Origin: Escherichia phage Sa157lw
DNA: 64,000 nucleotides
Strand: one strand, 5' to 3'
Sequence record: OK322699.1
Position 1 is the stretch's first letter, and each line of letters opens with the position of its first letter. The translations under genes and the position numbers were made by a program. This document shows, one piece after another, positions 1 through 64,000 of this stretch. The notes under the pieces were generated by a model that saw only the letters and a list, made by a program, of their open reading frames with translations, did no database searches and was not told where the DNA came from.

Positions 1-842
1 TTAATAATGGTCACAATGGGGTTAAGTATGAAACCCCGTTGTTTTACCAAAACGATTTTCCTCTGTTCATCGAGTTCATGGACACGTTCTTTAATTGGCT
101 GTATCGGCAGCAGGGCTTCACTCAAGAAGAAATTTTGGCATATCTGGCAGACACTTCGAGTTGGATGAATCCTGAGAGTGAAGATTCACCTGTTAAACAA
201 CTCATAGATTTAAAGGCCGACAAAACGCCAGGTTCTGAAGCCAAAGATTATTTGTCAGATAAATTTTTGGTCAGAACATTTGAGAACATGATGGCTCTTG
301 ATGCCGAGATGCTGCTAGACGCTGATGGAAGGCCGTTGCTTTCTATTGAAGACAAGAACAAGCAGATAGACGACTGGTATAATGATTTTGGGTTTCAACG
401 AACTGTCGATAAATCATTTCAAGAATTTGGACATTTTATTCCAGTCGGTTCGGATTCTTTATTGACGGCCACGGGCGATACGTTCTCTGTTTATATTGAA
501 GGAACTAAACGAAGAACTCTGGATCATCCGCGTTGGCTGAAATTGTTGAAACACATCTATAAAATACGTGGAACAAAGAAAGCGATTGAATTGTTCTTTT
601 GGATATATTTCGGTTGTCCAGTCAGCGTCTATTTTACGAAAGAAGACATAGGCGGACTGGACGGAAATTTTGAATGTGACGGCACGACAGGGATGCGTGA
701 TGATTACTATTATGATGAATACACTTATGTTATAGGAGTCCCAGGCGACGTATCTGATTTTGAAGGTGTGTTTGAGCGCGTCTTCCGTCAGCATTTCCAT
801 CCTGCTGGATTTACTGTATTCCTAGAAAGCACAAGGAGCTAA
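1..842 (+). CDS. virion structural protein, 3' portion (gene begins upstream of window)
   Basis: Reading frame is open from the window edge; the listed start at 39 is an internal TTG. Sits immediately upstream of the fiber/tailspike cluster. No recognisable motif. Confidence 0.4.
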   Translation, partial: NNGHNGVKYETPLFYQNDFPLFIEFMDTFFNWLYRQQGFTQEEILAYLADTSSWMNPESEDSPVKQLIDLKADKTPGSEAKDYLSDKFLVRTFENMMALDAEMLLDADGRPLLSIEDKNKQIDDWYNDFGFQRTVDKSFQEFGHFIPVGSDSLLTATGDTFSVYIEGTKRRTLDHPRWLKLLKHIYKIRGTKKAIELFFWIYFGCPVSVYFTKEDIGGLDGNFECDGTTGMRDDYYYDEYTYVIGVPGDVSDFEGVFERVFRQHFHPAGFTVFLESTRS

Positions 843-844
843 AA

Positions 845-2035
845 ATGGCCGATTTCCTGAGTCAATATACAGGTCAGCAGATAGATCAGATATTGGGTTC
901 TGTTGACGACAAAGTAAGTAAAAACGACGTCATTGATGATTTTGAAGTCAGTGACCCATTGTTTCCGCCTTCTGCTCGCCTGACTTATGAGTTGAAAAGG
1001 TCTGTGGATACGATTAATGATACCCTGACCAACAAAGTTATAAGAACGGATAGTGGCGAACAGACAATCAACGGTAAGAAGACATTTAATGCGCTGTTGG
1101 TTACTAACGGGGGAATCCAAGTCCCCACTGGGAAATCTGTTTCAATCGCGGACGAACCAACCAACTCAACAGACGGTGTCAACCTGAGTATGTTGAGGAA
1201 ACATGGTGTCAGTGAAGACACCGCGCCAGATGGGTCTGGTTTGGCTGGGGAATTATTGACTTCCGGATATTACAAATTCAAACTGGATTTTAACAGATTG
1301 GCTGCGTATACGGAATTAACTCTCCCAACATCAGTTCCCGTGCAAACAGATTCTGGAGTTCGCACATGGTCAATGACTGCATTTTTTAATGCGTTATTTG
1401 CCGACAACCGTTTTAACGGTTATGTAACGACGACCACGTATGATGCCGACATGTTGAGTCTGGAGTCTCAGCTTAACAATATCAACACGACGTTGAACGG
1501 CAAAGTCAACACGTCAACTTACAACACAAAAATGGCTTCGTTGGATTTGAGTATATCCAACATTAACACATCTTTGAGCAACAAGGTTGAGGTCAGCACA
1601 TATAATACGAAGATGACTTCCTTGGACGGCAGTATCAGTTCTCTTACGACTGGTAAGGTCGATGTATCAACGTATAATGCCAAAATGGCCACAATTGATA
1701 ACAGTTTGGGGAACGCTGTTTATCGCACCAAAACAAACTTGTCATCACTGACGGTATCGGCTTCTGGAACAACAGCTCTGCCAGACTTTGATTTGGTGAA
1801 ACTTTGCCAGATATTGGTAACAGCACAATGGGGTACAGGAGATGTCGTAGACACATATCGAGTCACCATAACTCGAGATGGGACGATTAAGTCTGAGCTG
1901 CTGATCCAGAAAAGTACGAGCGGAACTGTGACGTTTACGGGTTCTGTAGTTGGTGGGAAACTGAGGATTTCTGTTGTCAATGCCAATACGACAACACCTT
2001 GCTCAGTCGATTATTCTATTACAGCATCTTTCTAA
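845..2035 (+). CDS. tail fiber-like protein with tandem repeats
   Basis: ATG at 845 with AAGGAG SD. Ser/Thr/Asn-rich with four ~25-aa repeats (VNTSTYNTKMASLDLSISNINTSLSNK and variants); position directly upstream of tailspikes. Confidence 0.55.
   Translation: MADFLSQYTGQQIDQILGSVDDKVSKNDVIDDFEVSDPLFPPSARLTYELKRSVDTINDTLTNKVIRTDSGEQTINGKKTFNALLVTNGGIQVPTGKSVSIADEPTNSTDGVNLSMLRKHGVSEDTAPDGSGLAGELLTSGYYKFKLDFNRLAAYTELTLPTSVPVQTDSGVRTWSMTAFFNALFADNRFNGYVTTTTYDADMLSLESQLNNINTTLNGKVNTSTYNTKMASLDLSISNINTSLSNKVEVSTYNTKMTSLDGSISSLTTGKVDVSTYNAKMATIDNSLGNAVYRTKTNLSSLTVSASGTTALPDFDLVKLCQILVTAQWGTGDVVDTYRVTITRDGTIKSELLIQKSTSGTVTFTGSVVGGKLRISVVNANTTTPCSVDYSITASF
1427..1745 (+). repeat. in-frame tandem repeats (about 4 x 24-27 codons) inside the fiber gene
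   Basis: Repeated protein motif xSTYNxKMxSLDxSIS visible in translation; boundaries approximate. Confidence 0.5.
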
Positions 2036-2037
2036 AA

Positions 2038-2077
2038 CTAAATACCCCTAGATGACATGAATACATTTAGGGGTATT
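2038..2077 (+). promoter_or_regulatory. late-promoter motif CTAAATACCCC (2038-2048) within a 10-bp perfect inverted repeat (2041-2050 / 2068-2077)
   Basis: AATACCCCTA and TAGGGGTATT are exact reverse complements; motif recurs upstream of other structural genes; ATG at 2082. Confidence 0.6.
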
Positions 2078-2081
2078 ACAA

Positions 2082-5000
2082 ATGGCCAACAAACCAACAC
2101 AGCCTCTTTTCCCTTTGGGTTTAGAAACTTCGGAGTCTTCGAACATAAAAGGCTTCAACAACTCCGGCACCATAGAGCATTCCCCTGGTGCAATATTGAC
2201 GTTCCCTGAAGATACTGATGTTGCGGGTCTCCCATCTTCTGTGCGTTACAATCCTGATAGTGATGAATTCGAAGGTTATTACGAAAATGGCGGGTGGTTG
2301 TCTTTGGGTGGTGGCGGAATACGCTGGGAAACGCTCCCATACGCTCCCTCCAGCAATCTGTTAGAAGGGCGCGGCTATCTCATTAATAACTCCACTGGGA
2401 CTTCTACGGTGGTTCTTCCTTCCCCTACGCGCGTTGGTGACTCGGTTACAATTTGTGATGCCTATGGTAAATTCGCGACGTATCCATTGACCGTATCTCC
2501 AGCGGGAAATAACCTGTACGGCTCCACCGAAGATATGACGATATCCACCGATAACGTGTCGGCGACTTTCACTTGGTCTGGTGCTGAGCAGGGTTGGGTT
2601 GTTACATCTGGTGTTGGCCTCGGTCAAGGTCGTGTGTACAGTCGAGAGATTTTCACTCAAATTTTAGCATCTGATACAAATGAAGTGACTCTCAACATCC
2701 CTCCGACAATTGTGGACGTGTACACTGATGGGAAACGCCTTACAGAATCCAAATATTCTTTAAATGGAAACGTAATCACTTTCGACCCTTCTTTACCTGC
2801 TGGCACTGAATTGCAGGTAATAGAATATACTCCGATTCAGTTAGGTACTGGCGGCGGGGGTTCGGGCGCTTCTGCAATCACCTGGATTTACAATGGCGGA
2901 TCCGCTATCGGCGGCGAAACCGAAATAACGCTAGACATCGTTGTAGATGATGTTCCGGCTATTGATATAAACGGGTCTCGTCAGTACAAAAATCTTGGAT
3001 TCACGTTCGACCCATTGACGAGTAAAATCACTCTGACGCAAGAACTGGAACCAGAAGATGAAGTTGTTGTGGTTATAAATGGGACACCAAACATTTATAA
3101 CCAGATCGATCGTTCTTTACAGGAAGTTGCTCGCGCCTACAATTTTACAAATGCTCAAGTTATTTTGAGCAACGATTATACTTCTGCACTGGATAATAAA
3201 GTCGTTATTTATGATACGACATCCCAACGTTCTTGGGGGATTCCATCTGGAATTCCAGCAGGTTCTACAGTGGTTTCCGTCAATGGGGATCAACTGAAAT
3301 ACAAAAATGGATCAACTGAAACCACTGTTACATTGGTGAGCGTACCAGGTAGTGCAGAGAAGTTGAAGAACGATCTGGCGTCGAACTCTGGCGCGGGCAT
3401 GTTGAAAACTTCTAGAGGTGATACCGTAGAAGAAGAATTGACTTTTATTAATCAGAATATGGTCGTTCAAATTTCAGATTTCGCGAGCCTTAGAACTTTA
3501 GTGCCAGCCACAGCGGGCATCCGAGTCAAATTGAAAGGTTATTATTCTGGTTCTGAAATCGGTGGCGGAGAATTCATTTCCGTCGCTGGTGATGCTGTTG
3601 ATGATGCTGGGATGATTGCTCGAGTGTCAAGCAGCTTTTATTGGAAGAGAATTATCGACAAACATATTACTCCTGGTATGTATGGCATCAAAGGGAATCT
3701 TCCAGAAGATCCGGCAGTGAAACTGAACGCTATGTTTACGGCTGCGGCTGCGGCTAACGCTTATGTCTTACTGAACGATGTTGATACTCTGGTCTGTAAA
3801 AGCCCTGTCGTGATCCCAGCACATTCATTAGTGTACGGCAACAAACGGACCATATTGAAACGTGATGCATCGTTGTCATATGCTAATGATTTCTTGACAA
3901 TTATGAATGATTCATATGTCAAGGGGATCTATGTTGATGGTAGCCGTTTAGATTCTCAGACTCCTCTAGAAGCAGTTTTGGTGCGCATCGCTGGGAATGT
4001 GACTATCCATAAGAGCGAGATCCGAAACAATGCTGGCTATGGCGTTGTTGGTAACGCAGTCCCTGGCATTCGTATCACCAAGAACATTTTTTCCAACTTC
4101 GCCAAAGGTTGTGTGGCTATGTTTGGCGACGGAACGGCGACGAGTGATGATCTGCAAATTAATGATAACAGATTCTTTAACCTGGGCGCGGGAACCATTT
4201 ATGTTGGCGGTTACTCAAACTTCCTTGTCGACAAAAACGTCGGAAGAGGCACTTACGTGGGTTCTCCAGGAAACCGTCTGTATGTTGTGACCAATACCAA
4301 CGGGACTATCACCCAAAGCGCTGGGCCAGATTTTGGGGCGCTGAAAACGGGTATGTTCTTTGTATTGCCTGGTGGTTCTGAACATATGATAACTGCTGTC
4401 AACAGCCTTACAAGTGTGACAGTAACCCCACCACCGCCGTCGAACGCCACAGTTCGTGCAATCGCAGGGACAGGGGATCTTCTGGGCATCCAATCATGCT
4501 CCTACGGCACCATCAGCCGTAACAACCTGACCGATTGTGTGACTTACGGAACTGGTGGAGGCACGATGGAGGGGAGCACTCTGGGTTGCAATTATGTCAC
4601 TTGGGAAGACAACTTCATCCGCAACACAGGTAAGAACGGAATCAACGTCGGGCAATCAGGTGCTGGGGTCGCCACGTGTTCTATCCTGAGGAACACTCTG
4701 ATACAGGTTGGTAACGGCGGTCAGGGTGTTGGCCCAGCGTATCTTCTGCCTTGGTTCGATACGGTAGGTATCGCTCTGTATCAGGGAAACCCAGGTTATA
4801 TGGCGAATATGGACGTCAGTGATAACAACGTCTCTACATGGTCTGGCGATCTGAATGACGGCGCTGCTTGGTTTGGTATGAGCGGTTGTACGGAAGCCAC
4901 TGTGACTTGTACAGGCAACAAATCTTCTGGTTATTCCGACGGCTATGTTCGTGGAGATATATTAGAAGTCACGTTGACAGGTTATGGTACAGGGGCGGCT

Positions 5001-5255
5001 GCGACTTCATTCGTTAGTGATGGTGAGTCTATACAGATAACCGTTCAAACAGGTACTTCACCAACAGCTTCTCCTTATTTTTCAGTGCGGAAGGCGATCC
5101 GCACCCGCCATCAACCGATGATAACGGCGCAGATCGTCACCACAACTGGGAACATGTCTCATTGTTGGGGTATGCAATCTAGTACAGCAGGAAACTGGAT
5201 GGTGGGTCAGAATACAACTCCTTCAGGGGTCACGACGTATTACGCAAAAGGGTAA
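2082..5255 (+). CDS. tailspike protein (1057 aa), T4 gp10-like N-terminal domains plus parallel beta-helix
   Basis: Shares an internal module with the 926-aa tailspike (DRSLQEVARAYNF...VVIYDTTSQ vs DRSIQEIARSANV...VVYDSAAQ); C-terminal NxGxG beta-helix-type repeats. Confidence 0.7.
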   Translation: MANKPTQPLFPLGLETSESSNIKGFNNSGTIEHSPGAILTFPEDTDVAGLPSSVRYNPDSDEFEGYYENGGWLSLGGGGIRWETLPYAPSSNLLEGRGYLINNSTGTSTVVLPSPTRVGDSVTICDAYGKFATYPLTVSPAGNNLYGSTEDMTISTDNVSATFTWSGAEQGWVVTSGVGLGQGRVYSREIFTQILASDTNEVTLNIPPTIVDVYTDGKRLTESKYSLNGNVITFDPSLPAGTELQVIEYTPIQLGTGGGGSGASAITWIYNGGSAIGGETEITLDIVVDDVPAIDINGSRQYKNLGFTFDPLTSKITLTQELEPEDEVVVVINGTPNIYNQIDRSLQEVARAYNFTNAQVILSNDYTSALDNKVVIYDTTSQRSWGIPSGIPAGSTVVSVNGDQLKYKNGSTETTVTLVSVPGSAEKLKNDLASNSGAGMLKTSRGDTVEEELTFINQNMVVQISDFASLRTLVPATAGIRVKLKGYYSGSEIGGGEFISVAGDAVDDAGMIARVSSSFYWKRIIDKHITPGMYGIKGNLPEDPAVKLNAMFTAAAAANAYVLLNDVDTLVCKSPVVIPAHSLVYGNKRTILKRDASLSYANDFLTIMNDSYVKGIYVDGSRLDSQTPLEAVLVRIAGNVTIHKSEIRNNAGYGVVGNAVPGIRITKNIFSNFAKGCVAMFGDGTATSDDLQINDNRFFNLGAGTIYVGGYSNFLVDKNVGRGTYVGSPGNRLYVVTNTNGTITQSAGPDFGALKTGMFFVLPGGSEHMITAVNSLTSVTVTPPPPSNATVRAIAGTGDLLGIQSCSYGTISRNNLTDCVTYGTGGGTMEGSTLGCNYVTWEDNFIRNTGKNGINVGQSGAGVATCSILRNTLIQVGNGGQGVGPAYLLPWFDTVGIALYQGNPGYMANMDVSDNNVSTWSGDLNDGAAWFGMSGCTEATVTCTGNKSSGYSDGYVRGDILEVTLTGYGTGAAATSFVSDGESIQITVQTGTSPTASPYFSVRKAIRTRHQPMITAQIVTTTGNMSHCWGMQSSTAGNWMVGQNTTPSGVTTYYAKG

Positions 5256-5265
5256 TATTGAATGC

Positions 5266-5302
5266 CTAAATACCCCATATTGGACATCCTTTATGGGGTA
5301 TT
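5266..5302 (+). promoter_or_regulatory. late-promoter motif CTAAATACCCC (5266-5276) within an 11-bp inverted repeat (5269-5279 / 5292-5302)
   Basis: AATACCCCATA / TATGGGGTATT exact reverse complements; right arm contains the GGGG SD of the ATG at 5306. Confidence 0.6.
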
Positions 5303-5305
5303 ATC

Positions 5306-7402
5306 ATGATTTCTCAATTCAATCAGCCACACGGCTCCACTTCAATATTTGTTAACAAACAATCTATCGCTCGAAATTTCGGTGTCAAAGAAGACGAAGT
5401 CGTTTATTTCACTGCTGGTATTGATCTCAGTGGATTTAAAGTAATTTATGATGAGTCTACCCAACGGGCTTATTCTCTTCCTTCGGGTATTGTTTCAGGA
5501 ACGACTGCGATAAGTCTGAACGAACAAGCCATCCTCACTCATTCCGCTGGCTCTGTTGACCTTGGGGAATTAGCAGTAAGCCGCGAAGAATATGTGACTT
5601 TACCTGGTTCTTTTAATTTCGGCCATACCATTAATGTGAAAAATGAACTTCTTGTTCACGATGATAAAAAATATCGATGGGATGGTTCACTTCCTAAAAC
5701 TGTCGATGCTGGCTCAACACCTGAAACATCTGGTGGCGTTGGTATTGGTACATGGCTGAGTGTTGGTGACGCAGCATTTAGACAGGAAGCCAACAAAAAA
5801 TTCAAATATTCAGTAAAGTTATCTGATTATTCTACATTACAGGATGCAGCGACAGCAGCCGTAGATGGATTGCTTATTGATGTTGACTACACTTTTACTG
5901 CAGATGAGAGTGTAGATTTTAGCGGTAAAGTTTTAATCATTGAATGCAAGGGAAAATTCATTGGCGATGGTATGTTGGTTTGGAATGGTTTGGGTGCGGG
6001 TTCAGTAATTAAGAAACCGCACATGCATACTAAAACTACGCCGTATACTGTTTACCGATTCGATGCAAACGGTAATTGGGTTACAGACCCAACACAAGTT
6101 CTGGCATCTGTTCAGCAGCGTTTGGATGTTGGATATAAGCCAAATATTAACGATTTAGATATTTGGGACGACCTTCCTGATAATGTAAAAAATCAGGTTG
6201 CTGGTGCTACTTTGCGAATAATGAGCGGCGATAATATCATCGTAGAGAACCCAGAAGCTACATTTGGTGGTTATCTATTTACTTTATGTAATAGGATTCT
6301 TGTTAAGAATCCACGCAATTTTATTGCTTTGGAATCGGGCATTACATTTGAGAACCATCATACAACTGCATGGGGTACTGGCAACTGGGTTGTTGGGGGT
6401 GAGATTAAATATGGCTCTGGTTCCGCTGTACTGTTCATTCGCAATGATGGTGGTACAGACCATGATGGTGGAGTAAGGGATTTAATATCCTATCGCGTTG
6501 GAGAATCTGGTGTTAAAACCTATCAAAATGAAATAGGTGGTCGTTCAGCCAGGAACTACCGTTTAGTGTTCGACAATATAACTACAATCCAGTGTTACTA
6601 TGATGGTATTGATGTTAATGCTGACACAGGGTCGCCAACTGAACGTGTGGATGACTACTCACTCGCAGAGTATCCATGGTTCCACCTACCTACTCAACAT
6701 ATCATCCGTAATATTATTACTCGTGATTGTATGGGGATTGGTGCTTGGTGGGATGGTCAGAAAAATATTATTGATAATGTTGTTACTTATGAGGCCCATA
6801 AGGAAGGCGTCTTCGATAGGGGTACTAACAATGATATTACTAACATTACTGTAGTAGGTGCGAATAAGGATTTAACTAACCTAAATCAGATTACCTGTGA
6901 GGGAGGTAGTAGACTTCGTGGTATTAACATCCATGCATATACTACACAAGGTTACGCTATATACGCTCCGTCTTCAGAAGTAAGTAATGTTTCCTGTGCT
7001 GGTTCCGGTACTAAGAAATTACTATGTACCTATATAAGCGATATTCAGGGAGGTAATATCAATGTTCAGCATAGTGCCAACCAAATGACACTTGCAATGC
7101 AACCTGCTATGGGTGGTACTACAAACCCATCTTTGCTTATGACGGCAGATTGCCAGGTTGCTACACCAGGGGGTGAGGCAAGTATTGTCAAGCTTTCGGC
7201 AATTCAGGAGGGTGTACGTGTAGGTGAGTTTCAGCTTAACCGCTTAGGCTTTAAGCATATGAGTATACCTGCTGCCCCTTTACAATTACCAGAGAGCGCT
7301 CTGGAACATAATTCATCTATAGGATTCTTCTTCGGAAGTGACGGAGCATTGAGGTTGCTTGCTAAAAAACCAGATGGAAGTTATGTAACATACACACTTT
7401 AA
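5306..7402 (+). CDS. tailspike protein (698 aa) with N-terminal anchor domain shared with the 596-aa tailspike
   Basis: First ~140 aa align with the 10338 gene (GSTS...IARNFGVKEDEVVYFTAG...QRAYSLPS vs GSTS...IARKFGCKKSEVVYAKAG...QRAYSLPS); divergent C-terminus. Confidence 0.65.
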   Translation: MISQFNQPHGSTSIFVNKQSIARNFGVKEDEVVYFTAGIDLSGFKVIYDESTQRAYSLPSGIVSGTTAISLNEQAILTHSAGSVDLGELAVSREEYVTLPGSFNFGHTINVKNELLVHDDKKYRWDGSLPKTVDAGSTPETSGGVGIGTWLSVGDAAFRQEANKKFKYSVKLSDYSTLQDAATAAVDGLLIDVDYTFTADESVDFSGKVLIIECKGKFIGDGMLVWNGLGAGSVIKKPHMHTKTTPYTVYRFDANGNWVTDPTQVLASVQQRLDVGYKPNINDLDIWDDLPDNVKNQVAGATLRIMSGDNIIVENPEATFGGYLFTLCNRILVKNPRNFIALESGITFENHHTTAWGTGNWVVGGEIKYGSGSAVLFIRNDGGTDHDGGVRDLISYRVGESGVKTYQNEIGGRSARNYRLVFDNITTIQCYYDGIDVNADTGSPTERVDDYSLAEYPWFHLPTQHIIRNIITRDCMGIGAWWDGQKNIIDNVVTYEAHKEGVFDRGTNNDITNITVVGANKDLTNLNQITCEGGSRLRGINIHAYTTQGYAIYAPSSEVSNVSCAGSGTKKLLCTYISDIQGGNINVQHSANQMTLAMQPAMGGTTNPSLLMTADCQVATPGGEASIVKLSAIQEGVRVGEFQLNRLGFKHMSIPAAPLQLPESALEHNSSIGFFFGSDGALRLLAKKPDGSYVTYTL

Positions 7403-7417
7403 TTTATCTTGAGCAAA

Positions 7418-7445
7418 AACCCCGCTTTGGCGGGGTTCTTATTAT
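7418..7445 (+). terminator. rho-independent terminator (AACCCCGC-TTTG-GCGGGGTT plus T-rich tail)
   Basis: Perfect 8-bp GC-rich stem directly after the stop at 7402. Confidence 0.6.
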
Positions 7446-7475
7446 ACCTTTGTTCATAAATTTTATTAGTTCAGA

Positions 7476-7513
7476 CTAAATACCCCATATTGGCAAATCC
7501 TTATGGGGTATTT
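7476..7513 (+). promoter_or_regulatory. late-promoter motif CTAAATACCCC (7476-7486) within a 12-bp inverted repeat (7478-7489 / 7502-7513)
   Basis: AAATACCCCATA / TATGGGGTATTT exact reverse complements; right arm contains the SD for the ATG at 7518. Confidence 0.6.
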
Positions 7514-7517
7514 TCAA

Positions 7518-10283
7518 ATGACCAGAAATGTAGAAGAATTATTCGGCGGCGTAATCACAGCTCCCCACCAGATTCCTTTCACGTATAAATCAAATGTCGG
7601 TGGAGAAACTTTCATTTCTCTACCTTTCTATCCTGTCGCTGGTGTTGTCACAATTAACGGCGGGGTGCAAGTTCCGTTAGACAACTTCGAAATAGACGGG
7701 AATACGTTAAACCTCGGGCGCGCATTGTCTAAAGATGACGTGGTTTATTGCCTGTTCGACAAAATCCTTTCACCAGAAGATACTTCTAAAGGTATTCGAA
7801 TATACAAATTTCAAGCCGTGGGTGGAGAAACTGAATTCACGCCTGACTTTACTTCTTATGGTGTCCAGTCTCTTTATATCGGTGGTGAGTACAAAACTCC
7901 TGATATAGAATATTCATACAACAGTACGACTGGGAAAGTTTCCTTACAAACTGCGCTGACTGCAGGGGTGTGGGTTGTTGCGGAGATGTCTGTTAAACAA
8001 CCGAATATCAGTCCGGCGTTCGATCGCAGTATCCAAGAAATTGCCCGTTCGGCTAACGTAAAAGACTCTGAAGTCATTGTCAGCACTGATACCATATCTT
8101 TACTCGACGACAAGAAAGTTGTTTATGATTCAGCGGCGCAGATTATTTATGGTTTACCAACTATCCCTGATGGTTCAGTGATTTCTTCTGTTAGTAATGG
8201 GCAACTTACTTATAATCCAGGTAATGTTGTAGTGGATTTGTTGCCTTTAGAAGATTCATTTATTAATGTGATAAACACTCTGGGGCGCAATGATGGTGCC
8301 AAGTATATCGGAGAATGCCATTCTGTTGCTGATCTCAGGAATACTGAACCCACTATGGATGGACAACGCATTATTCTTAAGCAACACACTGCGGGTACTC
8401 TTCTTGGTGGAGGGGTATTCCGTGCGTTAATTGATGGTACAGGAAAGACTGATGATAACGGCACTGTGATCAAAACTGTTGGAGGCGCAGCCTGGTTACG
8501 TGTTAATGCTGATAGAGTTAACCCATTCATGTTTGGTGCTTTGGGCGGTTCTAATGATGATACTATTCCAGTACAATCTTGTGTGGACAGTGGTAAGGCC
8601 ACACAATTAACTGGTGTACATTACGTTAGCAATATCCGGTTAAAATATAATACGTCGTCTATTTATGGGTCTGGATTACATTACTCCAGGTTGCATCAGT
8701 TGCCTTCTGCTACTGGGAATTGTATTACCATAAAAGATACATGCTCCCTTATTGTATTAGACTCCTTTGGGGTATATGGCACAGGTGCACAACAAGGCAC
8801 ATCATTTACTGCGGGTACAACAGGTATCTATATAGAAACTCCTTCAGGTCTCTCAGCTGATTATCCGTTCCACACTACCGCAGACCCAAGACGCGACTTG
8901 TGTATTTCTAAGGTCCATATAGCAGGTTTTGATGAATATGGGTTAAATATTGATAGTGGTAACTTTAGTGTTACTACAGATTCTCTTTTAGTCAACCACA
9001 TCAATCAGGTGGGCGTCCGTTGTGCTACTACTGATTGGACTTGGACAAATATCCAGGTTAATACCTGCGGTAAACAATGTCTGGTTCTTGATGGTTGTGG
9101 TAATGGTCGTATTATTGGTGGTAAATTCATTTGGGCTAACTGGCAACCTTATGGTACAGTAGGACAGTTCCCAGGCATTACTATTAATAATAGCCAGAAT
9201 ATGGTTATTAATGGTATTGAGGTACAAGATTGTGGCGGGAATGGCATTGAGATTAGCGATTCATATTCAATTTCCATGAACGGATTGAACACCAATCGTA
9301 ACGGCATCAACGCTAACAACACTTTCTACAACATCGTATTTAACAAAAGTGATGCAGTTATCAACGGATTCGTAGGACTCAATTATGCCGCGAATAGTGG
9401 TTCAGGTGCTAACTCTAGTGCGGGCAATTTTCAGTTCCTGTCTAATGATTGCAGCGTCACCATTAATGGTGTGGTTGAGACTGGTTATATGGGCATTAAC
9501 TTTATTGGTGATAACAATATTATCAACCCCACAAATTCCGACCTGAGCATTAACGGATTGGTTAATTATTCCAAGACTGGTTTGCAAACCATGAACGAGA
9601 CCCCTACATTTGATGGTGTTAGCACTACACCTGTTTATGTAAGTGTCCCATCTTCTGTAGGGCAAGTAAATGGTCTGAGACTATCACAAGCCAACAAAGA
9701 TAAATTACTGTACTCAAGAACAGCAGGTCCAGAAGGTATTACCATGGCTGCTGTTGTAGTACCTACCATATCTGGAGCTGAAGTATTTAACTTCATGGCC
9801 ATTGGTTCAGGGTTTAGTGATACATCCAACAGTCTTCATCTTCAATTAGTTATAGACGCTTCCGGAAAACAAACAATTGCTTTGCTATTGGGGGGCGATG
9901 GTACAACCCAAATTTTATCTGGGGATTTACCTAACGACCTTAAACTACAAAGTGGTGTGCCATATCATATAGCTATTGGTGCTAAACCTGGATATTTCTG
10001 GTGGAGTATTCTTAATATTCAGACGGGTAAGAGAATCAGACGGTCATTCCGAGGCGCTTATTTAGCTGTACCATTTAATTCTATATTCGGATTAACTTCT
10101 TCATTAACATTCTTCTCGGATAGCAATGCTGGTGGGGATGCCTGTTCTGGTGTAGGTGCTAAAGTGTATGTTGGTATGTTCTCTTCTGAGAATGATTATG
10201 TAGCTTCACGGTACTACAACCTGATTAATCCTGTAGACCCTAATAAGTTAATTAGTTACCGTATATTGGATTCTTCTATTTAA
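7518..10283 (+). CDS. tailspike protein (921 aa from ATG 7518), gp10-like domains plus parallel beta-helix
   Basis: ORF-track start 7503 lies inside the palindrome; ATG 7518 preferred. Beta-helix repeats (VINGIEVQDCGGNGIEISDS...). Shares module with the 1057-aa tailspike. Confidence 0.7.
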   Translation: MTRNVEELFGGVITAPHQIPFTYKSNVGGETFISLPFYPVAGVVTINGGVQVPLDNFEIDGNTLNLGRALSKDDVVYCLFDKILSPEDTSKGIRIYKFQAVGGETEFTPDFTSYGVQSLYIGGEYKTPDIEYSYNSTTGKVSLQTALTAGVWVVAEMSVKQPNISPAFDRSIQEIARSANVKDSEVIVSTDTISLLDDKKVVYDSAAQIIYGLPTIPDGSVISSVSNGQLTYNPGNVVVDLLPLEDSFINVINTLGRNDGAKYIGECHSVADLRNTEPTMDGQRIILKQHTAGTLLGGGVFRALIDGTGKTDDNGTVIKTVGGAAWLRVNADRVNPFMFGALGGSNDDTIPVQSCVDSGKATQLTGVHYVSNIRLKYNTSSIYGSGLHYSRLHQLPSATGNCITIKDTCSLIVLDSFGVYGTGAQQGTSFTAGTTGIYIETPSGLSADYPFHTTADPRRDLCISKVHIAGFDEYGLNIDSGNFSVTTDSLLVNHINQVGVRCATTDWTWTNIQVNTCGKQCLVLDGCGNGRIIGGKFIWANWQPYGTVGQFPGITINNSQNMVINGIEVQDCGGNGIEISDSYSISMNGLNTNRNGINANNTFYNIVFNKSDAVINGFVGLNYAANSGSGANSSAGNFQFLSNDCSVTINGVVETGYMGINFIGDNNIINPTNSDLSINGLVNYSKTGLQTMNETPTFDGVSTTPVYVSVPSSVGQVNGLRLSQANKDKLLYSRTAGPEGITMAAVVVPTISGAEVFNFMAIGSGFSDTSNSLHLQLVIDASGKQTIALLLGGDGTTQILSGDLPNDLKLQSGVPYHIAIGAKPGYFWWSILNIQTGKRIRRSFRGAYLAVPFNSIFGLTSSLTFFSDSNAGGDACSGVGAKVYVGMFSSENDYVASRYYNLINPVDPNKLISYRILDSSI

Positions 10284-10337
10284 AAATATACCCCTCTTCG
10301 GAGGGTATTTACTAGAGAAAAACAGGAGATTCTTATT

Positions 10338-12128
10338 ATGAATCCGCAATTTGCTCAACCGAAAGGTTCTACTTCAAAAGAAACGAACAAAGATAGCATT
10401 GCCCGTAAATTTGGGTGTAAAAAGTCGGAAGTCGTTTATGCCAAAGCAGGACAGTCCTTGTCTGGTTATAAAGTGATCTATGATAAGGTGTCTCAACGTG
10501 CCTATTCTCTTCCTTCTAACATTGATGCTGTAACGGTCACCAGTTTAGTTGACGGCATCCTTACGCACTCTGGAGGCACCGTAGATTTAAATGAATTGGC
10601 AATGACACGCCGCGAGTTTATTACTTTGCAAGGAGACTTTGTTTCCGGTGTTACCGTCAATGCTAAGCATGAAGTGATCGCATACGGAAATAGCCGATTC
10701 CGTTGGGACGGGGATCTGCCGAAAGTTGTTCCCCCTAATTCAGAACCTGTCATACCAGATTGGGTTAACGTTGATGCCAACCCAGCACTGTCTGAATTAG
10801 CGAAATCTGTTGGCTCGTCTCTGGTGGGATATAAACCAACGGGGACAACCACTACGACTGGTACGGTCAAAGGAAAATTGGATAGTTTTATTGATTTTGC
10901 AAATGACTATTGCGGTGGCCCAATTACAGGACAACCTGATCTCACTTCTCAATTACAACAAGCAATTATTGATGCTTTTAATTCTGGTATTGCCGACATT
11001 AAGATTGTTGGGGATTTTTATATATCTGGCATGATATTATGGTATCCAGGTGTTCGATTGATTGGTGGACGTTATGACTCTACATTGATACGCGTTTCCA
11101 ATACTTTCCCAGTGGGTGGGACAATGTTTCGTTCTTACCGTCCTCCACTGTGGGCGGCGGGTTGTCATGGTCTATCTCTTGAAAATGTGTATTTGGTAGG
11201 CCGCGCCGCCAAGGACGTTTATGGCATAGATATCAATGATGCATCTTATTTTAATCTTGAAGGTGTGCGTCTGGATCTGTTTGATAAAGCAATTTCTTTT
11301 AATAGATGGATTGATGAAACTCGTGTAGACACGAGCGGTACAATTACCTATCCCAACGCGCATAGTGCCGAAATGGGTGGCCAATCATATTTTGGTACAA
11401 TAACTCGTTGCTACGCAGGCAATTGCGTCACGTGCGTTGATTTTAATGGTGTGGTAAACCGTTGTACATTTATTAGCAACACATGGACAACTAGTGATCT
11501 GGCATATAATTTCAGCAACCCGCGTGGAGTTTATGAAACTAACACATTCATCACTTGTAATATTGAAGGTGTGAAGAGTGCATTTGAATGGTTCTTTTCT
11601 ATAAATTCACCATATCACAATGTGTGGATTAATACGAGCATCGATAACGGGAACCCAGATATCACGAGTTTAGCGAAAGATGGTGGTCGACAGACATTTA
11701 TTGGTTTAGCGATTTTCCCTTATGGAAACCCATCGTTGGTTAATTGGTATGGAATTAACCCCAATGGTCATCGGAGTACTGTCTTGGGTACTGATCTTGG
11801 GGAAAATTTACCAGAAGATCAGTTAAAAACTCAGGTTCGGGAAGAATTACACACTTTAACAGGTATTGCCAACAAGCAATGGGCTGGACAACAAGTAACT
11901 GAGACAATTCCCGCCAATGGTTACAAAGCATTGAATATTAGCGTGCCAGGATTAAAAGGTAACTCAGCAGTTATTGCTTCATTATCTGCCATATATCATG
12001 GTATTACAGTTGATGCCGCCAGCAACAACACTGGTACAGTTTCAGTAATAATAAGCAATTACACAGGTTCTCCAATTGATGTAAATGCTTACCTGAGTGT
12101 CACAGGCATAGCCAAAAGTTTCTTGTGA
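10338..12128 (+). CDS. tailspike protein (596 aa) with N-terminal anchor domain shared with the 698-aa tailspike
   Basis: ATG with CAGGAG SD; N-terminal homology to the 5306 gene; C-terminal region differs. Confidence 0.65.
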   Translation: MNPQFAQPKGSTSKETNKDSIARKFGCKKSEVVYAKAGQSLSGYKVIYDKVSQRAYSLPSNIDAVTVTSLVDGILTHSGGTVDLNELAMTRREFITLQGDFVSGVTVNAKHEVIAYGNSRFRWDGDLPKVVPPNSEPVIPDWVNVDANPALSELAKSVGSSLVGYKPTGTTTTTGTVKGKLDSFIDFANDYCGGPITGQPDLTSQLQQAIIDAFNSGIADIKIVGDFYISGMILWYPGVRLIGGRYDSTLIRVSNTFPVGGTMFRSYRPPLWAAGCHGLSLENVYLVGRAAKDVYGIDINDASYFNLEGVRLDLFDKAISFNRWIDETRVDTSGTITYPNAHSAEMGGQSYFGTITRCYAGNCVTCVDFNGVVNRCTFISNTWTTSDLAYNFSNPRGVYETNTFITCNIEGVKSAFEWFFSINSPYHNVWINTSIDNGNPDITSLAKDGGRQTFIGLAIFPYGNPSLVNWYGINPNGHRSTVLGTDLGENLPEDQLKTQVREELHTLTGIANKQWAGQQVTETIPANGYKALNISVPGLKGNSAVIASLSAIYHGITVDAASNNTGTVSVIISNYTGSPIDVNAYLSVTGIAKSFL

Positions 12129-12134
12129 TCAAAC

Positions 12135-12162
12135 AACCCCGCTTCGGCGGGGTTTTTATTTC
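12135..12162 (+). terminator. rho-independent terminator (AACCCCGC-TTCG-GCGGGGTT plus T-run)
   Basis: Perfect stem and T-tract after stop at 12128. Confidence 0.65.
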
Positions 12163-12183
12163 TATCTGTCTGTTGGCTGTATA

Positions 12184-12203
12184 CTAAATATCTCTATAAA
12201 TGG
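12184..12203 (+). promoter_or_regulatory. variant late-promoter-like element (CTAAATATCTC followed by TATAAATGG)
   Basis: Resembles both CTAAATA and T4 TATAAATA boxes; 20-40 nt upstream of ATG 12223. Confidence 0.35.
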
Positions 12204-12222
12204 CACTCGATGGAGCATCAAA

Positions 12223-15200
12223 ATGCAATCTACAAATCTAAACCGTCGCCCGTATTGGGACGACTGGAATCCTGGAAAACGGTTTTCACGGATTCTTTTT
12301 CGCCCGATGCCTATTAAGGTTCAGACACGTGAACTGAACCAGATGCAGACTATTCTACAAGACCAGATTGAAAAGCTGGGAAACCATCTGTTCAAAGATG
12401 GATCTATGGTTATTCCTGGCGGTCTGACGATTACTAACGCCGCTGTGTCTATGAAATTCACCCTGGCTGGTGGCACTGAGTTCACTGATCTGGAAGGGAT
12501 TACTGAACTTTATGTTCTGGGAAAAGACAATAACGCCAAAGCGCGTGTGCTATCTCTTGAACGTGATCTGTCTGCTCCGGATACGATGTTGGCCATCCTT
12601 GAAATGACAGAAGTGGGTAATGCAGATGGCTTCCACGTCAACGACAATCTGTATTTCCAAACTTATGACGTCAATGACAACTTCATTCGTATTGGTTATG
12701 GTATCGCAGCTGCGGTGACTGGTTCTATCGTCGCTCGTATGACGAAGGGCGTTTACTTCATTCGTGGGATGTTCCTTGATGTTGATGACGCGACTCTCAT
12801 CGTCGATAAAACTTCAAACACTTCTTCCCATCGCGTCGGGTTTAAAGTCACCGAAACCATCGTGACTGAATCTGAAGACGAATCCCTTTATTCAAACGCT
12901 CAGGGAACGATTAACTCCAAAGCCCCAGGCGCTCATCGTCTTCGAATAGATCTGGTCTTATCTCGATTTGATTATGATGCTGTGGTTGAAGACTTTGTTG
13001 AACTGGCCAAAGTTCGTGATGGTAAAATCCAGTCTATGGTGACTCAGTCCACCTATAATATTCTGGAAGACACGTTGGCTCAACGGACGTATGAAACCAA
13101 CGGCGATTACAACGTTTCAACGCATCAGATCGACATCCGCGAACACCTGAAAGTCAATAACAATGGTGGTGTATTCAATGCTGCTGATGGCGGCGACGAA
13201 AGTAAATTCGTGTCTGTAATGAAACCAGGTATTTCCTATGTTCGCGGTCGTCGTATCGAAAACGTCGGGGAAGAGTTGGTGATCGTTGACAAGGCACGGG
13301 ATACCGATGTCCTGAATAACACGCCTGTCGCAGTTGCTACAGGGAATTATCTGGTCACCAAGAACTCCAAAGGTGTTCCAGTAATATCTCGCACAGTGCG
13401 ATACAAGTTATTGAACGCATCTGGCGCTGCTCAAGCCACGGCGTTGTGTATATCCGCTGAACGCAATTCAACTGAATTCCGTCTGTACATGCGTGATTTG
13501 GTTGTGACTGGGGACGCGTCCACTATCACCAAAGTGTCTTATGAAGAAAGTGGGATCACCATGTTCTCTGCCGAACTGGAATCCAACCAGTTTAACCAGA
13601 GTTCTATGGTAGACCTGATCTTCTCTCTTCCGGTCTTCGGTGTTAAAACATTAGCGCCAACAGGTTCCGTGGATATCAACTACACAGTCCTCAGAACTTA
13701 TAAGGTGACGCTAGACAGCAGCGGTTCTGGTTCTATTTCAGCCCCGCTGGGATATAGTTTCTCTCCTGAATTTTCGTTGTATTCTTCTGCGAAATCCGAT
13801 GGTTCAGAAGCGCAATTTGATATCTCTGGCTCTTTGTCACTGACTGGTTCTCCGGTGGGTTCGGCTTTGCAGATTTCCCTGGGTAGCGGTAATGCTAACC
13901 AGTCAATCAATTTGCTGGCACTGATGATCCGCACTACGGCCACGATCAAAACGAAGACGATAACTGAAACCACAGAGTCTGTGACTTTTACTTCCCAAAC
14001 CAGTAGACCTCTGGCAAATCACGACGGCTGGAAATTGGTATCTGTCAAAAATGATACTGGCGCGGACGTGACTTCGAGCTTCACCCTCGACGGTGGTCAA
14101 CGCGATGCGGGATATTACAAGGCTAATCTGTTATCCACCGCCGGAGCCATTTCAGGGACGTATACGGTGGTGTATCAATACTTCGCGCATAGTTCGGGGG
14201 ATTTCTTCTCAGCGGATTCGTATACTTCAATGGATTACAAAGATATCCCGAATTATACATCCTCCACATCAGGGGCGGTGTATGGTTTGGCCGATAGCCT
14301 TGATTTCCGTCCGAAAATTACCAACGGGACATCCGACACTGATATGGTTCGCCCGAATACGGCTGTCATCCTGGACACAGAGTATTATTTGCCTCGTATC
14401 GACGCGATTTATCTGGCAGATAATGGCGTGTTTGGTGTAGCCCGTGGCATCAGTTCCAACAACCTGGCGTCCCCAGCAATACCTGCAAACTCCATGCGTT
14501 TGTATGAACTGTTGATTCCCCCATACACGCCGAATATCGATGATATACAAATTCGCACCATCGATAACCGTCGTTATACGATGCGTGATATCGGTAAACT
14601 GGAAACGCGTATTTCCAACGTTGAATACTACACCTCTCTGTCGCAGCTGGAATCTTCGGCGATGACACAACAGGTATTTGATCCAATCACGGGTAATCCG
14701 CGATTCAAAAACGGTATCGCCGCCGATCCATTCAAAGACTTCCGTCTTATTGATGATCTGTCTGAAGATTGGATGGGATCTATCGATACGGAAAATGGAC
14801 GTTTGCGTCCGTTTGTTCAACAGAACGCCGTTGACATGACTCCAGTAGGCTGGAACAAAGTGATGGATGGTATGGTGGTTTGTAACTACACGCCTGAAAT
14901 CTCCGTAAACCAAGAATACGCGACGACGACGATCAACGTTAACCCGTATGCTGTATTCAACTGGGAAGGTTTCTTGAAGATTAACCCGACCACGGATTAC
15001 TGGTTTGAAAACTACTATGTCGCCCCGCGTGTTATCAATGAAACGATCAACACTCGTGGTACTGTACAAGAAGGTTCGGTGTACGGGACGTGGCGTACTG
15101 TTTCTGTTTCTGATCGTGTTTGGGAGCCGCATGGCGCTGGTGGTGTGTGGTGGGGATACCGCTATCGCACGACTGTTTCTGCCCGTGATGTCACCACATA

Positions 15201-17061
15201 CACATACACGGACAAAACAACCACGACCATGACTGGCGAACAGATTGTGGAAACGCAGGTTATCCCATACATGCGCGAAATTGATATTTCTTTCGACGCT
15301 TCTGGGTTGCGACCTTTCACTCGCATGTATGCATTCTTCTCAGGTCGTGATGTGAATCTGTATTGCAAGCCGAATGGCGGTAATTTTGGTGACCCAATCA
15401 CCACTGATGCCAATGGCGCAGTCAAAGGCGTGTTCCGCGTTCCTCAGAACGATACGATCAAGTTCAACACAGGTGACAACGTGTTCCGCTTAACGGATAG
15501 CCCTGTTGACAGTAAATCTGCAGATGATACGCTGACCAATGCTGAAATTGTTCACAAGTCTTTCGGTAAGAAACAAGGGATTCAAAAGACCTTTGTCAAC
15601 ACTCGAGTTCTGGGTTATACCGCAAGCACCAGCACCGAAACCAGCACTTCTGAAGTTGTGGTCGATCAATGGCGTGATCCAATTGCCCAATCGTTTATGG
15701 TGGCAACTAAGATCGGTGGTGAATATATCGAAGGCGTGGAAGTATTCTTCTCCACCAAGTCACGTGATGTTCCGATCACCCTGGAAATTCGCGAGATGGA
15801 GAATGGATTACCGTCCCATACCGTCATAACTCGTAAAACTTTGAACCCGTCTGAAGTGACGATCTCTACAGACTCTTCCGGCGGAACGAAGTTCACCTTC
15901 GATTATCCGGTGTACTTGCAAGCATCGACTGAGTTTGCTATTGTTTTGTTGGCGAATACTCAGGATTACAACGCGTATATCGCGGAAATGGGCAAGAAAA
16001 ACCTTTTGTCCAACGAATATATCGCCAAGCAGCCGTATACAGGGGTGTTCTTCACTTCTTCAAACGGTTCAACATGGTCTCCCAACCAGATGGCAGATAT
16101 GAAGTTCCGTGTTTATCGTTGTAACTTTGCTGCTGGACAGAACGTTGTAACATTTGATCCGAAACTTGGACCGAAACAACGTCCGCTGGGATTGAACACT
16201 CTCAACTGTGTGAGCGGGTCTTCTGTCGTGACCGTGTTTGCGCCTGGTCATGGTTTGGTTGCTGGGAACAATGTTACTCTGTCTGAATTGACAGGTGGCT
16301 GTGGATTTACTCCTGAACAACTTAACAAAACATTTACCGTGACAGATGCGAGCTATACTTCATTCAAGATCGATGTCGGTTCAGCGGCAGACAGCAACGG
16401 GCAAATCGGCGGGGATAATGCTTCATTCTTGGGCAATTATCTGGTTGACATGTTCTATGCCAGTGTCACCAATTCAGCTCTGGAAGGTTCAATTCTGAAA
16501 TTGGAATATCGCTATCGCGATGCTACTTCCAATTCTATGTCTGATTGGGCTGAATTTGAAACTGACACTGACGTGGCGTTGCCGACTGAAGGGATCTATC
16601 GTCAGGTTGGGGATTTCCAGATCCGAGCCACCATGACGCGCAGTGAAAACAACGTGTACACCGCTCCAATGATTGATGGCGATGACCTGAGCGTAATCTT
16701 CAACTCATACGGCGTGGATCCATTTGAAGATGTCTTCAAATATGTGACAAAAGACATCGGATTTGATAACCCATGTTCGACTGTGAAGTTGTTCTTTGGT
16801 GCAATGCTCCCATCTCAGTCTTCTATGAAGGTGCAGGTGAAACTTCTTAGAGCAGGTCAGGAGATGGATAGTGTGGCTTGGGAAGATGTTACTCCAACGT
16901 CGCCTCTGGTCAACGACGGTTCTACATTCTTTGAATATGAATACGACAAGACTGTGGCGAGCAATAACCCGTTTGTTGGCCTGAAAGTCCGAGCGCTTGT
17001 ACGGGGGAACCGCGTTGCTCCTCCATCATTCAAAGACTTCCGTCTTATTGCTCTGGCATAA
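12223..17061 (+). CDS. large virion structural protein (1612 aa), function unassigned
   Basis: Long ORF between the tailspike genes and the neck genes; internal repeat of motif FKDFRLI (mid-protein and C-terminus). No firm homology recalled. Confidence 0.5.
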   Translation: MQSTNLNRRPYWDDWNPGKRFSRILFRPMPIKVQTRELNQMQTILQDQIEKLGNHLFKDGSMVIPGGLTITNAAVSMKFTLAGGTEFTDLEGITELYVLGKDNNAKARVLSLERDLSAPDTMLAILEMTEVGNADGFHVNDNLYFQTYDVNDNFIRIGYGIAAAVTGSIVARMTKGVYFIRGMFLDVDDATLIVDKTSNTSSHRVGFKVTETIVTESEDESLYSNAQGTINSKAPGAHRLRIDLVLSRFDYDAVVEDFVELAKVRDGKIQSMVTQSTYNILEDTLAQRTYETNGDYNVSTHQIDIREHLKVNNNGGVFNAADGGDESKFVSVMKPGISYVRGRRIENVGEELVIVDKARDTDVLNNTPVAVATGNYLVTKNSKGVPVISRTVRYKLLNASGAAQATALCISAERNSTEFRLYMRDLVVTGDASTITKVSYEESGITMFSAELESNQFNQSSMVDLIFSLPVFGVKTLAPTGSVDINYTVLRTYKVTLDSSGSGSISAPLGYSFSPEFSLYSSAKSDGSEAQFDISGSLSLTGSPVGSALQISLGSGNANQSINLLALMIRTTATIKTKTITETTESVTFTSQTSRPLANHDGWKLVSVKNDTGADVTSSFTLDGGQRDAGYYKANLLSTAGAISGTYTVVYQYFAHSSGDFFSADSYTSMDYKDIPNYTSSTSGAVYGLADSLDFRPKITNGTSDTDMVRPNTAVILDTEYYLPRIDAIYLADNGVFGVARGISSNNLASPAIPANSMRLYELLIPPYTPNIDDIQIRTIDNRRYTMRDIGKLETRISNVEYYTSLSQLESSAMTQQVFDPITGNPRFKNGIAADPFKDFRLIDDLSEDWMGSIDTENGRLRPFVQQNAVDMTPVGWNKVMDGMVVCNYTPEISVNQEYATTTINVNPYAVFNWEGFLKINPTTDYWFENYYVAPRVINETINTRGTVQEGSVYGTWRTVSVSDRVWEPHGAGGVWWGYRYRTTVSARDVTTYTYTDKTTTTMTGEQIVETQVIPYMREIDISFDASGLRPFTRMYAFFSGRDVNLYCKPNGGNFGDPITTDANGAVKGVFRVPQNDTIKFNTGDNVFRLTDSPVDSKSADDTLTNAEIVHKSFGKKQGIQKTFVNTRVLGYTASTSTETSTSEVVVDQWRDPIAQSFMVATKIGGEYIEGVEVFFSTKSRDVPITLEIREMENGLPSHTVITRKTLNPSEVTISTDSSGGTKFTFDYPVYLQASTEFAIVLLANTQDYNAYIAEMGKKNLLSNEYIAKQPYTGVFFTSSNGSTWSPNQMADMKFRVYRCNFAAGQNVVTFDPKLGPKQRPLGLNTLNCVSGSSVVTVFAPGHGLVAGNNVTLSELTGGCGFTPEQLNKTFTVTDASYTSFKIDVGSAADSNGQIGGDNASFLGNYLVDMFYASVTNSALEGSILKLEYRYRDATSNSMSDWAEFETDTDVALPTEGIYRQVGDFQIRATMTRSENNVYTAPMIDGDDLSVIFNSYGVDPFEDVFKYVTKDIGFDNPCSTVKLFFGAMLPSQSSMKVQVKLLRAGQEMDSVAWEDVTPTSPLVNDGSTFFEYEYDKTVASNNPFVGLKVRALVRGNRVAPPSFKDFRLIALA

Positions 17062-17113
17062 ATAATGTTGAAAGGTGGGCGTAAAGCCCACCAAACCAAT
17101 AGAGGATAAAGAT

Positions 17114-17362
17114 ATGCGTGGAATGAAAGTACAGGGGCACGCATCCATGTTGAGAAGCAGTTCTTGTCCAGGCGCGATCATTTGTACTGATCATGCTGCA
17201 GGTATGGCTGCATTGCAAGCCCGTCAACGCAACGAAACCCGTGAAGCCACCATTGTTGAACAATCAAACCAGATATCGAATCTGGAGGCGACGATCAAAA
17301 TGATGGCCGAAAAGTTGGGGATAGAAATCCCCGAAGGAGGTCAGAATGGCGACGCAAGCTGA
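17114..17362 (+). CDS. hypothetical small protein
   Basis: ATG with AGGA SD inside the ORF-track frame 17075-17362. Confidence 0.3.
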   Translation: MRGMKVQGHASMLRSSSCPGAIICTDHAAGMAALQARQRNETREATIVEQSNQISNLEATIKMMAEKLGIEIPEGGQNGDAS

Positions 17363-17687
17363 AAGATCTGGGCTTGATATCCGTGGTATCTTGACTGCTG
17401 TCGTGGCTTCTGCATTGGTCTCGGCGGCGTCGTTCCTTTGGTTTATGGGTGGGATGGAAACACGCGTGAATGTATTGGAGCGAGATTCTAATAAAATGGA
17501 TCAGGTCCTTCAAAAGGTGAATGACATGAGTGAGCGCATGGCGATCATGAATACAGACCTCGCATATGTCAAACAAAATATGGCTGAGTTAAAACTCAAT
17601 AGCAGCAGCCTATCAGACGATGTCCGCACATTGCGGATTACTGTATCTGATTTGCAGCAACGAGGGAATAACAATGGCCGTCAATAA
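17346..17687 (+). CDS. membrane-anchored coiled-coil protein (possible i-spanin-like)
   Basis: GAAGGAGG SD; N-terminal TM helix (ILTAVVASALVSAASFLWFMGG) followed by a coiled-coil-like region. Confidence 0.35.
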   Translation: MATQAERSGLDIRGILTAVVASALVSAASFLWFMGGMETRVNVLERDSNKMDQVLQKVNDMSERMAIMNTDLAYVKQNMAELKLNSSSLSDDVRTLRITVSDLQQRGNNNGRQ

Positions 17688-18426
17688 AATTCGCGACAAG
17701 AAATCTTTTATGAACTATGTCTTGCGTAAATTGGGCGCTCCGGTCATCCAAATTAACCTTGACAGTTCACAAGTAGAAGATGCTGTTGATGATGCTCTAC
17801 AGAAGTTTTGGGAATATCATCGCGACGGTAGCCAAGATGCGTTCTTCCTGTACCAAGTTAAGCAAGAAGATATCGACAAGGGTTATATTGAATTCCCAGA
17901 AGATATTGACGATGTGATTGAAGTTATCCCTGGACCTCCTATTGAGTCAATTGGAAACTGGGCAACTCCTCAATGGCAAATGGCCCAAGCCATGCTTGTA
18001 CCAAAAGCGGCGCTTGTGTCTATTCGTCTCATTGATTACGTTTCCATGCAACAGCGCCTGTCTGATATCACAAGCGTCTTGAATGTTCGTCGTAATTTTG
18101 TGTACAAGAAGTTCCAGCGACGCCTTTACCCGCAATTTGCTGCCACCATTGATGAAACTCTGGCTTTCCGTTGTTATCAGAATATCGACCCCGAATCGGA
18201 AGAAAACGCTGAAGCATGGAATGACATGTGGTTGAAAGCGTATGCGACTGCATTGGTTAAGCGCCGTTGGGCTGAGGTGCTTAAGAAGGCAAGAGGCATC
18301 CGTCTCCCAGGTGGTATCGAACTGGATGGTGATAGTATGTTCAGTGAGGCCGAGACCGAGATAGAGCGGTTGGAGGAAGAATTGCGTACTGGTCAGCAAT
18401 ACCCTATCGATTTTATGATGGGATAA
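17674..18426 (+). CDS. gp13: neck protein gp13
   Basis: Alignment to T4 gp13: VLRKLGAPVIQINLDSSQVEDAVDDALQKFWEYHRDG vs [37 protein letters not shown]; C-terminal LPGGIELDG vs LPGGVTIDG. Confidence 0.85.
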   Translation: MAVNKIRDKKSFMNYVLRKLGAPVIQINLDSSQVEDAVDDALQKFWEYHRDGSQDAFFLYQVKQEDIDKGYIEFPEDIDDVIEVIPGPPIESIGNWATPQWQMAQAMLVPKAALVSIRLIDYVSMQQRLSDITSVLNVRRNFVYKKFQRRLYPQFAATIDETLAFRCYQNIDPESEENAEAWNDMWLKAYATALVKRRWAEVLKKARGIRLPGGIELDGDSMFSEAETEIERLEEELRTGQQYPIDFMMG

Positions 18427-18429
18427 GAG

Positions 18430-18457
18430 AAGGCGGGATAACCCGCCTTTCTTTTTA
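18430..18457. terminator. terminator hairpin (AAGGCGGG-ATAA-CCCGCCTT) between convergent genes
   Basis: Perfect 8-bp stem with T-rich 3' flank; lies between gp13 stop and the stop of the minus-strand ORF. Confidence 0.55.
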
Positions 18458-18667
18458 TAACTTGATGTCGCGTTCGGAAGGATTTGAATTTGCTAGAATA
18501 TAACCATCAACCACGTTCTTTTCATCCCACCATTCAATAAAATCATTCCCATCTTTGCCTTTAATAAGACCCACAATGTTATAAGAATTATTTGCGACTT
18601 TAGCGTCCACACAGATAATTCTCACACGCCTTCCGTCACGAGTTTCTTTAATATCTTCAACCTTCAT
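18455..18667 (-). CDS. hypothetical protein (70 aa), opposite strand
   Basis: Minus-strand ORF with GAGGAA SD upstream of its ATG; no + strand ORF in this gap. Confidence 0.45.
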   Translation of the reverse strand: MKVEDIKETRDGRRVRIICVDAKVANNSYNIVGLIKGKDGNDFIEWWDEKNVVDGYILANSNPSERDIKL

Positions 18668-18698
18668 TTATCAATTCCTCAAAAGAATTAATGATTGA

Positions 18699-18709
18699 CT
18701 AAATACCTT
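18699..18709 (+). promoter_or_regulatory. late-promoter motif variant CTAAATACCTT
   Basis: 20 nt upstream of gp14 ATG; matches CTAAATAcC core. Confidence 0.45.
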
Positions 18710-18728
18710 CAAAATTGAGGGTAAAGTC

Positions 18729-19370
18729 ATGGCTACTTCAAAATATTTCAACTATACAGCACACCAAGGTACTCAGAAATTAATTGACGACTTGGTGGTC
18801 GAGATGATACAACTACGTGGGATTGACGTCAAGTATATCCCACGTTCCATCGTTGAAAAATACCCAATTTTAAACGAGGCTGAACATAAATTCGACCAGG
18901 CGTTCGATATCGAAGTATACATGCAAGATTACCAAGGCTTTAACACCCAAATGTGGGAGAAGTTTGGCGGTATTCAATTACAAGATGAAGTGACGTTCAC
19001 CATTGCTCGTCGCCGTTTTTCGGAAGTGATTGGTAATGGGCCAGGACTTGAGCAGATGCCTCAAGAAGGTGATTTGATATACCTCCCAATGGCGAACAAG
19101 ATATTCAAAGTGAATAACCCGAATAACGACGAAGAATTTATGCAATTCGGTAAATGGTACACATATTCCTTACCGTGCACGTTGTTCCAATATGGTAATG
19201 AAGATTTTGATACTGGTGTATCTGAAATTGACGACATCGATAAACGTTTACAAGATCTAGACGGCGATGGTGTCTATAAAGATGCCAGTCTACAGACAGA
19301 TAACCAATTTGCGGACGAAATAGAGAAAGATCTTTCGCCCAATAAAATGAAGATAGACTTCGGGGAATAA
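18729..19370 (+). CDS. gp14: neck protein gp14
   Basis: Synteny (13-14-15) and loose similarity to T4 gp14; strong SD. Confidence 0.65.
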   Translation: MATSKYFNYTAHQGTQKLIDDLVVEMIQLRGIDVKYIPRSIVEKYPILNEAEHKFDQAFDIEVYMQDYQGFNTQMWEKFGGIQLQDEVTFTIARRRFSEVIGNGPGLEQMPQEGDLIYLPMANKIFKVNNPNNDEEFMQFGKWYTYSLPCTLFQYGNEDFDTGVSEIDDIDKRLQDLDGDGVYKDASLQTDNQFADEIEKDLSPNKMKIDFGE

Positions 19371-19372
19371 TC

Positions 19373-20071
19373 ATGGCCAGACCATTTGAAAAATATTTCT
19401 ACCATGAATCGTTGTTGAAATACATTCATGTCTTCAACGCTATCATGTCAGATTTAAAAGTCAAAACCGAACGTGGCTTGATGGAAATCCCGCTGCATAT
19501 GGCTATTGGCCGTCGCAATGACCTCAACAGGAACGTGCCAGCCAATATGCTGCCATTTGCGACTATGTCCTTCGGTCAATTCGAAATTAATAAACAAGTG
19601 ACCAAGTCGTATCATAATCAGATATCGACTGCAACTGCGCGGTCCAAACAACGAATTCCGATCATTATAGATTTTGAATATAACATCAGAACGAAGAAAC
19701 TGGTCGAAATGCTACAGGTGTTGGAACAAATTTATTCTGTGTTCACTCCTTCTATTGATTGTCAGATAAAAGACAACGATACGTTATCTCAAGATCAAAA
19801 CGTGAAGATTATGTTGACATCCCATACCATTTCCGATAACTGGGAAGGGGATGCCGCTGAATCACCCCATATAGATTGCACCTTTAATTTTCAATTACAT
19901 GGGCACATTTATGGCGAAGATTATTGGGTCGATGACGGCTCTGGCGGTGGTGATCCGAACGTTATCAAAGAGATAATTATTGAAATGTCTAATGATTTGA
20001 ACACGCCATGGTCGGAACTGCCTGAGTGGTTCCGAGTTGACAAAGATGGCATACATCATCCGGAGGATTGA
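19373..20071 (+). CDS. gp15: tail sheath stabiliser / tail completion protein gp15
   Basis: Synteny and N-terminal pattern similar to T4 gp15. Confidence 0.7.
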   Translation: MARPFEKYFYHESLLKYIHVFNAIMSDLKVKTERGLMEIPLHMAIGRRNDLNRNVPANMLPFATMSFGQFEINKQVTKSYHNQISTATARSKQRIPIIIDFEYNIRTKKLVEMLQVLEQIYSVFTPSIDCQIKDNDTLSQDQNVKIMLTSHTISDNWEGDAAESPHIDCTFNFQLHGHIYGEDYWVDDGSGGGDPNVIKEIIIEMSNDLNTPWSELPEWFRVDKDGIHHPED

Positions 20072-20073
20072 TC

Positions 20074-20754
20074 ATGAGCAATATGTCAGAAAGGTTACTT
20101 GCGACGCTAGACGCGGTGACTGCCAGAGATGAAGTTGGTAAGGAGGCGATGGAAGCCGTCTCTCCACGTCCAGGTATTGACTTCGATGAAAAAACGGGCG
20201 AGTGGTTTGGTGAACGCCCAGAAGGTTATCAGCCGATTCCAGAACCTCCATCATTGGAAGATATCGCGTCCAAAGAATCCAAGGTTCCGGAGTTTGCGGA
20301 TACTGATGCCACAACAGATTACAAGCGGATACGCGATACAACATACGCCATGCAGGAAGCCACGATGTTCATGATGGGGCAAGCTGCTAAATTAGCTGCA
20401 TCTACCGAAGCCCCAAGAGCGTTTTCCGTGTTTCGTGAATTGGGCGAACTCATGCGCGGCCTGAACAAAGACCTGATGGAAAACCAAAAAACCATCAAAG
20501 CTGTGACAGGGGATAAAGAACCGCCGACTGATGACACAACCGTGGATGTTACCACTTCACCCGACGGGACCACAACAGTATCTGTTGGGAAGAAAGCGAG
20601 ATCTTCGCGCGATTTATTGAAAACGATCGAAGATGCACGCCGCCGCGCTGAAGAACGCGCCCAGGCAAAAGCCACCCAACAAACCGAAGATGAAATTATC
20701 GACGGTGAAACGGTTGACGTGAAGGAAGAAGACGATGGCGTATCAGAAGCGTGA
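20074..20754 (+). CDS. terS: terminase small subunit gp16
   Basis: ATG 20074 with GGAGG SD (ORF-track start 20068 is TTG). Central segment YAMQEATMFMMGQAAKLAASTEAPRAF resembles T4 gp16; acidic C-terminus. Confidence 0.7.
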   Translation: MSNMSERLLATLDAVTARDEVGKEAMEAVSPRPGIDFDEKTGEWFGERPEGYQPIPEPPSLEDIASKESKVPEFADTDATTDYKRIRDTTYAMQEATMFMMGQAAKLAASTEAPRAFSVFRELGELMRGLNKDLMENQKTIKAVTGDKEPPTDDTTVDVTTSPDGTTTVSVGKKARSSRDLLKTIEDARRRAEERAQAKATQQTEDEIIDGETVDVKEEDDGVSEA

Positions 20755-22945
20755 TATAGAATATGCTCCGATAAAAACGGGGTTTAAAATCGACGACGTG
20801 AAATTGCGTATGGACCAGACGTTCATGCGCAAGCCTTCTGTGCGCGCTCCACGAGTCGAGTTGATGCTAACAGATGAACAAGAAGACGAATTTGTTGAAT
20901 GTTCAATGGACGCGCATTACTTCGCTGCCAATTACTACAAGATAACGACAATCGATAAAGGCTTCATCCTTTTCGATATGCATGATTATCAGAAACAATT
21001 ATTTCACGATTTTCAAGATTATCGTTTCAATGCCGTTGTCCAGGCGCGTCAGTCCGGTAAATGCGTCCGTGGTGATACTCTTGTTTATGTCTATGATACA
21101 GTCAGTCAACAAGAGTTGCATCTCACCATAGAAGAGCTTCACAAGCGCTTCGAAGGACCGAACCATGCTGTGCCACTGAATACCATTGGCAACCACAATA
21201 AGTTTGTAGACAGCCGTTTCGGGAAACGATATTTTGTTGAGTCCGACACTGGCTGGGTTCCGGTTATTGCCGCTCATAAAACGAAAGAATACGCTGAATA
21301 CGTGGTCAGGACTGAAACCGGACGCACAATTCATGTCGCAGATGAGCACATGTTCTTCAATGAATATGGGCGCGAAGTATTTGCTAAAGACATGGAGGCC
21401 GGAGATGCCATAATGACCCAGGAGGGAATAGAATTCATCTCTGAGATCTGGGAGACTGGTGAGTACCACCACATGTATGACTTGCAAGTCAAGTCCAGCG
21501 ATCAACGTTATTACACGAATGGGTTCCTCAGCCATAATACCACGGTCGTGGCTGCGTTTCTTCTTTGGTATGCGATGTTCCACTCAGACAAAGAAATCGC
21601 GGTACTGGCAAACAAAGAGAAACAAGCGATTGAAATTCTTGACCGTATCAGGAAGGCGTATCAGGACCTCCCATTCTTCCTTCAGCAGGGTTGTGAGAAG
21701 TTTGGTTCTACACTGATAGAGTTTGAGAACGGCTCTAAGATATATGCTTATGCAACGTCTTCGGACTCTATTCGTGGTCGTTCTGTATCTCTCTTGTACG
21801 TGGACGAAGTCGCATTCATCGAAAATGACTTTGAATTTTGGGAATCAACATTCCCAGCGATCGCATCTGCTGATACTTCACGTTGTATTCTGACCAGTAC
21901 TCCGAAAGGCCAGCGAGGGTTGTTCTATGATATCGTCACCAAAGCAGACCCGCGCCATCCGCAATACAACGACTTCCATCTTACCGAAGTCCCTTGGTAC
22001 AAGGTTCCGGCGTACACCAAAGACCCTGATTGGGAAACCAAACAACGCGCTCGTCTGGGGGATGCCCGTTTTGACCAGGAATTTGGAATCAAGTTCCGTG
22101 GTTCTGTAGGTTCATTGATACCAGCCAAATGCTTGGATAAAATGACATCCAAGTTATATCGAGAGCCTAATGAGTTCACCAAAATTTACAAGGAATATGA
22201 CCCGCAACGCATCTACTTCGGGATCGCAGATACGGGGAAAGGTGTTGAAGGAGATTATTCGGTTCTGACAATTCTGGATATAACGGAATACCCGCATGTC
22301 ATAGCGGCCAAGTACAGGAACAATACAATACCTCCGATGATGTATGCATACACGATAGCTGATATGTGTACTGAATACGGGGAATGCCCTGTCCTTGTCG
22401 AGACGAATAACGACGTTGGTGGACAGGTTATCACGATCTTGTATCAAGAAATTGAGTATCCAGAGATCATATTCACGTCGACGGATAACAAAGGGACAGG
22501 GAAACGGATTGGTGGTCGTAAACCAGAGCCAGGCATTAACACCAACAGGAAAGTGCGATCTATTGGTTGTGCTAACCTGAAAGCGCTTATTGAGAAAGAA
22601 ATGTTGGTGATTGAAGATCAAGACACGATAGATGAACTCAGCACATTCGTGTTCCGTGGTGCGCGTTATGAAGCAGATGATGGATGTCACGACGACTGCG
22701 TTATGCCGTTGGTATTATATTCTTGGGCAGTTAAACAAGAATGGTTCAGTGATCTGACTTCTACCAGTATTTCTCAAGACATGAGAAATAGAATGTCTTC
22801 GACTGAGTCACAACAAGTATTCCCATTTGGTGGTTTAGTCGTGGGAGACACTCCATCTGGAACTGAGCATCTCCCTGGGTTCGGTGGTGTTCAAGTCTTC
22901 GACGAACGTTCAGGGATGACAATGGACGAGTGGTTTAAGAATTGA
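20735..22945 (+). CDS. terL: terminase large subunit gp17, interrupted by an intein
   Basis: Aligns with T4 gp17 on both sides of a 159-aa insertion: Walker A appears as QSGK...TTVVAAF; downstream YAYATSSDSIRGRSVSLLYVDE matches the T4 Walker B region. Confidence 0.9.
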   Translation: MAYQKRDIEYAPIKTGFKIDDVKLRMDQTFMRKPSVRAPRVELMLTDEQEDEFVECSMDAHYFAANYYKITTIDKGFILFDMHDYQKQLFHDFQDYRFNAVVQARQSGKCVRGDTLVYVYDTVSQQELHLTIEELHKRFEGPNHAVPLNTIGNHNKFVDSRFGKRYFVESDTGWVPVIAAHKTKEYAEYVVRTETGRTIHVADEHMFFNEYGREVFAKDMEAGDAIMTQEGIEFISEIWETGEYHHMYDLQVKSSDQRYYTNGFLSHNTTVVAAFLLWYAMFHSDKEIAVLANKEKQAIEILDRIRKAYQDLPFFLQQGCEKFGSTLIEFENGSKIYAYATSSDSIRGRSVSLLYVDEVAFIENDFEFWESTFPAIASADTSRCILTSTPKGQRGLFYDIVTKADPRHPQYNDFHLTEVPWYKVPAYTKDPDWETKQRARLGDARFDQEFGIKFRGSVGSLIPAKCLDKMTSKLYREPNEFTKIYKEYDPQRIYFGIADTGKGVEGDYSVLTILDITEYPHVIAAKYRNNTIPPMMYAYTIADMCTEYGECPVLVETNNDVGGQVITILYQEIEYPEIIFTSTDNKGTGKRIGGRKPEPGINTNRKVRSIGCANLKALIEKEMLVIEDQDTIDELSTFVFRGARYEADDGCHDDCVMPLVLYSWAVKQEWFSDLTSTSISQDMRNRMSSTESQQVFPFGGLVVGDTPSGTEHLPGFGGVQVFDERSGMTMDEWFKN
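21062..21538 (+). mobile_element. mini-intein (159 aa) inserted in the terminase P-loop
   Basis: Begins CVRGDTLV, ends GFLSHN followed by +1 Thr; block B-like TGRTIHVADEH; block G-like YDLQVKS...NGFLSHN; no endonuclease domain. Confidence 0.8.
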
Positions 22946-22948
22946 TCA

Positions 22949-22959
22949 CTAAATATCTT
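22949..22959 (+). promoter_or_regulatory. late-promoter motif variant CTAAATATCTT
   Basis: About 40 nt upstream of gp18 ATG. Confidence 0.4.
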
Positions 22960-22997
22960 TCAAATTGAGCGAAACTCTACCGAGAAGGAATAACATT

Positions 22998-24893
22998 ATG
23001 GCAACTCAAAGCTTCAGCGTTGCGCCGTCCGTACAGTGGACTGAGCGTGATGCCACGCTTCAGACTTCTCCGTCCGTGGTTGTTCAGGGCGCGACAGTCG
23101 GCAAATTTCAATGGGGTGAAGTCGAACTCCCAGTGCTGGTGACTGGTGGTGAGACGGGTTTGGTGAAGAAATTCTTCAAACCTAATGACAGCACTGCGAC
23201 AGATTTCCTTGTGATTGCAGACTTTTTGTCTTACAGCTCTATGGCATGGGTCACTCGTGTTGTTGGTCCTCTGGCCAAGAACTCTGTCACCAAAGGCCAG
23301 ACAGCCATCACGATCAAAAACAAGCTGGATTTTGAAACAGCAAGTCCGTCAGCGTCTATCACTTGGGCTGGTCGTTATCCAGGATCTCTGGGGAATGACA
23401 TCGCCATCAATGTTTGTGACTCCGCTGGATTCCCGACATGGGAATTCCGTAACAACTTTGCGTACGCACCTCAGTCTGGTGAATTCCATGTTGTGGTTGT
23501 AGACAAAGTTGGGCGCATTACTGACTCTGCTGGTGCGGTTGGTCAGGTTGACCGTATCTCTGTTTCTGGCACGGCAACCGCAGCTGGCACCATCAGTGTG
23601 GCGGGTGAAGATATCGCATATCTGGATACTGATACTCCGGCCACTTTGGCGACCAAAATTGGCGCGGCGCTGACGGCGCTAACAGATGTTTATTCTTCTG
23701 TCGTTGTTAAGTCTAACACTGTCATCGTGACCCATAAAGCCATTGGTCCCCAGACAGTTACTGCTATTGTTCCAGATGATAAGGGGCTGACTGCAACCGC
23801 CGTGATTACCACTGTTGGCGCATCTGGTTCTATTATCGAAAAATACGAACTCATGCAGAACACACAGGGTTCCAAAAAGTCCGATGGCGCGAATGCGTAC
23901 TTCAAAGATGTCATCAATGATACATCAAATTGGGTGTACACCTTCGCCACCGCTCTGGCCGCAGGTGTTGTTGAATTAGAAGGCGGCGTAGACGACTACA
24001 ATATCAACCGTGTCGCGGCTATCCAAGTTCTGAACAACGCCGAAGCATATGATGCGAAGCCAGTATTTGCATACTGTGAAGAGTTGATTGAACAACAGGC
24101 ATTAATCGACTTGTCTACCGAGCGAAAAGACACCGTTTCCTTCGTGTCGCCTTTGCGTGATACTGTGGTCGGCAACCGTGGCCGTGAGATGGACGATGTG
24201 GTCGCTTGGCGTGAAAGTCTGGTGCGCGACTCCTCCTATTTCTTCATGGACGACAACTGGGCATACGTGTACGATAAATACAACGATAAGATGCGCTGGA
24301 TCCCTGCTTGCGGCGGTACAGCGGGTGTTTGGGCACGTAGTATTGAAATCGCGGGTATCTACAAATCTCCTGCGTTCCACAACCGTGGCAAATACAACAA
24401 CTACAATCGAATGGCGTGGTCTGCGTCTTCCGATGAACGTGCCGTGTTGTACCGCAACCAGATTAACAGCATCGTGACCTTCTCCAATGAAGGTATCGTG
24501 TTGTATGGTGACAAAACTGGTCTGACTCGTCCGTCTGCTTTCGATCGTATCAATGTTCGCGGTCTGTTTATTATGGCAGAACAGAACATCGCTGCAATCG
24601 CCAAATATTACCTTGGTGAGAACAATGATGCGTTCACTCGCAGTCTGTTCAGCAACGCTGTTCGTCCTTATATTCGCCAGCTGGCAAATATGGGTGCGAT
24701 CTACGATGGTAAAGTCAAGTGTGACGAAGATAACAACACTGCTGACGTTATTGCGGCAAACCAGATGGTCGCTGGTATCTGGCTGAAACCGGAATACAGC
24801 ATCAATTGGGTGTATCTTGACTTTGCTGCAGTTCGTCCGGATATGGAGTTCTCGGAAATTGAATCCGGCGGCGGCATCGTTGCTGCTTCTTAA
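22998..24893 (+). CDS. gp18: tail sheath protein gp18
   Basis: ATG 22998 with GAAGGAA SD; GKFQWGEV and DKYNDKMRWIP motifs match T4 gp18 (GKFQWGP, DKYNDVNRWVP). Confidence 0.9.
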   Translation: MATQSFSVAPSVQWTERDATLQTSPSVVVQGATVGKFQWGEVELPVLVTGGETGLVKKFFKPNDSTATDFLVIADFLSYSSMAWVTRVVGPLAKNSVTKGQTAITIKNKLDFETASPSASITWAGRYPGSLGNDIAINVCDSAGFPTWEFRNNFAYAPQSGEFHVVVVDKVGRITDSAGAVGQVDRISVSGTATAAGTISVAGEDIAYLDTDTPATLATKIGAALTALTDVYSSVVVKSNTVIVTHKAIGPQTVTAIVPDDKGLTATAVITTVGASGSIIEKYELMQNTQGSKKSDGANAYFKDVINDTSNWVYTFATALAAGVVELEGGVDDYNINRVAAIQVLNNAEAYDAKPVFAYCEELIEQQALIDLSTERKDTVSFVSPLRDTVVGNRGREMDDVVAWRESLVRDSSYFFMDDNWAYVYDKYNDKMRWIPACGGTAGVWARSIEIAGIYKSPAFHNRGKYNNYNRMAWSASSDERAVLYRNQINSIVTFSNEGIVLYGDKTGLTRPSAFDRINVRGLFIMAEQNIAAIAKYYLGENNDAFTRSLFSNAVRPYIRQLANMGAIYDGKVKCDEDNNTADVIAANQMVAGIWLKPEYSINWVYLDFAAVRPDMEFSEIESGGGIVAAS

Positions 24894-24899
24894 AAGATC

Positions 24900-24927
24900 A
24901 ACCCCGCTTCGGCGGGGTTTTCCTTTA
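24900..24927 (+). terminator. rho-independent terminator (AACCCCGC-TTCG-GCGGGGTT plus T-run)
   Basis: Same stem as terminators at 7418, 12135, 31257, 47268. Confidence 0.65.
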
Positions 24928-24949
24928 TCCCACATATTTGAGTTATTGA

Positions 24950-25408
24950 ATGATATACGCATACAAAATTGAAATGGTTTGTAATGGAAAGGTCTACATC
25001 GGTGTGACCAATGACCCACAACGAAGATATGATCAGCATTTTGCGAATGCCTTTCATCATGGCGTCCAAAGTGAATTGTATGACGCCATGCGTAAGTATG
25101 GAACATCTGGATTTACTTTCGTTGTAATTGCTCAGACCGATGAAGTCCATAAATGGGAATTAGAGAAGCAACTCATCGCTCAATATAATTCTTATGAGAT
25201 GGGTTACAACATGAATAAAGGCGGTAATGATGGAAGTCATATGCTGGGTAAAACTGCAGCAAAATTGACATCCACAGGTGAACACATTGGTCTTGTTTCT
25301 CTCATAGATCCCCGTTGGGAATTGTGTGAAATCGAACCTGTTTCAAGTAATGTTCATCATAGTTTCGATCTTTCTTCTATGAAGATTAAAAGATTGACGA
25401 CTAATTAG
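24950..25408 (+). CDS. GIY-YIG endonuclease (putative homing endonuclease)
   Basis: N-terminal IYAYKIE...GKVYIGVT...R...H...E fits the GIY-YIG catalytic motif; inserted between the sheath and tube genes. Confidence 0.65.
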   Translation: MIYAYKIEMVCNGKVYIGVTNDPQRRYDQHFANAFHHGVQSELYDAMRKYGTSGFTFVVIAQTDEVHKWELEKQLIAQYNSYEMGYNMNKGGNDGSHMLGKTAAKLTSTGEHIGLVSLIDPRWELCEIEPVSSNVHHSFDLSSMKIKRLTTN

Positions 25409-25438
25409 AATTGTGTACTCTTATTTGGAGATATAAAA

Positions 25439-25972
25439 ATGGCGACAGTCAATGAGTTTCGCGCAGCCATGTCACGAGGGGGCGGCGTACAACGCCAACA
25501 CCGCTGGCGTGTGACTGTAAACTTTCCTTCTTTTGTTGCTGGTTCCGACACAATTCGCGACGTGTCCTTGCTGGCTGTAACTACCAACACCCCGACAGGT
25601 CAGCTGGGTGAAATTCTGGTGCCCTGGGGTGGTCGTGAACTTCCATTCCCAGGCGACCGTCGTTTCGAAGCACTGCCTGTAACATTCATTAACGTTGTGA
25701 ACAACGCGCCGTACAACGCATTTGAAGTGTGGCAGCAATTCATCAATGGTAGTGAAAACAACCGTGCCAGCGCGAATCCAGATGATTATTTCCGTGATAT
25801 CATCATGGAGCTTCTGGATGCGAATGACAATGTCACCAAGACATGGACTTTGCAGGGTGGCTGGCCTCAAAACCTCGGCCAATTGGAACTCGATATGTCT
25901 GCGATGGACTCTTATACACAGTTCACCGTCGATCTGCGTTATTTCCAAGCCGTGTCAGACAAATCTTTATAA
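25439..25972 (+). CDS. gp19: tail tube protein gp19
   Basis: C-terminus GGWPQNLGQLELDMSAMDSYTQFTVDLRYFQ vs T4 GLWPTNVGELQLDWDSNNEIQTFEVTLALDYW. Confidence 0.8.
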   Translation: MATVNEFRAAMSRGGGVQRQHRWRVTVNFPSFVAGSDTIRDVSLLAVTTNTPTGQLGEILVPWGGRELPFPGDRRFEALPVTFINVVNNAPYNAFEVWQQFINGSENNRASANPDDYFRDIIMELLDANDNVTKTWTLQGGWPQNLGQLELDMSAMDSYTQFTVDLRYFQAVSDKSL

Positions 25973-26039
25973 TGTCCTCGGTGCTGGGGGAATCATATTC
26001 CCCCTCACTAATTACAAGAAAATGTTGAGGACTTAGATC

Positions 26040-27722
26040 ATGGCTGGATACGGCAGAGGGTTCTTCGGTTTGTTTGGCGGCGGCGGTTTGGTGAACGCTA
26101 AAGTCGACACCGATAAGTTAGCCCAAAAACAAGATGAACGGTTGCTAACCAAAGCGACAGTTGTTGCTCTGGACGACGCTCAAGACGGTTCTATAATCCT
26201 TCAGGGTGGTGCGAACACCTACAACTATGTTGGCGTTGAAAGTGAACTTCTCAGCGTTAAAACAGTTGTGGAAGAATATCAGTCCATGGCTCAACAGCCT
26301 GAAATTCGCAAAGCGGTGGACATTATTGTCAATGATGTTGTCACCTGTGAGGAAGATGAAACTCCAGTGACAGTAAACCTTGACAAAGTTGAAGGGATAT
26401 CTGATACTGTTAAAGAATCTATCACTGAATGCTTCAAAGAAGTTATGCACTTGATGGACTTTGACAATACGGCATATCAGAAGATCCGGAAATGGTATGT
26501 TGACGGTCGACAAGCATATCATGTCATCGTTGATCCCACGAATAAAAAAGGCGGGATCAAGAAATTAGTTATGCTTGATTCTCGTTGCATTCGTCCTGTC
26601 TATATCGTTGAGAAGGCGATGCGTGAAGGCGGTATTGAAGCAATAGAATCCGTAACATTGAAGTATTATTACAACCCGAATTATAATCGAAACCAATTCA
26701 CTGGCCAATCTGGTACTTCCCAGAACTTCCAGCCTTCACAGCAAGAACTCGTATTCGATGACGAAAGCATTGTTTACATCGATAGTGGTGAAGAGCCATT
26801 GGCCAATGGTATTGTCCCAGGCCTTTTAAATCCTGCTATCCGTCCGTTGAACAACCTGGTTACGACTGAAGATGCGACTGTAATTTATGCCATCACTCGC
26901 GCCCCTGAGAAACGCGCATTCTATCTTGACGTCGGTACTCTCGGTAAGAAATCTGCTGAAGAATACATGACCATGATGATGGGTAAATTCAAAAACCGCA
27001 ACGCATATGACCGCACCACTGGTAAGATAACAGGTAATGCCCATCTTATGGGTATTGCAGAGGATTATTGGTTGCCGCGCCGCGAAGGTCAGAATGCTAC
27101 AGAGATCGCGACTGTTGGGGGTGGGAATCAATTGGGTGAAATGGATCACGTGAACTATTTCCGTGAAAAACTCTATGATGCTCTAATGATCCCTAAGAGC
27201 CGCCTCCAAGAGGAAGGATCTATTAACATTGGGGGTTCTAACCTTGCGGAGATTACACAGGAAGAGCTGCGTTTCAGCAAGTTCTGTGCTGGGTTACGTC
27301 GTCGTTACTCCCATTTCTTTATGGAGTTTTTACGTCGCCAATTAATTTTGAAAGGCGTGACTGACGAAAAAGATTGGAATGAAAAAATCAAGCCGTTTAT
27401 TAAGTTTGAATTCACTTCTGATAGCTATATTCGTGAGCAACAAGAAAACGCCATATTAAATGATCGCCTGGCTTCTCTGAACACTGTTGAGCCTTTTGTT
27501 GGTTCTATATTCTCCATCGATTATGTCATGCGGAATGTTCTGCGTATGTCAGACGAAGAAGTTAAAGAACAACAGGCTAAGATCGCGGAAGAGAAGAAGA
27601 AAGGTCTCTATCCGAAGGTTCAAGCAGATGAAACTGGCAATTATAGTGGTTCAGATGTTAGTCCGTTGAAGTTTAAACCTGAGACTCTCCCATTCTCCGG
27701 TTCAACAGACGATAGTATTTAA
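26040..27722 (+). CDS. gp20: portal vertex protein gp20
   Basis: ITRAPEKRAFYLDVG...GIAEDYWLPRREGQNATEIATVGG matches T4 gp20 ITRAPDRRVWYVDTG...[24 protein letters not shown]. Confidence 0.85.
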   Translation: MAGYGRGFFGLFGGGGLVNAKVDTDKLAQKQDERLLTKATVVALDDAQDGSIILQGGANTYNYVGVESELLSVKTVVEEYQSMAQQPEIRKAVDIIVNDVVTCEEDETPVTVNLDKVEGISDTVKESITECFKEVMHLMDFDNTAYQKIRKWYVDGRQAYHVIVDPTNKKGGIKKLVMLDSRCIRPVYIVEKAMREGGIEAIESVTLKYYYNPNYNRNQFTGQSGTSQNFQPSQQELVFDDESIVYIDSGEEPLANGIVPGLLNPAIRPLNNLVTTEDATVIYAITRAPEKRAFYLDVGTLGKKSAEEYMTMMMGKFKNRNAYDRTTGKITGNAHLMGIAEDYWLPRREGQNATEIATVGGGNQLGEMDHVNYFREKLYDALMIPKSRLQEEGSINIGGSNLAEITQEELRFSKFCAGLRRRYSHFFMEFLRRQLILKGVTDEKDWNEKIKPFIKFEFTSDSYIREQQENAILNDRLASLNTVEPFVGSIFSIDYVMRNVLRMSDEEVKEQQAKIAEEKKKGLYPKVQADETGNYSGSDVSPLKFKPETLPFSGSTDDSI

Positions 27723-27729
27723 AGTTCAA

Positions 27730-27740
27730 CTAAATATAGA
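27730..27740 (+). promoter_or_regulatory. late-promoter motif variant CTAAATATAGA
   Basis: About 25 nt upstream of the small ORF at 27764. Confidence 0.35.
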
Positions 27741-27763
27741 AAATTAATTCGGAGATCAAAATC

Positions 27764-27934
27764 ATGAGCGCAATTGATATCGTTCGTGCAGTAATTGACG
27801 GTGACACTGAAACTGCTGTTGCAGAATGCAACATGGAACTTGATGCACGTAGTCAAGAACTATTGAACCAAGGCACAGCATATGTTCTGGATTCTATCGC
27901 AGCCGATATGAATTCAAACAACAACGGCCAGTAA
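27764..27934 (+). CDS. gp67: prohead core protein gp67-like (56 aa)
   Basis: Short ORF not in the ORF track (<60 aa); position between gp20 and gp68 as in T4; GGAG SD. Confidence 0.45.
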   Translation: MSAIDIVRAVIDGDTETAVAECNMELDARSQELLNQGTAYVLDSIAADMNSNNNGQ

Positions 27935-27942
27935 GGAGATGC

Positions 27943-28260
27943 ATGATGGAAATCACAGAGATCGCCACGTTCGCTGATTTCCTGGCCTCTCGTATGGACG
28001 AGCAGCGAGTCATCGATAAAGTGAACGCTCGTGGTAAACGCCGCCGCCGCTTGAAATGTGCCCCTGGGTTCAAATTGTCGGCTGATGGTTCACGTTGTGA
28101 AGTTATGGACGCCAGCGAACGTCGTGTTCGCAAGATCGGCAACCGCAAAGCCCTCCGCTCTAAAAAGCGTATGGGAATGGGCTATCAACGTAAAATCGAG
28201 CGCCGCAAGAAAAAGGCTATGAAGTTCCGCAAAATGATGGGACTGAGTAAGAACAAGTAA
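27943..28260 (+). CDS. gp68: prohead core protein gp68-like (highly basic)
   Basis: AAGGAG SD; Lys/Arg-rich; synteny 20-67-68-21. Confidence 0.5.
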   Translation: MMEITEIATFADFLASRMDEQRVIDKVNARGKRRRRLKCAPGFKLSADGSRCEVMDASERRVRKIGNRKALRSKKRMGMGYQRKIERRKKKAMKFRKMMGLSKNK

Positions 28261-28267
28261 GGAGTTT

Positions 28268-28936
28268 ATGATGAAACTGTTGCGTGAGATCACAGCGATA
28301 GGGAAGGATCTTCAAATCGGTGAGGCCACAACCTCAACTGGTGGGAAGGCCATGTTCATCGAAGGTCCGTTTGTGATGTGTAACCAAGTCAACCGTAACG
28401 GGCGTAACTATGATCTACAGAAAGTGGGTATTCCTGCTGTCGAAGCATACGACAAAGAGTATATCCAAGATCGTCGCGCAATCGGTGAAGTCACACATCC
28501 TGACTATCCTTTCCCTAATTTAGTGGAAGCTGCGCTCAAAACCGAATCCCTTCGATGGGAAGGCACTAATGCCATCGGTCGGGCGAGAATTTTAAACACA
28601 CCAAAAGGCCAAATCATTCGTGCATTGGCCGAAGCAGACTTCAATCTGGCCGTATCTACTCGTGGCCTGGGTGAGACTAAGTCGGTAAGCGGTTATGATG
28701 ATGTTCAGCCTGGCTTTATGCTTACCGCCGTTGACGCAGTTGACCGTCCTTCTGGACAAGTTTGTTATGTTAAGGCTGTGAGTGAATCTGTTGAATGGCA
28801 GCTGGACGAGGCTTCGGGTATTTGGATGCCTCGTGATGTTAAAGGGAAAGTTGTAGACCAGTTGGTGAAAGCCAATATCCAGGTTGAAGACGATTTCCTG
28901 CGCCGCCTTGATGCAGCATTGAATCATCTGGGCTGA
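28268..28936 (+). CDS. gp21: prohead core protease gp21
   Basis: NRNGRNYDLQKV...GEVTHPDYP...GRARI...STRGLG pattern matches T4 gp21. Confidence 0.85.
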   Translation: MMKLLREITAIGKDLQIGEATTSTGGKAMFIEGPFVMCNQVNRNGRNYDLQKVGIPAVEAYDKEYIQDRRAIGEVTHPDYPFPNLVEAALKTESLRWEGTNAIGRARILNTPKGQIIRALAEADFNLAVSTRGLGETKSVSGYDDVQPGFMLTAVDAVDRPSGQVCYVKAVSESVEWQLDEASGIWMPRDVKGKVVDQLVKANIQVEDDFLRRLDAALNHLG

Positions 28937-28947
28937 ATTTCAGCTCA

Positions 28948-28958
28948 CTAAATACTGA
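28948..28958 (+). promoter_or_regulatory. late-promoter motif variant CTAAATACTGA
   Basis: 25 nt upstream of gp22 ATG. Confidence 0.4.
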
Positions 28959-28982
28959 AAAATCGTTCAGAAGGAAACTATC

Positions 28983-29822
28983 ATGAAACCTGAATTGCAA
29001 AATCTGTTTGAAGGCGTTAACGGCATCAGCCCAGATTTCCTGGATAAAGTATCCAATTTGCTGGAATCGAAAGTTGAAGCGGCTCGTCTGAAAGCTATCC
29101 AAGAAACCGAAGCAGCTGGCAACGTCGAGCGCCTGAATCTGGTAGAATCTCACCAGAAAGAAATCGCCGACCTGAAAGAAAATTTCATTCTGCAATTGGC
29201 TGGGAAAGTTGACTCATTCCTCAACGCGGTGGTTGAAGAATGGGCTAACAAAAATGCCCCAGCTATTGACGCTCAGATCAAAACTGAAGCTGCTGAACGC
29301 TTCCTCACTGGTTTCTCCAACGTGCTGAAAGAAGCAGGTGTGAGTTTCGCTACTGACCCAGACGGTCAGATTGCCGCCCTCACCAGTCGCCTTGCTGAAG
29401 CAGAACAACGCGCCAACATGGCTAATACAGAGTTGAGCCAACTCAAAGAAAGCGAGACTAAACGCCAGCGCACCGACGTAATTGATCGCATTTGTGAAGG
29501 TATGGTTGACACCAAGAAAGACACTGTTGTCAACCTGCTGGAAGGTATTGAATTCCAGACCGAGTCTGAATTCGAATCGCGTGTTCGCACCTTCCGTAAT
29601 CTGGTAGAAGGTAAAGATGACTTCTCTGACAAAGTCGGTAAAGACAATGAAAAGGGTAAGCCAGATGGCGACAAGGCTGAAAAAGACATCAAAGAAGGTA
29701 AGAAACAGAAAAAAGAAGGTGATGATGTTGACGACGATAAAGACGACGACGACAAAGACGAAGTTGGCAAAGAAGTCAACGAAGCCGTCCGTCGCCAGAT
29801 CAGCGCCATTCTGAACGGCTAA
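28983..29822 (+). CDS. gp22: prohead scaffold protein gp22
   Basis: Coiled-coil-rich, acidic Lys/Asp C-terminus (KKEGDDVDDDKDDDDKDE); synteny. Confidence 0.75.
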   Translation: MKPELQNLFEGVNGISPDFLDKVSNLLESKVEAARLKAIQETEAAGNVERLNLVESHQKEIADLKENFILQLAGKVDSFLNAVVEEWANKNAPAIDAQIKTEAAERFLTGFSNVLKEAGVSFATDPDGQIAALTSRLAEAEQRANMANTELSQLKESETKRQRTDVIDRICEGMVDTKKDTVVNLLEGIEFQTESEFESRVRTFRNLVEGKDDFSDKVGKDNEKGKPDGDKAEKDIKEGKKQKKEGDDVDDDKDDDDKDEVGKEVNEAVRRQISAILNG

Positions 29823-29913
29823 TTTTAGCAGCCACAGCCCTCGAAAGGGGGCTTGATTTTGAACTACTAAGTAATTTCAACTTAACTGAATATCAATGTA
29901 AGGAACGAGCATC

Positions 29914-31236
29914 ATGACTAAGAAACTTGTAACCGAAGAAATGCGCAAACAGTGGCTGCCAGTTCTCCAAAAAGAATCTGAAGCCATCCAACCTCTGTCT
30001 GCCGAAAACGTAACCATCCGTCTGATGCAAAACCAGGCCGAGTGGAACGCTAAAAACCTGGGCGAATCCGACGCTCCTGGTTCTGTAAACAGCACTGTCG
30101 GTAAATGGCAGCCAGTCCTGATCGACATGGCAAAACGTCTAGCGCCGATCAACATCGCAATGGACTTCTTCGGCGTTCAGCCGCTGTCTGGTCCTGATGG
30201 TCAGATCTTCGCACTGCGTGCTCGCCAAGGTGTTGGTGACGGTTCTACTACCGCTCAGGCGCGTAAAGAACTGTTCATGAACGAAGCCGATTCCGGCTAC
30301 TCTGGTGATGGCACTGTACAGGCTGGTGACCCGTCAGGCTTCAGTCAGGCTGAGATCGAAGGTTCCGGCTCTGTCGTGACCACTATCGGTAAAGGTATGC
30401 CGTCAACCGACGCGGAACTGCTGGGTACTACCACCAATCCGTGGGCGCGTGTTGGTATTACCGTTCAGAAAGCGACCGTTACTGCCAAGTCTCGCGGCCT
30501 GTATGCTGATTACAGCCATGAACTGCGTCAGGATATGATGGCAATTCACGGCGAAGACGTGGACAATATCCTGTCTGACGTGATGGTAACTGAAATTCAG
30601 GCGGAAATGAACCGTGAATTCATCCGCACCATGAACTTCAGTGCTGTTCGTTTCAAAAAATTCGGCACCAACGGTGTTGTTGATATCGCACAGGACATCT
30701 CCGGTCGTTGGGCGCTGGAAAAATGGAAATTCCTGACTTTCATGCTGGAAGTCGAAGCGAATGGTATCGGCGTTGACACCCGTCGTGGTAAAGGCAACCG
30801 TGTTCTGTGTTCTCCGAACGTGGCGTCTGCTCTGGCGATGTCCGGCATGCTGGACTATGCTCCGGTTCTGCAGGAAAACACCAAACTGGCTGTTGACCCG
30901 ACTGGTCAGACCTTCGCGGGTGTTCTGTCCAACGGCATGCGCGTCTATGTTGACCCATATGCTGTAGCAGAATATATCACCCTGGCGTATAAAGGCGCGA
31001 CCGCGCTGGATGCTGGTATCTTCTTCGCACCGTATGTGCCGCTGGAAATGTACCGTACTCAGGGTGAAACCACCTTCGCTCCGCGTATGGCGTTCAAAAC
31101 CCGTTACGGCATCTGTGCTAACCCGTTCGTTCAGATTCCGGCTAACCAAGACCCGCAGGTTTACGTGACTGCTGACGGTATTGCTCAAGACAGCAACCCA
31201 TACTTCCGTAAAGGTCTCATCAAATCTCTGTTCTAA
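29914..31236 (+). CDS. gp23: major capsid protein gp23
   Basis: IAMDFFGVQPLSGPDGQIFALRAR vs T4 IAFDICGVQPMNSPTGQVFALRAV; C-terminal MAFKTRYGICANPF vs MGFKTRYGIGINPF. Confidence 0.95.
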   Translation: MTKKLVTEEMRKQWLPVLQKESEAIQPLSAENVTIRLMQNQAEWNAKNLGESDAPGSVNSTVGKWQPVLIDMAKRLAPINIAMDFFGVQPLSGPDGQIFALRARQGVGDGSTTAQARKELFMNEADSGYSGDGTVQAGDPSGFSQAEIEGSGSVVTTIGKGMPSTDAELLGTTTNPWARVGITVQKATVTAKSRGLYADYSHELRQDMMAIHGEDVDNILSDVMVTEIQAEMNREFIRTMNFSAVRFKKFGTNGVVDIAQDISGRWALEKWKFLTFMLEVEANGIGVDTRRGKGNRVLCSPNVASALAMSGMLDYAPVLQENTKLAVDPTGQTFAGVLSNGMRVYVDPYAVAEYITLAYKGATALDAGIFFAPYVPLEMYRTQGETTFAPRMAFKTRYGICANPFVQIPANQDPQVYVTADGIAQDSNPYFRKGLIKSLF

Positions 31237-31256
31237 TCAACAGGTTTTGATAAACA

Positions 31257-31285
31257 AACCCCGCCATGTGCGGGGTTTTTCTTTA
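31257..31285 (+). terminator. rho-independent terminator (AACCCCGC-CATGT-GCGGGGTT plus T-run)
   Basis: Directly after the major capsid gene stop. Confidence 0.7.
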
Positions 31286-31330
31286 TAGGGATTCACTATA
31301 AGACCGCTAATAGTTTTCAATAAGTGGGCA

Positions 31331-31567
31331 ATGAACGATCATTACCTAACTTTCACAACTGGAACGCTACTCATGGCTAAAGAAACTCTGACTAAAGAAA
31401 ACTCTAACTTCGCAGAATGGCATGCAGAATTAGAGCGTGTCGCTCGTTCTCAACATGGCTCTGCCGCCGATGCTATGGCGTGGCATGAAGATTATGAGTC
31501 TGGCAAAACCCCGCGTCAGGCTTGGGAAGATGAATGGGGGTGGAATGATGCAGACTCTAATTCGTAA
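31331..31567 (+). CDS. hypothetical protein
   Basis: ORF with ATG; weak SD; no homology recognised. Confidence 0.35.
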   Translation: MNDHYLTFTTGTLLMAKETLTKENSNFAEWHAELERVARSQHGSAADAMAWHEDYESGKTPRQAWEDEWGWNDADSNS

Positions 31568-31778
31568 GATATATCTGGATAAGAACTATTTGGAATCCAA
31601 AATCGAAGTTTTCTCGGCTCAAAAAATAATTGAAGACGGTGAAACGAGATATTATCTGAAACCTGACCTTTATCTTCCAGGAAGTAGTTTGAATCGCGAT
31701 ATAATTCAGTCGGACGGTATTACTGTTCGTTGGGAAATGGCGTCACAGGAAGACAACTGTCATAGCATAACACTTTGA
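31545..31778 (+). CDS. hypothetical protein
   Basis: Internal ATG of ORF-track frame 31437-31778 with G-rich SD; overlaps previous gene end. Confidence 0.35.
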   Translation: MMQTLIRKIYLDKNYLESKIEVFSAQKIIEDGETRYYLKPDLYLPGSSLNRDIIQSDGITVRWEMASQEDNCHSITL

Positions 31779-31793
31779 AGAGAGATCTATATT

Positions 31794-32234
31794 ATGTCAA
31801 AAGAAAAATACATATTCATCAGCCCCGCTACGAAGGAGTTCTTCATCTCCGACGTGAAAGATCGTGTTGAGAAGTTCCGCTACATGCGCAGCTATGGTCT
31901 GGCATCCGGTGATATTGATTATCAGTCACTGGACAATGATCGCCAAGATCTGATCGACGACGGTTGGCGTTTAGTTCCGTCCCCTCAGTACATTCATATC
32001 ACGTTGTACTATATGAAGGACAGCGGGAAGTTCTATTCCGAAGGTGAACTCGTACTCAATCGAGGAGAAGCAGAAGCCGAACCTGCCAAAACCTGGATGT
32101 TGGCGATGGATCAGATCCGTGAATTGCTGGACTCCGGTAATCTGCCTGGCCTGATCAGGGGTTCAAAATTCGACGTGTTCGTTACTGGCCAGGGTCATCC
32201 TGGTGGATACCCACATCTGTTCCGTATTAACTGA
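31794..32234 (+). CDS. hypothetical protein
   Basis: ORF preceded by GAGAGATCTATATT element; no homology recognised. Confidence 0.5.
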   Translation: MSKEKYIFISPATKEFFISDVKDRVEKFRYMRSYGLASGDIDYQSLDNDRQDLIDDGWRLVPSPQYIHITLYYMKDSGKFYSEGELVLNRGEAEAEPAKTWMLAMDQIRELLDSGNLPGLIRGSKFDVFVTGQGHPGGYPHLFRIN

Positions 32235-32242
32235 GGTCAATT

Positions 32243-32617
32243 ATGAGCAATTTACCACTGCTTCAAGTCGGTGACGTATTCATTCTCACGGCAGAAATGA
32301 CCGTTGAAACTCAGGTGCCAAAGCATTTCTTGTATTCTAATTGCAAGGGTGATTGGCAAATGGACTCTGGTTATATCACCCCTGAGGGATTCTTCGGTTA
32401 CATGCAAGGACATTACGTCGTTACCAAAACAGCCCTACAAGGCGGTAGCACTGGTCATGATCCATACCCTGACGGCCATCATGTTTGGGCACAGCATACT
32501 GAAAATGAACGCATCAGAATCTGTTTCTATCAGACAGGTAGTTTCAGGAATATGCACCGGAATGTTCCAGTAGTCGGAAAGGCTAAGGCGCAAACATGGA
32601 CTTGGGAGAAATTATGA
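32243..32617 (+). CDS. hypothetical protein
   Basis: ORF with GAGG SD. Confidence 0.5.
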   Translation: MSNLPLLQVGDVFILTAEMTVETQVPKHFLYSNCKGDWQMDSGYITPEGFFGYMQGHYVVTKTALQGGSTGHDPYPDGHHVWAQHTENERIRICFYQTGSFRNMHRNVPVVGKAKAQTWTWEKL

Positions 32618-32850
32618 AAATCAAAAAGATAGGCGCAAGCCCATTGACGGGAACAATCTTCCAGGGTACTTTGAACACCAAGACCAGTATGTGGGTCGGT
32701 GAGAAGACTGATGTGACTAACGACTGTGTAGCGGCTACGGCTGAACACATGCGTCACATCAAGAAAGACTACTGCTTCCCTACTAAAGACGGCAAGTTCC
32801 TGGTGCTGAGCGCTGAGGTTCACGACACCCTTCCTGATCGCTTCAAATAA
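32614..32850 (+). CDS. hypothetical protein
   Basis: ATG 32614 with GGAGAA SD overlapping previous stop (ATGA). Confidence 0.4.
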   Translation: MKIKKIGASPLTGTIFQGTLNTKTSMWVGEKTDVTNDCVAATAEHMRHIKKDYCFPTKDGKFLVLSAEVHDTLPDRFK

Positions 32851-32953
32851 ATTTAAAATTTATTCAATAAACGGGGTTTACTTCTTCAATAAACCCCGTA
32901 TACTTCATTCCATAAGCAGCACAACACTGACTCTGAAATGAAGGAACTACACC

Positions 32954-33391
32954 ATGACCACAGCAAAAGTTACCATCTACGCTTTCGACGCTTTCTCTAA
33001 ATTTGACGCATTCGTCTCCTCCGCATTTGGTATCAAAGAAGTTGAAGCAGAGAAAACTTTCTGTGGTGGACTCGGCAAGTTTGCCAACCTGAGTTTATCC
33101 CTGACAGAGTTCATGAAATCTCTTGAAGGTCACTTTGACGCCGAAACCATTCGCACTTCCTTACTCAAGAAAGACGGCACCCCTCGCAAACTGTCTGGCA
33201 AGACTAGAATTTACGATGCTGACGGCTTTACTGTGTCTGTGCATTTTACTGAAGAACCTGTGTACGAACTTTTCAGCGGGTCTGAGGACCTCACTCACTA
33301 TGTGGTCAGGAAAGGCGATTCCCGCCCTGTGTTCGAATCTGGCGACATCCTCGCCGCTATCAAAGAACTTGCGCGTCTGAATAGCCTCTAA
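32954..33391 (+). CDS. hypothetical protein
   Basis: ORF with GAAGGAA SD. Confidence 0.5.
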   Translation: MTTAKVTIYAFDAFSKFDAFVSSAFGIKEVEAEKTFCGGLGKFANLSLSLTEFMKSLEGHFDAETIRTSLLKKDGTPRKLSGKTRIYDADGFTVSVHFTEEPVYELFSGSEDLTHYVVRKGDSRPVFESGDILAAIKELARLNSL

Positions 33392-33466
33392 CAGACGTTT
33401 GTTCTAAACCTTTGAACGGGGTATGGTTAATCCATACCCTATCCCATACAAATAGAGGACTTTATC

Positions 33467-33811
33467 ATGACTACAAGAATCCCACCGCAGTCGATTGAAA
33501 TCTCGAAGGTCGTCAATATCGAACCTCGTCGAGGAACCCGTAAACCCCGCGCGGGGCGTCATCTGACCACCAAGCTGGATCTTCTGAAACAGAAGTTCGG
33601 CGACCACAGTGTGTTTACCCGTATCCGCAACGCATTAAAGGAAGGGCGAACCGAGTTGGAGCTATATCGTCCGAACGGTTCGACTCGAGCGTATCAGACC
33701 ACCGACGGTTTGCTGGAACTGATCCGCCTATCAGGGATGAACATAGAACCCCGTTCATCAGGAACCCCGCTATGCAGCCTGTACGTCATCAGCAATCTTG
33801 GGGCGCTGTGA
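33467..33811 (+). CDS. hypothetical protein
   Basis: ORF with AGAGGA SD. Confidence 0.45.
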   Translation: MTTRIPPQSIEISKVVNIEPRRGTRKPRAGRHLTTKLDLLKQKFGDHSVFTRIRNALKEGRTELELYRPNGSTRAYQTTDGLLELIRLSGMNIEPRSSGTPLCSLYVISNLGAL

Positions 33812-33816
33812 GTTCT

Positions 33817-34239
33817 ATGAAGAAGTATATCGTTCTTATAACGGGTTCCCGTTCTATAACTGAGCGGGACAAAATATTTGCCAAATTAGATGAACTCTTA
33901 ATCCCTCACGAGATAGAGACGTTTATTGAAGGTGAAGCAGTGGGTGTGGATCTGATATCCCGTGATTGGTGTGAAATCAATTATGTGCATATCACACCAA
34001 TGCCGATTCCTCAAAATTACCATACGTTATATGGGAAAGGTGCGGGCAATCAACGTAACAAAGATATGCTGGACAAGGCTCTAACATTGGCGAAGCAAAA
34101 AGATCTTGAGGTCTTTGGAATTGCATTATGGGATGGTTCGTCTACTGGGACGCAAGACATGATCAAGCGCATGAAGAAAGCGGGAATAAATGTCAATATC
34201 ACTCTCATGGGCAAACCCAAAACCAAACGATTGTTATAA
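33817..34239 (+). CDS. SLOG/DUF2493-like Rossmann-fold protein
   Basis: VLITGSRS ... EGEAVGVD ... QRNKDML ... WDGSSTGTQDMI pattern resembles the DprA/LOG-like DUF2493 family (from memory). Confidence 0.45.
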   Translation: MKKYIVLITGSRSITERDKIFAKLDELLIPHEIETFIEGEAVGVDLISRDWCEINYVHITPMPIPQNYHTLYGKGAGNQRNKDMLDKALTLAKQKDLEVFGIALWDGSSTGTQDMIKRMKKAGINVNITLMGKPKTKRLL

Positions 34240-34269
34240 ATAAATTTGCCACCCATGAGGAGTTATACC

Positions 34270-34440
34270 ATGTTACAAATACTGTTGGTGCTTTGTGTCG
34301 CATTTACCATGTACTTCATGGCACGCATCGGTTTTATTACTTTAGATGACATGAAGGGTATCCCACGTGAACCCAAATTCATCTTTCTGAAGAAGTTTGC
34401 CAAAAAGTTCTCAGAAAACTTTATTTATCATCTACCATGA
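34270..34440 (+). CDS. small membrane protein
   Basis: ATG 34270 after GAGGAG SD; one hydrophobic helix (LQILLVLCVAFTMYFMARIGFI). Confidence 0.35.
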   Translation: MLQILLVLCVAFTMYFMARIGFITLDDMKGIPREPKFIFLKKFAKKFSENFIYHLP

Positions 34441-34468
34441 TTAAATACCCCCAAAATTGGGGGTATTT
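34441..34468 (+). promoter_or_regulatory. late-promoter motif TTAAATACCCCC within an 11-bp perfect palindrome (34443-34453 / 34458-34468, 4-nt loop)
   Basis: AAATACCCCCA / TGGGGGTATTT exact reverse complements; right arm contains the GGGGG SD of the ATG at 34471. Confidence 0.6.
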
Positions 34469-34470
34469 TT

Positions 34471-35199
34471 ATGAACGCACAAATCTATGATGTCCTTTCC
34501 TCTGGCAATGCATTTAGCAATCCGCTTCCATCCCTCTCCGGTCCTTCTCAGGATTTAATAACCAGTGGCATCACCAATATACCATTGATAACTGCCAACG
34601 CTACTCCGGAGATGCAGGCGGCTATGGCAGCTGGTGGACTAACACCAGAAAAACTCACAGCAGCCAGCACCATGTATAGCACCGCCAACACAGGGATAAC
34701 AACTCTGAACACATATGGCGACCAAAGTATCAATGACGCGTATTCTCGCATCGGTACTTCCGTGTCATACAAATCAGGTCTGAAGGGTATATCACGAGAG
34801 CCAAACAATTGTGATTTGATCAACAAGGCTTTTGGTGTTGTTCAGGATTTAGGACGCCAATGGCTGAATGCTATGGAAGGCGCTCTACAGACCGTAACAA
34901 ACAAGATATCGGAATTGTATGAGATGATCATGGAAGGTGCCTCAGAAGGAATGGCAAAGCTGCAGGAATTGGCTGCAGAAGTAACGGGACACATCAATAC
35001 TGCGATAACCGCAGTCAACGGGGTTATAAGTGATATTACAGATGGTATAGCCGCAGAACTTGCACACATTGAAAGCATGATCAAAGAGTGCTTGAATTTC
35101 TCTTTTGCTAACGTGCTCGGGGAATGGGCTAAAGATCTGTGCGCCGGAGGTGTTATTGACAAAATAGGGACTCCAGCATTAAAAGAATCCCTGAAATAA
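34471..35199 (+). CDS. hypothetical late protein (242 aa)
   Basis: Preceded by the late-promoter palindrome; Ala/Thr/Gly-rich; function unknown. Confidence 0.5.
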   Translation: MNAQIYDVLSSGNAFSNPLPSLSGPSQDLITSGITNIPLITANATPEMQAAMAAGGLTPEKLTAASTMYSTANTGITTLNTYGDQSINDAYSRIGTSVSYKSGLKGISREPNNCDLINKAFGVVQDLGRQWLNAMEGALQTVTNKISELYEMIMEGASEGMAKLQELAAEVTGHINTAITAVNGVISDITDGIAAELAHIESMIKECLNFSFANVLGEWAKDLCAGGVIDKIGTPALKESLK

Positions 35200-35200
35200 A

Positions 35201-35821
35201 TCAATGACGAGCAGGGAGGACTCCCACTGGTTCGATGCCTTCGATCATCAGGGAGTCCACTCCAACATCGCTCAGGCGAATCCAAACCTTACCCCCTGGC
35301 CTTATCTCATAGATGTTCATCTCGTTTCCAACAGCAGACCCATTCACAAAAACGCCTTGAGTAGCAATCCGAATAGGCGTTTTGGTGTTGTTGATTATCT
35401 GAAAAGATATCGTGATATCCCTTGTCAATTCCACATTTCTTGCTTTTGTATATCTCCTCAATTTTTCAAAGAAAGATGGATTGAATGTGGCTATGATGCT
35501 GTTGTTTTGTGAGTAGTAAATACTGGCAGACAGATAAGGGATTTTTCCCTCATCACCTTTCCTCAATAGAGGGATCGTGGTTTTCCAGTACGGTCTCAAC
35601 GCCTGGTTGTTATCATCAAAACAACCGACGGCTTGTATGGTTTGGAAATTCTGGAAGTCTGCCACAACTTGATCCAGTAACTTTTTATTACATTTGTCGA
35701 CATCAGCAGAAATATTGACTGGTATAGTTCTGATTTCAGGATCCCAAAGATCGGTGACAGAAATCACGGACGTGACAAAGATACGGCAGCTTGTAAGTAC
35801 AAGCACCATTATCATCGTCAT
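35201..35821 (-). CDS. hypothetical protein with lipoprotein-like N-terminus, opposite strand
   Basis: Longest ORF in the 35.2-35.9 kb gap is on the minus strand; ATG at 35821; N-terminus MTMIMVLVLTSC resembles a lipobox. Confidence 0.4.
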   Translation of the reverse strand: MTMIMVLVLTSCRIFVTSVISVTDLWDPEIRTIPVNISADVDKCNKKLLDQVVADFQNFQTIQAVGCFDDNNQALRPYWKTTIPLLRKGDEGKIPYLSASIYYSQNNSIIATFNPSFFEKLRRYTKARNVELTRDITISFQIINNTKTPIRIATQGVFVNGSAVGNEMNIYEIRPGGKVWIRLSDVGVDSLMIEGIEPVGVLPARH

Positions 35822-35884
35822 GATCCATTTTCTGAATCCGCGTATCAGGAACACTAAAAAATTCTCCACAGCAAAGGTGCTAAC

Positions 35885-36382
35885 ATGACAGGTGTACAAT
35901 TCAAAAACGAAAATCCTAATTTCGCGGCTTCCGATAAATGGCGCTTAACCATCGGAGACCTGGTGCTGCTAACCCGTTCGATACACGACTTCAGTATCCC
36001 TGGCGTGTATTCCGAAGGTATCGAAGGCCCATCCCCTGGCGATGTCCTAAACTCTATACCTTCAGAACGTCTCACGTATGACCCCATCGTATTTACGTTC
36101 GTTATCGATGAGAGTTGGTACAACTGGGAACAGATTTACAATTGGATCGCTTCGAACGCGGGTTCAGATTTAGCCGTCAGTAGAGATATTACGATTGAAC
36201 TTTTAGACAACATGAACCGTCCTGTTGGGCTTCAGTTGCTTCTAGAAGAAGGGCGACCAACAGCGCTAGACAACGTGTTGGTTGACGTGGATGCATCGGT
36301 TCCTCAGTTGGTCACAACGGTGACATTCAAATATCTGAAACTGACTCCGACCCGCGTAACCCGCGAAATTGATAAACAATAA
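35885..36382 (+). CDS. hypothetical protein
   Basis: ORF with SD; no homology recognised. Confidence 0.45.
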   Translation: MTGVQFKNENPNFAASDKWRLTIGDLVLLTRSIHDFSIPGVYSEGIEGPSPGDVLNSIPSERLTYDPIVFTFVIDESWYNWEQIYNWIASNAGSDLAVSRDITIELLDNMNRPVGLQLLLEEGRPTALDNVLVDVDASVPQLVTTVTFKYLKLTPTRVTREIDKQ

Positions 36383-36420
36383 GTTATAATACAGAGAGTT
36401 GAAACAGCAGGAAATAAATC

Positions 36421-36876
36421 ATGAGTGAAACAAAATTTGAAACAATGAAGACCGAAGATATAATCGCGGAATTAGATCCTCTTATTTCGGTGAATCCTGA
36501 AGACATGAATTTAGACCAAATATCATTGAAAATTGGTCGTTCATGGATGGCTGTCCAGCGCCATTACATTCGTGAAGGGCGTTATCTAGAATTTTTGACA
36601 GGAAAATTCCGTCAAATCGATCTTTATTTACGTCGGTATTATGCAGGGGAATTACCACCCAATATTTATGTCGAACGTCCCCTGAAAGTTCGCCCCCTGA
36701 AATCTGATATAGACGTTTGGGTAAAGGCTGATGACGATTACATTGAGTTATCGAGCATGTTGCAAGAACAAAAAGCCAAAGTAAAATTAATCGAAAGTAG
36801 TTTAGAACGTTTGAATAAACTCGGCTATGAAGTGAAAAATGCGATTGATTGGCGAAAATACTTGGACGGCATGTGA
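36421..36876 (+). CDS. uvsY: UvsY-like recombination mediator
   Basis: Loose similarity to T4 UvsY (YYAG vs YYSG region; C-terminal LNKLGYEVKNAIDWRKY vs IKSRGFAIKHIQDMRAF); sits just upstream of uvsW. Confidence 0.5.
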   Translation: MSETKFETMKTEDIIAELDPLISVNPEDMNLDQISLKIGRSWMAVQRHYIREGRYLEFLTGKFRQIDLYLRRYYAGELPPNIYVERPLKVRPLKSDIDVWVKADDDYIELSSMLQEQKAKVKLIESSLERLNKLGYEVKNAIDWRKYLDGM

Positions 36877-37622
36877 TGGTTTCCCTGCAGGCTTTGCGTA
36901 AACTCAATGATTTTGAGAACCGCCATTACACATTTCAGCAGTATGCCTTGCCCTTTAAGGAACTGACTTGTGTAACAACGGAAAACGGACGCCATTATGT
37001 GTCTCCAACAGGCGTCAAACTCACATCTGTAACAACGATGTTGGGGCGTACCGGAGATCATACATGGTTAGAAGCCTGGCGGGACAAGTTAGGACACGAA
37101 GCCGCCGATATCGAAACAGAGCGTTGCGCAGACCGTGGGGAAAAACTTCATTTGGCCTGTGAATTATATCTCAAAAACAGGCCGATGAAGGAAGTGTTAG
37201 AAGCCGCAGGGGAATACGTGTTTATGTTTAAACAGGTCTTCCCCTACCTGAACAAAATGAGCAAGATATACGCGCAGGAGATTCCGTTATATAGCGAAGT
37301 CCTTGGTCTTGCTGGTCGTGTTGATCTCATCAGCGTTTACGAGGGAATCCCTAGCATTATCGATTTCAAAACATCCAACACCCTGAAAACTCGGAGCATG
37401 ATAGAAGATTACAGCATTCAACTATGCCTGTACTCAGTCATGTTTCAACAGATGTTTAATGTTAAGATCGAACGTTTGGTCAATATTATATCTAACGAAA
37501 ATTCTCTTGTCCCGACTATAATCGAATTTAATCGAAAAGACGTTATTTCTAAAATGTTTGATCGTGTTCGCCTGTATCATAAAATGGATAAAGAACAGAA
37601 CGGGATCTGGGCGGATCGCTAA
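36876..37622 (+). CDS. PD-(D/E)xK family nuclease-like protein
   Basis: ATG overlapping previous stop (TGATG); motif GRVDLI ... IIDFKTS fits D...(D/E)xK. Confidence 0.4.
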   Translation: MVSLQALRKLNDFENRHYTFQQYALPFKELTCVTTENGRHYVSPTGVKLTSVTTMLGRTGDHTWLEAWRDKLGHEAADIETERCADRGEKLHLACELYLKNRPMKEVLEAAGEYVFMFKQVFPYLNKMSKIYAQEIPLYSEVLGLAGRVDLISVYEGIPSIIDFKTSNTLKTRSMIEDYSIQLCLYSVMFQQMFNVKIERLVNIISNENSLVPTIIEFNRKDVISKMFDRVRLYHKMDKEQNGIWADR

Positions 37623-37650
37623 ATACTCCATAATATTGGGGGAATTAGTG

Positions 37651-39156
37651 ATGTCAGAAATTCAAATAATCAAAGTTAACGAAGTGCGCATGCGAATCTT
37701 GGCGGAAGACTATATCCGCGAAGAACTCAATGATTACTTCAAATTTGAAGATCCTAATTTCCAACCGAATCCCTTCAGTAAATGGGATGGCGTGGTACGC
37801 TTGTTCACAAAGAGTTCTGGCCTTATAGACATCGGTCTGTTGTTTGAGGTGTTTAAGTTCTGTAAGATGAATGGTTACACCATCAAATTAGATCCCGCCT
37901 TAAAATATATCCAAGATATACCAGACGAAGAGATACATACATTTATCAATTCCCTGAACGCTGTTTACCGTGATGAAAACAAGCAATACCAAATCGCAAC
38001 AGTGCGCGACTATCAATTCGACTCAGTGGCCACAGCAATACGCCAATCCAGATGCGTGCTAGAAGCGGCTACGAGCGCGGGTAAATCGTTTATTTTGTAC
38101 ATCATGGCGCGTTACTACAGGCAACGCAGAGAGGCACTGGAAAGCAATCTCAAGACGTTGATCGTTGTACCTTCCATTCACTTGGTGACTCAGTTGTATG
38201 ACAACTTTGAGGAATACAGCCATGGCACAAATTGGAATACCATGATGAATGTCCAGATGATATGTGAAGGTGCAACAAAGGATATATTCAAGCCCATAGT
38301 CATTTCCACTTGGCAGGGTATTCAGAATCAGCCCAAAGAATGGTTCCATCAATTTGGGGATATTGTTGTCGACGAAGTACACACATCTAAATCTGAAAAG
38401 CTATCTTATATCCTGAACAACTGCATTAATGCTGACCAAAGATTGGGAGTAACCGGAACCCTCGCGAATACAAAGGTTGCAGGGTTGCAGGTCGTTGCCC
38501 ATTTTGGAGCATACCATAAAATTATTACAGCACGTGATTTAATAAATCTTGGTTATGCCGCAGATATCCATGTCAACATGATTGAAGTCATACATCCCAT
38601 GGCGGATTGTATAGAAATGCATGGTGCTGAGTACCAAAAGGAAATAGAATTCCTCATAGCGAATGAACGTCGAAACGAGTTAATAGCCAGAATGGCATTG
38701 TCTTTGAAAGGTAACGTGGCCGTTATGTTCGAACGCATTGACGCCCATATGATGATTGTTTATGAAATGCTTTCAGCCGTTAAGAAAAACGTATTTGTCA
38801 TTAACGGCGAAGTTAAGACAGAAGTTCGTAAACAAATTCAGGCAGCGATGGAAGAGGGCGAAGATATAACACTGCTGGCATCTTATGGGACCATGCAACA
38901 GGGAGTGTCGATCAAAAAACTTCATCATTTGATATTGGCACACCCGAGTAAATCCTATATTCGTGTCATACAGACTTTAGGGCGTCTCATGCGCCAGCAC
39001 TCTTCAAAGGATGTTGCCAAGATCTGGGATTTAGTAGACAACTTGCGTTACAAAGGATTTTCGTACAACCATGCCCTCAGACATTCGCATGAGAGATATA
39101 AATTTTATCTTATGGAGCGACACCCTGTACAAATGAAGAAAGTGTCGCTCCAGTAA
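37651..39156 (+). CDS. uvsW: UvsW helicase
   Basis: ATG 37651 with GGGGGA SD; ATSAGKS Walker A, VDEVH box, N-terminal region parallels T4 UvsW. Confidence 0.8.
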   Translation: MSEIQIIKVNEVRMRILAEDYIREELNDYFKFEDPNFQPNPFSKWDGVVRLFTKSSGLIDIGLLFEVFKFCKMNGYTIKLDPALKYIQDIPDEEIHTFINSLNAVYRDENKQYQIATVRDYQFDSVATAIRQSRCVLEAATSAGKSFILYIMARYYRQRREALESNLKTLIVVPSIHLVTQLYDNFEEYSHGTNWNTMMNVQMICEGATKDIFKPIVISTWQGIQNQPKEWFHQFGDIVVDEVHTSKSEKLSYILNNCINADQRLGVTGTLANTKVAGLQVVAHFGAYHKIITARDLINLGYAADIHVNMIEVIHPMADCIEMHGAEYQKEIEFLIANERRNELIARMALSLKGNVAVMFERIDAHMMIVYEMLSAVKKNVFVINGEVKTEVRKQIQAAMEEGEDITLLASYGTMQQGVSIKKLHHLILAHPSKSYIRVIQTLGRLMRQHSSKDVAKIWDLVDNLRYKGFSYNHALRHSHERYKFYLMERHPVQMKKVSLQ

Positions 39157-39157
39157 T

Positions 39158-39535
39158 TCATTTATCTTGATTCACATAGGCGGGGGTTGCCTCGCCGTCT
39201 TTGTTAGAACCGAACAAACAACCCATCGTGTTGATGCATTGTTGTAGAACTTCCGGCTCAAGAATCTGACTCATCAGTTCTTCATTAGATTCCATCAGCG
39301 GGATGACTTTCACTTCCCGCGCCTGTCCTTGTTGGATAATGCCGATATACAGACCTTTGGTGTCTGGCAGTAACGGGATCACCATCATTGGTGTCACAAC
39401 AAACTTAGAAGTGCGATAGAGGCTGTGTAAGTAAACACCTTTCAATGTCGGTTGTTCTTCTACCAACATTGAAGACATTGAAAGGTTGGATTCTTGAACT
39501 TCCCCCACTGCATATAAACCCACGAATTGTTTCAT
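39158..39535 (-). CDS. hypothetical protein (125 aa), opposite strand
   Basis: Only long ORF in this gap; convergent with uvsW; plausible SD. Confidence 0.45.
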   Translation of the reverse strand: MKQFVGLYAVGEVQESNLSMSSMLVEEQPTLKGVYLHSLYRTSKFVVTPMMVIPLLPDTKGLYIGIIQQGQAREVKVIPLMESNEELMSQILEPEVLQQCINTMGCLFGSNKDGEATPAYVNQDK

Positions 39536-39871
39536 ATATCACTCTCTTGTTAGTAAACATAACTACATAATAATCTCATGCTGTGTTTAGACCAAATAAA
39601 TTATTTTGCTAGTTGAATAAAAATCGCTTTCTTGTTGAACAATCCGTGCGTAATATACGAGTTGTGAGCTTTGCGAGCAACGAGTATTATCACGAGCGAA
39701 GCGAGTAGACTGATAAAGAAAGGTTTTATTAAAACAGAATATTATAAATGCCGTCAGGCATTTATTTATCGCGCGTAGGGCATTTTAACACTTGTTCTAT
39801 AACTGCAAACACGCGATACTAATTTGCGTCAAACATGACTTGAACCCCACTATATTTTGAGGATATAAACA

Positions 39872-40540
39872 ATGCAAGAGATCACTCTCTCTGAACGCAC
39901 TTTACAACTGCTGGCCAACTTTGAAACCATTTGCCCTTCTATCGTTCTGGCACCTGGTAAAAAGCTGCGCACTGTTAACGACTCCAGCACCGTCATCGCT
40001 ATCGCTGACATCGACGAAGACTTCCCGTTTGAATTCCCTATTTTGGACCTGACCAAACTTCTGGCCATTCAGCGTCTGCCTAGTTTCAAAGGCGGTAAAA
40101 TCGAAATGTCGGAAGATCATATTTTACTGAAAGGTGAAAACTCGCAGCTGCAATTCTGGCGCTCAGCAAAAGAATTGACTGTCGTTCCTGCCGACAGCAT
40201 TGATCTCCCGTCCGTTGAATTCGAAGCGACGGTCACTCCTGAAAAAATGAAAGAGCTGACCCGCGCCTGTTCTACTCTGGGACACAAAACTGTTCGTCTG
40301 GTTGCCAGCGGCGGTAAAACCCGTCTGGTCGGTACGACTACGACTATCGATAATTCCAACGATTACACCGTTGAATTGGGTGAAACTGCTCTGGCTGATT
40401 TCGCTATGCCTGTCGACGTTGTTAACCTGAAAATGATCGAGGGCAACTATGTGATCCGCGCCTGTGCTGAAATGCAGCTTGTTAACTTCCAGTCGGCAGA
40501 TGGTACCATCAACTACTACGTTGGCATGCAGCTGGATTAA
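39872..40540 (+). CDS. gp45: sliding clamp gp45
   Basis: LLANFETICPSIVL vs T4 LLKNFATINSGIML; size 222 aa vs T4 228 aa; followed by gp44 and gp62. Confidence 0.8.
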   Translation: MQEITLSERTLQLLANFETICPSIVLAPGKKLRTVNDSSTVIAIADIDEDFPFEFPILDLTKLLAIQRLPSFKGGKIEMSEDHILLKGENSQLQFWRSAKELTVVPADSIDLPSVEFEATVTPEKMKELTRACSTLGHKTVRLVASGGKTRLVGTTTTIDNSNDYTVELGETALADFAMPVDVVNLKMIEGNYVIRACAEMQLVNFQSADGTINYYVGMQLD

Positions 40541-40570
40541 TCAATATCGCTTCGGCGCTTTATTATCGGT

Positions 40571-40594
40571 GGCGGGGTTATTATCCCGCCCTTT
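40571..40594 (+). terminator. possible terminator hairpin (GGCGGG-8 nt loop-CCCGCC)
   Basis: Perfect 6-bp GC stem after gp45 stop; weak T-tract. Confidence 0.35.
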
Positions 40595-40620
40595 GAAATG
40601 TTTTATCTAAAGAGGCTGCA

Positions 40621-41610
40621 ATGTCCAACATTACTATCGTTACAGACCAATACGCGTGGGAAAACAAATATCGTCCTGATAATTTAGATGAGATCGTTCT
40701 CCCCTCAGACGTCCGTGCCAAGATCCATGGTTATGTTACCTCTGGCAACGGAAACATCCCCTCTATGCTGTTCTACTCCCCTCAGCCTGGTACGGGTAAA
40801 ACTACTTCTGCTCTGGCCGTGTGCAATGAAATCGGTTGTGTGAAACCTCTGATGATCAACGCATCGCTTGACAACAGCATTGATGTGATTCGCGATCGTG
40901 TCATTCAATATGCTACTGGCGTCAGCGTTTTCGGTGGTCGGAAAGTCGTCATCCTCGACGAAGTTGAGCGTCTTTCTATGGCGGCTCAGGAATCATTGAA
41001 AGGTATCGTGGAAAAGGTTTCCAAGAACTGCTCGTTTATCCTGACCACCAACGCCAAACAGCGTGTCAATGAGCCTCTGCGTTCTCGTTGCCGTGAAATT
41101 GATTTCATCTGGTCCGAAAAAGAAGCCGACGAAGTTAAACTTCAATTTATGCGTCGTTGTGCCACTATCCTGACAGAAGAAGGCATTCCATACGAAGCTG
41201 GTGTTATTGCGTCGATTGTCAAGTCGTATTTCCCCGACAACCGTAAGATTATGGGCACCCTTCAGGATAATGCCACCACGTTTGGTAAAATCGATGAACG
41301 TGCTTTGGCTCAGGTGAAAGCGGGTGAATTCCAGGCGTTGGTCGATTTCTTAAAGGCCAATGATTGGGCTGGTATGAAGCAATGGGTGACTGACAACCAA
41401 AACTACATCACAGAGGACTTCTACTCTCGTTTCTTCCATTTCTGTGTTCCGCAGAACAAAGAGAAGAATCCTTTGATCCAAAACGAATCTATCCCAGATT
41501 TGGTCTGTGTTTGTGGTCAGTCACAGATTGAACATCGTTCAGTTGGAGACGTCTGGTTACACGGCGTTTACTTCCTGACCAACGTCATGCTCAACATCAA
41601 GTGGAAGTGA
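40621..41610 (+). CDS. gp44: clamp loader large subunit gp44 (AAA+)
   Basis: KYRP...SPQPGTGKTTSALAV vs T4 KYRP...SPSPGTGKTTVAKAL; RKVVILDEVER Walker B. Confidence 0.85.
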   Translation: MSNITIVTDQYAWENKYRPDNLDEIVLPSDVRAKIHGYVTSGNGNIPSMLFYSPQPGTGKTTSALAVCNEIGCVKPLMINASLDNSIDVIRDRVIQYATGVSVFGGRKVVILDEVERLSMAAQESLKGIVEKVSKNCSFILTTNAKQRVNEPLRSRCREIDFIWSEKEADEVKLQFMRRCATILTEEGIPYEAGVIASIVKSYFPDNRKIMGTLQDNATTFGKIDERALAQVKAGEFQALVDFLKANDWAGMKQWVTDNQNYITEDFYSRFFHFCVPQNKEKNPLIQNESIPDLVCVCGQSQIEHRSVGDVWLHGVYFLTNVMLNIKWK

Positions 41611-41614
41611 TATT

Positions 41615-42037
41615 ATGGCCGCTCCGTCACTGTTCGATTACCTGGGTGCTCTGAACAGCACCAAAGAGAATCTGTTGTTGACCGAAGACCCCGAAATCAG
41701 AAAGGCTTTTGATCCTTTCATGACTCGGCGCGGCCTTGCTCAGAGTAAAGACACGTTGGTGGTTGCAGAACGAATGAACCGCTTCCATGCCATTACTCCT
41801 TGGATGCAATGGAACCTTGCGTTTCATAGTATTCCAGCAAAACGCCGTTATGACAAATGGTCTAAGAAAGGAGCCATGGACCCTGATGTAAAATTGATTT
41901 CTGAGTATTACTACATCAGTCCTGAAAAGGCTTCTGAGTATGTTCGATTCCTGCCGAAAGAAGTCCTGGCTGAAATCAAGGCGAAGGTCGAACGTTCCAA
42001 CAGCAACGAAAAAGCTAAACCGCGCAAGGCTAAGTAA
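41615..42037 (+). CDS. gp62: clamp loader small subunit gp62
   Basis: PAKRRYDKWSKK vs T4 PRGKRYGKWAKL; synteny. Confidence 0.65.
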   Translation: MAAPSLFDYLGALNSTKENLLLTEDPEIRKAFDPFMTRRGLAQSKDTLVVAERMNRFHAITPWMQWNLAFHSIPAKRRYDKWSKKGAMDPDVKLISEYYYISPEKASEYVRFLPKEVLAEIKAKVERSNSNEKAKPRKAK

Positions 42038-42066
42038 TTCAAATTATTGTTAAAGGGGTACGAGTC

Positions 42067-42531
42067 ATGGCGCGTAATACGCTGGACATCTTGAAACTTT
42101 CAGCTGTTAACGATGAGGCCAGCATCGTTGATTGTATGGTTGAAGTTCAATTGAACCAAGATAAACCAGGAATTTTTCTGGGTATCAAGGAAACGCTGAG
42201 CCGCATCGGGGTGAACACTCGTCAAGAGCCGAATACCCTGTACCAAACATGTCATATTCTGCATAAATTTGGCAGATATCACATCGTGCACTTCAAGCAT
42301 CTTTTCATGCTGGATGGGCATTACAACGGCTTTACGCGTGAAGATGTCCTGCGTATGAATCGGATTATTCGGCTTTTGGAGCAGTGGAATATGGTTAAAA
42401 TACTGCATCCGGAACAGATTACCGAAGTTGCTGATATGTCTCGAATCAAAGTTGTAAAACATGACCAAGTTTCTGATTGGAAACTGGTTCCAAAATATAC
42501 CATCCGCCCGACTCGGGCGAAAAGCGAATAA
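42067..42531 (+). CDS. regA: translational repressor RegA
   Basis: LYQTCHILHKFGRYHIVHFKHLFML and DWKLVPKYTIR match T4 RegA. Alignment suggests the true start may be the internal ATG at 42136 (MVEVQLNQDKPGIFLGIKETL vs T4 MIEITLKKPEDFLKVKETL). Confidence 0.8.
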   Translation: MARNTLDILKLSAVNDEASIVDCMVEVQLNQDKPGIFLGIKETLSRIGVNTRQEPNTLYQTCHILHKFGRYHIVHFKHLFMLDGHYNGFTREDVLRMNRIIRLLEQWNMVKILHPEQITEVADMSRIKVVKHDQVSDWKLVPKYTIRPTRAKSE

Positions 42532-42547
42532 CTGGAGTCGCTATATT

Positions 42548-43411
42548 ATGACAACTACATTTAATAAAAACGTGAGACTGAATCTGGCTTTTGGTAATGC
42601 TGCAGGGGACGTGACCGACCCCGACTTTAGCAAAATTCGCAATCAGGCAAAACTCGTGCTGGAAGAGACCCGCGAACTTCTGGAAGCGGCTTATTACGAT
42701 CATCAAGTGGTTCTAACATTAGAATTGAATCCTCGAGAAAGCGAGACGCCGACCACTACCGAAGATCTGATGAAAGCCATCATGGACGCGCAGGGTGATA
42801 TCACTACTGTTAACGACGGTGTGGCCCATATCGCGGGTTTCAATGGTGATGAGTGCTTACAGCGCGTGTTTGCTTCCAACATGAGCAAGTTTATCCGCTC
42901 TGAAGATGAAGTCGGTCCGGCTCTGGACTATTACTATTCTCGCGGTTTCCCTGATGGACAATTGCGTGTGGAAGGCGAATTCCCTCAGGCATGTATTAAA
43001 GTTAATGAAACTGTCGTTTGGAATGGTAAAGAATATCCTAAAGGGAAATTCCTTAAAAACATGGCTGTTTTCCAAGAGCCTGATTTTTCTGACATGCTGA
43101 CCAAAACTCCTTCCCGTCAGATCAACGATATCGTTGCCAGCATGGCGATTGAAGAAGGTCAGGTGTTTATCGATGATCTCAATGGCGTGGCGTTGGTATC
43201 CCCGAACACATTGGGTGTAATCCTTTCCATGGCTGTTGAAAAAACTTCTCAACCTGTAGAGATCGACGGGCAAATCGAAAGTTATGTGCCAGCGTTCATC
43301 GTGGATGACACCAATATGCCTAAGCTGTGTGGGGTGTGGGGTTCTAATGTTCGTGTTTATGCGAGCACTCCAGTGCAGAACACGGTAACACACCTCTCCC
43401 GTATCGATTAA
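42548..43411 (+). CDS. hypothetical protein (287 aa), possible MazG-like N-terminal domain
   Basis: ATG 42548 with GGAG SD; EETRELLEA segment loosely MazG-like; assignment weak. Confidence 0.35.
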   Translation: MTTTFNKNVRLNLAFGNAAGDVTDPDFSKIRNQAKLVLEETRELLEAAYYDHQVVLTLELNPRESETPTTTEDLMKAIMDAQGDITTVNDGVAHIAGFNGDECLQRVFASNMSKFIRSEDEVGPALDYYYSRGFPDGQLRVEGEFPQACIKVNETVVWNGKEYPKGKFLKNMAVFQEPDFSDMLTKTPSRQINDIVASMAIEEGQVFIDDLNGVALVSPNTLGVILSMAVEKTSQPVEIDGQIESYVPAFIVDDTNMPKLCGVWGSNVRVYASTPVQNTVTHLSRID

Positions 43412-43433
43412 TATAAACCGTTATTCATTAAAC

Positions 43434-43465
43434 AACAGAGGCTATAATGGCCTCTGTTTTTGTAT
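43434..43465 (+). terminator. terminator hairpin (ACAGAGGC-TATAATG-GCCTCTGT plus T-run)
   Basis: Perfect 8-bp stem followed by TTTTTGTATT. Confidence 0.55.
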
Positions 43466-43480
43466 TCTAGAGAGGATACC

Positions 43481-44704
43481 ATGAAAGATAAACCGTGTGA
43501 CATTCCTTATTGCGGTGTTCGGGAAACCAAAATTAAATCTGCACACCCCACGTTAAGTCCATTCCATAAACAACTCGCATACGAATGGATGAGCGAGCGC
43601 TATAAGATCCACGTGAGAAAGGACGTCCAACGTCTTCCTGCTCCTTGGACGGATAATCCCATACTACGGCAGGTCAAGTTCTGTAACGTCCGGAGAGAGC
43701 ACGACAGGCAGTCTCTTAACCTGATCAACAATATCGTCAAGAACGATGCTCTGGGCATTGCCGACAAGATGTTCAACTGTGTTCTGTTCCGCATGTTCAA
43801 CCTCTGGGACCCGATCAAGGCTATCGGTGACGCTCGTACTATCAAAGAGTTCGCAAACATCGATCTTGATGCAACCCGCAAAAGTCTTCAGGAATTTGAG
43901 GCCAACGGTGGTAAGATCTTCACCAATGCCTTCAACACAGGCGGTCTAAAGCAGTGTCTGGCGTTCCCCGAACTCGTTGTCAACCACAAGGAGCAGCGCT
44001 TTGGTGGTATGATGGTTAAGGTACACCGTGTTGGCCAGGGTATCGTTGATGAATTGGATTACAAGGTCGCCAAGAAGCTGGTTGAAGAAAATCCTGGGGA
44101 GTACACGATCGAGGGCTGGGAGCCGTACATGCCGATGCGTGTTATCCGTTCCCTGAAGGCATTTGTCAACAAGTATCCTGATTATTTCAATGATCTTTTA
44201 CGTCTTGACTCTCCGCTGAAAGTTTACCAGCGCATGTATGACGACATTGAAGGGCTTGGGCCATTCCTGGCATATCAGATATGGGTGGACTTCACATACA
44301 TCCCTGAGTATCCATTCAGTGAGAATCACTTCACCATCGCTGGCCCAGGTTGCCGTGCGGGTATTGACCTGATGTTCCTGGATAAGGACGGTATGACTCA
44401 TGAAGAGTGCATCTTCTGGGTTCGAGATCACCAGTATCAATTGTTTGCCCAGTATGGTTATGTCCAAGAGCAGTTCTGGTCAGCCGAAGCGCCGGAAGAT
44501 CAGTGCATGAATGTCATGCAGCTGGAGAACATGTTCTGTGAATTGAGCAAGTACACCCGCTGTGTTGAGGCCATTGAGAGAGGGGAAAAGCCACGCGGCA
44601 AGGTCGGTTACGATGGAGGCGGAGAATACAAAAAGCGGTGCGATGAAGTTGTCCTCAAACGCGGTTCCGTCAATTTGTTAGATCGTTTGAAGAAACCTGA
44701 ATAA
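43481..44704 (+). CDS. hypothetical protein (407 aa), Cys-containing N-terminus
   Basis: ATG 43481 with GAGAGGA SD; KPCDIPYCGV N-terminus; no family recognised. Confidence 0.45.
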   Translation: MKDKPCDIPYCGVRETKIKSAHPTLSPFHKQLAYEWMSERYKIHVRKDVQRLPAPWTDNPILRQVKFCNVRREHDRQSLNLINNIVKNDALGIADKMFNCVLFRMFNLWDPIKAIGDARTIKEFANIDLDATRKSLQEFEANGGKIFTNAFNTGGLKQCLAFPELVVNHKEQRFGGMMVKVHRVGQGIVDELDYKVAKKLVEENPGEYTIEGWEPYMPMRVIRSLKAFVNKYPDYFNDLLRLDSPLKVYQRMYDDIEGLGPFLAYQIWVDFTYIPEYPFSENHFTIAGPGCRAGIDLMFLDKDGMTHEECIFWVRDHQYQLFAQYGYVQEQFWSAEAPEDQCMNVMQLENMFCELSKYTRCVEAIERGEKPRGKVGYDGGGEYKKRCDEVVLKRGSVNLLDRLKKPE

Positions 44705-44816
44705 AGAATCGCTTTACTTCATTCTTCAATAACCCCCTTTCAACGTATATTGACCTCACTTTAACGACGCGCCCATTTAGGGCGCTCAATTTGAACTGAA
44801 ACAGGAAGACTATACC

Positions 44817-46838
44817 ATGGCAGAATTCAAACCTTTCGCAACGGCTGTTAATGATAACGTGCTGGCGATGTCCGCAACTGGTCTGTTTATGACCAACGTT
44901 GATAAAGATGCTCTGTGGGATTTGTATTTGGCATCCTTCCCAGCTGGTACCAACCCGATGTACCGCGAACGCACTGAACACGACTGCACCTGCTGTAAAC
45001 AATTCATCCGTAATATCGGCGGCGTCGTGACTATCGATGCTGACCTGAACGTTATCTCGATTTGGGACAACATTGAGCTGGGTAACGAATACGACGTGGT
45101 GGCTGCGGCGCTGTCGACCTTCGTTAAACAACACGCAATCGTCGACGTGTATTTCAACGATTCTGCTAAAGTCGGCCTGTCTCATAACCACGAATCTGGT
45201 GAAGACGGCAAAATCCGCACGTATAACCATTTCCACACCGAACTGCTCGGCAGCTATGTCCTGCGTTCTGATGCTATTGCATCTAAAAAAGGTGAAATCC
45301 GACAGGCTATCGAATTATTTGAACGCGGTCTGCGTGAAATTACTCTGGAATCAGCAGAAATCGTTCTGGAATTGATTGATCAGAATTCTTTGTATCGCGG
45401 CGCTGAACATAAAGCTGCGGTGATGGGCTTCGTAGTAGCCAAGACGGCATATGAAGAAATCCCAGAATCTAACCGTTCTCTGTGGGCATGGCGCACTGGT
45501 TATCGTTCAAACAATCATGTTCCACATGGCATTCGCAACACCGTTATCGGTACTCTGTTGACTGATATCAGTGAAGGCGTGGAACTGGAAAAGGCCGTTA
45601 AGTCGTTTGAAACCAAAGTTGCCCCAGCGAACTACAAACGCCCGACGGCTCTGGTCTCCAAGTCCATGATCGAAAACGCTCAGAAAGAAGTGATTGCTCT
45701 CGGTCTGGAAGATTCGCTGGCGCGTCGTTATGCAGTTTATGACGACCTGACGATCAATAACGTTCTGTTTGCAGACCTGGCTGCTCAAAAAGCGATGGAT
45801 CCATTCGCTCAACTGGCCGCCGAAGTGAAAACGCCGACCAAGTCGCTGGATAAAGTTGAAGAGATTGGCATTGACGACTTCCTGAGCAATATCCTGCCGA
45901 AAGCGCATTCAATGGAAGTGCTGGTTGAAAACTCGCATACTGGCAACCTTATGTCTCTGGTCGCTCCGGCTATTGCAGGTGCTCCTAACCTTTTCAAATG
46001 GGGCAACGGTTTCTCATGGTCATACAACGGCGAAGTGGCCGACTCCATCAAAGAGCGTGTGAAAGCGGCTGGCGGTAAAGTCGACGGGTTCCTCCGTGTA
46101 TCCCTGGCTTGGCACAACAACGATGACCTCGATCTGCATATGTTCTTTAACAATATGGAACATGTGTACTTCCGCGATCGTCGTTCAATGACTGGTGCTC
46201 ATCTCGATATCGACATGAACGGTATGGACGGCATCGACCCGAACCGCTCTCCGGTAGAAAACATCATCTTCACTGATGAAAGAAAGCTGCGTGACGGTGA
46301 ATATCGTTTTGAGATTCACAACTACAACCAACGTGAAAAGATCGACGAAGGGTTTGAAATTGAAGTTGAATACAAAGGCGCTACGCAACGTTTTAGCCAC
46401 AATGGGTTAAAAGACCAGGGGCGCATCACTGCCGTCGTTCTGACTGTTAAAGACAAACAAGTCGTTAGCATCAAGTCTGAGCTGGCGAATGTTGATAAAT
46501 CCAAAGAAATTTGGGGCATTAAGACAGCGACCTTCCAGAAGGTACAGCTGGTCCTGAACTCACCAAACCATTGGGATGGTGAACAAACTGGCAACAAGCA
46601 CGTCTTCTTCATCTTGGAAGGTTGTGCGAATCCTGAAGGTACTCGTGGTTTCTACAATGAATATCTGAAGCCGGAACTGGATAAACATCGTAAGGTTTTT
46701 GAAATGTTGGGTAGTAAAATGAAAGTACAACCCAACGAAAACCAACTGTCTGGTTTGGGGTTCTCGACAACGCAACGCAACCATGTGTTCGTCAAAGTGT
46801 CCGGCGCGTTTAACCGTACTGTAAAAGTCATTTTCTAA
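44817..46838 (+). CDS. hypothetical protein (673 aa)
   Basis: Long ORF with AGGAAG SD; no P-loop or other motif recognised. Confidence 0.5.
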   Translation: MAEFKPFATAVNDNVLAMSATGLFMTNVDKDALWDLYLASFPAGTNPMYRERTEHDCTCCKQFIRNIGGVVTIDADLNVISIWDNIELGNEYDVVAAALSTFVKQHAIVDVYFNDSAKVGLSHNHESGEDGKIRTYNHFHTELLGSYVLRSDAIASKKGEIRQAIELFERGLREITLESAEIVLELIDQNSLYRGAEHKAAVMGFVVAKTAYEEIPESNRSLWAWRTGYRSNNHVPHGIRNTVIGTLLTDISEGVELEKAVKSFETKVAPANYKRPTALVSKSMIENAQKEVIALGLEDSLARRYAVYDDLTINNVLFADLAAQKAMDPFAQLAAEVKTPTKSLDKVEEIGIDDFLSNILPKAHSMEVLVENSHTGNLMSLVAPAIAGAPNLFKWGNGFSWSYNGEVADSIKERVKAAGGKVDGFLRVSLAWHNNDDLDLHMFFNNMEHVYFRDRRSMTGAHLDIDMNGMDGIDPNRSPVENIIFTDERKLRDGEYRFEIHNYNQREKIDEGFEIEVEYKGATQRFSHNGLKDQGRITAVVLTVKDKQVVSIKSELANVDKSKEIWGIKTATFQKVQLVLNSPNHWDGEQTGNKHVFFILEGCANPEGTRGFYNEYLKPELDKHRKVFEMLGSKMKVQPNENQLSGLGFSTTQRNHVFVKVSGAFNRTVKVIF

Positions 46839-46875
46839 TTGATTTGACAACAACTTCGTAATAAGGAACAAAGAA

Positions 46876-47247
46876 ATGTTTGATCAAGCAACCCGTTTAA
46901 AACTGCGTTTTAACTCTAACAAAGGTCTGCTGTCTGTTGAGCAGGTTTGGGATCTGAATCTGAACGCACTGAACGAGCTGGCGAAAGATCTGAGCCGTCA
47001 GGTGAAAGAAGCAGCCAGCGATGAAGAAGACTTCATCGGTGTGAAAAGCGCGGTCGATTCTCAGTTACAACTGCGGTTCGATATCGTGAAAGCGATCATC
47101 GGTGTTAAACTGAAAGAACGCGATGAAAGCGCGACCGCAGCAGAGCGTAAAGCGAACAACCAGGCGATCATGGAACTGATCCAGCGTAAGAAACAACAGG
47201 AACTGGAAGGTCTGTCTGTTGAAGAACTGGAAAAACTCCTGAAATAA
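46876..47247 (+). CDS. hypothetical protein
   Basis: AAGGAA SD; charged, helical-looking. Confidence 0.5.
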   Translation: MFDQATRLKLRFNSNKGLLSVEQVWDLNLNALNELAKDLSRQVKEAASDEEDFIGVKSAVDSQLQLRFDIVKAIIGVKLKERDESATAAERKANNQAIMELIQRKKQQELEGLSVEELEKLLK

Positions 47248-47267
47248 TCTGACGGCTCCGGCCTGAG

Positions 47268-47296
47268 AAACCCCGCCGTGTGCGGGGTTTCTTTTG
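47268..47296 (+). terminator. rho-independent terminator (AAACCCCGC-loop-GCGGGGTTT plus T-run)
   Basis: Perfect stem after stop at 47247. Confidence 0.65.
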
Positions 47297-47306
47297 GACA
47301 AAAATC

Positions 47307-47717
47307 ATGAAATCTATTACGTGTGATTACTGCGGTCAACCTGCCCAATACGTCGGGTGTGATGTTGTATACCCCCACCGCCCCGACCTCCGCAATCTGA
47401 AGTTCTGGGTATGCTCGCCATGCGACGCTCGTGTGGGTTGCCATACCCATGGGGATGGTAGACAACCTCTGGGAAGGATGGCGAATGCCGCTCTCCGTGC
47501 TGCTAAGCAGGAAGCTCATAGATCGTTTGACCCTATCTGGAAAGGTGGGCAGAGGAGCAGGAGTGATGCTTACAGCTGGCTGGCTCATAATCTGGGGATC
47601 AAGAAGCGCGATTGCCATATCGGCTTGTTCGATATCGATATGTGCCGTAAAGTAGTCGCTGTGTGTAATCAACTAAAGGCACAAGATAATGTCAAAGGAA
47701 ATACAAGAAGCATTTGA
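47307..47717 (+). CDS. zinc-ribbon protein (CxxC...CxxC)
   Basis: ATG 47307; CDYCGQ ... CSPCDARVGCH cysteine pairs. Confidence 0.45.
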   Translation: MKSITCDYCGQPAQYVGCDVVYPHRPDLRNLKFWVCSPCDARVGCHTHGDGRQPLGRMANAALRAAKQEAHRSFDPIWKGGQRSRSDAYSWLAHNLGIKKRDCHIGLFDIDMCRKVVAVCNQLKAQDNVKGNTRSI

Positions 47718-47940
47718 AAAATTATCTCAGGTAATGACCGACTGCAACCGCCGGAATTATTGTGATGAAGCGTATACCAAATTGAAAACTGCTGTTGAAA
47801 CCGAGCTGGCAGGTCTTTCCGTTTTCAAAGATATTCAGACCGAAGTGCTATATCTGTCGGATGAAGATTTAAGGCGTTGCCCCCGCAAGATTTACCAATT
47901 ACTGGATCGTTTGGTGAAAGTGGGGGTGAATAATGGGTAA
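47689..47940 (+). CDS. hypothetical protein
   Basis: ORF overlapping neighbours at both ends. Confidence 0.4.
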   Translation: MSKEIQEAFEKLSQVMTDCNRRNYCDEAYTKLKTAVETELAGLSVFKDIQTEVLYLSDEDLRRCPRKIYQLLDRLVKVGVNNG

Positions 47941-48658
47941 TCGTGAAGGGATTAAACTCACACCAGAACTTCTGAAGTCACATATTGCTGAAGTGATTTA
48001 TGAAGACCGTGAAGTTGGTGGTCACCGCGTCATTACATGCCATTTCAAGATGGACAATGGGTTCGTTGTGTGGGGTAAGAATAGTTCCACATCGGTAGAC
48101 CCTGCCAACTTCGATGAAGAAATAGGCAAGCAGCTGGCCTATGAAAAGACCTTTTCTCAACTGTGGGAACTGGAAGCATATCGCGCGATGGTAGAAAAGC
48201 AGATCATCGATGTGTCTGCCGAAGATGCTAAGATCAACATTGATGAATATGTGTCAGAAAGGGAAGCGATACATGAGATGGGTGGTTCTGAATTTCTTAA
48301 GGGTAAAGGACAATCCATCGTGTTTCGTCATCCCAAAGATCCAAGTCGGGGATTTCGCGTTGAATTTGTTCGCACCGATAATGAACGTTATAACGAACGA
48401 CGCAATGGTGAGGCACGATCTTTGGTGGAAGCGTATCTTCGCTCGTTCATGACTTCTGAAGAACTAAATTCTGAACTTGTCTTGCGTTTGGCGAAAACGT
48501 GTAATGCTGCTTCAGGGGATTATCCGTGGTGTGACCTGTCAGAAGACAAACGCCAAGCAGCCTGTGATCGTGTTAAGAAATTCTTGTTAGATCCGAAAGC
48601 CCAACCTGGTGATTCCGTAGGGGCACTGTATAGAGCCATTGTGGTGTCCTACTTGTAA
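47933..48658 (+). CDS. hypothetical protein (241 aa)
   Basis: GGGGGTG SD; N-terminal domain pattern (ITCHFKMDNGFVVWGKNS...NFDEEIGKQLAYEK) recalled as similar to a small phage protein family; uncertain. Confidence 0.45.
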   Translation: MGNREGIKLTPELLKSHIAEVIYEDREVGGHRVITCHFKMDNGFVVWGKNSSTSVDPANFDEEIGKQLAYEKTFSQLWELEAYRAMVEKQIIDVSAEDAKINIDEYVSEREAIHEMGGSEFLKGKGQSIVFRHPKDPSRGFRVEFVRTDNERYNERRNGEARSLVEAYLRSFMTSEELNSELVLRLAKTCNAASGDYPWCDLSEDKRQAACDRVKKFLLDPKAQPGDSVGALYRAIVVSYL

Positions 48659-48925
48659 TTCTTCAAAAGTCTTTCAAAATCAATAACGTCCGGCAAAATG
48701 CTGGGCGTTTCAATTAATAAGCCAAGGTATAATGGCCCAACTGAAAACGCGGGGGAATTTCTTTGTCCAAGCCATTCATTCGTTCCGGAGTTGATTCTCT
48801 AGACTCCCAATTTAAGCCGAGCGAAGTTTTAATCCAACAAATTGAAACCAATCGTGAATTCATAGAACACATGTTGGCAAAGCCGGAAGGCGAAGCCGCT
48901 CAAACCACCAAAGAAGGTAATAACG

Positions 48926-51142
48926 ATGATTGAATCATTAACATTTAAAAATGCGGTAGCAACCGTCGCGCCGTCTAACCATGTAATCGTTGTGGATATC
49001 TCCGGTTCCATGTACCGTTCACTTCCTGAAGTTCGCAAGCATCTGAAGGAAAATCTCCCGTCTCTGGTTAAACCAGAAGATACCGTCAGCATTCTTTACT
49101 TTTCATCCCGTGGTGATTTCGGTACGGTATTCGCTGGCCGTCAGATCAATAGCGCGACCGATCTCAGTGAAATCAATAAACTGATTGACCGCTTCCTGCA
49201 ACCGTCCGGTTGTACGGGATTTGTAGAACCTCTGAAGTTGGCTGCTGAAACCGCGTTGAGCCTGAACAAACCTGGTTATGTCAATAACCTGGCGTTCATG
49301 ACCGACGGCTATGACAACTGCTGGCGCTCTAATGAAATTCTGGCAGCAGCTGAAGTACTGCCCAAGGCGTTCGATAATATTACATTCATCGAATATGGCT
49401 GGTATTGTAACCGCGAACTTCTGGCTCTGATGTCCGAGCGTTCTGGCGCGACTCACGTGTTTGCCGAAGGTCAGACTGAATATCAGACCGAACTGGAAAA
49501 CGTACTGAAATCATCTACGCCGAAAGTGGTTGTTGATGTTCCCCTGGTTTACACTCATGCCATCTACGTTGAAAACGGCGTGGCAACTGTGCTAGCCGTA
49601 CAACCCGATGAAGAACACCCGATTGGCCACGTCAGCATCCCTGAAAGCGTTTCTCAGCTGTGGGTTGTAAACCCTAACATGATCGACCAGCTGGATAATC
49701 TGGCAGACACCCAGGCGGCATACGTGCTGGCATTCTATGGCGTGTACACCATGGACGCCGATCTGGTCTGGGCCGCGCTGAAGAAGACGGGTGACGTCCG
49801 CTTCATCAAACAATACAGCAACTGTTTCACCAAGCAGGACTATTCCAACATCAAAGTCGATCTGACCCAGGCTATCGTGGATGAAACTCTACGCGGCGTA
49901 GATGGCATCGATTACAATATGGTTCCAGCTGAAGATGCAACGACCATTGTTGATGTCTTGACCTACCTGGCCGAAGCCGATGTCTCTGTTGTCACTAAGC
50001 ATCCATTGTTCTCTTACAACAGCATCGGTCGCGGCACTGTGCAGAAAGTTGATGACACTGAAGACAAGCTGGCTGAACAAATCGCCGAAGCCAAAACCAA
50101 AGCAGAGCGTAAAGCGCTGGCTCTCAAACTGGCTGAGCACGAAGATTGGACACCGGAATTTACTCCGGTTGATGACAAAGGGATTGTCCCAATTAGCAAT
50201 CTGGTCTACAATTCAGAGCGCCCTAACATCAGCATTCAGACCGTTCAGCATGGGACGGTTGTTGTGCCGGAGTTCGTACAGAAGAAATATGAACTCCCTG
50301 AAGAACTGGGAACCTGGCGTTATCGTAATTACACCATCGTCAAAGATGGAATCATCAACCTGAAGACGATGCCGATTACTGCCGAATCTCCGATTGTCCG
50401 AGCTAAGGTTGTCCAAGATTTGATCGCCATGGGCGTTAATGTATTTGGTGGACCGGAAATCTTCATCGTTAATTTAGAAAGCGTTCCGATGGTCAACCGC
50501 GCCATGACCAAGAACATCAGTGCTGCCGAATTCTTCGCTGACAACGTTCGTCGCGAAGCGCTGAAGGCAAAACAGAAAGTTCTGAAATTCTATCGTGATG
50601 AACTGGTTGGCAAAGGCAATGCAACTGGTCTGGCTTCTAAATATGGTAAAGAAGCCGCCGATTTCTTGTCGGCAAATGGCATTCGCGACTACGGGTTCTC
50701 GCCGAAAACTACTTCTGTGGAATCAACCGATGTCTACATGAGCCGTGAGCTGAATGTGAAAATCAAAGGTGCTTCGTCGCTGCCGAGCATTGCGTCAGTT
50801 ATCAAAAAGCAAGCAGATGGTAAAAAACTGAATGTCGCTGATCAGTTGATTGCCAATGCTTTGGCCGAATACGACGCTTTTGTTAAATCGCCAATGATCA
50901 CCAGCGTACCTGAAGAGACTCAGAAAAAGCTGATTGAAAGCTGGATCGGAGACGCAGCAAAAGCGGCCATTAACGAAGTCCGCGCCCTGAACAAAACTCT
51001 GTCTAAAGTAGTTTACGGCATCGTCGCTGGTCATGGTTGGTTCACTGATTTGGATCTGGAAGAGTCTACGATGGATGTAGAAGTTGATGGGGTGAAATAC
51101 ACCGTCACTGCCGAACTGGCCGAAAAAGAAATCAAAATCTAA
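48926..51142 (+). CDS. von Willebrand factor A (VWA) domain protein (738 aa)
   Basis: N-terminal VVVDISGSM (MIDAS DxSxS) followed by VWA-like topology; long C-terminal region of unknown function. Confidence 0.6.
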   Translation: MIESLTFKNAVATVAPSNHVIVVDISGSMYRSLPEVRKHLKENLPSLVKPEDTVSILYFSSRGDFGTVFAGRQINSATDLSEINKLIDRFLQPSGCTGFVEPLKLAAETALSLNKPGYVNNLAFMTDGYDNCWRSNEILAAAEVLPKAFDNITFIEYGWYCNRELLALMSERSGATHVFAEGQTEYQTELENVLKSSTPKVVVDVPLVYTHAIYVENGVATVLAVQPDEEHPIGHVSIPESVSQLWVVNPNMIDQLDNLADTQAAYVLAFYGVYTMDADLVWAALKKTGDVRFIKQYSNCFTKQDYSNIKVDLTQAIVDETLRGVDGIDYNMVPAEDATTIVDVLTYLAEADVSVVTKHPLFSYNSIGRGTVQKVDDTEDKLAEQIAEAKTKAERKALALKLAEHEDWTPEFTPVDDKGIVPISNLVYNSERPNISIQTVQHGTVVVPEFVQKKYELPEELGTWRYRNYTIVKDGIINLKTMPITAESPIVRAKVVQDLIAMGVNVFGGPEIFIVNLESVPMVNRAMTKNISAAEFFADNVRREALKAKQKVLKFYRDELVGKGNATGLASKYGKEAADFLSANGIRDYGFSPKTTSVESTDVYMSRELNVKIKGASSLPSIASVIKKQADGKKLNVADQLIANALAEYDAFVKSPMITSVPEETQKKLIESWIGDAAKAAINEVRALNKTLSKVVYGIVAGHGWFTDLDLEESTMDVEVDGVKYTVTAELAEKEIKI

Positions 51143-51150
51143 ATCTAATT

Positions 51151-51175
51151 GGCGGGGAAACCCGCCTTTACTTTC
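51151..51175 (+). terminator. terminator hairpin (GGCGGG-GAAA-CCCGCC plus T-rich tail)
   Basis: Perfect stem with GAAA tetraloop after VWA gene stop. Confidence 0.5.
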
Positions 51176-51186
51176 AGGAAATGAAT

Positions 51187-51498
51187 ATGAGCAACAAACC
51201 GACTTATGTTGATGTCATGCGCGATTTGGCCCAATACGCATGTGACAACCTGAACATGGAAACTTGGCGCGACGGCGATCATAAAGAAAAGTTCGATAAT
51301 ATCGACGACAACATCGATGCGTTGGCTCCTCTTCGGGCCAAGAGCGATCTCGGCGGTGATGATCTTGACATGATTGAACTCATCATGGAAGTTGAAGAAC
51401 AATATGATGTTGAAATCAGTGATGACTGGGTAGGCAAACATGGTGATGATCCCACGCTCGGCGAATTAGCTGAATTGGTAGTTGCCCTCAGCAAGTAA
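51187..51498 (+). CDS. acyl carrier protein-like protein with Ser-to-Asp at the phosphopantetheine site
   Basis: DLGGDDLDMIELIMEVEEQYDVEI aligns with E. coli ACP [24 protein letters not shown]; the conserved Ser is Asp (codon 51361-51363). Confidence 0.6.
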   Translation: MSNKPTYVDVMRDLAQYACDNLNMETWRDGDHKEKFDNIDDNIDALAPLRAKSDLGGDDLDMIELIMEVEEQYDVEISDDWVGKHGDDPTLGELAELVVALSK

Positions 51499-51506
51499 AC
51501 CAAAAG

Positions 51507-51538
51507 AATCCCCAATATTTATTGGGGATTTTTACTTT
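51507..51538 (+). terminator. rho-independent terminator (AATCCCCAAT-ATTT-ATTGGGGATT plus T-run)
   Basis: Perfect 10-bp stem after the ACP-like gene stop. Confidence 0.6.
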
Positions 51539-51618
51539 TAGGGGTTTACTTCTTCTAAAGAATATCCTATTATTCAATAACTGGCTAACGTGGGGTTGGC
51601 TAGAAAAGGAGATACAAA

Positions 51619-51858
51619 ATGAAACTACCAGGTCATATTGAAGTTTATATGCGGTTATACAAAGAAGGTAACGCCGCTGCTAAAGAACTACACGAACTGA
51701 TTTTGTCATACGGCGTTAAGTCTGTTACAGAAGTAAAGAACAACAAAATAGACGGCGAATATGTGTCAATCAATGGGCGTGGTCTGAAAACCAACCCAAC
51801 ATATTTTGTGGGTGTCCATTTAGACACAGGGAAAGAAGTCGTGGAGATCGTGGCATAA
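51619..51858 (+). CDS. hypothetical protein
   Basis: AAGGAG SD. Confidence 0.5.
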   Translation: MKLPGHIEVYMRLYKEGNAAAKELHELILSYGVKSVTEVKNNKIDGEYVSINGRGLKTNPTYFVGVHLDTGKEVVEIVA

Positions 51859-52097
51859 TGTCTAATAAGAAAGTTGAAACGACGGTAGAAATTGATCGTA
51901 ATTGGGGATTACTCCGCGCTAAAGGTTTTCGTCGTGTTTATATGACCAAGGAAGTTTATGTTCAGCGTCGCGACGTTATTATCAGCAAGAAAGGTAAAGA
52001 GTGGGTTGCTGAAGAAGTTGACATTGAAACAGGTGTCGTGGGCAAAGTAAAAGCGAAGGCGGCTATTTTGTTTTCTCTTCTGAAGCATATCAATTAA
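51858..52097 (+). CDS. hypothetical protein
   Basis: ATG overlapping previous stop (TAATG). Confidence 0.45.
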   Translation: MSNKKVETTVEIDRNWGLLRAKGFRRVYMTKEVYVQRRDVIISKKGKEWVAEEVDIETGVVGKVKAKAAILFSLLKHIN

Positions 52098-52181
52098 TTC
52101 TATAAACTCCGGCGGGGTATGATTACCCCGCCTATTTGAAATTGCAGGAACTTATATCATGATCTCTGTCGAGGGTATAAT

Positions 52182-52469
52182 ATGACAAAGGAACAAGAAC
52201 TCGCTTTGTTCTCTATGGTTCGCAGTAATGTTAAATTGAGTTTTAGACAAGTGGACTCCATTATTGATCTTATGAAAATTAAGAATTCCATAGATAACGA
52301 TCATTTGCGCACCGCTCTTTTGGGATTGTTGGAATTCGTTTTGCGCGGATCTGATCTTGGACCAGTGAATGATATTGACGACCTGACCAAATTGTTAAAC
52401 ACTGGCGGTGATGGTTTCGATACCGCTCGTATTCTGATTAACTGTGGTCCTAACAAAGAAGAGGTATGA
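52182..52469 (+). CDS. hypothetical protein
   Basis: GAGGG SD. Confidence 0.45.
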   Translation: MTKEQELALFSMVRSNVKLSFRQVDSIIDLMKIKNSIDNDHLRTALLGLLEFVLRGSDLGPVNDIDDLTKLLNTGGDGFDTARILINCGPNKEEV

Positions 52470-52661
52470 TGTGGACAAAGATTTGGTTTGGGAAATCGTG
52501 AAAGGTATCCTGGTAATAATTGCTGTGGTCTTTATCCTAGGAGGAAACTTCTTCTATTGGTTATTGCGGTATGAAGAGAAGCGTCGAGAGCGGAAAGAAC
52601 AGAAGAGAAAAGATCGATGGATGAACTAACTAAGGGATAACCCTATATCCCGAGGTGTGTC

Positions 52662-53111
52662 ATGTTCCTTACATCCTTTATTGACTGGATGAATATCATA
52701 AATGGCCTGAGGATCCCTGTTGGGAACCTCGGGCTTTCTCGTTCTTCTATGCCGCAAATCGATGCCGACAAACAAGAAGATTTTCACAAATATCTTGAAG
52801 ACAACGGCGTGTCTATAGATGCTGCGCAAGTGCCCATCAAAATGCTTCGTCTTACCCAGAACGAAATCAACAAGATGAAGGTCTGGAAGATTATGAAGCA
52901 AATCCGAAATAAGAAACCTATGGGTCGAGTTTGGGTGTCTTCTGACAATTACGTTGTTGACGGATCTCACCGATTTGTCGCTGCGTTGAACATGGACGGC
53001 AAACAGCGCATGAAGGTCTACAAAGTTGATTTGCCAGCGATGGAATTTGTTAAACTCGCTAAACAGTTTCAAGGGGTGCGATACAGAACGGTCAGCGATA
53101 CCCGTTTCTGA
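52662..53111 (+). CDS. hypothetical protein, possible ParB/Srx-like fold
   Basis: GAGGTG SD; segment VWVSSDNYVVDGSHRFVAA loosely ParB-like; weak. Confidence 0.4.
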   Translation: MFLTSFIDWMNIINGLRIPVGNLGLSRSSMPQIDADKQEDFHKYLEDNGVSIDAAQVPIKMLRLTQNEINKMKVWKIMKQIRNKKPMGRVWVSSDNYVVDGSHRFVAALNMDGKQRMKVYKVDLPAMEFVKLAKQFQGVRYRTVSDTRF

Positions 53112-53190
53112 ATACGATAGTTTATTGAAACCCTTTACTCAACATGGTGACAGCCCTATCATTTTATCCAATGAAATAAGGAGAATCACC

Positions 53191-53880
53191 ATGAAACGTT
53201 TAATCCTCGGGGTTGTGCTGGCAGGTCTGGCATTACCCGCCGCCGCCAAGCTGAACTCCACAGGTGACAAACTGTGGTCTGATCTTTCCTACTGTGCTGG
53301 GTTCTCCCAGGCCGTGGCTATAGACAAGTCCGGTTCCATAGAGAATTTCGCTGAACTTTGGAACACGGGTAACGTCTCCACTGCTGTTGTTAATGCTGGG
53401 ATTGAGTTCAACCGTTACAAACAGGGAGCCTACAACTTGAAAGGCTACCTGAATGACGATGAATTTAACCGAGGAGGCATGGAGGCTGGCGATCTCATCA
53501 TGACTGGCCGTATGGGCACACAAGGCCGTATGACTGTAAGGCAATGCCGTTCTCTCCCCTCTCCGGCATTACAGAAGGGTGTGCAAATCGGGCGTCGACA
53601 TTTGGATCTGATCAATGATGGCAACCAATGCATCAAGGTGTTTGAATATAGTGCCGACCAAGAATCAGATCGACGTTTGAAAAAGGAATGGCGGACACGT
53701 GCCCTTGGATTGAGAGCATGGCTCGTAGAAAACGATTATTACTACGAGGATCGTGTTCAGAACGGATTGAAAGATCTTTCCACTAATTTGTCTGTCAATC
53801 TAGACGACCCAAGGCTTTCGCGTGAACTCAAGCAAACACGGATTGACTGCGACAATATGATGAAGGAGAACGAAAGATGA
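53191..53880 (+). CDS. secreted/periplasmic protein (signal peptide)
   Basis: ATG 53191; N-terminus MKRLILGVVLAGLALPAAAK is a typical Sec signal peptide. Confidence 0.5.
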   Translation: MKRLILGVVLAGLALPAAAKLNSTGDKLWSDLSYCAGFSQAVAIDKSGSIENFAELWNTGNVSTAVVNAGIEFNRYKQGAYNLKGYLNDDEFNRGGMEAGDLIMTGRMGTQGRMTVRQCRSLPSPALQKGVQIGRRHLDLINDGNQCIKVFEYSADQESDRRLKKEWRTRALGLRAWLVENDYYYEDRVQNGLKDLSTNLSVNLDDPRLSRELKQTRIDCDNMMKENER

Positions 53881-54197
53881 GAAACATAATATTCTTGTTA
53901 TTCTTTTCTATGTTGGCATCATTCCAAGTTATGGCGACTCCGGCCAGCAAATTGAATATTTGCGCGGCCTGGTTGTCTACTTATCAACAATTTCACCCTG
54001 ATGATAAAGATACATCTATCCTTTTATCGGATTATGAAGGTGAGTTGAAACGCCTTGATCTCTACAGCGTGGATCAAATAGAGAATGCTTTAGATTTGCC
54101 AATGATGGAGTCCGCTGCCGACAATAGCAAACAGACGATCAAAGATCTGACTATGTGTCGGGAAATAGCCACTAATTTCGTTGGAAATCAAAGATAA
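53877..54197 (+). CDS. small secreted protein (signal peptide)
   Basis: AAGGAG SD; N-terminus MRNIIFLLFFSMLASFQVMA. Confidence 0.5.
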   Translation: MRNIIFLLFFSMLASFQVMATPASKLNICAAWLSTYQQFHPDDKDTSILLSDYEGELKRLDLYSVDQIENALDLPMMESAADNSKQTIKDLTMCREIATNFVGNQR

Positions 54198-54247
54198 TTT
54201 TCAGGTTAAAATTTAACTTCCATTGAACTGAAAGGAAATACTTCGTG

Positions 54248-55054
54248 ATGATTATTACTAAAAAGATCGCCGAATCGATCGTTGAAAAGAATAAGATGTT
54301 CGCGCCCAACAAAGCAAAGGTCATTCTGATTCACGAAGACGGGCGCGTCATCTTCGCTGAGAAGTTTGAGCAGGGTTGTGCTTTCTGGTTCGCAGATACT
54401 ATGCGCGAAAGCAAGCTGCAGGGCATCATCTATAAATTGACCCTGGTTGCCAAGCGCAATGATCAGGGTGATTGGGTTACGGTCTGCGATTTCAGCTCTA
54501 AGGTTGAAACGAAAGCCAAAACCCGCCAAGAAAGAATTTTAGAGGCTCAGGAAAAACTTCGGGTCGCTCGCACATCATCCGCGGAGAAGCCGGAAATAAA
54601 ACCAGCCGTTATGCCTGTCACCAATAATCCGCTCCCACCTGTGGGTCAAAAGGCTTTCGAACAATATGTTGAAAAGAGAAAAGAAGAATCTATGAAGACT
54701 CCGGTAGAAAATAATGATGAGTCTGAATTCATTTCAATACGACAGTTGTGCCCGCAAGAACAACGTTATTCTTCTCCAAATGATTTATTTGTGTCATTCA
54801 GATGCAACGGGAAGATCATCCTGTGTAAAACTCTGCGTGAACAACTACCATGGCCTAACATCAATATGATGGTGAGTCGCAATTTTAAACGATTTGCTAT
54901 TAGTGAAGGGAACGATTATCCCGTAAACAAGAGCGGAACGTATGCCAACAAACATATGTGTGGTAAGTTGTCTTTCCCTAACGATTCCGGAACCATCCGC
55001 GTTCGTTTAGAATGGGATGAAACCCTGAACATGTATGTTGGTGATATAAAATAA
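54248..55054 (+). CDS. hypothetical protein
   Basis: ATG 54248 after AAAGGAAA SD. Confidence 0.45.
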   Translation: MIITKKIAESIVEKNKMFAPNKAKVILIHEDGRVIFAEKFEQGCAFWFADTMRESKLQGIIYKLTLVAKRNDQGDWVTVCDFSSKVETKAKTRQERILEAQEKLRVARTSSAEKPEIKPAVMPVTNNPLPPVGQKAFEQYVEKRKEESMKTPVENNDESEFISIRQLCPQEQRYSSPNDLFVSFRCNGKIILCKTLREQLPWPNINMMVSRNFKRFAISEGNDYPVNKSGTYANKHMCGKLSFPNDSGTIRVRLEWDETLNMYVGDIK

Positions 55055-55111
55055 TTCAATAACATTAGGGCGGTTATTATTAAACCGCCTTTTATTTGAG
55101 AGATCTATATT

Positions 55112-55780
55112 ATGAATAAGAAGAGTCGTATCATCATCGGCGCGGATCAGGGAAATCTGTATTTTGATACAACTGGTGCTATTGCCCACGCCATCCTTCC
55201 AACAGGTATTTCTGTTTATTGTGTCGAACACCCAGATCCAGCGATCAAACGACTTTGTTACATCCATCGTGAAAAGGGATTGATTGTATTACCGGAAGGC
55301 GCAATTATGCGCGCTCGTTCTTGGCCGATCGATTTTAATTCCATGACCGCCAGAGAGATTGACGCCCGTTTCTTCGCATACAATATGAATCGAACTTTAA
55401 GGAACGAAACTCAAAGAGTTGCCCATTTCGATAATGAAACATATACCGTGACATTAGAATTTCGCGTTCTTGGTGAAGCTCTTCAGGTAAAGAAAACGAG
55501 TTGGGCAACCGAAGGGACGTTTACCAATGATTATGCTCTTATCGATAGATTGTGTAATCGGTTCCGAATTAGCCTGACTGCGAATGAAGATTTGGGAGAA
55601 TATGTATCATGGACAGCTCGTTCTCCACATATGAATGGGATCATGATGGAGAGCGGGACTCGTAATCGTGCTGTTCTTCAGCTGCTGTTGTTAGATGCGT
55701 ATTCTCGCAATCCTCTGGAATATTTGTCTCGAGAGCAAATCGACAACGCTCTTTCCCATTGCAATCATCTGGAGGTGTGA
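55112..55780 (+). CDS. hypothetical protein
   Basis: Preceded by the GAGAGATCTATATT element shared with the gene at 31794. Confidence 0.5.
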   Translation: MNKKSRIIIGADQGNLYFDTTGAIAHAILPTGISVYCVEHPDPAIKRLCYIHREKGLIVLPEGAIMRARSWPIDFNSMTAREIDARFFAYNMNRTLRNETQRVAHFDNETYTVTLEFRVLGEALQVKKTSWATEGTFTNDYALIDRLCNRFRISLTANEDLGEYVSWTARSPHMNGIMMESGTRNRAVLQLLLLDAYSRNPLEYLSREQIDNALSHCNHLEV

Positions 55781-55781
55781 T

Positions 55782-56069
55782 ATGTCCGGCGTATGGTGTG
55801 ATGTATTATTAGTGAGATTTTCAAACGGGATGGATAACCAGATTATTTCATTCTTTTATCCTGTTCCCTTTTCTTCTATGGGTCTGACTGTCAAGCGCGT
55901 TCTTGACATAGAAGAAAAACTCAACGCTATGCCGTATATGGCGCGACCACACGTGCTGGGTTGTGAACTGTTAAACGAAATGATGATCGATGAGAATCTT
56001 GTTGAAACAATTATCACGCGTGAACAGATGAAAACTATACTGGCTCAGGGAGAACCCCATGTCGAATAA
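55782..56069 (+). CDS. hypothetical protein
   Basis: ATG 55782 with GGAGG SD overlapping previous stop. Confidence 0.4.
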   Translation: MSGVWCDVLLVRFSNGMDNQIISFFYPVPFSSMGLTVKRVLDIEEKLNAMPYMARPHVLGCELLNEMMIDENLVETIITREQMKTILAQGEPHVE

Positions 56070-56379
56070 ACCGTTTGAACTTAAATTTCGCGTTTGGCAT
56101 ATTCCCCAGGTTCCTGGGATCGCTTTTCATGTTGAGGTTCCAACATTTGAAGAAGCGCAGCGCCTGAAGAATGCTCTGGGTGATTATGATTTGTTCCAGT
56201 TCAACAACAATATCAAGCCGGATTATTGCAATGCTTCGGGCATTCAGATTTATCAACATGATCTGACCGATGATGATCTTAATGATATGGGTCTGGATGA
56301 TCGTTGGGTTGATATGGAAGATGTTGACGAACTCAACGATTATTTCGAGCATCTGCGCAGTACAGGGTGGGAAATATGA
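56059..56379 (+). CDS. hypothetical acidic protein
   Basis: ORF with GGGAGAA SD. Confidence 0.45.
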   Translation: MSNKPFELKFRVWHIPQVPGIAFHVEVPTFEEAQRLKNALGDYDLFQFNNNIKPDYCNASGIQIYQHDLTDDDLNDMGLDDRWVDMEDVDELNDYFEHLRSTGWEI

Positions 56380-56684
56380 TTTCAAAATATATTGTAAAGC
56401 CTGGGGATACTCTGTCCAGCATCGCTCTAAAATTATATGGTGATGCCCAACAGTATATCAAATTAGCCAGATTCAACAATATCCAAAACCCAGGCCATAT
56501 CACGGTTGGTCAGGTTATTTGTTTACCCACACCTGTCGAAGACAAAGAACACATTATGATTCCGGTTCAACCGACTCAGAAGTGTTTGGATGCGATAGCT
56601 GGTTTATTTCGGCCAGGTTTTTGTGATGGAACTATTGAACGTCACATTTATCAAGCGATTGTGGAAAACGCAGGTGTAAAATGA
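56376..56684 (+). CDS. LysM domain protein
   Basis: YIVKPGDTLSSIALKLYGD...YIKLARFNNIQNPGHITVGQVICLP fits the LysM motif. Confidence 0.6.
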   Translation: MISKYIVKPGDTLSSIALKLYGDAQQYIKLARFNNIQNPGHITVGQVICLPTPVEDKEHIMIPVQPTQKCLDAIAGLFRPGFCDGTIERHIYQAIVENAGVK

Positions 56685-56890
56685 TCGGATTAATTCGTTA
56701 CCTGTTCATATTCGTAATTTCAACATTCATTTTATTTTTCTTTTTCAAATACTTGAAAGAGACTAAAATCTACCGAAGTAAACGTTGGCGCAAACGGGTG
56801 AGGGTAACTTTCCTGCTGCTGATTTCTTCGGTTACAATAACCGCACTCACATTGGGTGCATATATCTACATTTTTGAAGGGGTACATTGA
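56681..56890 (+). CDS. small membrane protein
   Basis: Two hydrophobic helices (FIFVISTFILFFFF; VTFLLLISSVTITALTLGAYIYIF); start overlaps LysM stop. Confidence 0.45.
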   Translation: MIGLIRYLFIFVISTFILFFFFKYLKETKIYRSKRWRKRVRVTFLLLISSVTITALTLGAYIYIFEGVH

Positions 56891-57681
56891 TGTTCAAGAA
56901 ATTGGTGTTCGGTGCAATTATGGTTCTGGCTGCAAGTCTACTTTCTGGTTGTGGTGGCGTTATCGATGAAGGTAATGTCGGCGTTCGCACCCAATGGGGT
57001 GAAGTAGACATGAACCCTGTAACAGCGGGGATCTACACCAGCTTTGTTTCAAGCGTGGATGTTTACACGACCAAAGAAGCCGTTGTGAGTCTGACTAAAA
57101 TGACGCCAAAGGCCAAAGACAACCTGACTCTGGAAGACTTGGATGTGGATGTTTATTACACACCCAATGTCGCAAAGGTTCCGTGGTTCCATACCAAATT
57201 TGCTGGCCAGAGCGCTGAACTCGATGATGGCACGATAGCGGTGGGTTTCAATCTAGTTAAAACTGCTGCAGCATCTTCTTCGATGGACGCCGTTTCTTCT
57301 CTTGATTCTATGACAATTCACACCCAACGTGCTGAATTAGAGAAGATGATTAAAGACCGCACTCAGCAACAATTAGAGACTGCTGCGCCTGGCATGTTCA
57401 CAATCACACGCGTGTTGGTCAAAAAGGCGCTGACGGATCCTTCTATTGAGCAGTCTATCCGTGATAATGTTATGGCGGACAAACGATTGGATACGGCAAG
57501 AAAGAACGTTGAAATTCGCGAGCAAGAAGCCCAAGCGAACCAGAAACTGACCACTTCGCTGACGCCTGAATATCTTCAACATGAATATAACATGGTATTA
57601 CAATCATGTGCCAATAGTGGAAAATGTACTCTGATCGTTGACGGATCCGGCTCAGGTAAAATGCTGAACGTCGGCAAATAA
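56890..57681 (+). CDS. lipoprotein with SPFH (band-7/prohibitin-like) domain
   Basis: Signal peptide with lipobox LLSGC; SPFH-like N-terminal segment (GNVGVRTQWGEV...TKEAVV...DVDVYY) and coiled-coil C-terminus. Confidence 0.5.
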   Translation: MFKKLVFGAIMVLAASLLSGCGGVIDEGNVGVRTQWGEVDMNPVTAGIYTSFVSSVDVYTTKEAVVSLTKMTPKAKDNLTLEDLDVDVYYTPNVAKVPWFHTKFAGQSAELDDGTIAVGFNLVKTAAASSSMDAVSSLDSMTIHTQRAELEKMIKDRTQQQLETAAPGMFTITRVLVKKALTDPSIEQSIRDNVMADKRLDTARKNVEIREQEAQANQKLTTSLTPEYLQHEYNMVLQSCANSGKCTLIVDGSGSGKMLNVGK

Positions 57682-57764
57682 ACGCTTTATTCAATAATAT
57701 TTGTTAGGTAAGCTGTAGTCCTCTTGTAGTGAAACATTGTAAACAACTAACTGGAGTAATCCGA

Positions 57765-58043
57765 ATGAACCGTACTGATTTTATCGCTCACATCGCCCAG
57801 ACTCAGGGTATGACCAAAGGCGAAGCAGAGAAGATCGTGGCATCCTTTATCAATGGCGTAAAAACTGCAGTCGCAGCTGGCCAATCTGTCCAATTCGTCG
57901 GCTTCGGCGCGTTTGAAGTTAAACATCAGGAAGCGCGCACTGGTCGCAACCCGCTGAACGGGCAAGCGATTCAGATCGAAGCGAAAAATGTTGTTAAATT
58001 CAAAGTCGGCGAAGGTCTGAAAGCTGCTGCCAACGGCCAGTAA
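57765..58043 (+). CDS. HU/IHF-family DNA-binding protein
   Basis: MNRTDFIAHIAQ...GFGAFEVKHQEARTGRNPLNGQAIQIEAKNVVKFKVG matches the bacterial HU consensus. Confidence 0.8.
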   Translation: MNRTDFIAHIAQTQGMTKGEAEKIVASFINGVKTAVAAGQSVQFVGFGAFEVKHQEARTGRNPLNGQAIQIEAKNVVKFKVGEGLKAAANGQ

Positions 58044-58091
58044 TCACATCCAGAGCGGTCGTGCCTAGCACAGCGTGTTAGGCTAAAAGAG

Positions 58092-58120
58092 AAAGCCGAG
58101 GTTAATGCCTCGGCTTTTTC
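58092..58120 (+). terminator. rho-independent terminator (AAAGCCGAGG-loop-CCTCGGCTTT plus T-run)
   Basis: Perfect 10-bp stem after HU gene stop. Confidence 0.65.
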
Positions 58121-58168
58121 GTTGTTGGAATTCGGGTAAACTATAACAGAACCCAAAGGAGGAACAAC

Positions 58169-59890
58169 GTGACAGCATTTAATCAATACCGAAAGGCGAT
58201 TGACGCCATAGGCCGTAAGGTTCCTATAGAAGAAATACAAAGCCTTGCCAAAAACGAATTTCCATATGACAAGGCGAACCAAGGCCAGATGGAATGTATC
58301 GTCGAAGCCGTTGATGCCTTGGTCAACAAAAAGGTCAAACACGTGATCATTGAAGCCCCAACTGGCGTGGGGAAATCTTTGATTGGGACAACAATTCATA
58401 AAGTGATTCGCCATTTGGTTTTACAGGCCGATCCTTATGGGCAATTCCGCACGTCTATCAGTACGCCCACCAAAGGTCTACAAGATCAGTATGCTGCTGA
58501 AAAGGCGGTGGCGATAGACATCCTGAAAGGCAAGAAGAACTATCGTTGCCACGTACACCCAGATGTGTATTACAACGCCGTGCAATGCCGTATAGCATGC
58601 CGCGACGGGCATTGTAGCAAACGCCGTTGTCCTTATGTACAGGCGCGCAATTTATGGACTGATATTTCGTCATTGCGTTGCACTAATGCAGCTATGATGA
58701 TTGAGATGTGCACCACCATCTGTATGAAGCCTGAAAACCGTTCCGATATGCTGATCTTAGACGAGTGCCATAAGATGCCCTCTACGCTCCTAGAGCACAC
58801 GATAATGGAATACAATACAAAGGCTGTGGATGGGCTGCGAACTATCCCCGAAGGGAAGGAGATAGTCTCTATCATTGCCGATATCGTAGAACGCACCAAG
58901 GACTATGTCTTGGGCAAGTTGTATTCCTTGTCCGGTGAAATGCATTCGATGTTTGAAGACCTCCATCTTAAAGTGGAGTCTTTGTTGGAAGTTCTTGAAG
59001 AATTGGTTGAAGATGACCGCCTGAGTGAAAGCCAGGTGATGAAACTCGCCGACATTATCGATGTACTACACAATCTGAGTGATTATTGTGGTATTATGTC
59101 TCAGACAAAGGCCAGCACCTTTATCGTACAGGAAAAGGGAGATGACTTTATTCGGTTTAAACCCGTCATGCCTTCTGATGTAAGTGAATTTGGATTGTTC
59201 AGGAAAGCCGATTACCATGTTCATATGTCGGCAACAATCTGCGGAATCGATTCATATGCCCGTTCCTTGGGTATCCGCCAGGGGGATTATCATTCAATAC
59301 AGATTGGAAATCCAATCCCAATTGAAAATCGGAAAGTCAACTATATGCCCATCGTTAAGATGACCAACAACATGGGCGATTATGAAATGAAAAGGCTGAC
59401 GGAATACATTGATGAAATAATCGCATTCCATCCAGGGCAATCTGGCATCATACATACGGTGAGCTATGATCGCGCATTAGCAATACAAAAATTCAGCAAA
59501 TACCAGAACTTTATCCATGTGCCACGCACTCGAAAGGCGTTGATGGATATTATGGAAAATGCCTTCAGGACAAAAACACCTTGTGTTATTGCCAGTCCGG
59601 CCATGGAAGAAGGATATGACTTCAAAGGTGATTACAGCCGATTCCAAATACTGATCAAAGTTCCTTACGATTATTTGGGTGATCCATTGATCGCACATAT
59701 TAATTCAGTGGATCCGTCTGCGTACTTCCGCAACGCAGTATTGCGCATTGTTCAGATGTGCGGACGTTCGGTCAGGGGTGTGGATGACTGGGCTGCAACA
59801 TACATAATCGATTCTTCCTTTGAATCTCTTATGATGCGCAACCCAGAGTTCTTCCCAACCTGGTTCACCGATGCAGTATTTGAAGTTTAA
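58169..59890 (+). CDS. DinG/XPD-like Fe-S helicase
   Basis: GTG start after AAGGAGG SD; Walker A EAPTGVGKS; four-Cys cluster (CHVHP...CRIACRDGHCSKRRCPY); DECH box. Confidence 0.7.
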   Translation: MTAFNQYRKAIDAIGRKVPIEEIQSLAKNEFPYDKANQGQMECIVEAVDALVNKKVKHVIIEAPTGVGKSLIGTTIHKVIRHLVLQADPYGQFRTSISTPTKGLQDQYAAEKAVAIDILKGKKNYRCHVHPDVYYNAVQCRIACRDGHCSKRRCPYVQARNLWTDISSLRCTNAAMMIEMCTTICMKPENRSDMLILDECHKMPSTLLEHTIMEYNTKAVDGLRTIPEGKEIVSIIADIVERTKDYVLGKLYSLSGEMHSMFEDLHLKVESLLEVLEELVEDDRLSESQVMKLADIIDVLHNLSDYCGIMSQTKASTFIVQEKGDDFIRFKPVMPSDVSEFGLFRKADYHVHMSATICGIDSYARSLGIRQGDYHSIQIGNPIPIENRKVNYMPIVKMTNNMGDYEMKRLTEYIDEIIAFHPGQSGIIHTVSYDRALAIQKFSKYQNFIHVPRTRKALMDIMENAFRTKTPCVIASPAMEEGYDFKGDYSRFQILIKVPYDYLGDPLIAHINSVDPSAYFRNAVLRIVQMCGRSVRGVDDWAATYIIDSSFESLMMRNPEFFPTWFTDAVFEV

Positions 59891-60654
59891 TAACCTGCAA
59901 TAAACGATAAATGGCACTTGATATTTGGTTCAAGTGTCGTTATCGTGATGATCATATTATCCACATCTTGACTAAAAGATATATTTGCTATTGGTTTAGT
60001 CTGAACGTGGTTGTACAGGCTGTATATCAAATCTTCACCACGGTATCCGACTTTACCATCAGTATCCTGCCAATGGCCTAACGTGGATTCATGAGCATGT
60101 ACTCGGAATTCTATCATATGGAACAATGCTTTTGGGATTGTTTTCAGTATGCTGGTTCCGACAACAGGGATATCAATAGCAGAGTCGTTGGAATTGCCCT
60201 CATATACTGAAGCCCAACCAAATGTTGGATCTCCTCCCGCCACGGGAGTTCTCTTCCAGTATTGGAATTCTGGATTACCCGAAGCGTTCTTTTGCAGAAG
60301 GATTACTTCACCGCCTTCAAAATTAGAAGTGTCTATATCATCACGTGCTAATAAATCAGCTGGAGAACCAATAAATTTCCAGGTTTCGCGATCTAAAATA
60401 GACTTATAATAATCGGTGAATACGTTGCTGTCGTTAGCTGCATTGATTGCGTCTTTAAGACCTTCACCTGTGACCATCTCATTGAGTTTTAGCCACATGT
60501 TTTTGACAGCTGACGCAGCTGCGACTTGACCTTCAGTCCCACCCGCCGTGTAGTCATAAACGATGTCCAGCTTTTGTATGGAATCATTTATAGACAAGAG
60601 CAAACGCTCAATTTCTGGGGCGGTCAGACTGAAACGATATGCGCGTTCTGACAT
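59887..60654 (-). CDS. hypothetical protein (255 aa), opposite strand
   Basis: Minus-strand ORF with GAGGAA SD; no homology recognised. Confidence 0.45.
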   Translation of the reverse strand: MSERAYRFSLTAPEIERLLLSINDSIQKLDIVYDYTAGGTEGQVAAASAVKNMWLKLNEMVTGEGLKDAINAANDSNVFTDYYKSILDRETWKFIGSPADLLARDDIDTSNFEGGEVILLQKNASGNPEFQYWKRTPVAGGDPTFGWASVYEGNSNDSAIDIPVVGTSILKTIPKALFHMIEFRVHAHESTLGHWQDTDGKVGYRGEDLIYSLYNHVQTKPIANISFSQDVDNMIITITTLEPNIKCHLSFIAGY

Positions 60655-60696
60655 GATTCGTTCCTCATCGATAAAACCAGTTTGGGATACTTATAC

Positions 60697-61224
60697 ATGA
60701 TTGAAATATACACTGACGGGGCATCTTCCCCGCAGAAGACACAAGCCGCAGGTTGGGCATTTGCTATCGGTCCAATCACTGGAGAGCAATGGAAAGTGTT
60801 TTATGGGTATTTACCCCCACCGTCAACGAATAATATCGCTGAGTTGCTTGGGGTTATAAACGCCTTGAAGATTCTATGGAAATTCTCTAATTGTGGGGAA
60901 CGCTGTATTCCCTCAGCCAGTATTATATCCGACAGCCAATATGTTATCAATAGTGTTTTGGAGTGGCGTAGAAAATGGGAATATGAAGGAATGCCGCCTA
61001 AGAACACAGAACTTCTGCTCGAGTTGTTCGATTATTATGACAAAGTTTGTTCAATTTGTGAACTTGAATTAAAATGGGTGAAAGGTCATGCGGGGAATAT
61101 CGGCAACGAAATCGCAGATCAGTGGAGCGTCAGAGCCAAAGAAAATAGCTCGATGGTTCTTGAAAATAATCGTTTCCTGGTCAGAAAGGTTGTTGGTTCT
61201 TTCAATGAATTCATTGGTATTTGA
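60697..61224 (+). CDS. ribonuclease H (RnhA-type)
   Basis: IEIYTDGAS...NNIAELLGVINALK...IISDSQYVINSVLEWRRKWEY...WVKGHAGNIGNEIADQ matches bacterial RNase HI active-site segments. Confidence 0.8.
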   Translation: MIEIYTDGASSPQKTQAAGWAFAIGPITGEQWKVFYGYLPPPSTNNIAELLGVINALKILWKFSNCGERCIPSASIISDSQYVINSVLEWRRKWEYEGMPPKNTELLLELFDYYDKVCSICELELKWVKGHAGNIGNEIADQWSVRAKENSSMVLENNRFLVRKVVGSFNEFIGI

Positions 61225-61235
61225 GGATTATCACG

Positions 61236-62006
61236 ATGGGTATGAATTTTGTAGACAGGGGTGATAACGTCACCAAATATTTCACTGACGAAGATAACGA
61301 TCGAGTTGTGGGGATATTGCGTGATTGGATCCCTGCTCGTAAAAAGGCATTAGCCGAAGGAACACCCCTACCAAGAATCCCCAATTATGTGGCCATGAAT
61401 GTTCAGATGATAATCAAGAATATGAGTATGCGTTACAACTACCGTGATTATCCATATCGTGAAGACATGGTGAGTGAAGCGGTTGTGAACATCCTTCGTT
61501 ACCTTCACACCTTTGATGTTAGCCATATCGGCAAGAAAGGAAAGATCAACTTCTTCTCTTGGGTGACTATGTGTGCCGATCGCTCATTCGCCAAGAAACT
61601 CACGAGTGAAGAAGAACACAACTACATTAAATTGCGTTCCTTTGAAGAAGCAGGTGGGTTCGCAGCTTTATCGGATGACCCAGACTTCCAACAACAAACC
61701 TTCGTTGATAGCACTGGGATAACGATGGACTTTCGTGAACGCATCGGTAATTTCGAAAATAAGAAAGAAGCCCAGCGTGAAAAGGAACGCCAAAAGCAAA
61801 CGGCTATCAAAGAAGAGGAAAAGAATAAGAAAATCCCTCGCGGTATACTTCGATGTCTTACGAAGAGTGTAAATACCATTACCGCTGACGCCGAAGACAA
61901 TTCAGATAATGACTTCGGCTCTACTCAATTTAGTCTTGAAGATATAATGGACAGCCCCACATTGTTAGCCGAATCAGTTGGAGAAAAGAATAATGGCGAT
62001 TGCTAA
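61236..62006 (+). CDS. gp55: late sigma factor gp55-like
   Basis: ATG 61236 with GAGGA SD; central region EDMVSEAVVNILRYLHTFD...FFSWVTMCADRSFAKK parallels T4 gp55 QEMIADGIEASIKGLHNFD...YITQACFNAFVQRIKK. Confidence 0.6.
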   Translation: MGMNFVDRGDNVTKYFTDEDNDRVVGILRDWIPARKKALAEGTPLPRIPNYVAMNVQMIIKNMSMRYNYRDYPYREDMVSEAVVNILRYLHTFDVSHIGKKGKINFFSWVTMCADRSFAKKLTSEEEHNYIKLRSFEEAGGFAALSDDPDFQQQTFVDSTGITMDFRERIGNFENKKEAQREKERQKQTAIKEEEKNKKIPRGILRCLTKSVNTITADAEDNSDNDFGSTQFSLEDIMDSPTLLAESVGEKNNGDC

Positions 62007-63108
62007 AATTGGCGATTTACACATCGGGAGCCGCAATGGTTCCCGTTACGTTCGTGAATTCATAAAGAATTATCTCATCAACTATTTTATTCCCGAATTG
62101 GTAGATGCAGACATTAAAGAAGTTTGGCAATTCGGCGACACATTTGATGTTCGTAAATTTATGTACGGGCGCGACAAAGATTGGTTGAAAGATGAACTGA
62201 CTCCAGCCCTGAGAAAGGCGGGTATCAAATGGAATGGCATCGTTGGAAACCATGATATCACCTTAGAAGAATCTAACCGTATCAACTGGCCATCCTATCT
62301 GAATGAATTAGCGCCAGACGTCTATCATTATTACAGTGAACCCACTGAAGTTTCGATTGAAGGCGAAAAGGTATTGCTTCTCCCATGGATCAATAAAGAG
62401 AATTATGATGCATCTGTTAAAGCGATACAAGATACAGACGCCAAGTACTGTTTTGCGCATCTGGAGTTGGCAGGGTTCAAAATGTACCAGTCCTCTGTAT
62501 GTGATAAAGGTCAGATCGACGTGGCGCTCCTTTCCAAGTTCGAACGCGTGGATACCGGACATTTCCATACCCGTTCGATGGAAGGTAACATTCAGTATAT
62601 TGGGACTCCTTATCACCTTACCTGGGAAGACCATAAAGACGGAACGAACCGAGGATTCTATGTAGACGACATGAAAGGCGGGGAATTGTTTATTCCCAAC
62701 AACGAGCAACAAACGTTGTTCCGATTCATCGAATACGACTACACCCAAATGTCTTCCGACACCGAAGGAAACTGGATTGACCCAGATTGGCTAAACAATG
62801 GTTTGGGTATTGAAGGGCAAATCGTTAAAGTGATTGTACAGAACCGCGATAATGCCAAGCATTATGAAAAGTTCTGCGACGCGCTGAAGCGCTGTAAATG
62901 CATCGATTACAACTTTATAGATCGGACTATCACAGTCTCGTCTGAGAAGGTAGAAGTCACTGAAGAGATGGTGGCGACTGATGCTGTGGAAGTCCTAAAG
63001 AAAGATATCCGCGCCGCCAATAATATCCAGCGCCCTGAAAATGTTTGCAAATTAGCAGAACAATTCTATAATGCTGCCCAACAACGCCTGAACACATTGG
63101 ATGCATAA
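61993..63108 (+). CDS. gp47: recombination nuclease gp47 (Mre11/SbcD-like)
   Basis: N-terminus MAIAKIGDLHIG vs T4 MKILNLGDWHLG; GNHD metallophosphatase motif. Confidence 0.75.
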   Translation: MAIAKIGDLHIGSRNGSRYVREFIKNYLINYFIPELVDADIKEVWQFGDTFDVRKFMYGRDKDWLKDELTPALRKAGIKWNGIVGNHDITLEESNRINWPSYLNELAPDVYHYYSEPTEVSIEGEKVLLLPWINKENYDASVKAIQDTDAKYCFAHLELAGFKMYQSSVCDKGQIDVALLSKFERVDTGHFHTRSMEGNIQYIGTPYHLTWEDHKDGTNRGFYVDDMKGGELFIPNNEQQTLFRFIEYDYTQMSSDTEGNWIDPDWLNNGLGIEGQIVKVIVQNRDNAKHYEKFCDALKRCKCIDYNFIDRTITVSSEKVEVTEEMVATDAVEVLKKDIRAANNIQRPENVCKLAEQFYNAAQQRLNTLDA

Positions 63109-63110
63109 TA

Positions 63111-64000
63111 ATGAGCAACGTAGATCTATTATCAAAATTTGGTTCGCTGTTGAAAGAAGCGGACGCTCCTGTTATTGTTGAAGCACCATTTGAAATCCGT
63201 GGGGAAATTACTCACAAACTGACTTTCCATCGTGGTCGCGCTAAGAACTTTCGTTCTATCGGTAATGAATTCATGGAAATTGATTACCAACGCAATTCGG
63301 CAACCTTGGTTACATCCGATGACAATGGCGCTGGTAAATCCACCATGCTTGTCTGGCTGCTGTTCTTCGTTCTGTACAACGACACGTACAGCAAGAAAGA
63401 GAAGAAAGCCGGATTGGTTAACTCTCAAAACAAAAAGGAATGCGTGGGTGAAGTTGAGTTCTCAACTCGCGGTAGTGAATGGAAAGTCCGTCGGGGTATC
63501 AAACCAGATTTTGTAGAAGTTTATCAGATGGTGGAAGGAGAGTGGAAGCAAGTCGTGAACGATGCGGCCAAAGCTGATATGAACAAGTACATCGTGAATC
63601 TCATCGGCGTGGACCAGAAGATGTTCGAGAACTCTTTGGTTCTGGGCAAGGAGAAGTTTATTCCTTTCACAGAGATGTATACCGCTGACCGCCGCGCCAT
63701 GGTTGAAACAATTTGGGACTTGGGTTTCTTCAGCCTGATGAATGAGGATGTTAAAGCATCTATCAAGGCGGTAACGAACGAACTCACGACGGTCACCAAT
63801 GATTACGCCTTTCATGATGTGAATCTAAAAGGCCAGCAAGCGCAGTTGGAACAGATCAATAATTCCAATGCGATGGTTCAGCAACAATCTGCGGATATCC
63901 TTGTCCAAGAGAAGGAACGTCTGAATAGCCTGAATTCAGATATCGGCGCAGTGCAGGAACAACTGACCGAGTCCCGTGCTCAAGACTCTAAATTGGAATC
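63111..64000 (+). CDS. gp46: recombination ATPase gp46 (Rad50/SbcC-like), 5' portion; continues beyond window
   Basis: ATG 63111 right after gp47 stop; Walker A DDNGAGKST; coiled-coil beginning; no stop in window. Confidence 0.7.
   Translation, partial: MSNVDLLSKFGSLLKEADAPVIVEAPFEIRGEITHKLTFHRGRAKNFRSIGNEFMEIDYQRNSATLVTSDDNGAGKSTMLVWLLFFVLYNDTYSKKEKKAGLVNSQNKKECVGEVEFSTRGSEWKVRRGIKPDFVEVYQMVEGEWKQVVNDAAKADMNKYIVNLIGVDQKMFENSLVLGKEKFIPFTEMYTADRRAMVETIWDLGFFSLMNEDVKASIKAVTNELTTVTNDYAFHDVNLKGQQAQLEQINNSNAMVQQQSADILVQEKERLNSLNSDIGAVQEQLTESRAQDSKLE

What the first reader, a model, noticed from the sequence alone, without database searches (positions are those of the whole stretch)
56376..57681. 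LysM protein, small membrane protein and SPFH lipoprotein as a compact envelope-targeted module
Three overlapping or abutting genes encode a LysM peptidoglycan-binding protein, a two-helix membrane protein and a lipoprotein with an SPFH (band-7) domain. SPFH proteins organise membrane microdomains. A phage-encoded set aimed at the envelope could act in superinfection exclusion, lysis timing or protection from envelope-acting defences. It is not part of the T4 core.
Basis: inference. Interest (0 to 1): 0.55.

Follow-up and report, generated by a model that had tools for sequence, protein, structure and literature searches.

The report
Phage SPFH lipoprotein with hairpin partner
A Vi01-like Salmonella phage carries a conserved but dispensable gene pair, a tiny two-helix membrane protein and a lipid-anchored periplasmic SPFH scaffold protein, beside an unrelated LysM gene. 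All three genes were already annotated, and their function is still unknown.

Summary
They encode a LysM protein (56376-56684), a 69-aa two-helix membrane hairpin (56681-56890) and a 263-aa SPFH/Band-7 lipoprotein (56890-57681). The window is a Kuttervirus (Vi01-like, Ackermannviridae), so these genes are already annotated in more than 150 public genomes.

They are not one three-gene module. The conserved unit is the hairpin plus the SPFH lipoprotein. A two-helix hairpin ORF of 55-66 aa precedes the lipobox-bearing SPFH gene in all 18 distinct non-Kuttervirus phage loci examined. None of 6 relatives anchored by a transmembrane helix has one.

The LysM gene assorts independently. CBA120 has the pair only, Klebsiella phage May has LysM only, and GG32-type phages have LysM plus a deleted pair. 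The LysM protein also has no export signal.

The SPFH model (pLDDT 85.6) matches the cage-forming prohibitin, erlin, HflK/C and QmcA structures over its full length. The pair is under strong purifying selection (dN/dS about 0.02) yet has been lost naturally in some phages.

Best reading: an accessory "split" SPFH scaffold on the periplasmic face of a membrane that remodels the envelope of the infected cell, perhaps for exclusion of other phages. The biological role is inferred, not shown.

The parts
56681..56890 (+). 69-aa two-helix membrane hairpin, partner of the SPFH lipoprotein. TM1 is at about aa 2-22, the basic loop at aa 23-41 (10 K/R) and TM2 at about aa 42-64, followed by a short acidic C-terminal tail (FEGVH).
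   Evidence: ORF and sequence; hydropathy and charge; phrog_11680, unknown function. An ORF of the same architecture lies upstream of the SPFH gene in 18/18 distinct lipobox-type loci. dN/dS is 0.026 against CBA120.
56890..57681 (+). 263-aa SPFH/Band-7 lipoprotein.
   Evidence: Pfam Band_7 3e-13; PHROG 200; AF2 model pLDDT 85.6; full-length Foldseek matches to prohibitin, erlin, HflK/C, stomatin and QmcA; dN/dS 0.017.
56890..56952 (+). Lipoprotein signal peptide with lipobox LSG|C. The lipidated Cys21 is at 56950-56952, and residues +2 and +3 are Gly-Gly.
   Evidence: Sequence read directly. A lipobox is present in 127 of 162 full-length family members.
56953..57435 (+). SPFH alpha/beta domain (aa 22-182). 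It starts 1-3 residues after the lipidated Cys.
   Evidence: AF2 secondary structure; Pfam envelope aa 24-216.
57439..57615 (+). Two long helices (aa 184-223 and 226-242) corresponding to the CC1 and CC2 wall helices of SPFH cages.
   Evidence: AF2 model; alignments of 230-290 columns to cage-forming SPFH structures.
57607..57627 (+). C-terminal Cys240-x5-Cys246 pair (CANSGKC), a likely periplasmic disulphide.
   Evidence: A C-terminal Cys pair occurs in 56/127 lipobox members and in 4/35 members without a lipobox.
56376..56684 (+). 102-aa LysM protein. This is a neighbouring, independently assorting gene and not part of the conserved pair. The LysM domain is aa 5-51, and a conserved tail spans about aa 58-94.
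   Evidence: Pfam LysM 1e-11; no hydrophobic segment; independent distribution; the family has only 3 clusters in the 5.8-billion-protein database; the tail is shared with the AV101 DUF7425 protein.
56059..56379 (+). Context: P22 gp17-like gene ('superinfection exclusion gene product 17'), overlapping the LysM start.
   Evidence: Pfam PF17420 E 6e-52; phrog_1510.
55067..55091 (+). Context: terminator-like hairpin marking the upstream edge of the transcription unit that holds the pair.
   Evidence: a terminator is annotated at the equivalent place in Mooltan.
58092..58117 (.). Context: terminator-like hairpin after the HU gene, marking the downstream edge of the unit.
   Evidence: a terminator is annotated at the equivalent place in Mooltan.

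Best explanation
The functional unit is a two-gene accessory cassette, not three genes. It consists of a small inner-membrane hairpin and a lipid-anchored SPFH protein that is exported to the periplasm.

Inferred mechanism, by analogy with solved SPFH assemblies:
- The SPFH protein oligomerises through its two long helices and C-terminal strands into a ring or dome that sits directly on a membrane surface. Its SPFH domain starts 1-3 residues after the lipidated cysteine.
- The hairpin, made in step with it from the overlapping upstream gene, supplies the membrane-spanning part that relatives with an N-terminal transmembrane helix carry in the same chain. This would make it a 'split' SPFH scaffold.
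- The assembly would fence off a patch of the envelope of the infected cell.
- The most likely biological role is an accessory one in conflict with other phages or with the host envelope, such as exclusion of superinfecting phage or stabilisation of the envelope. It is not a core step of replication or lysis.

The LysM gene next to the pair is a separate cassette. It has no export signal and entered or left this slot together with the gp17-like gene.

Shown here: the gene models, the domains, the lipobox, the fold, the conserved pairing, the independence of LysM, purifying selection and natural loss. Inferred: oligomerisation, physical contact between the two proteins, which membrane is used, and the biological role.
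For: Pairing
- All 18 distinct non-Kuttervirus phage loci whose SPFH gene has a lipobox carry a co-directional ORF of 55-66 aa upstream. Each encodes two hydrophobic helices, a basic loop and a short, usually acidic tail. 17 abut the SPFH start and one is separated by a single ORF.
- SPFH identity to the window is only 35-57% across these loci, and hairpin identity only 10-28%. The architecture is kept, not the sequence.
- None of 6 relatives anchored by a transmembrane helix has such an ORF (L035). By hand, counting Kuttervirus as a 19th lipobox lineage, 19/19 against 0/6 gives Fisher p of about 6e-6. The loci are not phylogenetically independent.
- Acinetobacter phages with 24% identical SPFH lipoproteins also have small two-helix ORFs next to the gene.

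Periplasmic location
- The lipobox is present.
- The C-terminal Cys pair is enriched in lipobox members, 56/127 against 4/35.
- The transmembrane-anchored relatives have basic residues ahead of the N-terminal helix, which by inspection suggests a periplasm-facing SPFH domain.

Cage-type architecture
- The AF2 model has pLDDT 85.6.
- It aligns over 230-290 columns to prohibitin 8rrh, erlin 9vvj, HflK/C 9cz2/7vhq/7wi3, stomatin 9oh9 and QmcA-YbbJ 8z5g, with E 1e-12 to 1e-8.

Accessory status
- A 749-bp deletion in STP07 fuses codon 17 of the hairpin gene to codon 198 of the SPFH gene in a viable phage.
- The family is rare: 126 clusters at E<=1e-30 among 1.84 billion representatives.
- It is scattered over unrelated phage groups.
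- It is nevertheless under strong constraint where present.

Gene context
- The pair sits in a terminator-bounded unit with a gp17-like gene, HU and replication genes, not with lysis genes.
- Recurrent neighbours in other loci are RNase T-like and RNA ligase genes.
Against: - No data here show that the two proteins touch, that the SPFH protein oligomerises, or when the genes are expressed.
- The membrane is unresolved. The residue after the lipidated Cys is Gly, and across the family G 60, T 19, F 15, S 13 and D only 2. By the E. coli +2 rule (PMC4623201) this predicts transfer to the outer membrane, whereas an alpha-helical hairpin can only sit in the inner membrane. If the lipoprotein goes to the outer membrane, the 'split scaffold' idea fails.
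- The exclusion or stabilisation role rests only on accessory distribution, on gene context and on the name of the neighbouring gp17-like gene.
- PADLOC and NCBIfam give no functional match.
- Published papers say the role of phage SPFH proteins is unknown.
Confidence: 0.45

Rival explanations
1. HflK/C mimic. The periplasmic SPFH protein, with the hairpin, inserts into or replaces the host HflK/C cage around the FtsH protease. This would change which membrane proteins FtsH degrades during infection, for example by protecting phage membrane proteins.
For: HflK/C is the solved bacterial SPFH cage among the Foldseek matches known to face the periplasm, and it matches at E 6e-12 to 1e-8. Sources name homologues 'regulator of protease activity HflC'. 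Transmembrane-anchored bacterial relatives have an HflC-like topology. The strongly basic cytoplasmic loop of the hairpin would sit in the same compartment as the FtsH ATPase.
Against: There is only one SPFH gene, whereas HflK/C is a pair of paralogues. A family profile finds no PDB sequence at all at E<=0.01, HflK/C included. Prohibitin and erlin match as well as HflK/C does. An outer-membrane sorting signal would place the protein away from FtsH. Nothing here tests the FtsH link.
Confidence: 0.15
2. Outer-membrane exclusion lipoprotein, with the hairpin acting separately. [quoted passage not shown] There it masks or immobilises a receptor or an outer-membrane channel, as T5 Llp does. The hairpin independently blocks DNA entry at the inner membrane, as T4 Imm does.
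For: The +2 residues are mostly Gly, Ser, Thr or Phe and rarely Asp, which predicts outer-membrane sorting by the E. coli rule. SPFH proteins repeatedly turn up in mass spectrometry of phage preparations: Sajous1 gp200 and jumbo phages. A prophage HflK/C-like protein of Pasteurella is reported in outer-membrane vesicles. This is what an outer-membrane or vesicle protein would do. The neighbouring gene carries a superinfection-exclusion name.
Against: This does not explain why the hairpin is tied so tightly to the lipobox forms and is absent from the transmembrane-anchored forms. There is no sequence similarity to Llp, Imm or Sp in Pfam or PHROG scans. Kutterviruses recognise surface polysaccharides by tailspikes (own knowledge), so a protein receptor to mask is not obvious.
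Confidence: 0.2
3. Lysis-timing device. The hairpin is a holin or antiholin-like protein, and the SPFH cage holds it in check until the right moment.
For: The hairpin is small with two transmembrane helices, like class II holins. SPFH cages are known to sequester membrane proteins. PHROG-based pipelines label the LysM neighbour 'endolysin' and a gene about 2.7 kb upstream 'Rz-like spanin'.
Against: The 'endolysin' label reflects only a LysM-bearing stretch of a 2564-column profile, and the protein has no catalytic domain. The 'spanin' candidate has no lipobox. The hairpin has a 5-residue C-terminal tail, not the charged cytoplasmic tail typical of holins. No endolysin or spanin gene recurs next to the pair in 19 other loci. 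The pair lies among replication-type genes. Phages with the pair deleted are viable.
Confidence: 0.08
4. LysM, hairpin and SPFH lipoprotein work together, for example with LysM tying the SPFH assembly to peptidoglycan.
For: The three genes overlap and are co-transcribed in Vi01-type phages.
Against: All four presence/absence combinations occur in the same slot. LysM at 95% identity or more is in 48 phage records, against about 168 for the SPFH gene. No LysM gene lies near the pair in 22 other loci. The LysM protein has no signal peptide. Its conserved tail belongs with the upstream DUF7425 gene instead.
Confidence: 0.05

Closest known systems
E. coli HflK/C cage around FtsH (PDB 7vhq, 7wi3, 9cz2)
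   Same: The SPFH domain followed by two long helices and a C-terminal strand region faces the periplasm and sits on a membrane. Full-length structural match.
   Different: HflK/C is two paralogous chains, each with its own N-terminal transmembrane helix. Here there is one SPFH chain anchored by a lipobox, plus a separate two-helix hairpin. Sequence identity is about 15%, and a family profile does not reach any PDB sequence. The FtsH link is untested.
SPFH-NfeD operons, e.g. E. coli QmcA-YbbJ (PDB 8z5g)
   Same: An SPFH gene is coupled in an operon to a small membrane protein. Structural match of the SPFH chain at E 6e-9.
   Different: The hairpin has no NfeD (OB-fold) domain and no Pfam NfeD hit even at E<=1. 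QmcA faces the cytoplasm (own knowledge), whereas this protein is exported.
SPFH/Band-7 proteins of other viruses (jumbo Erwinia phages, RaK2-like phages, Vibrio, Rhizobium and Streptomyces phages, giant viruses)
   Same: Virus-encoded SPFH proteins are recurrent and share the fold. Their role is described as unknown.
   Different: Most of those named in BFVD align at 13-18% identity. Whether they are lipid-anchored or have a hairpin partner was not examined. The family defined here is small, at 126 clusters at E<=1e-30.
T4 Imm/Sp and T5 Llp superinfection-exclusion proteins
   Same: These are small envelope proteins made by a virulent phage, non-essential in the laboratory, either a membrane hairpin (Imm) or an outer-membrane lipoprotein (Llp). 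This comparison rests on my own knowledge of those systems.
   Different: There is no detectable sequence relationship. Llp is about 60 aa with no SPFH domain. No exclusion phenotype is known for this pair.
Pasteurella multocida prophage protein PM0222 (HflK/C-like)
   Same: A phage-borne SPFH-family protein in a Gram-negative envelope, reported in outer-membrane vesicles (PMC9872710).
   Different: Its sequence was not compared here. It was studied as a virulence factor acting on macrophages, not for a role in phage biology.

Membership tests
SPFH / Band 7 superfamily (Pfam PF01145) | Profile match above the curated cut-off | tested here: met
   50.6 bits against a cut-off of 23.6, E 3e-13, aa 24-216.
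SPFH / Band 7 superfamily (Pfam PF01145) | SPFH alpha/beta domain followed by long wall helices and a C-terminal strand region | tested here: met
   AF2 model pLDDT 85.6. Alignments of 230-290 columns to prohibitin, erlin, HflK/C, stomatin and QmcA, E 1e-12 to 1e-8.
SPFH / Band 7 superfamily (Pfam PF01145) | N-terminal membrane anchor next to the SPFH domain | tested here: met
   Met in variant form, by a lipobox Cys21 instead of a transmembrane helix. The SPFH domain starts at residue 22-24.
SPFH / Band 7 superfamily (Pfam PF01145) | Assembly into a large ring or cage | not testable with these tools
   No multimer prediction or experiment was available.
HflK/C-FtsH system | Two paralogous SPFH chains encoded together | tested here: not met
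   There is a single SPFH gene, and no second Band_7 ORF in the flanks.
HflK/C-FtsH system | Close sequence relationship to HflK or HflC | tested here: not met
   A family profile finds no PDB chain at E<=0.01. Structural alignments show about 15% identity, no better than to prohibitin or erlin.
HflK/C-FtsH system | Binding to FtsH | not testable with these tools
   Needs pull-down or structure.
SPFH-NfeD operon | Partner protein with an NfeD (OB-fold) domain | tested here: not met
   The 69-aa hairpin has no room for such a domain and gives no NfeD hit at E<=1. The hairpins from other loci match no annotated PHROG.
Bacterial lipoprotein | Basic n-region, hydrophobic h-region and lipobox [LVI][ASTVI][GAS]C | tested here: met
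   MFKK-LVFGAIMVLAASL-LSGC. 127 of 162 full-length relatives have a lipobox. Actual lipidation was not testable.
LysM peptidoglycan-binding proteins acting in the envelope | LysM domain above the Pfam cut-off | tested here: met
   45 bits against a cut-off of 20.9. The AF2 LysM part has pLDDT 81-87.
LysM peptidoglycan-binding proteins acting in the envelope | Export signal or membrane anchor that brings the domain to the cell wall | tested here: not met
   There is no hydrophobic segment (maximum 19-residue hydropathy 0.92). The LysM domain begins at residue 5.
Endolysin (label given by some annotations) | A catalytic muralytic domain | tested here: not met
   Only a LysM domain and a 50-aa tail are present. 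The PHROG 'endolysin' hit covers profile columns 2104-2209 of 2564.
Two-component spanin | Inner-membrane subunit with a periplasmic coiled coil, plus a small outer-membrane lipoprotein | tested here: not met
   The hairpin has no periplasmic domain. The lipoprotein is a 243-aa globular SPFH protein.
Holin | Small membrane protein with a charged cytoplasmic C-terminal tail, encoded with lysis genes | tested here: not met
   The C-terminal tail is 5 residues and the charge sits in the loop. No lysis genes recur next to the pair.
T4 Imm / Sp, T5 Llp exclusion proteins | Sequence membership in those families | tested here: not met
   No Pfam or PHROG hit to them for the hairpin or the lipoprotein.

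The most novel reading that the evidence does not exclude
The hairpin and the lipid-anchored SPFH protein form a phage-specific 'split' SPFH cage on the periplasmic face of the inner membrane. The cage captures a host envelope machine, such as a DNA-entry route, FtsH or a cell-wall or Tol-Pal component, to block rival phages or a host envelope defence. That would be the first assigned function for a virus-encoded SPFH protein and a new way for phages to partition the bacterial envelope.
Probability: 0.2. Interest if true: 0.7.

Novelty: new variant of a known kind. Interest (0 to 1): 0.42.

Why it matters
SPFH proteins (prohibitin, stomatin, flotillin, HflK/C) build cages that fence off membrane patches. 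Many viruses encode them, but no role in any virus is given in the papers consulted. This locus offers a small and tractable case:

- a well-studied phage group (Vi01, CBA120) on model hosts;
- a two-gene unit;
- natural knock-outs (GG32-type phages);
- a clear structural hypothesis, namely a lipid-anchored periplasmic cage with a separately encoded membrane hairpin.

If the pair proves to exclude other phages or to protect the infected envelope, that would matter for the design of phage cocktails with Kutterviruses. It would also give a function to a widespread class of viral genes. As it stands, the finding is a correct annotation with a refined module boundary, not a discovery of function.

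Tried and rejected
- Three-gene module: rejected from distribution and from the lack of an export signal on the LysM protein.
- Anti-phage defence homology: no PADLOC hit for any of the four genes.
- NCBIfam: nothing above cut-off.
- Sequence link to solved SPFH structures: a family profile found none at E<=0.01. Only fold comparison links them.
- NfeD-like partner: no Pfam hit.
- Annotated PHROG for the hairpins: none.
- Lysis-cassette idea: the neighbour clustering across 19 loci found only RNase T-like and RNA ligase genes recurring, plus antisense shadow ORFs of the SPFH gene itself. No endolysin, holin or spanin recurred.
- T4-type late promoter TATAAATA near the operon: one match in the whole window, far away at 34235, fewer than the chance expectation. 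Expression timing therefore could not be inferred.
- Sigma-70-like and terminator scan: only the two flanking terminators are informative.
- Literature on Kuttervirus transcriptomics: nothing usable.
- Literature on non-Asp inner-membrane retention signals: my recollection that Gly or aromatic residues at +2 can retain some lipoproteins (Seydel et al. 1999) could not be checked in the papers held, so it is not used as evidence.
- AF2 model of the LysM protein: the LysM part is confident, but the tail is poor (pLDDT 45-56, 4-sequence alignment). It gave no fold for the tail.
- Complex prediction of hairpin with SPFH: not possible with the tools.
Full report
**What is there**

The window is a Kuttervirus (Vi01-like, Ackermannviridae). 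The stretch 55900-58100 is 99.8% identical to Salmonella phages PS5 and Mooltan, and it matches 175 phage records. Three + strand ORFs lie at the coordinates given.

- **LysM protein**, 56376-56684, 102 aa. Pfam LysM E 1e-11, above the cut-off, aa 5-51.
- **Membrane hairpin**, 56681-56890, 69 aa. It has two hydrophobic helices and a loop with 10 Lys/Arg. It matches phrog_11680, function unknown.
- **SPFH lipoprotein**, 56890-57681, 263 aa. Pfam Band_7 E 3e-13, above the cut-off. PHROG 200 'lipoprotein', E 1e-58. The N-terminus MFKKLVFGAIMVLAASLLSG|C carries a canonical lipobox.

The genes overlap by ATGA or TGATG, and each start has a purine-rich ribosome-binding stretch. They lie in a unit bounded by terminator-like hairpins at 55067-55091 and 58092-58117 (Mooltan annotation). 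That unit also holds two genes of unknown function, a P22 gp17-like gene (PF17420, E 6e-52) and an HU gene. The genes are already annotated in public records as 'LysM domain protein', 'hypothetical protein' and 'SPFH domain band 7 family protein / lipoprotein'.

**The module is two genes, not three**

I collected relatives of the SPFH protein from the large protein database (60 proteins), from viral contigs (28 loci) and from GenBank phages.

- In all 18 distinct non-Kuttervirus loci whose SPFH gene carries a lipobox, a co-directional ORF of 55-66 aa lies just upstream. Each has the same build: a short N-terminus with one basic residue, helix 1, a basic loop, helix 2, and a short and usually acidic tail. 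17 abut the SPFH start and one is separated by a single ORF.
- The SPFH proteins in these loci are only 35-57% identical to the window's, and the hairpins only 10-28%. The architecture is conserved, not the sequence.
- None of six relatives that carry an N-terminal transmembrane helix instead of a lipobox has such an ORF. One is on a phage contig and five are in bacterial or other contexts.
- Counting Kuttervirus as a 19th lipobox lineage, 19/19 against 0/6 gives Fisher p of about 6e-6 by hand. The loci are not independent.
- Acinetobacter phages whose SPFH lipoprotein is only about 24% identical also have small two-helix ORFs beside the gene.

**LysM assorts independently**

The slot between the gp17-like gene and the HU gene shows every combination.

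| Phage | LysM gene | Hairpin+SPFH pair |
|---|---|---|
| Vi01 and this window | present | present |
| CBA120, PhiSH19 | absent | present |
| Klebsiella phage May (Taipeivirus) | present | absent |
| STP07 (GG32 species) | present | deleted |

- In STP07 a 749-bp deletion fuses codon 17 of the hairpin gene to codon 198 of the SPFH gene.
- Erwinia phage phiEa2809 has the pair at 54% SPFH identity, but no LysM gene upstream of it.
- LysM at 95% identity or more occurs in 48 phage records, against about 168 for the SPFH gene.
- No LysM homologue lies within 4 kb of the pair in 22 other loci.
- The LysM protein has no hydrophobic segment, so nothing sends it to the envelope.
- Its family is tiny, with 3 clusters in 5.8 billion proteins.

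**What the SPFH protein looks like**

The AlphaFold model is confident (mean pLDDT 85.6). It shows a signal helix, an alpha/beta SPFH domain (aa 22-182), helices at aa 184-223 and 226-242, and short C-terminal strands. Foldseek aligns 230-290 columns of it to every solved cage-forming SPFH protein: prohibitin, erlin, HflK/C, stomatin, QmcA and flotillin, with E 1e-12 to 1e-7 at about 15% identity.

By sequence the family is isolated.

- A family profile finds no PDB chain at E<=0.01.
- The same profile finds only 1801 of 1.84 billion cluster representatives at E<=0.001, and 126 at E<=1e-30.
- Of 162 full-length members, 127 have a lipobox.
- A C-terminal Cys-x(4-8)-Cys pair (here Cys240 and Cys246) is found in 56 of the 127 lipobox members, but in only 4 of the 35 without a lipobox. 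This fits an oxidising periplasmic location.

The SPFH domain begins one to three residues after the lipidated cysteine, so it must sit directly on the membrane that holds the lipid.

**Selection and dispensability**

Between the window and CBA120, the hairpin gene has 10 synonymous and 1 nonsynonymous change. The SPFH gene has 88 and 8. The dN/dS values are 0.026 and 0.017, similar to the HU gene at 0.036. The pair is therefore maintained by selection where present. It has nevertheless been lost in viable phages, and it is absent from the Taipeivirus (May) and Aglimvirinae (AV101) phages examined. That is the signature of an accessory gene set.

**How it most likely works**

Shown: the points above. 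The rest is inferred.

- By analogy with solved SPFH assemblies, the lipoprotein should oligomerise into a ring or dome over a membrane patch.
- The lipobox forms always have the hairpin and the transmembrane-anchored forms never do. The simplest reading is that the hairpin supplies the membrane-spanning element, making a 'split' SPFH scaffold. The overlapping genes are compatible with coupled translation.
- That reading requires the lipoprotein to stay on the periplasmic face of the inner membrane.
- This is the weak point. The residue after the lipidated Cys is Gly, and the family overall has G 60, T 19, F 15, S 13 and D 2. By the E. coli +2 rule that predicts transfer to the outer membrane (PMC4623201).
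- SPFH proteins are also detected repeatedly in mass spectrometry of phage preparations, and a prophage SPFH-like protein has been reported in outer-membrane vesicles. Both would fit an outer-membrane location.
- I therefore keep an outer-membrane, Llp-like exclusion model as the main rival.

As for biological role, several things favour a conflict-type or envelope-protection function over a core or lysis function: accessory distribution, placement among replication-type genes rather than lysis genes, and the neighbouring gp17-like gene. None of this is tested. Papers that mention phage SPFH genes state that their role is unknown.

**Comparison with known systems**

It works like an SPFH scaffold and passes the family tests for profile, fold and membrane anchor.

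- It is not HflK/C: one chain rather than two, and no close sequence link.
- It is not an SPFH-NfeD pair: the partner has no NfeD domain.
- It is not a spanin, holin or endolysin.
- It shows no sequence link to T4 Imm/Sp or T5 Llp.
- Virus-encoded SPFH proteins are common, including in giant viruses.

The distinct features here are the lipid anchor, the Cys pair and the obligatory hairpin partner.

**Verdict**

The genes are known annotations in a well-sequenced phage genus. The refined picture, a conserved hairpin+SPFH lipoprotein pair independent of LysM, was not mentioned in the papers read here and gives a testable hypothesis. No function is established. Interest is moderate.

Noticed in passing
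window 55782-56069 and 56376-56684; L041 2195-2635 (Escherichia phage AV101): The LysM ORF looks chimeric. Its tail (aa ~58-94, IPVQPTQKCLDAIAGLFRPGFCDG...) is 49% identical to the C-terminal end of a single 146-aa protein of the Aglimvirinae phage AV101. The first 88 aa of that AV101 protein are 59% identical to the window's DUF7425 gene (55782-56069). So the block 'gp17-like gene + LysM domain' lies inside what is one gene in AV101. Either an insertion split the gene or a deletion fused it. The tail is nearly invariant between the Kuttervirus and Taipeivirus LysM proteins, more conserved than the LysM domain itself.
   Followed up: partly
window 56732-57480; L004 3950-4201 (Salmonella phage STP07): A natural 749-bp deletion in GG32-type Kutterviruses joins codon 17 of the hairpin gene in frame to codon 198 of the SPFH gene, leaving an 83-aa fusion ORF. 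At least three records (STP07, Liang dang 541, BRM 13314) match only SPFH residues 198-263. No obvious microhomology at the junction.
   Followed up: yes
window 56890-57681 against L037 2501-3292 (CBA120): Synonymous divergence of the SPFH gene between the window and CBA120 (dS 0.77, 88% nucleotide identity) is three to six times that of the flanking hairpin, gp17-like and HU genes (dS 0.12-0.26). This suggests allele exchange by recombination at this gene.
   Followed up: no
window 53191-53880 and 53877-54197: Two overlapping genes encode proteins with N-terminal signal-peptide-like sequences (229 and 106 aa). Some pipelines label them 'i-spanin' and 'Rz-like spanin' (phrog_3843). The 106-aa protein has no lipobox, and the 229-aa protein appears to have a cleavable signal rather than a membrane anchor, so the spanin labels look doubtful. 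Homologues lie upstream of the hairpin+SPFH pair in Erwinia phage phiEa2809, separated from it only by about 460 bp holding two small unannotated ORFs.
   Followed up: partly
window 56461-56432 and 56418-56391, minus strand: Two strong sigma-70-like promoter matches (11/12 and 10/12 positions) lie antisense inside the LysM gene, pointing towards the gp17-like gene. The total number of promoter-like hits in the region is close to the chance expectation (15 against 11.9), so this may mean nothing.
   Followed up: no
L005 3001-4524 (Acinetobacter phage Ab15); L043 1553-2804 (Acinetobacter phage AbTZA1): Distant SPFH lipoproteins (about 24% identity) occur in Acinetobacter phages of at least two groups, including T4-like Straboviridae. 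They also have small two-helix ORFs next to them. In Ab15, a repeat protein that by eye resembles bactofilins (not tested) lies between the SPFH gene and the hairpin ORF.
   Followed up: partly
L046 1257-2402: A transmembrane-anchored relative of the SPFH protein (P0059) sits next to a divergently oriented gene with a Pfam AcrVA2-like (anti-CRISPR-like) hit, which hints at a mobile-element context.
   Followed up: no
window 56059-56379: The gp17-like gene (Pfam 'superinfection exclusion gene product 17') is present in Kuttervirus and Taipeivirus and, as a longer 157-aa form, in phiEa2809. It is absent from the equivalent slot of AV101. It travels with the LysM gene in Taipeivirus but is present without LysM in CBA120.
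   Followed up: partly
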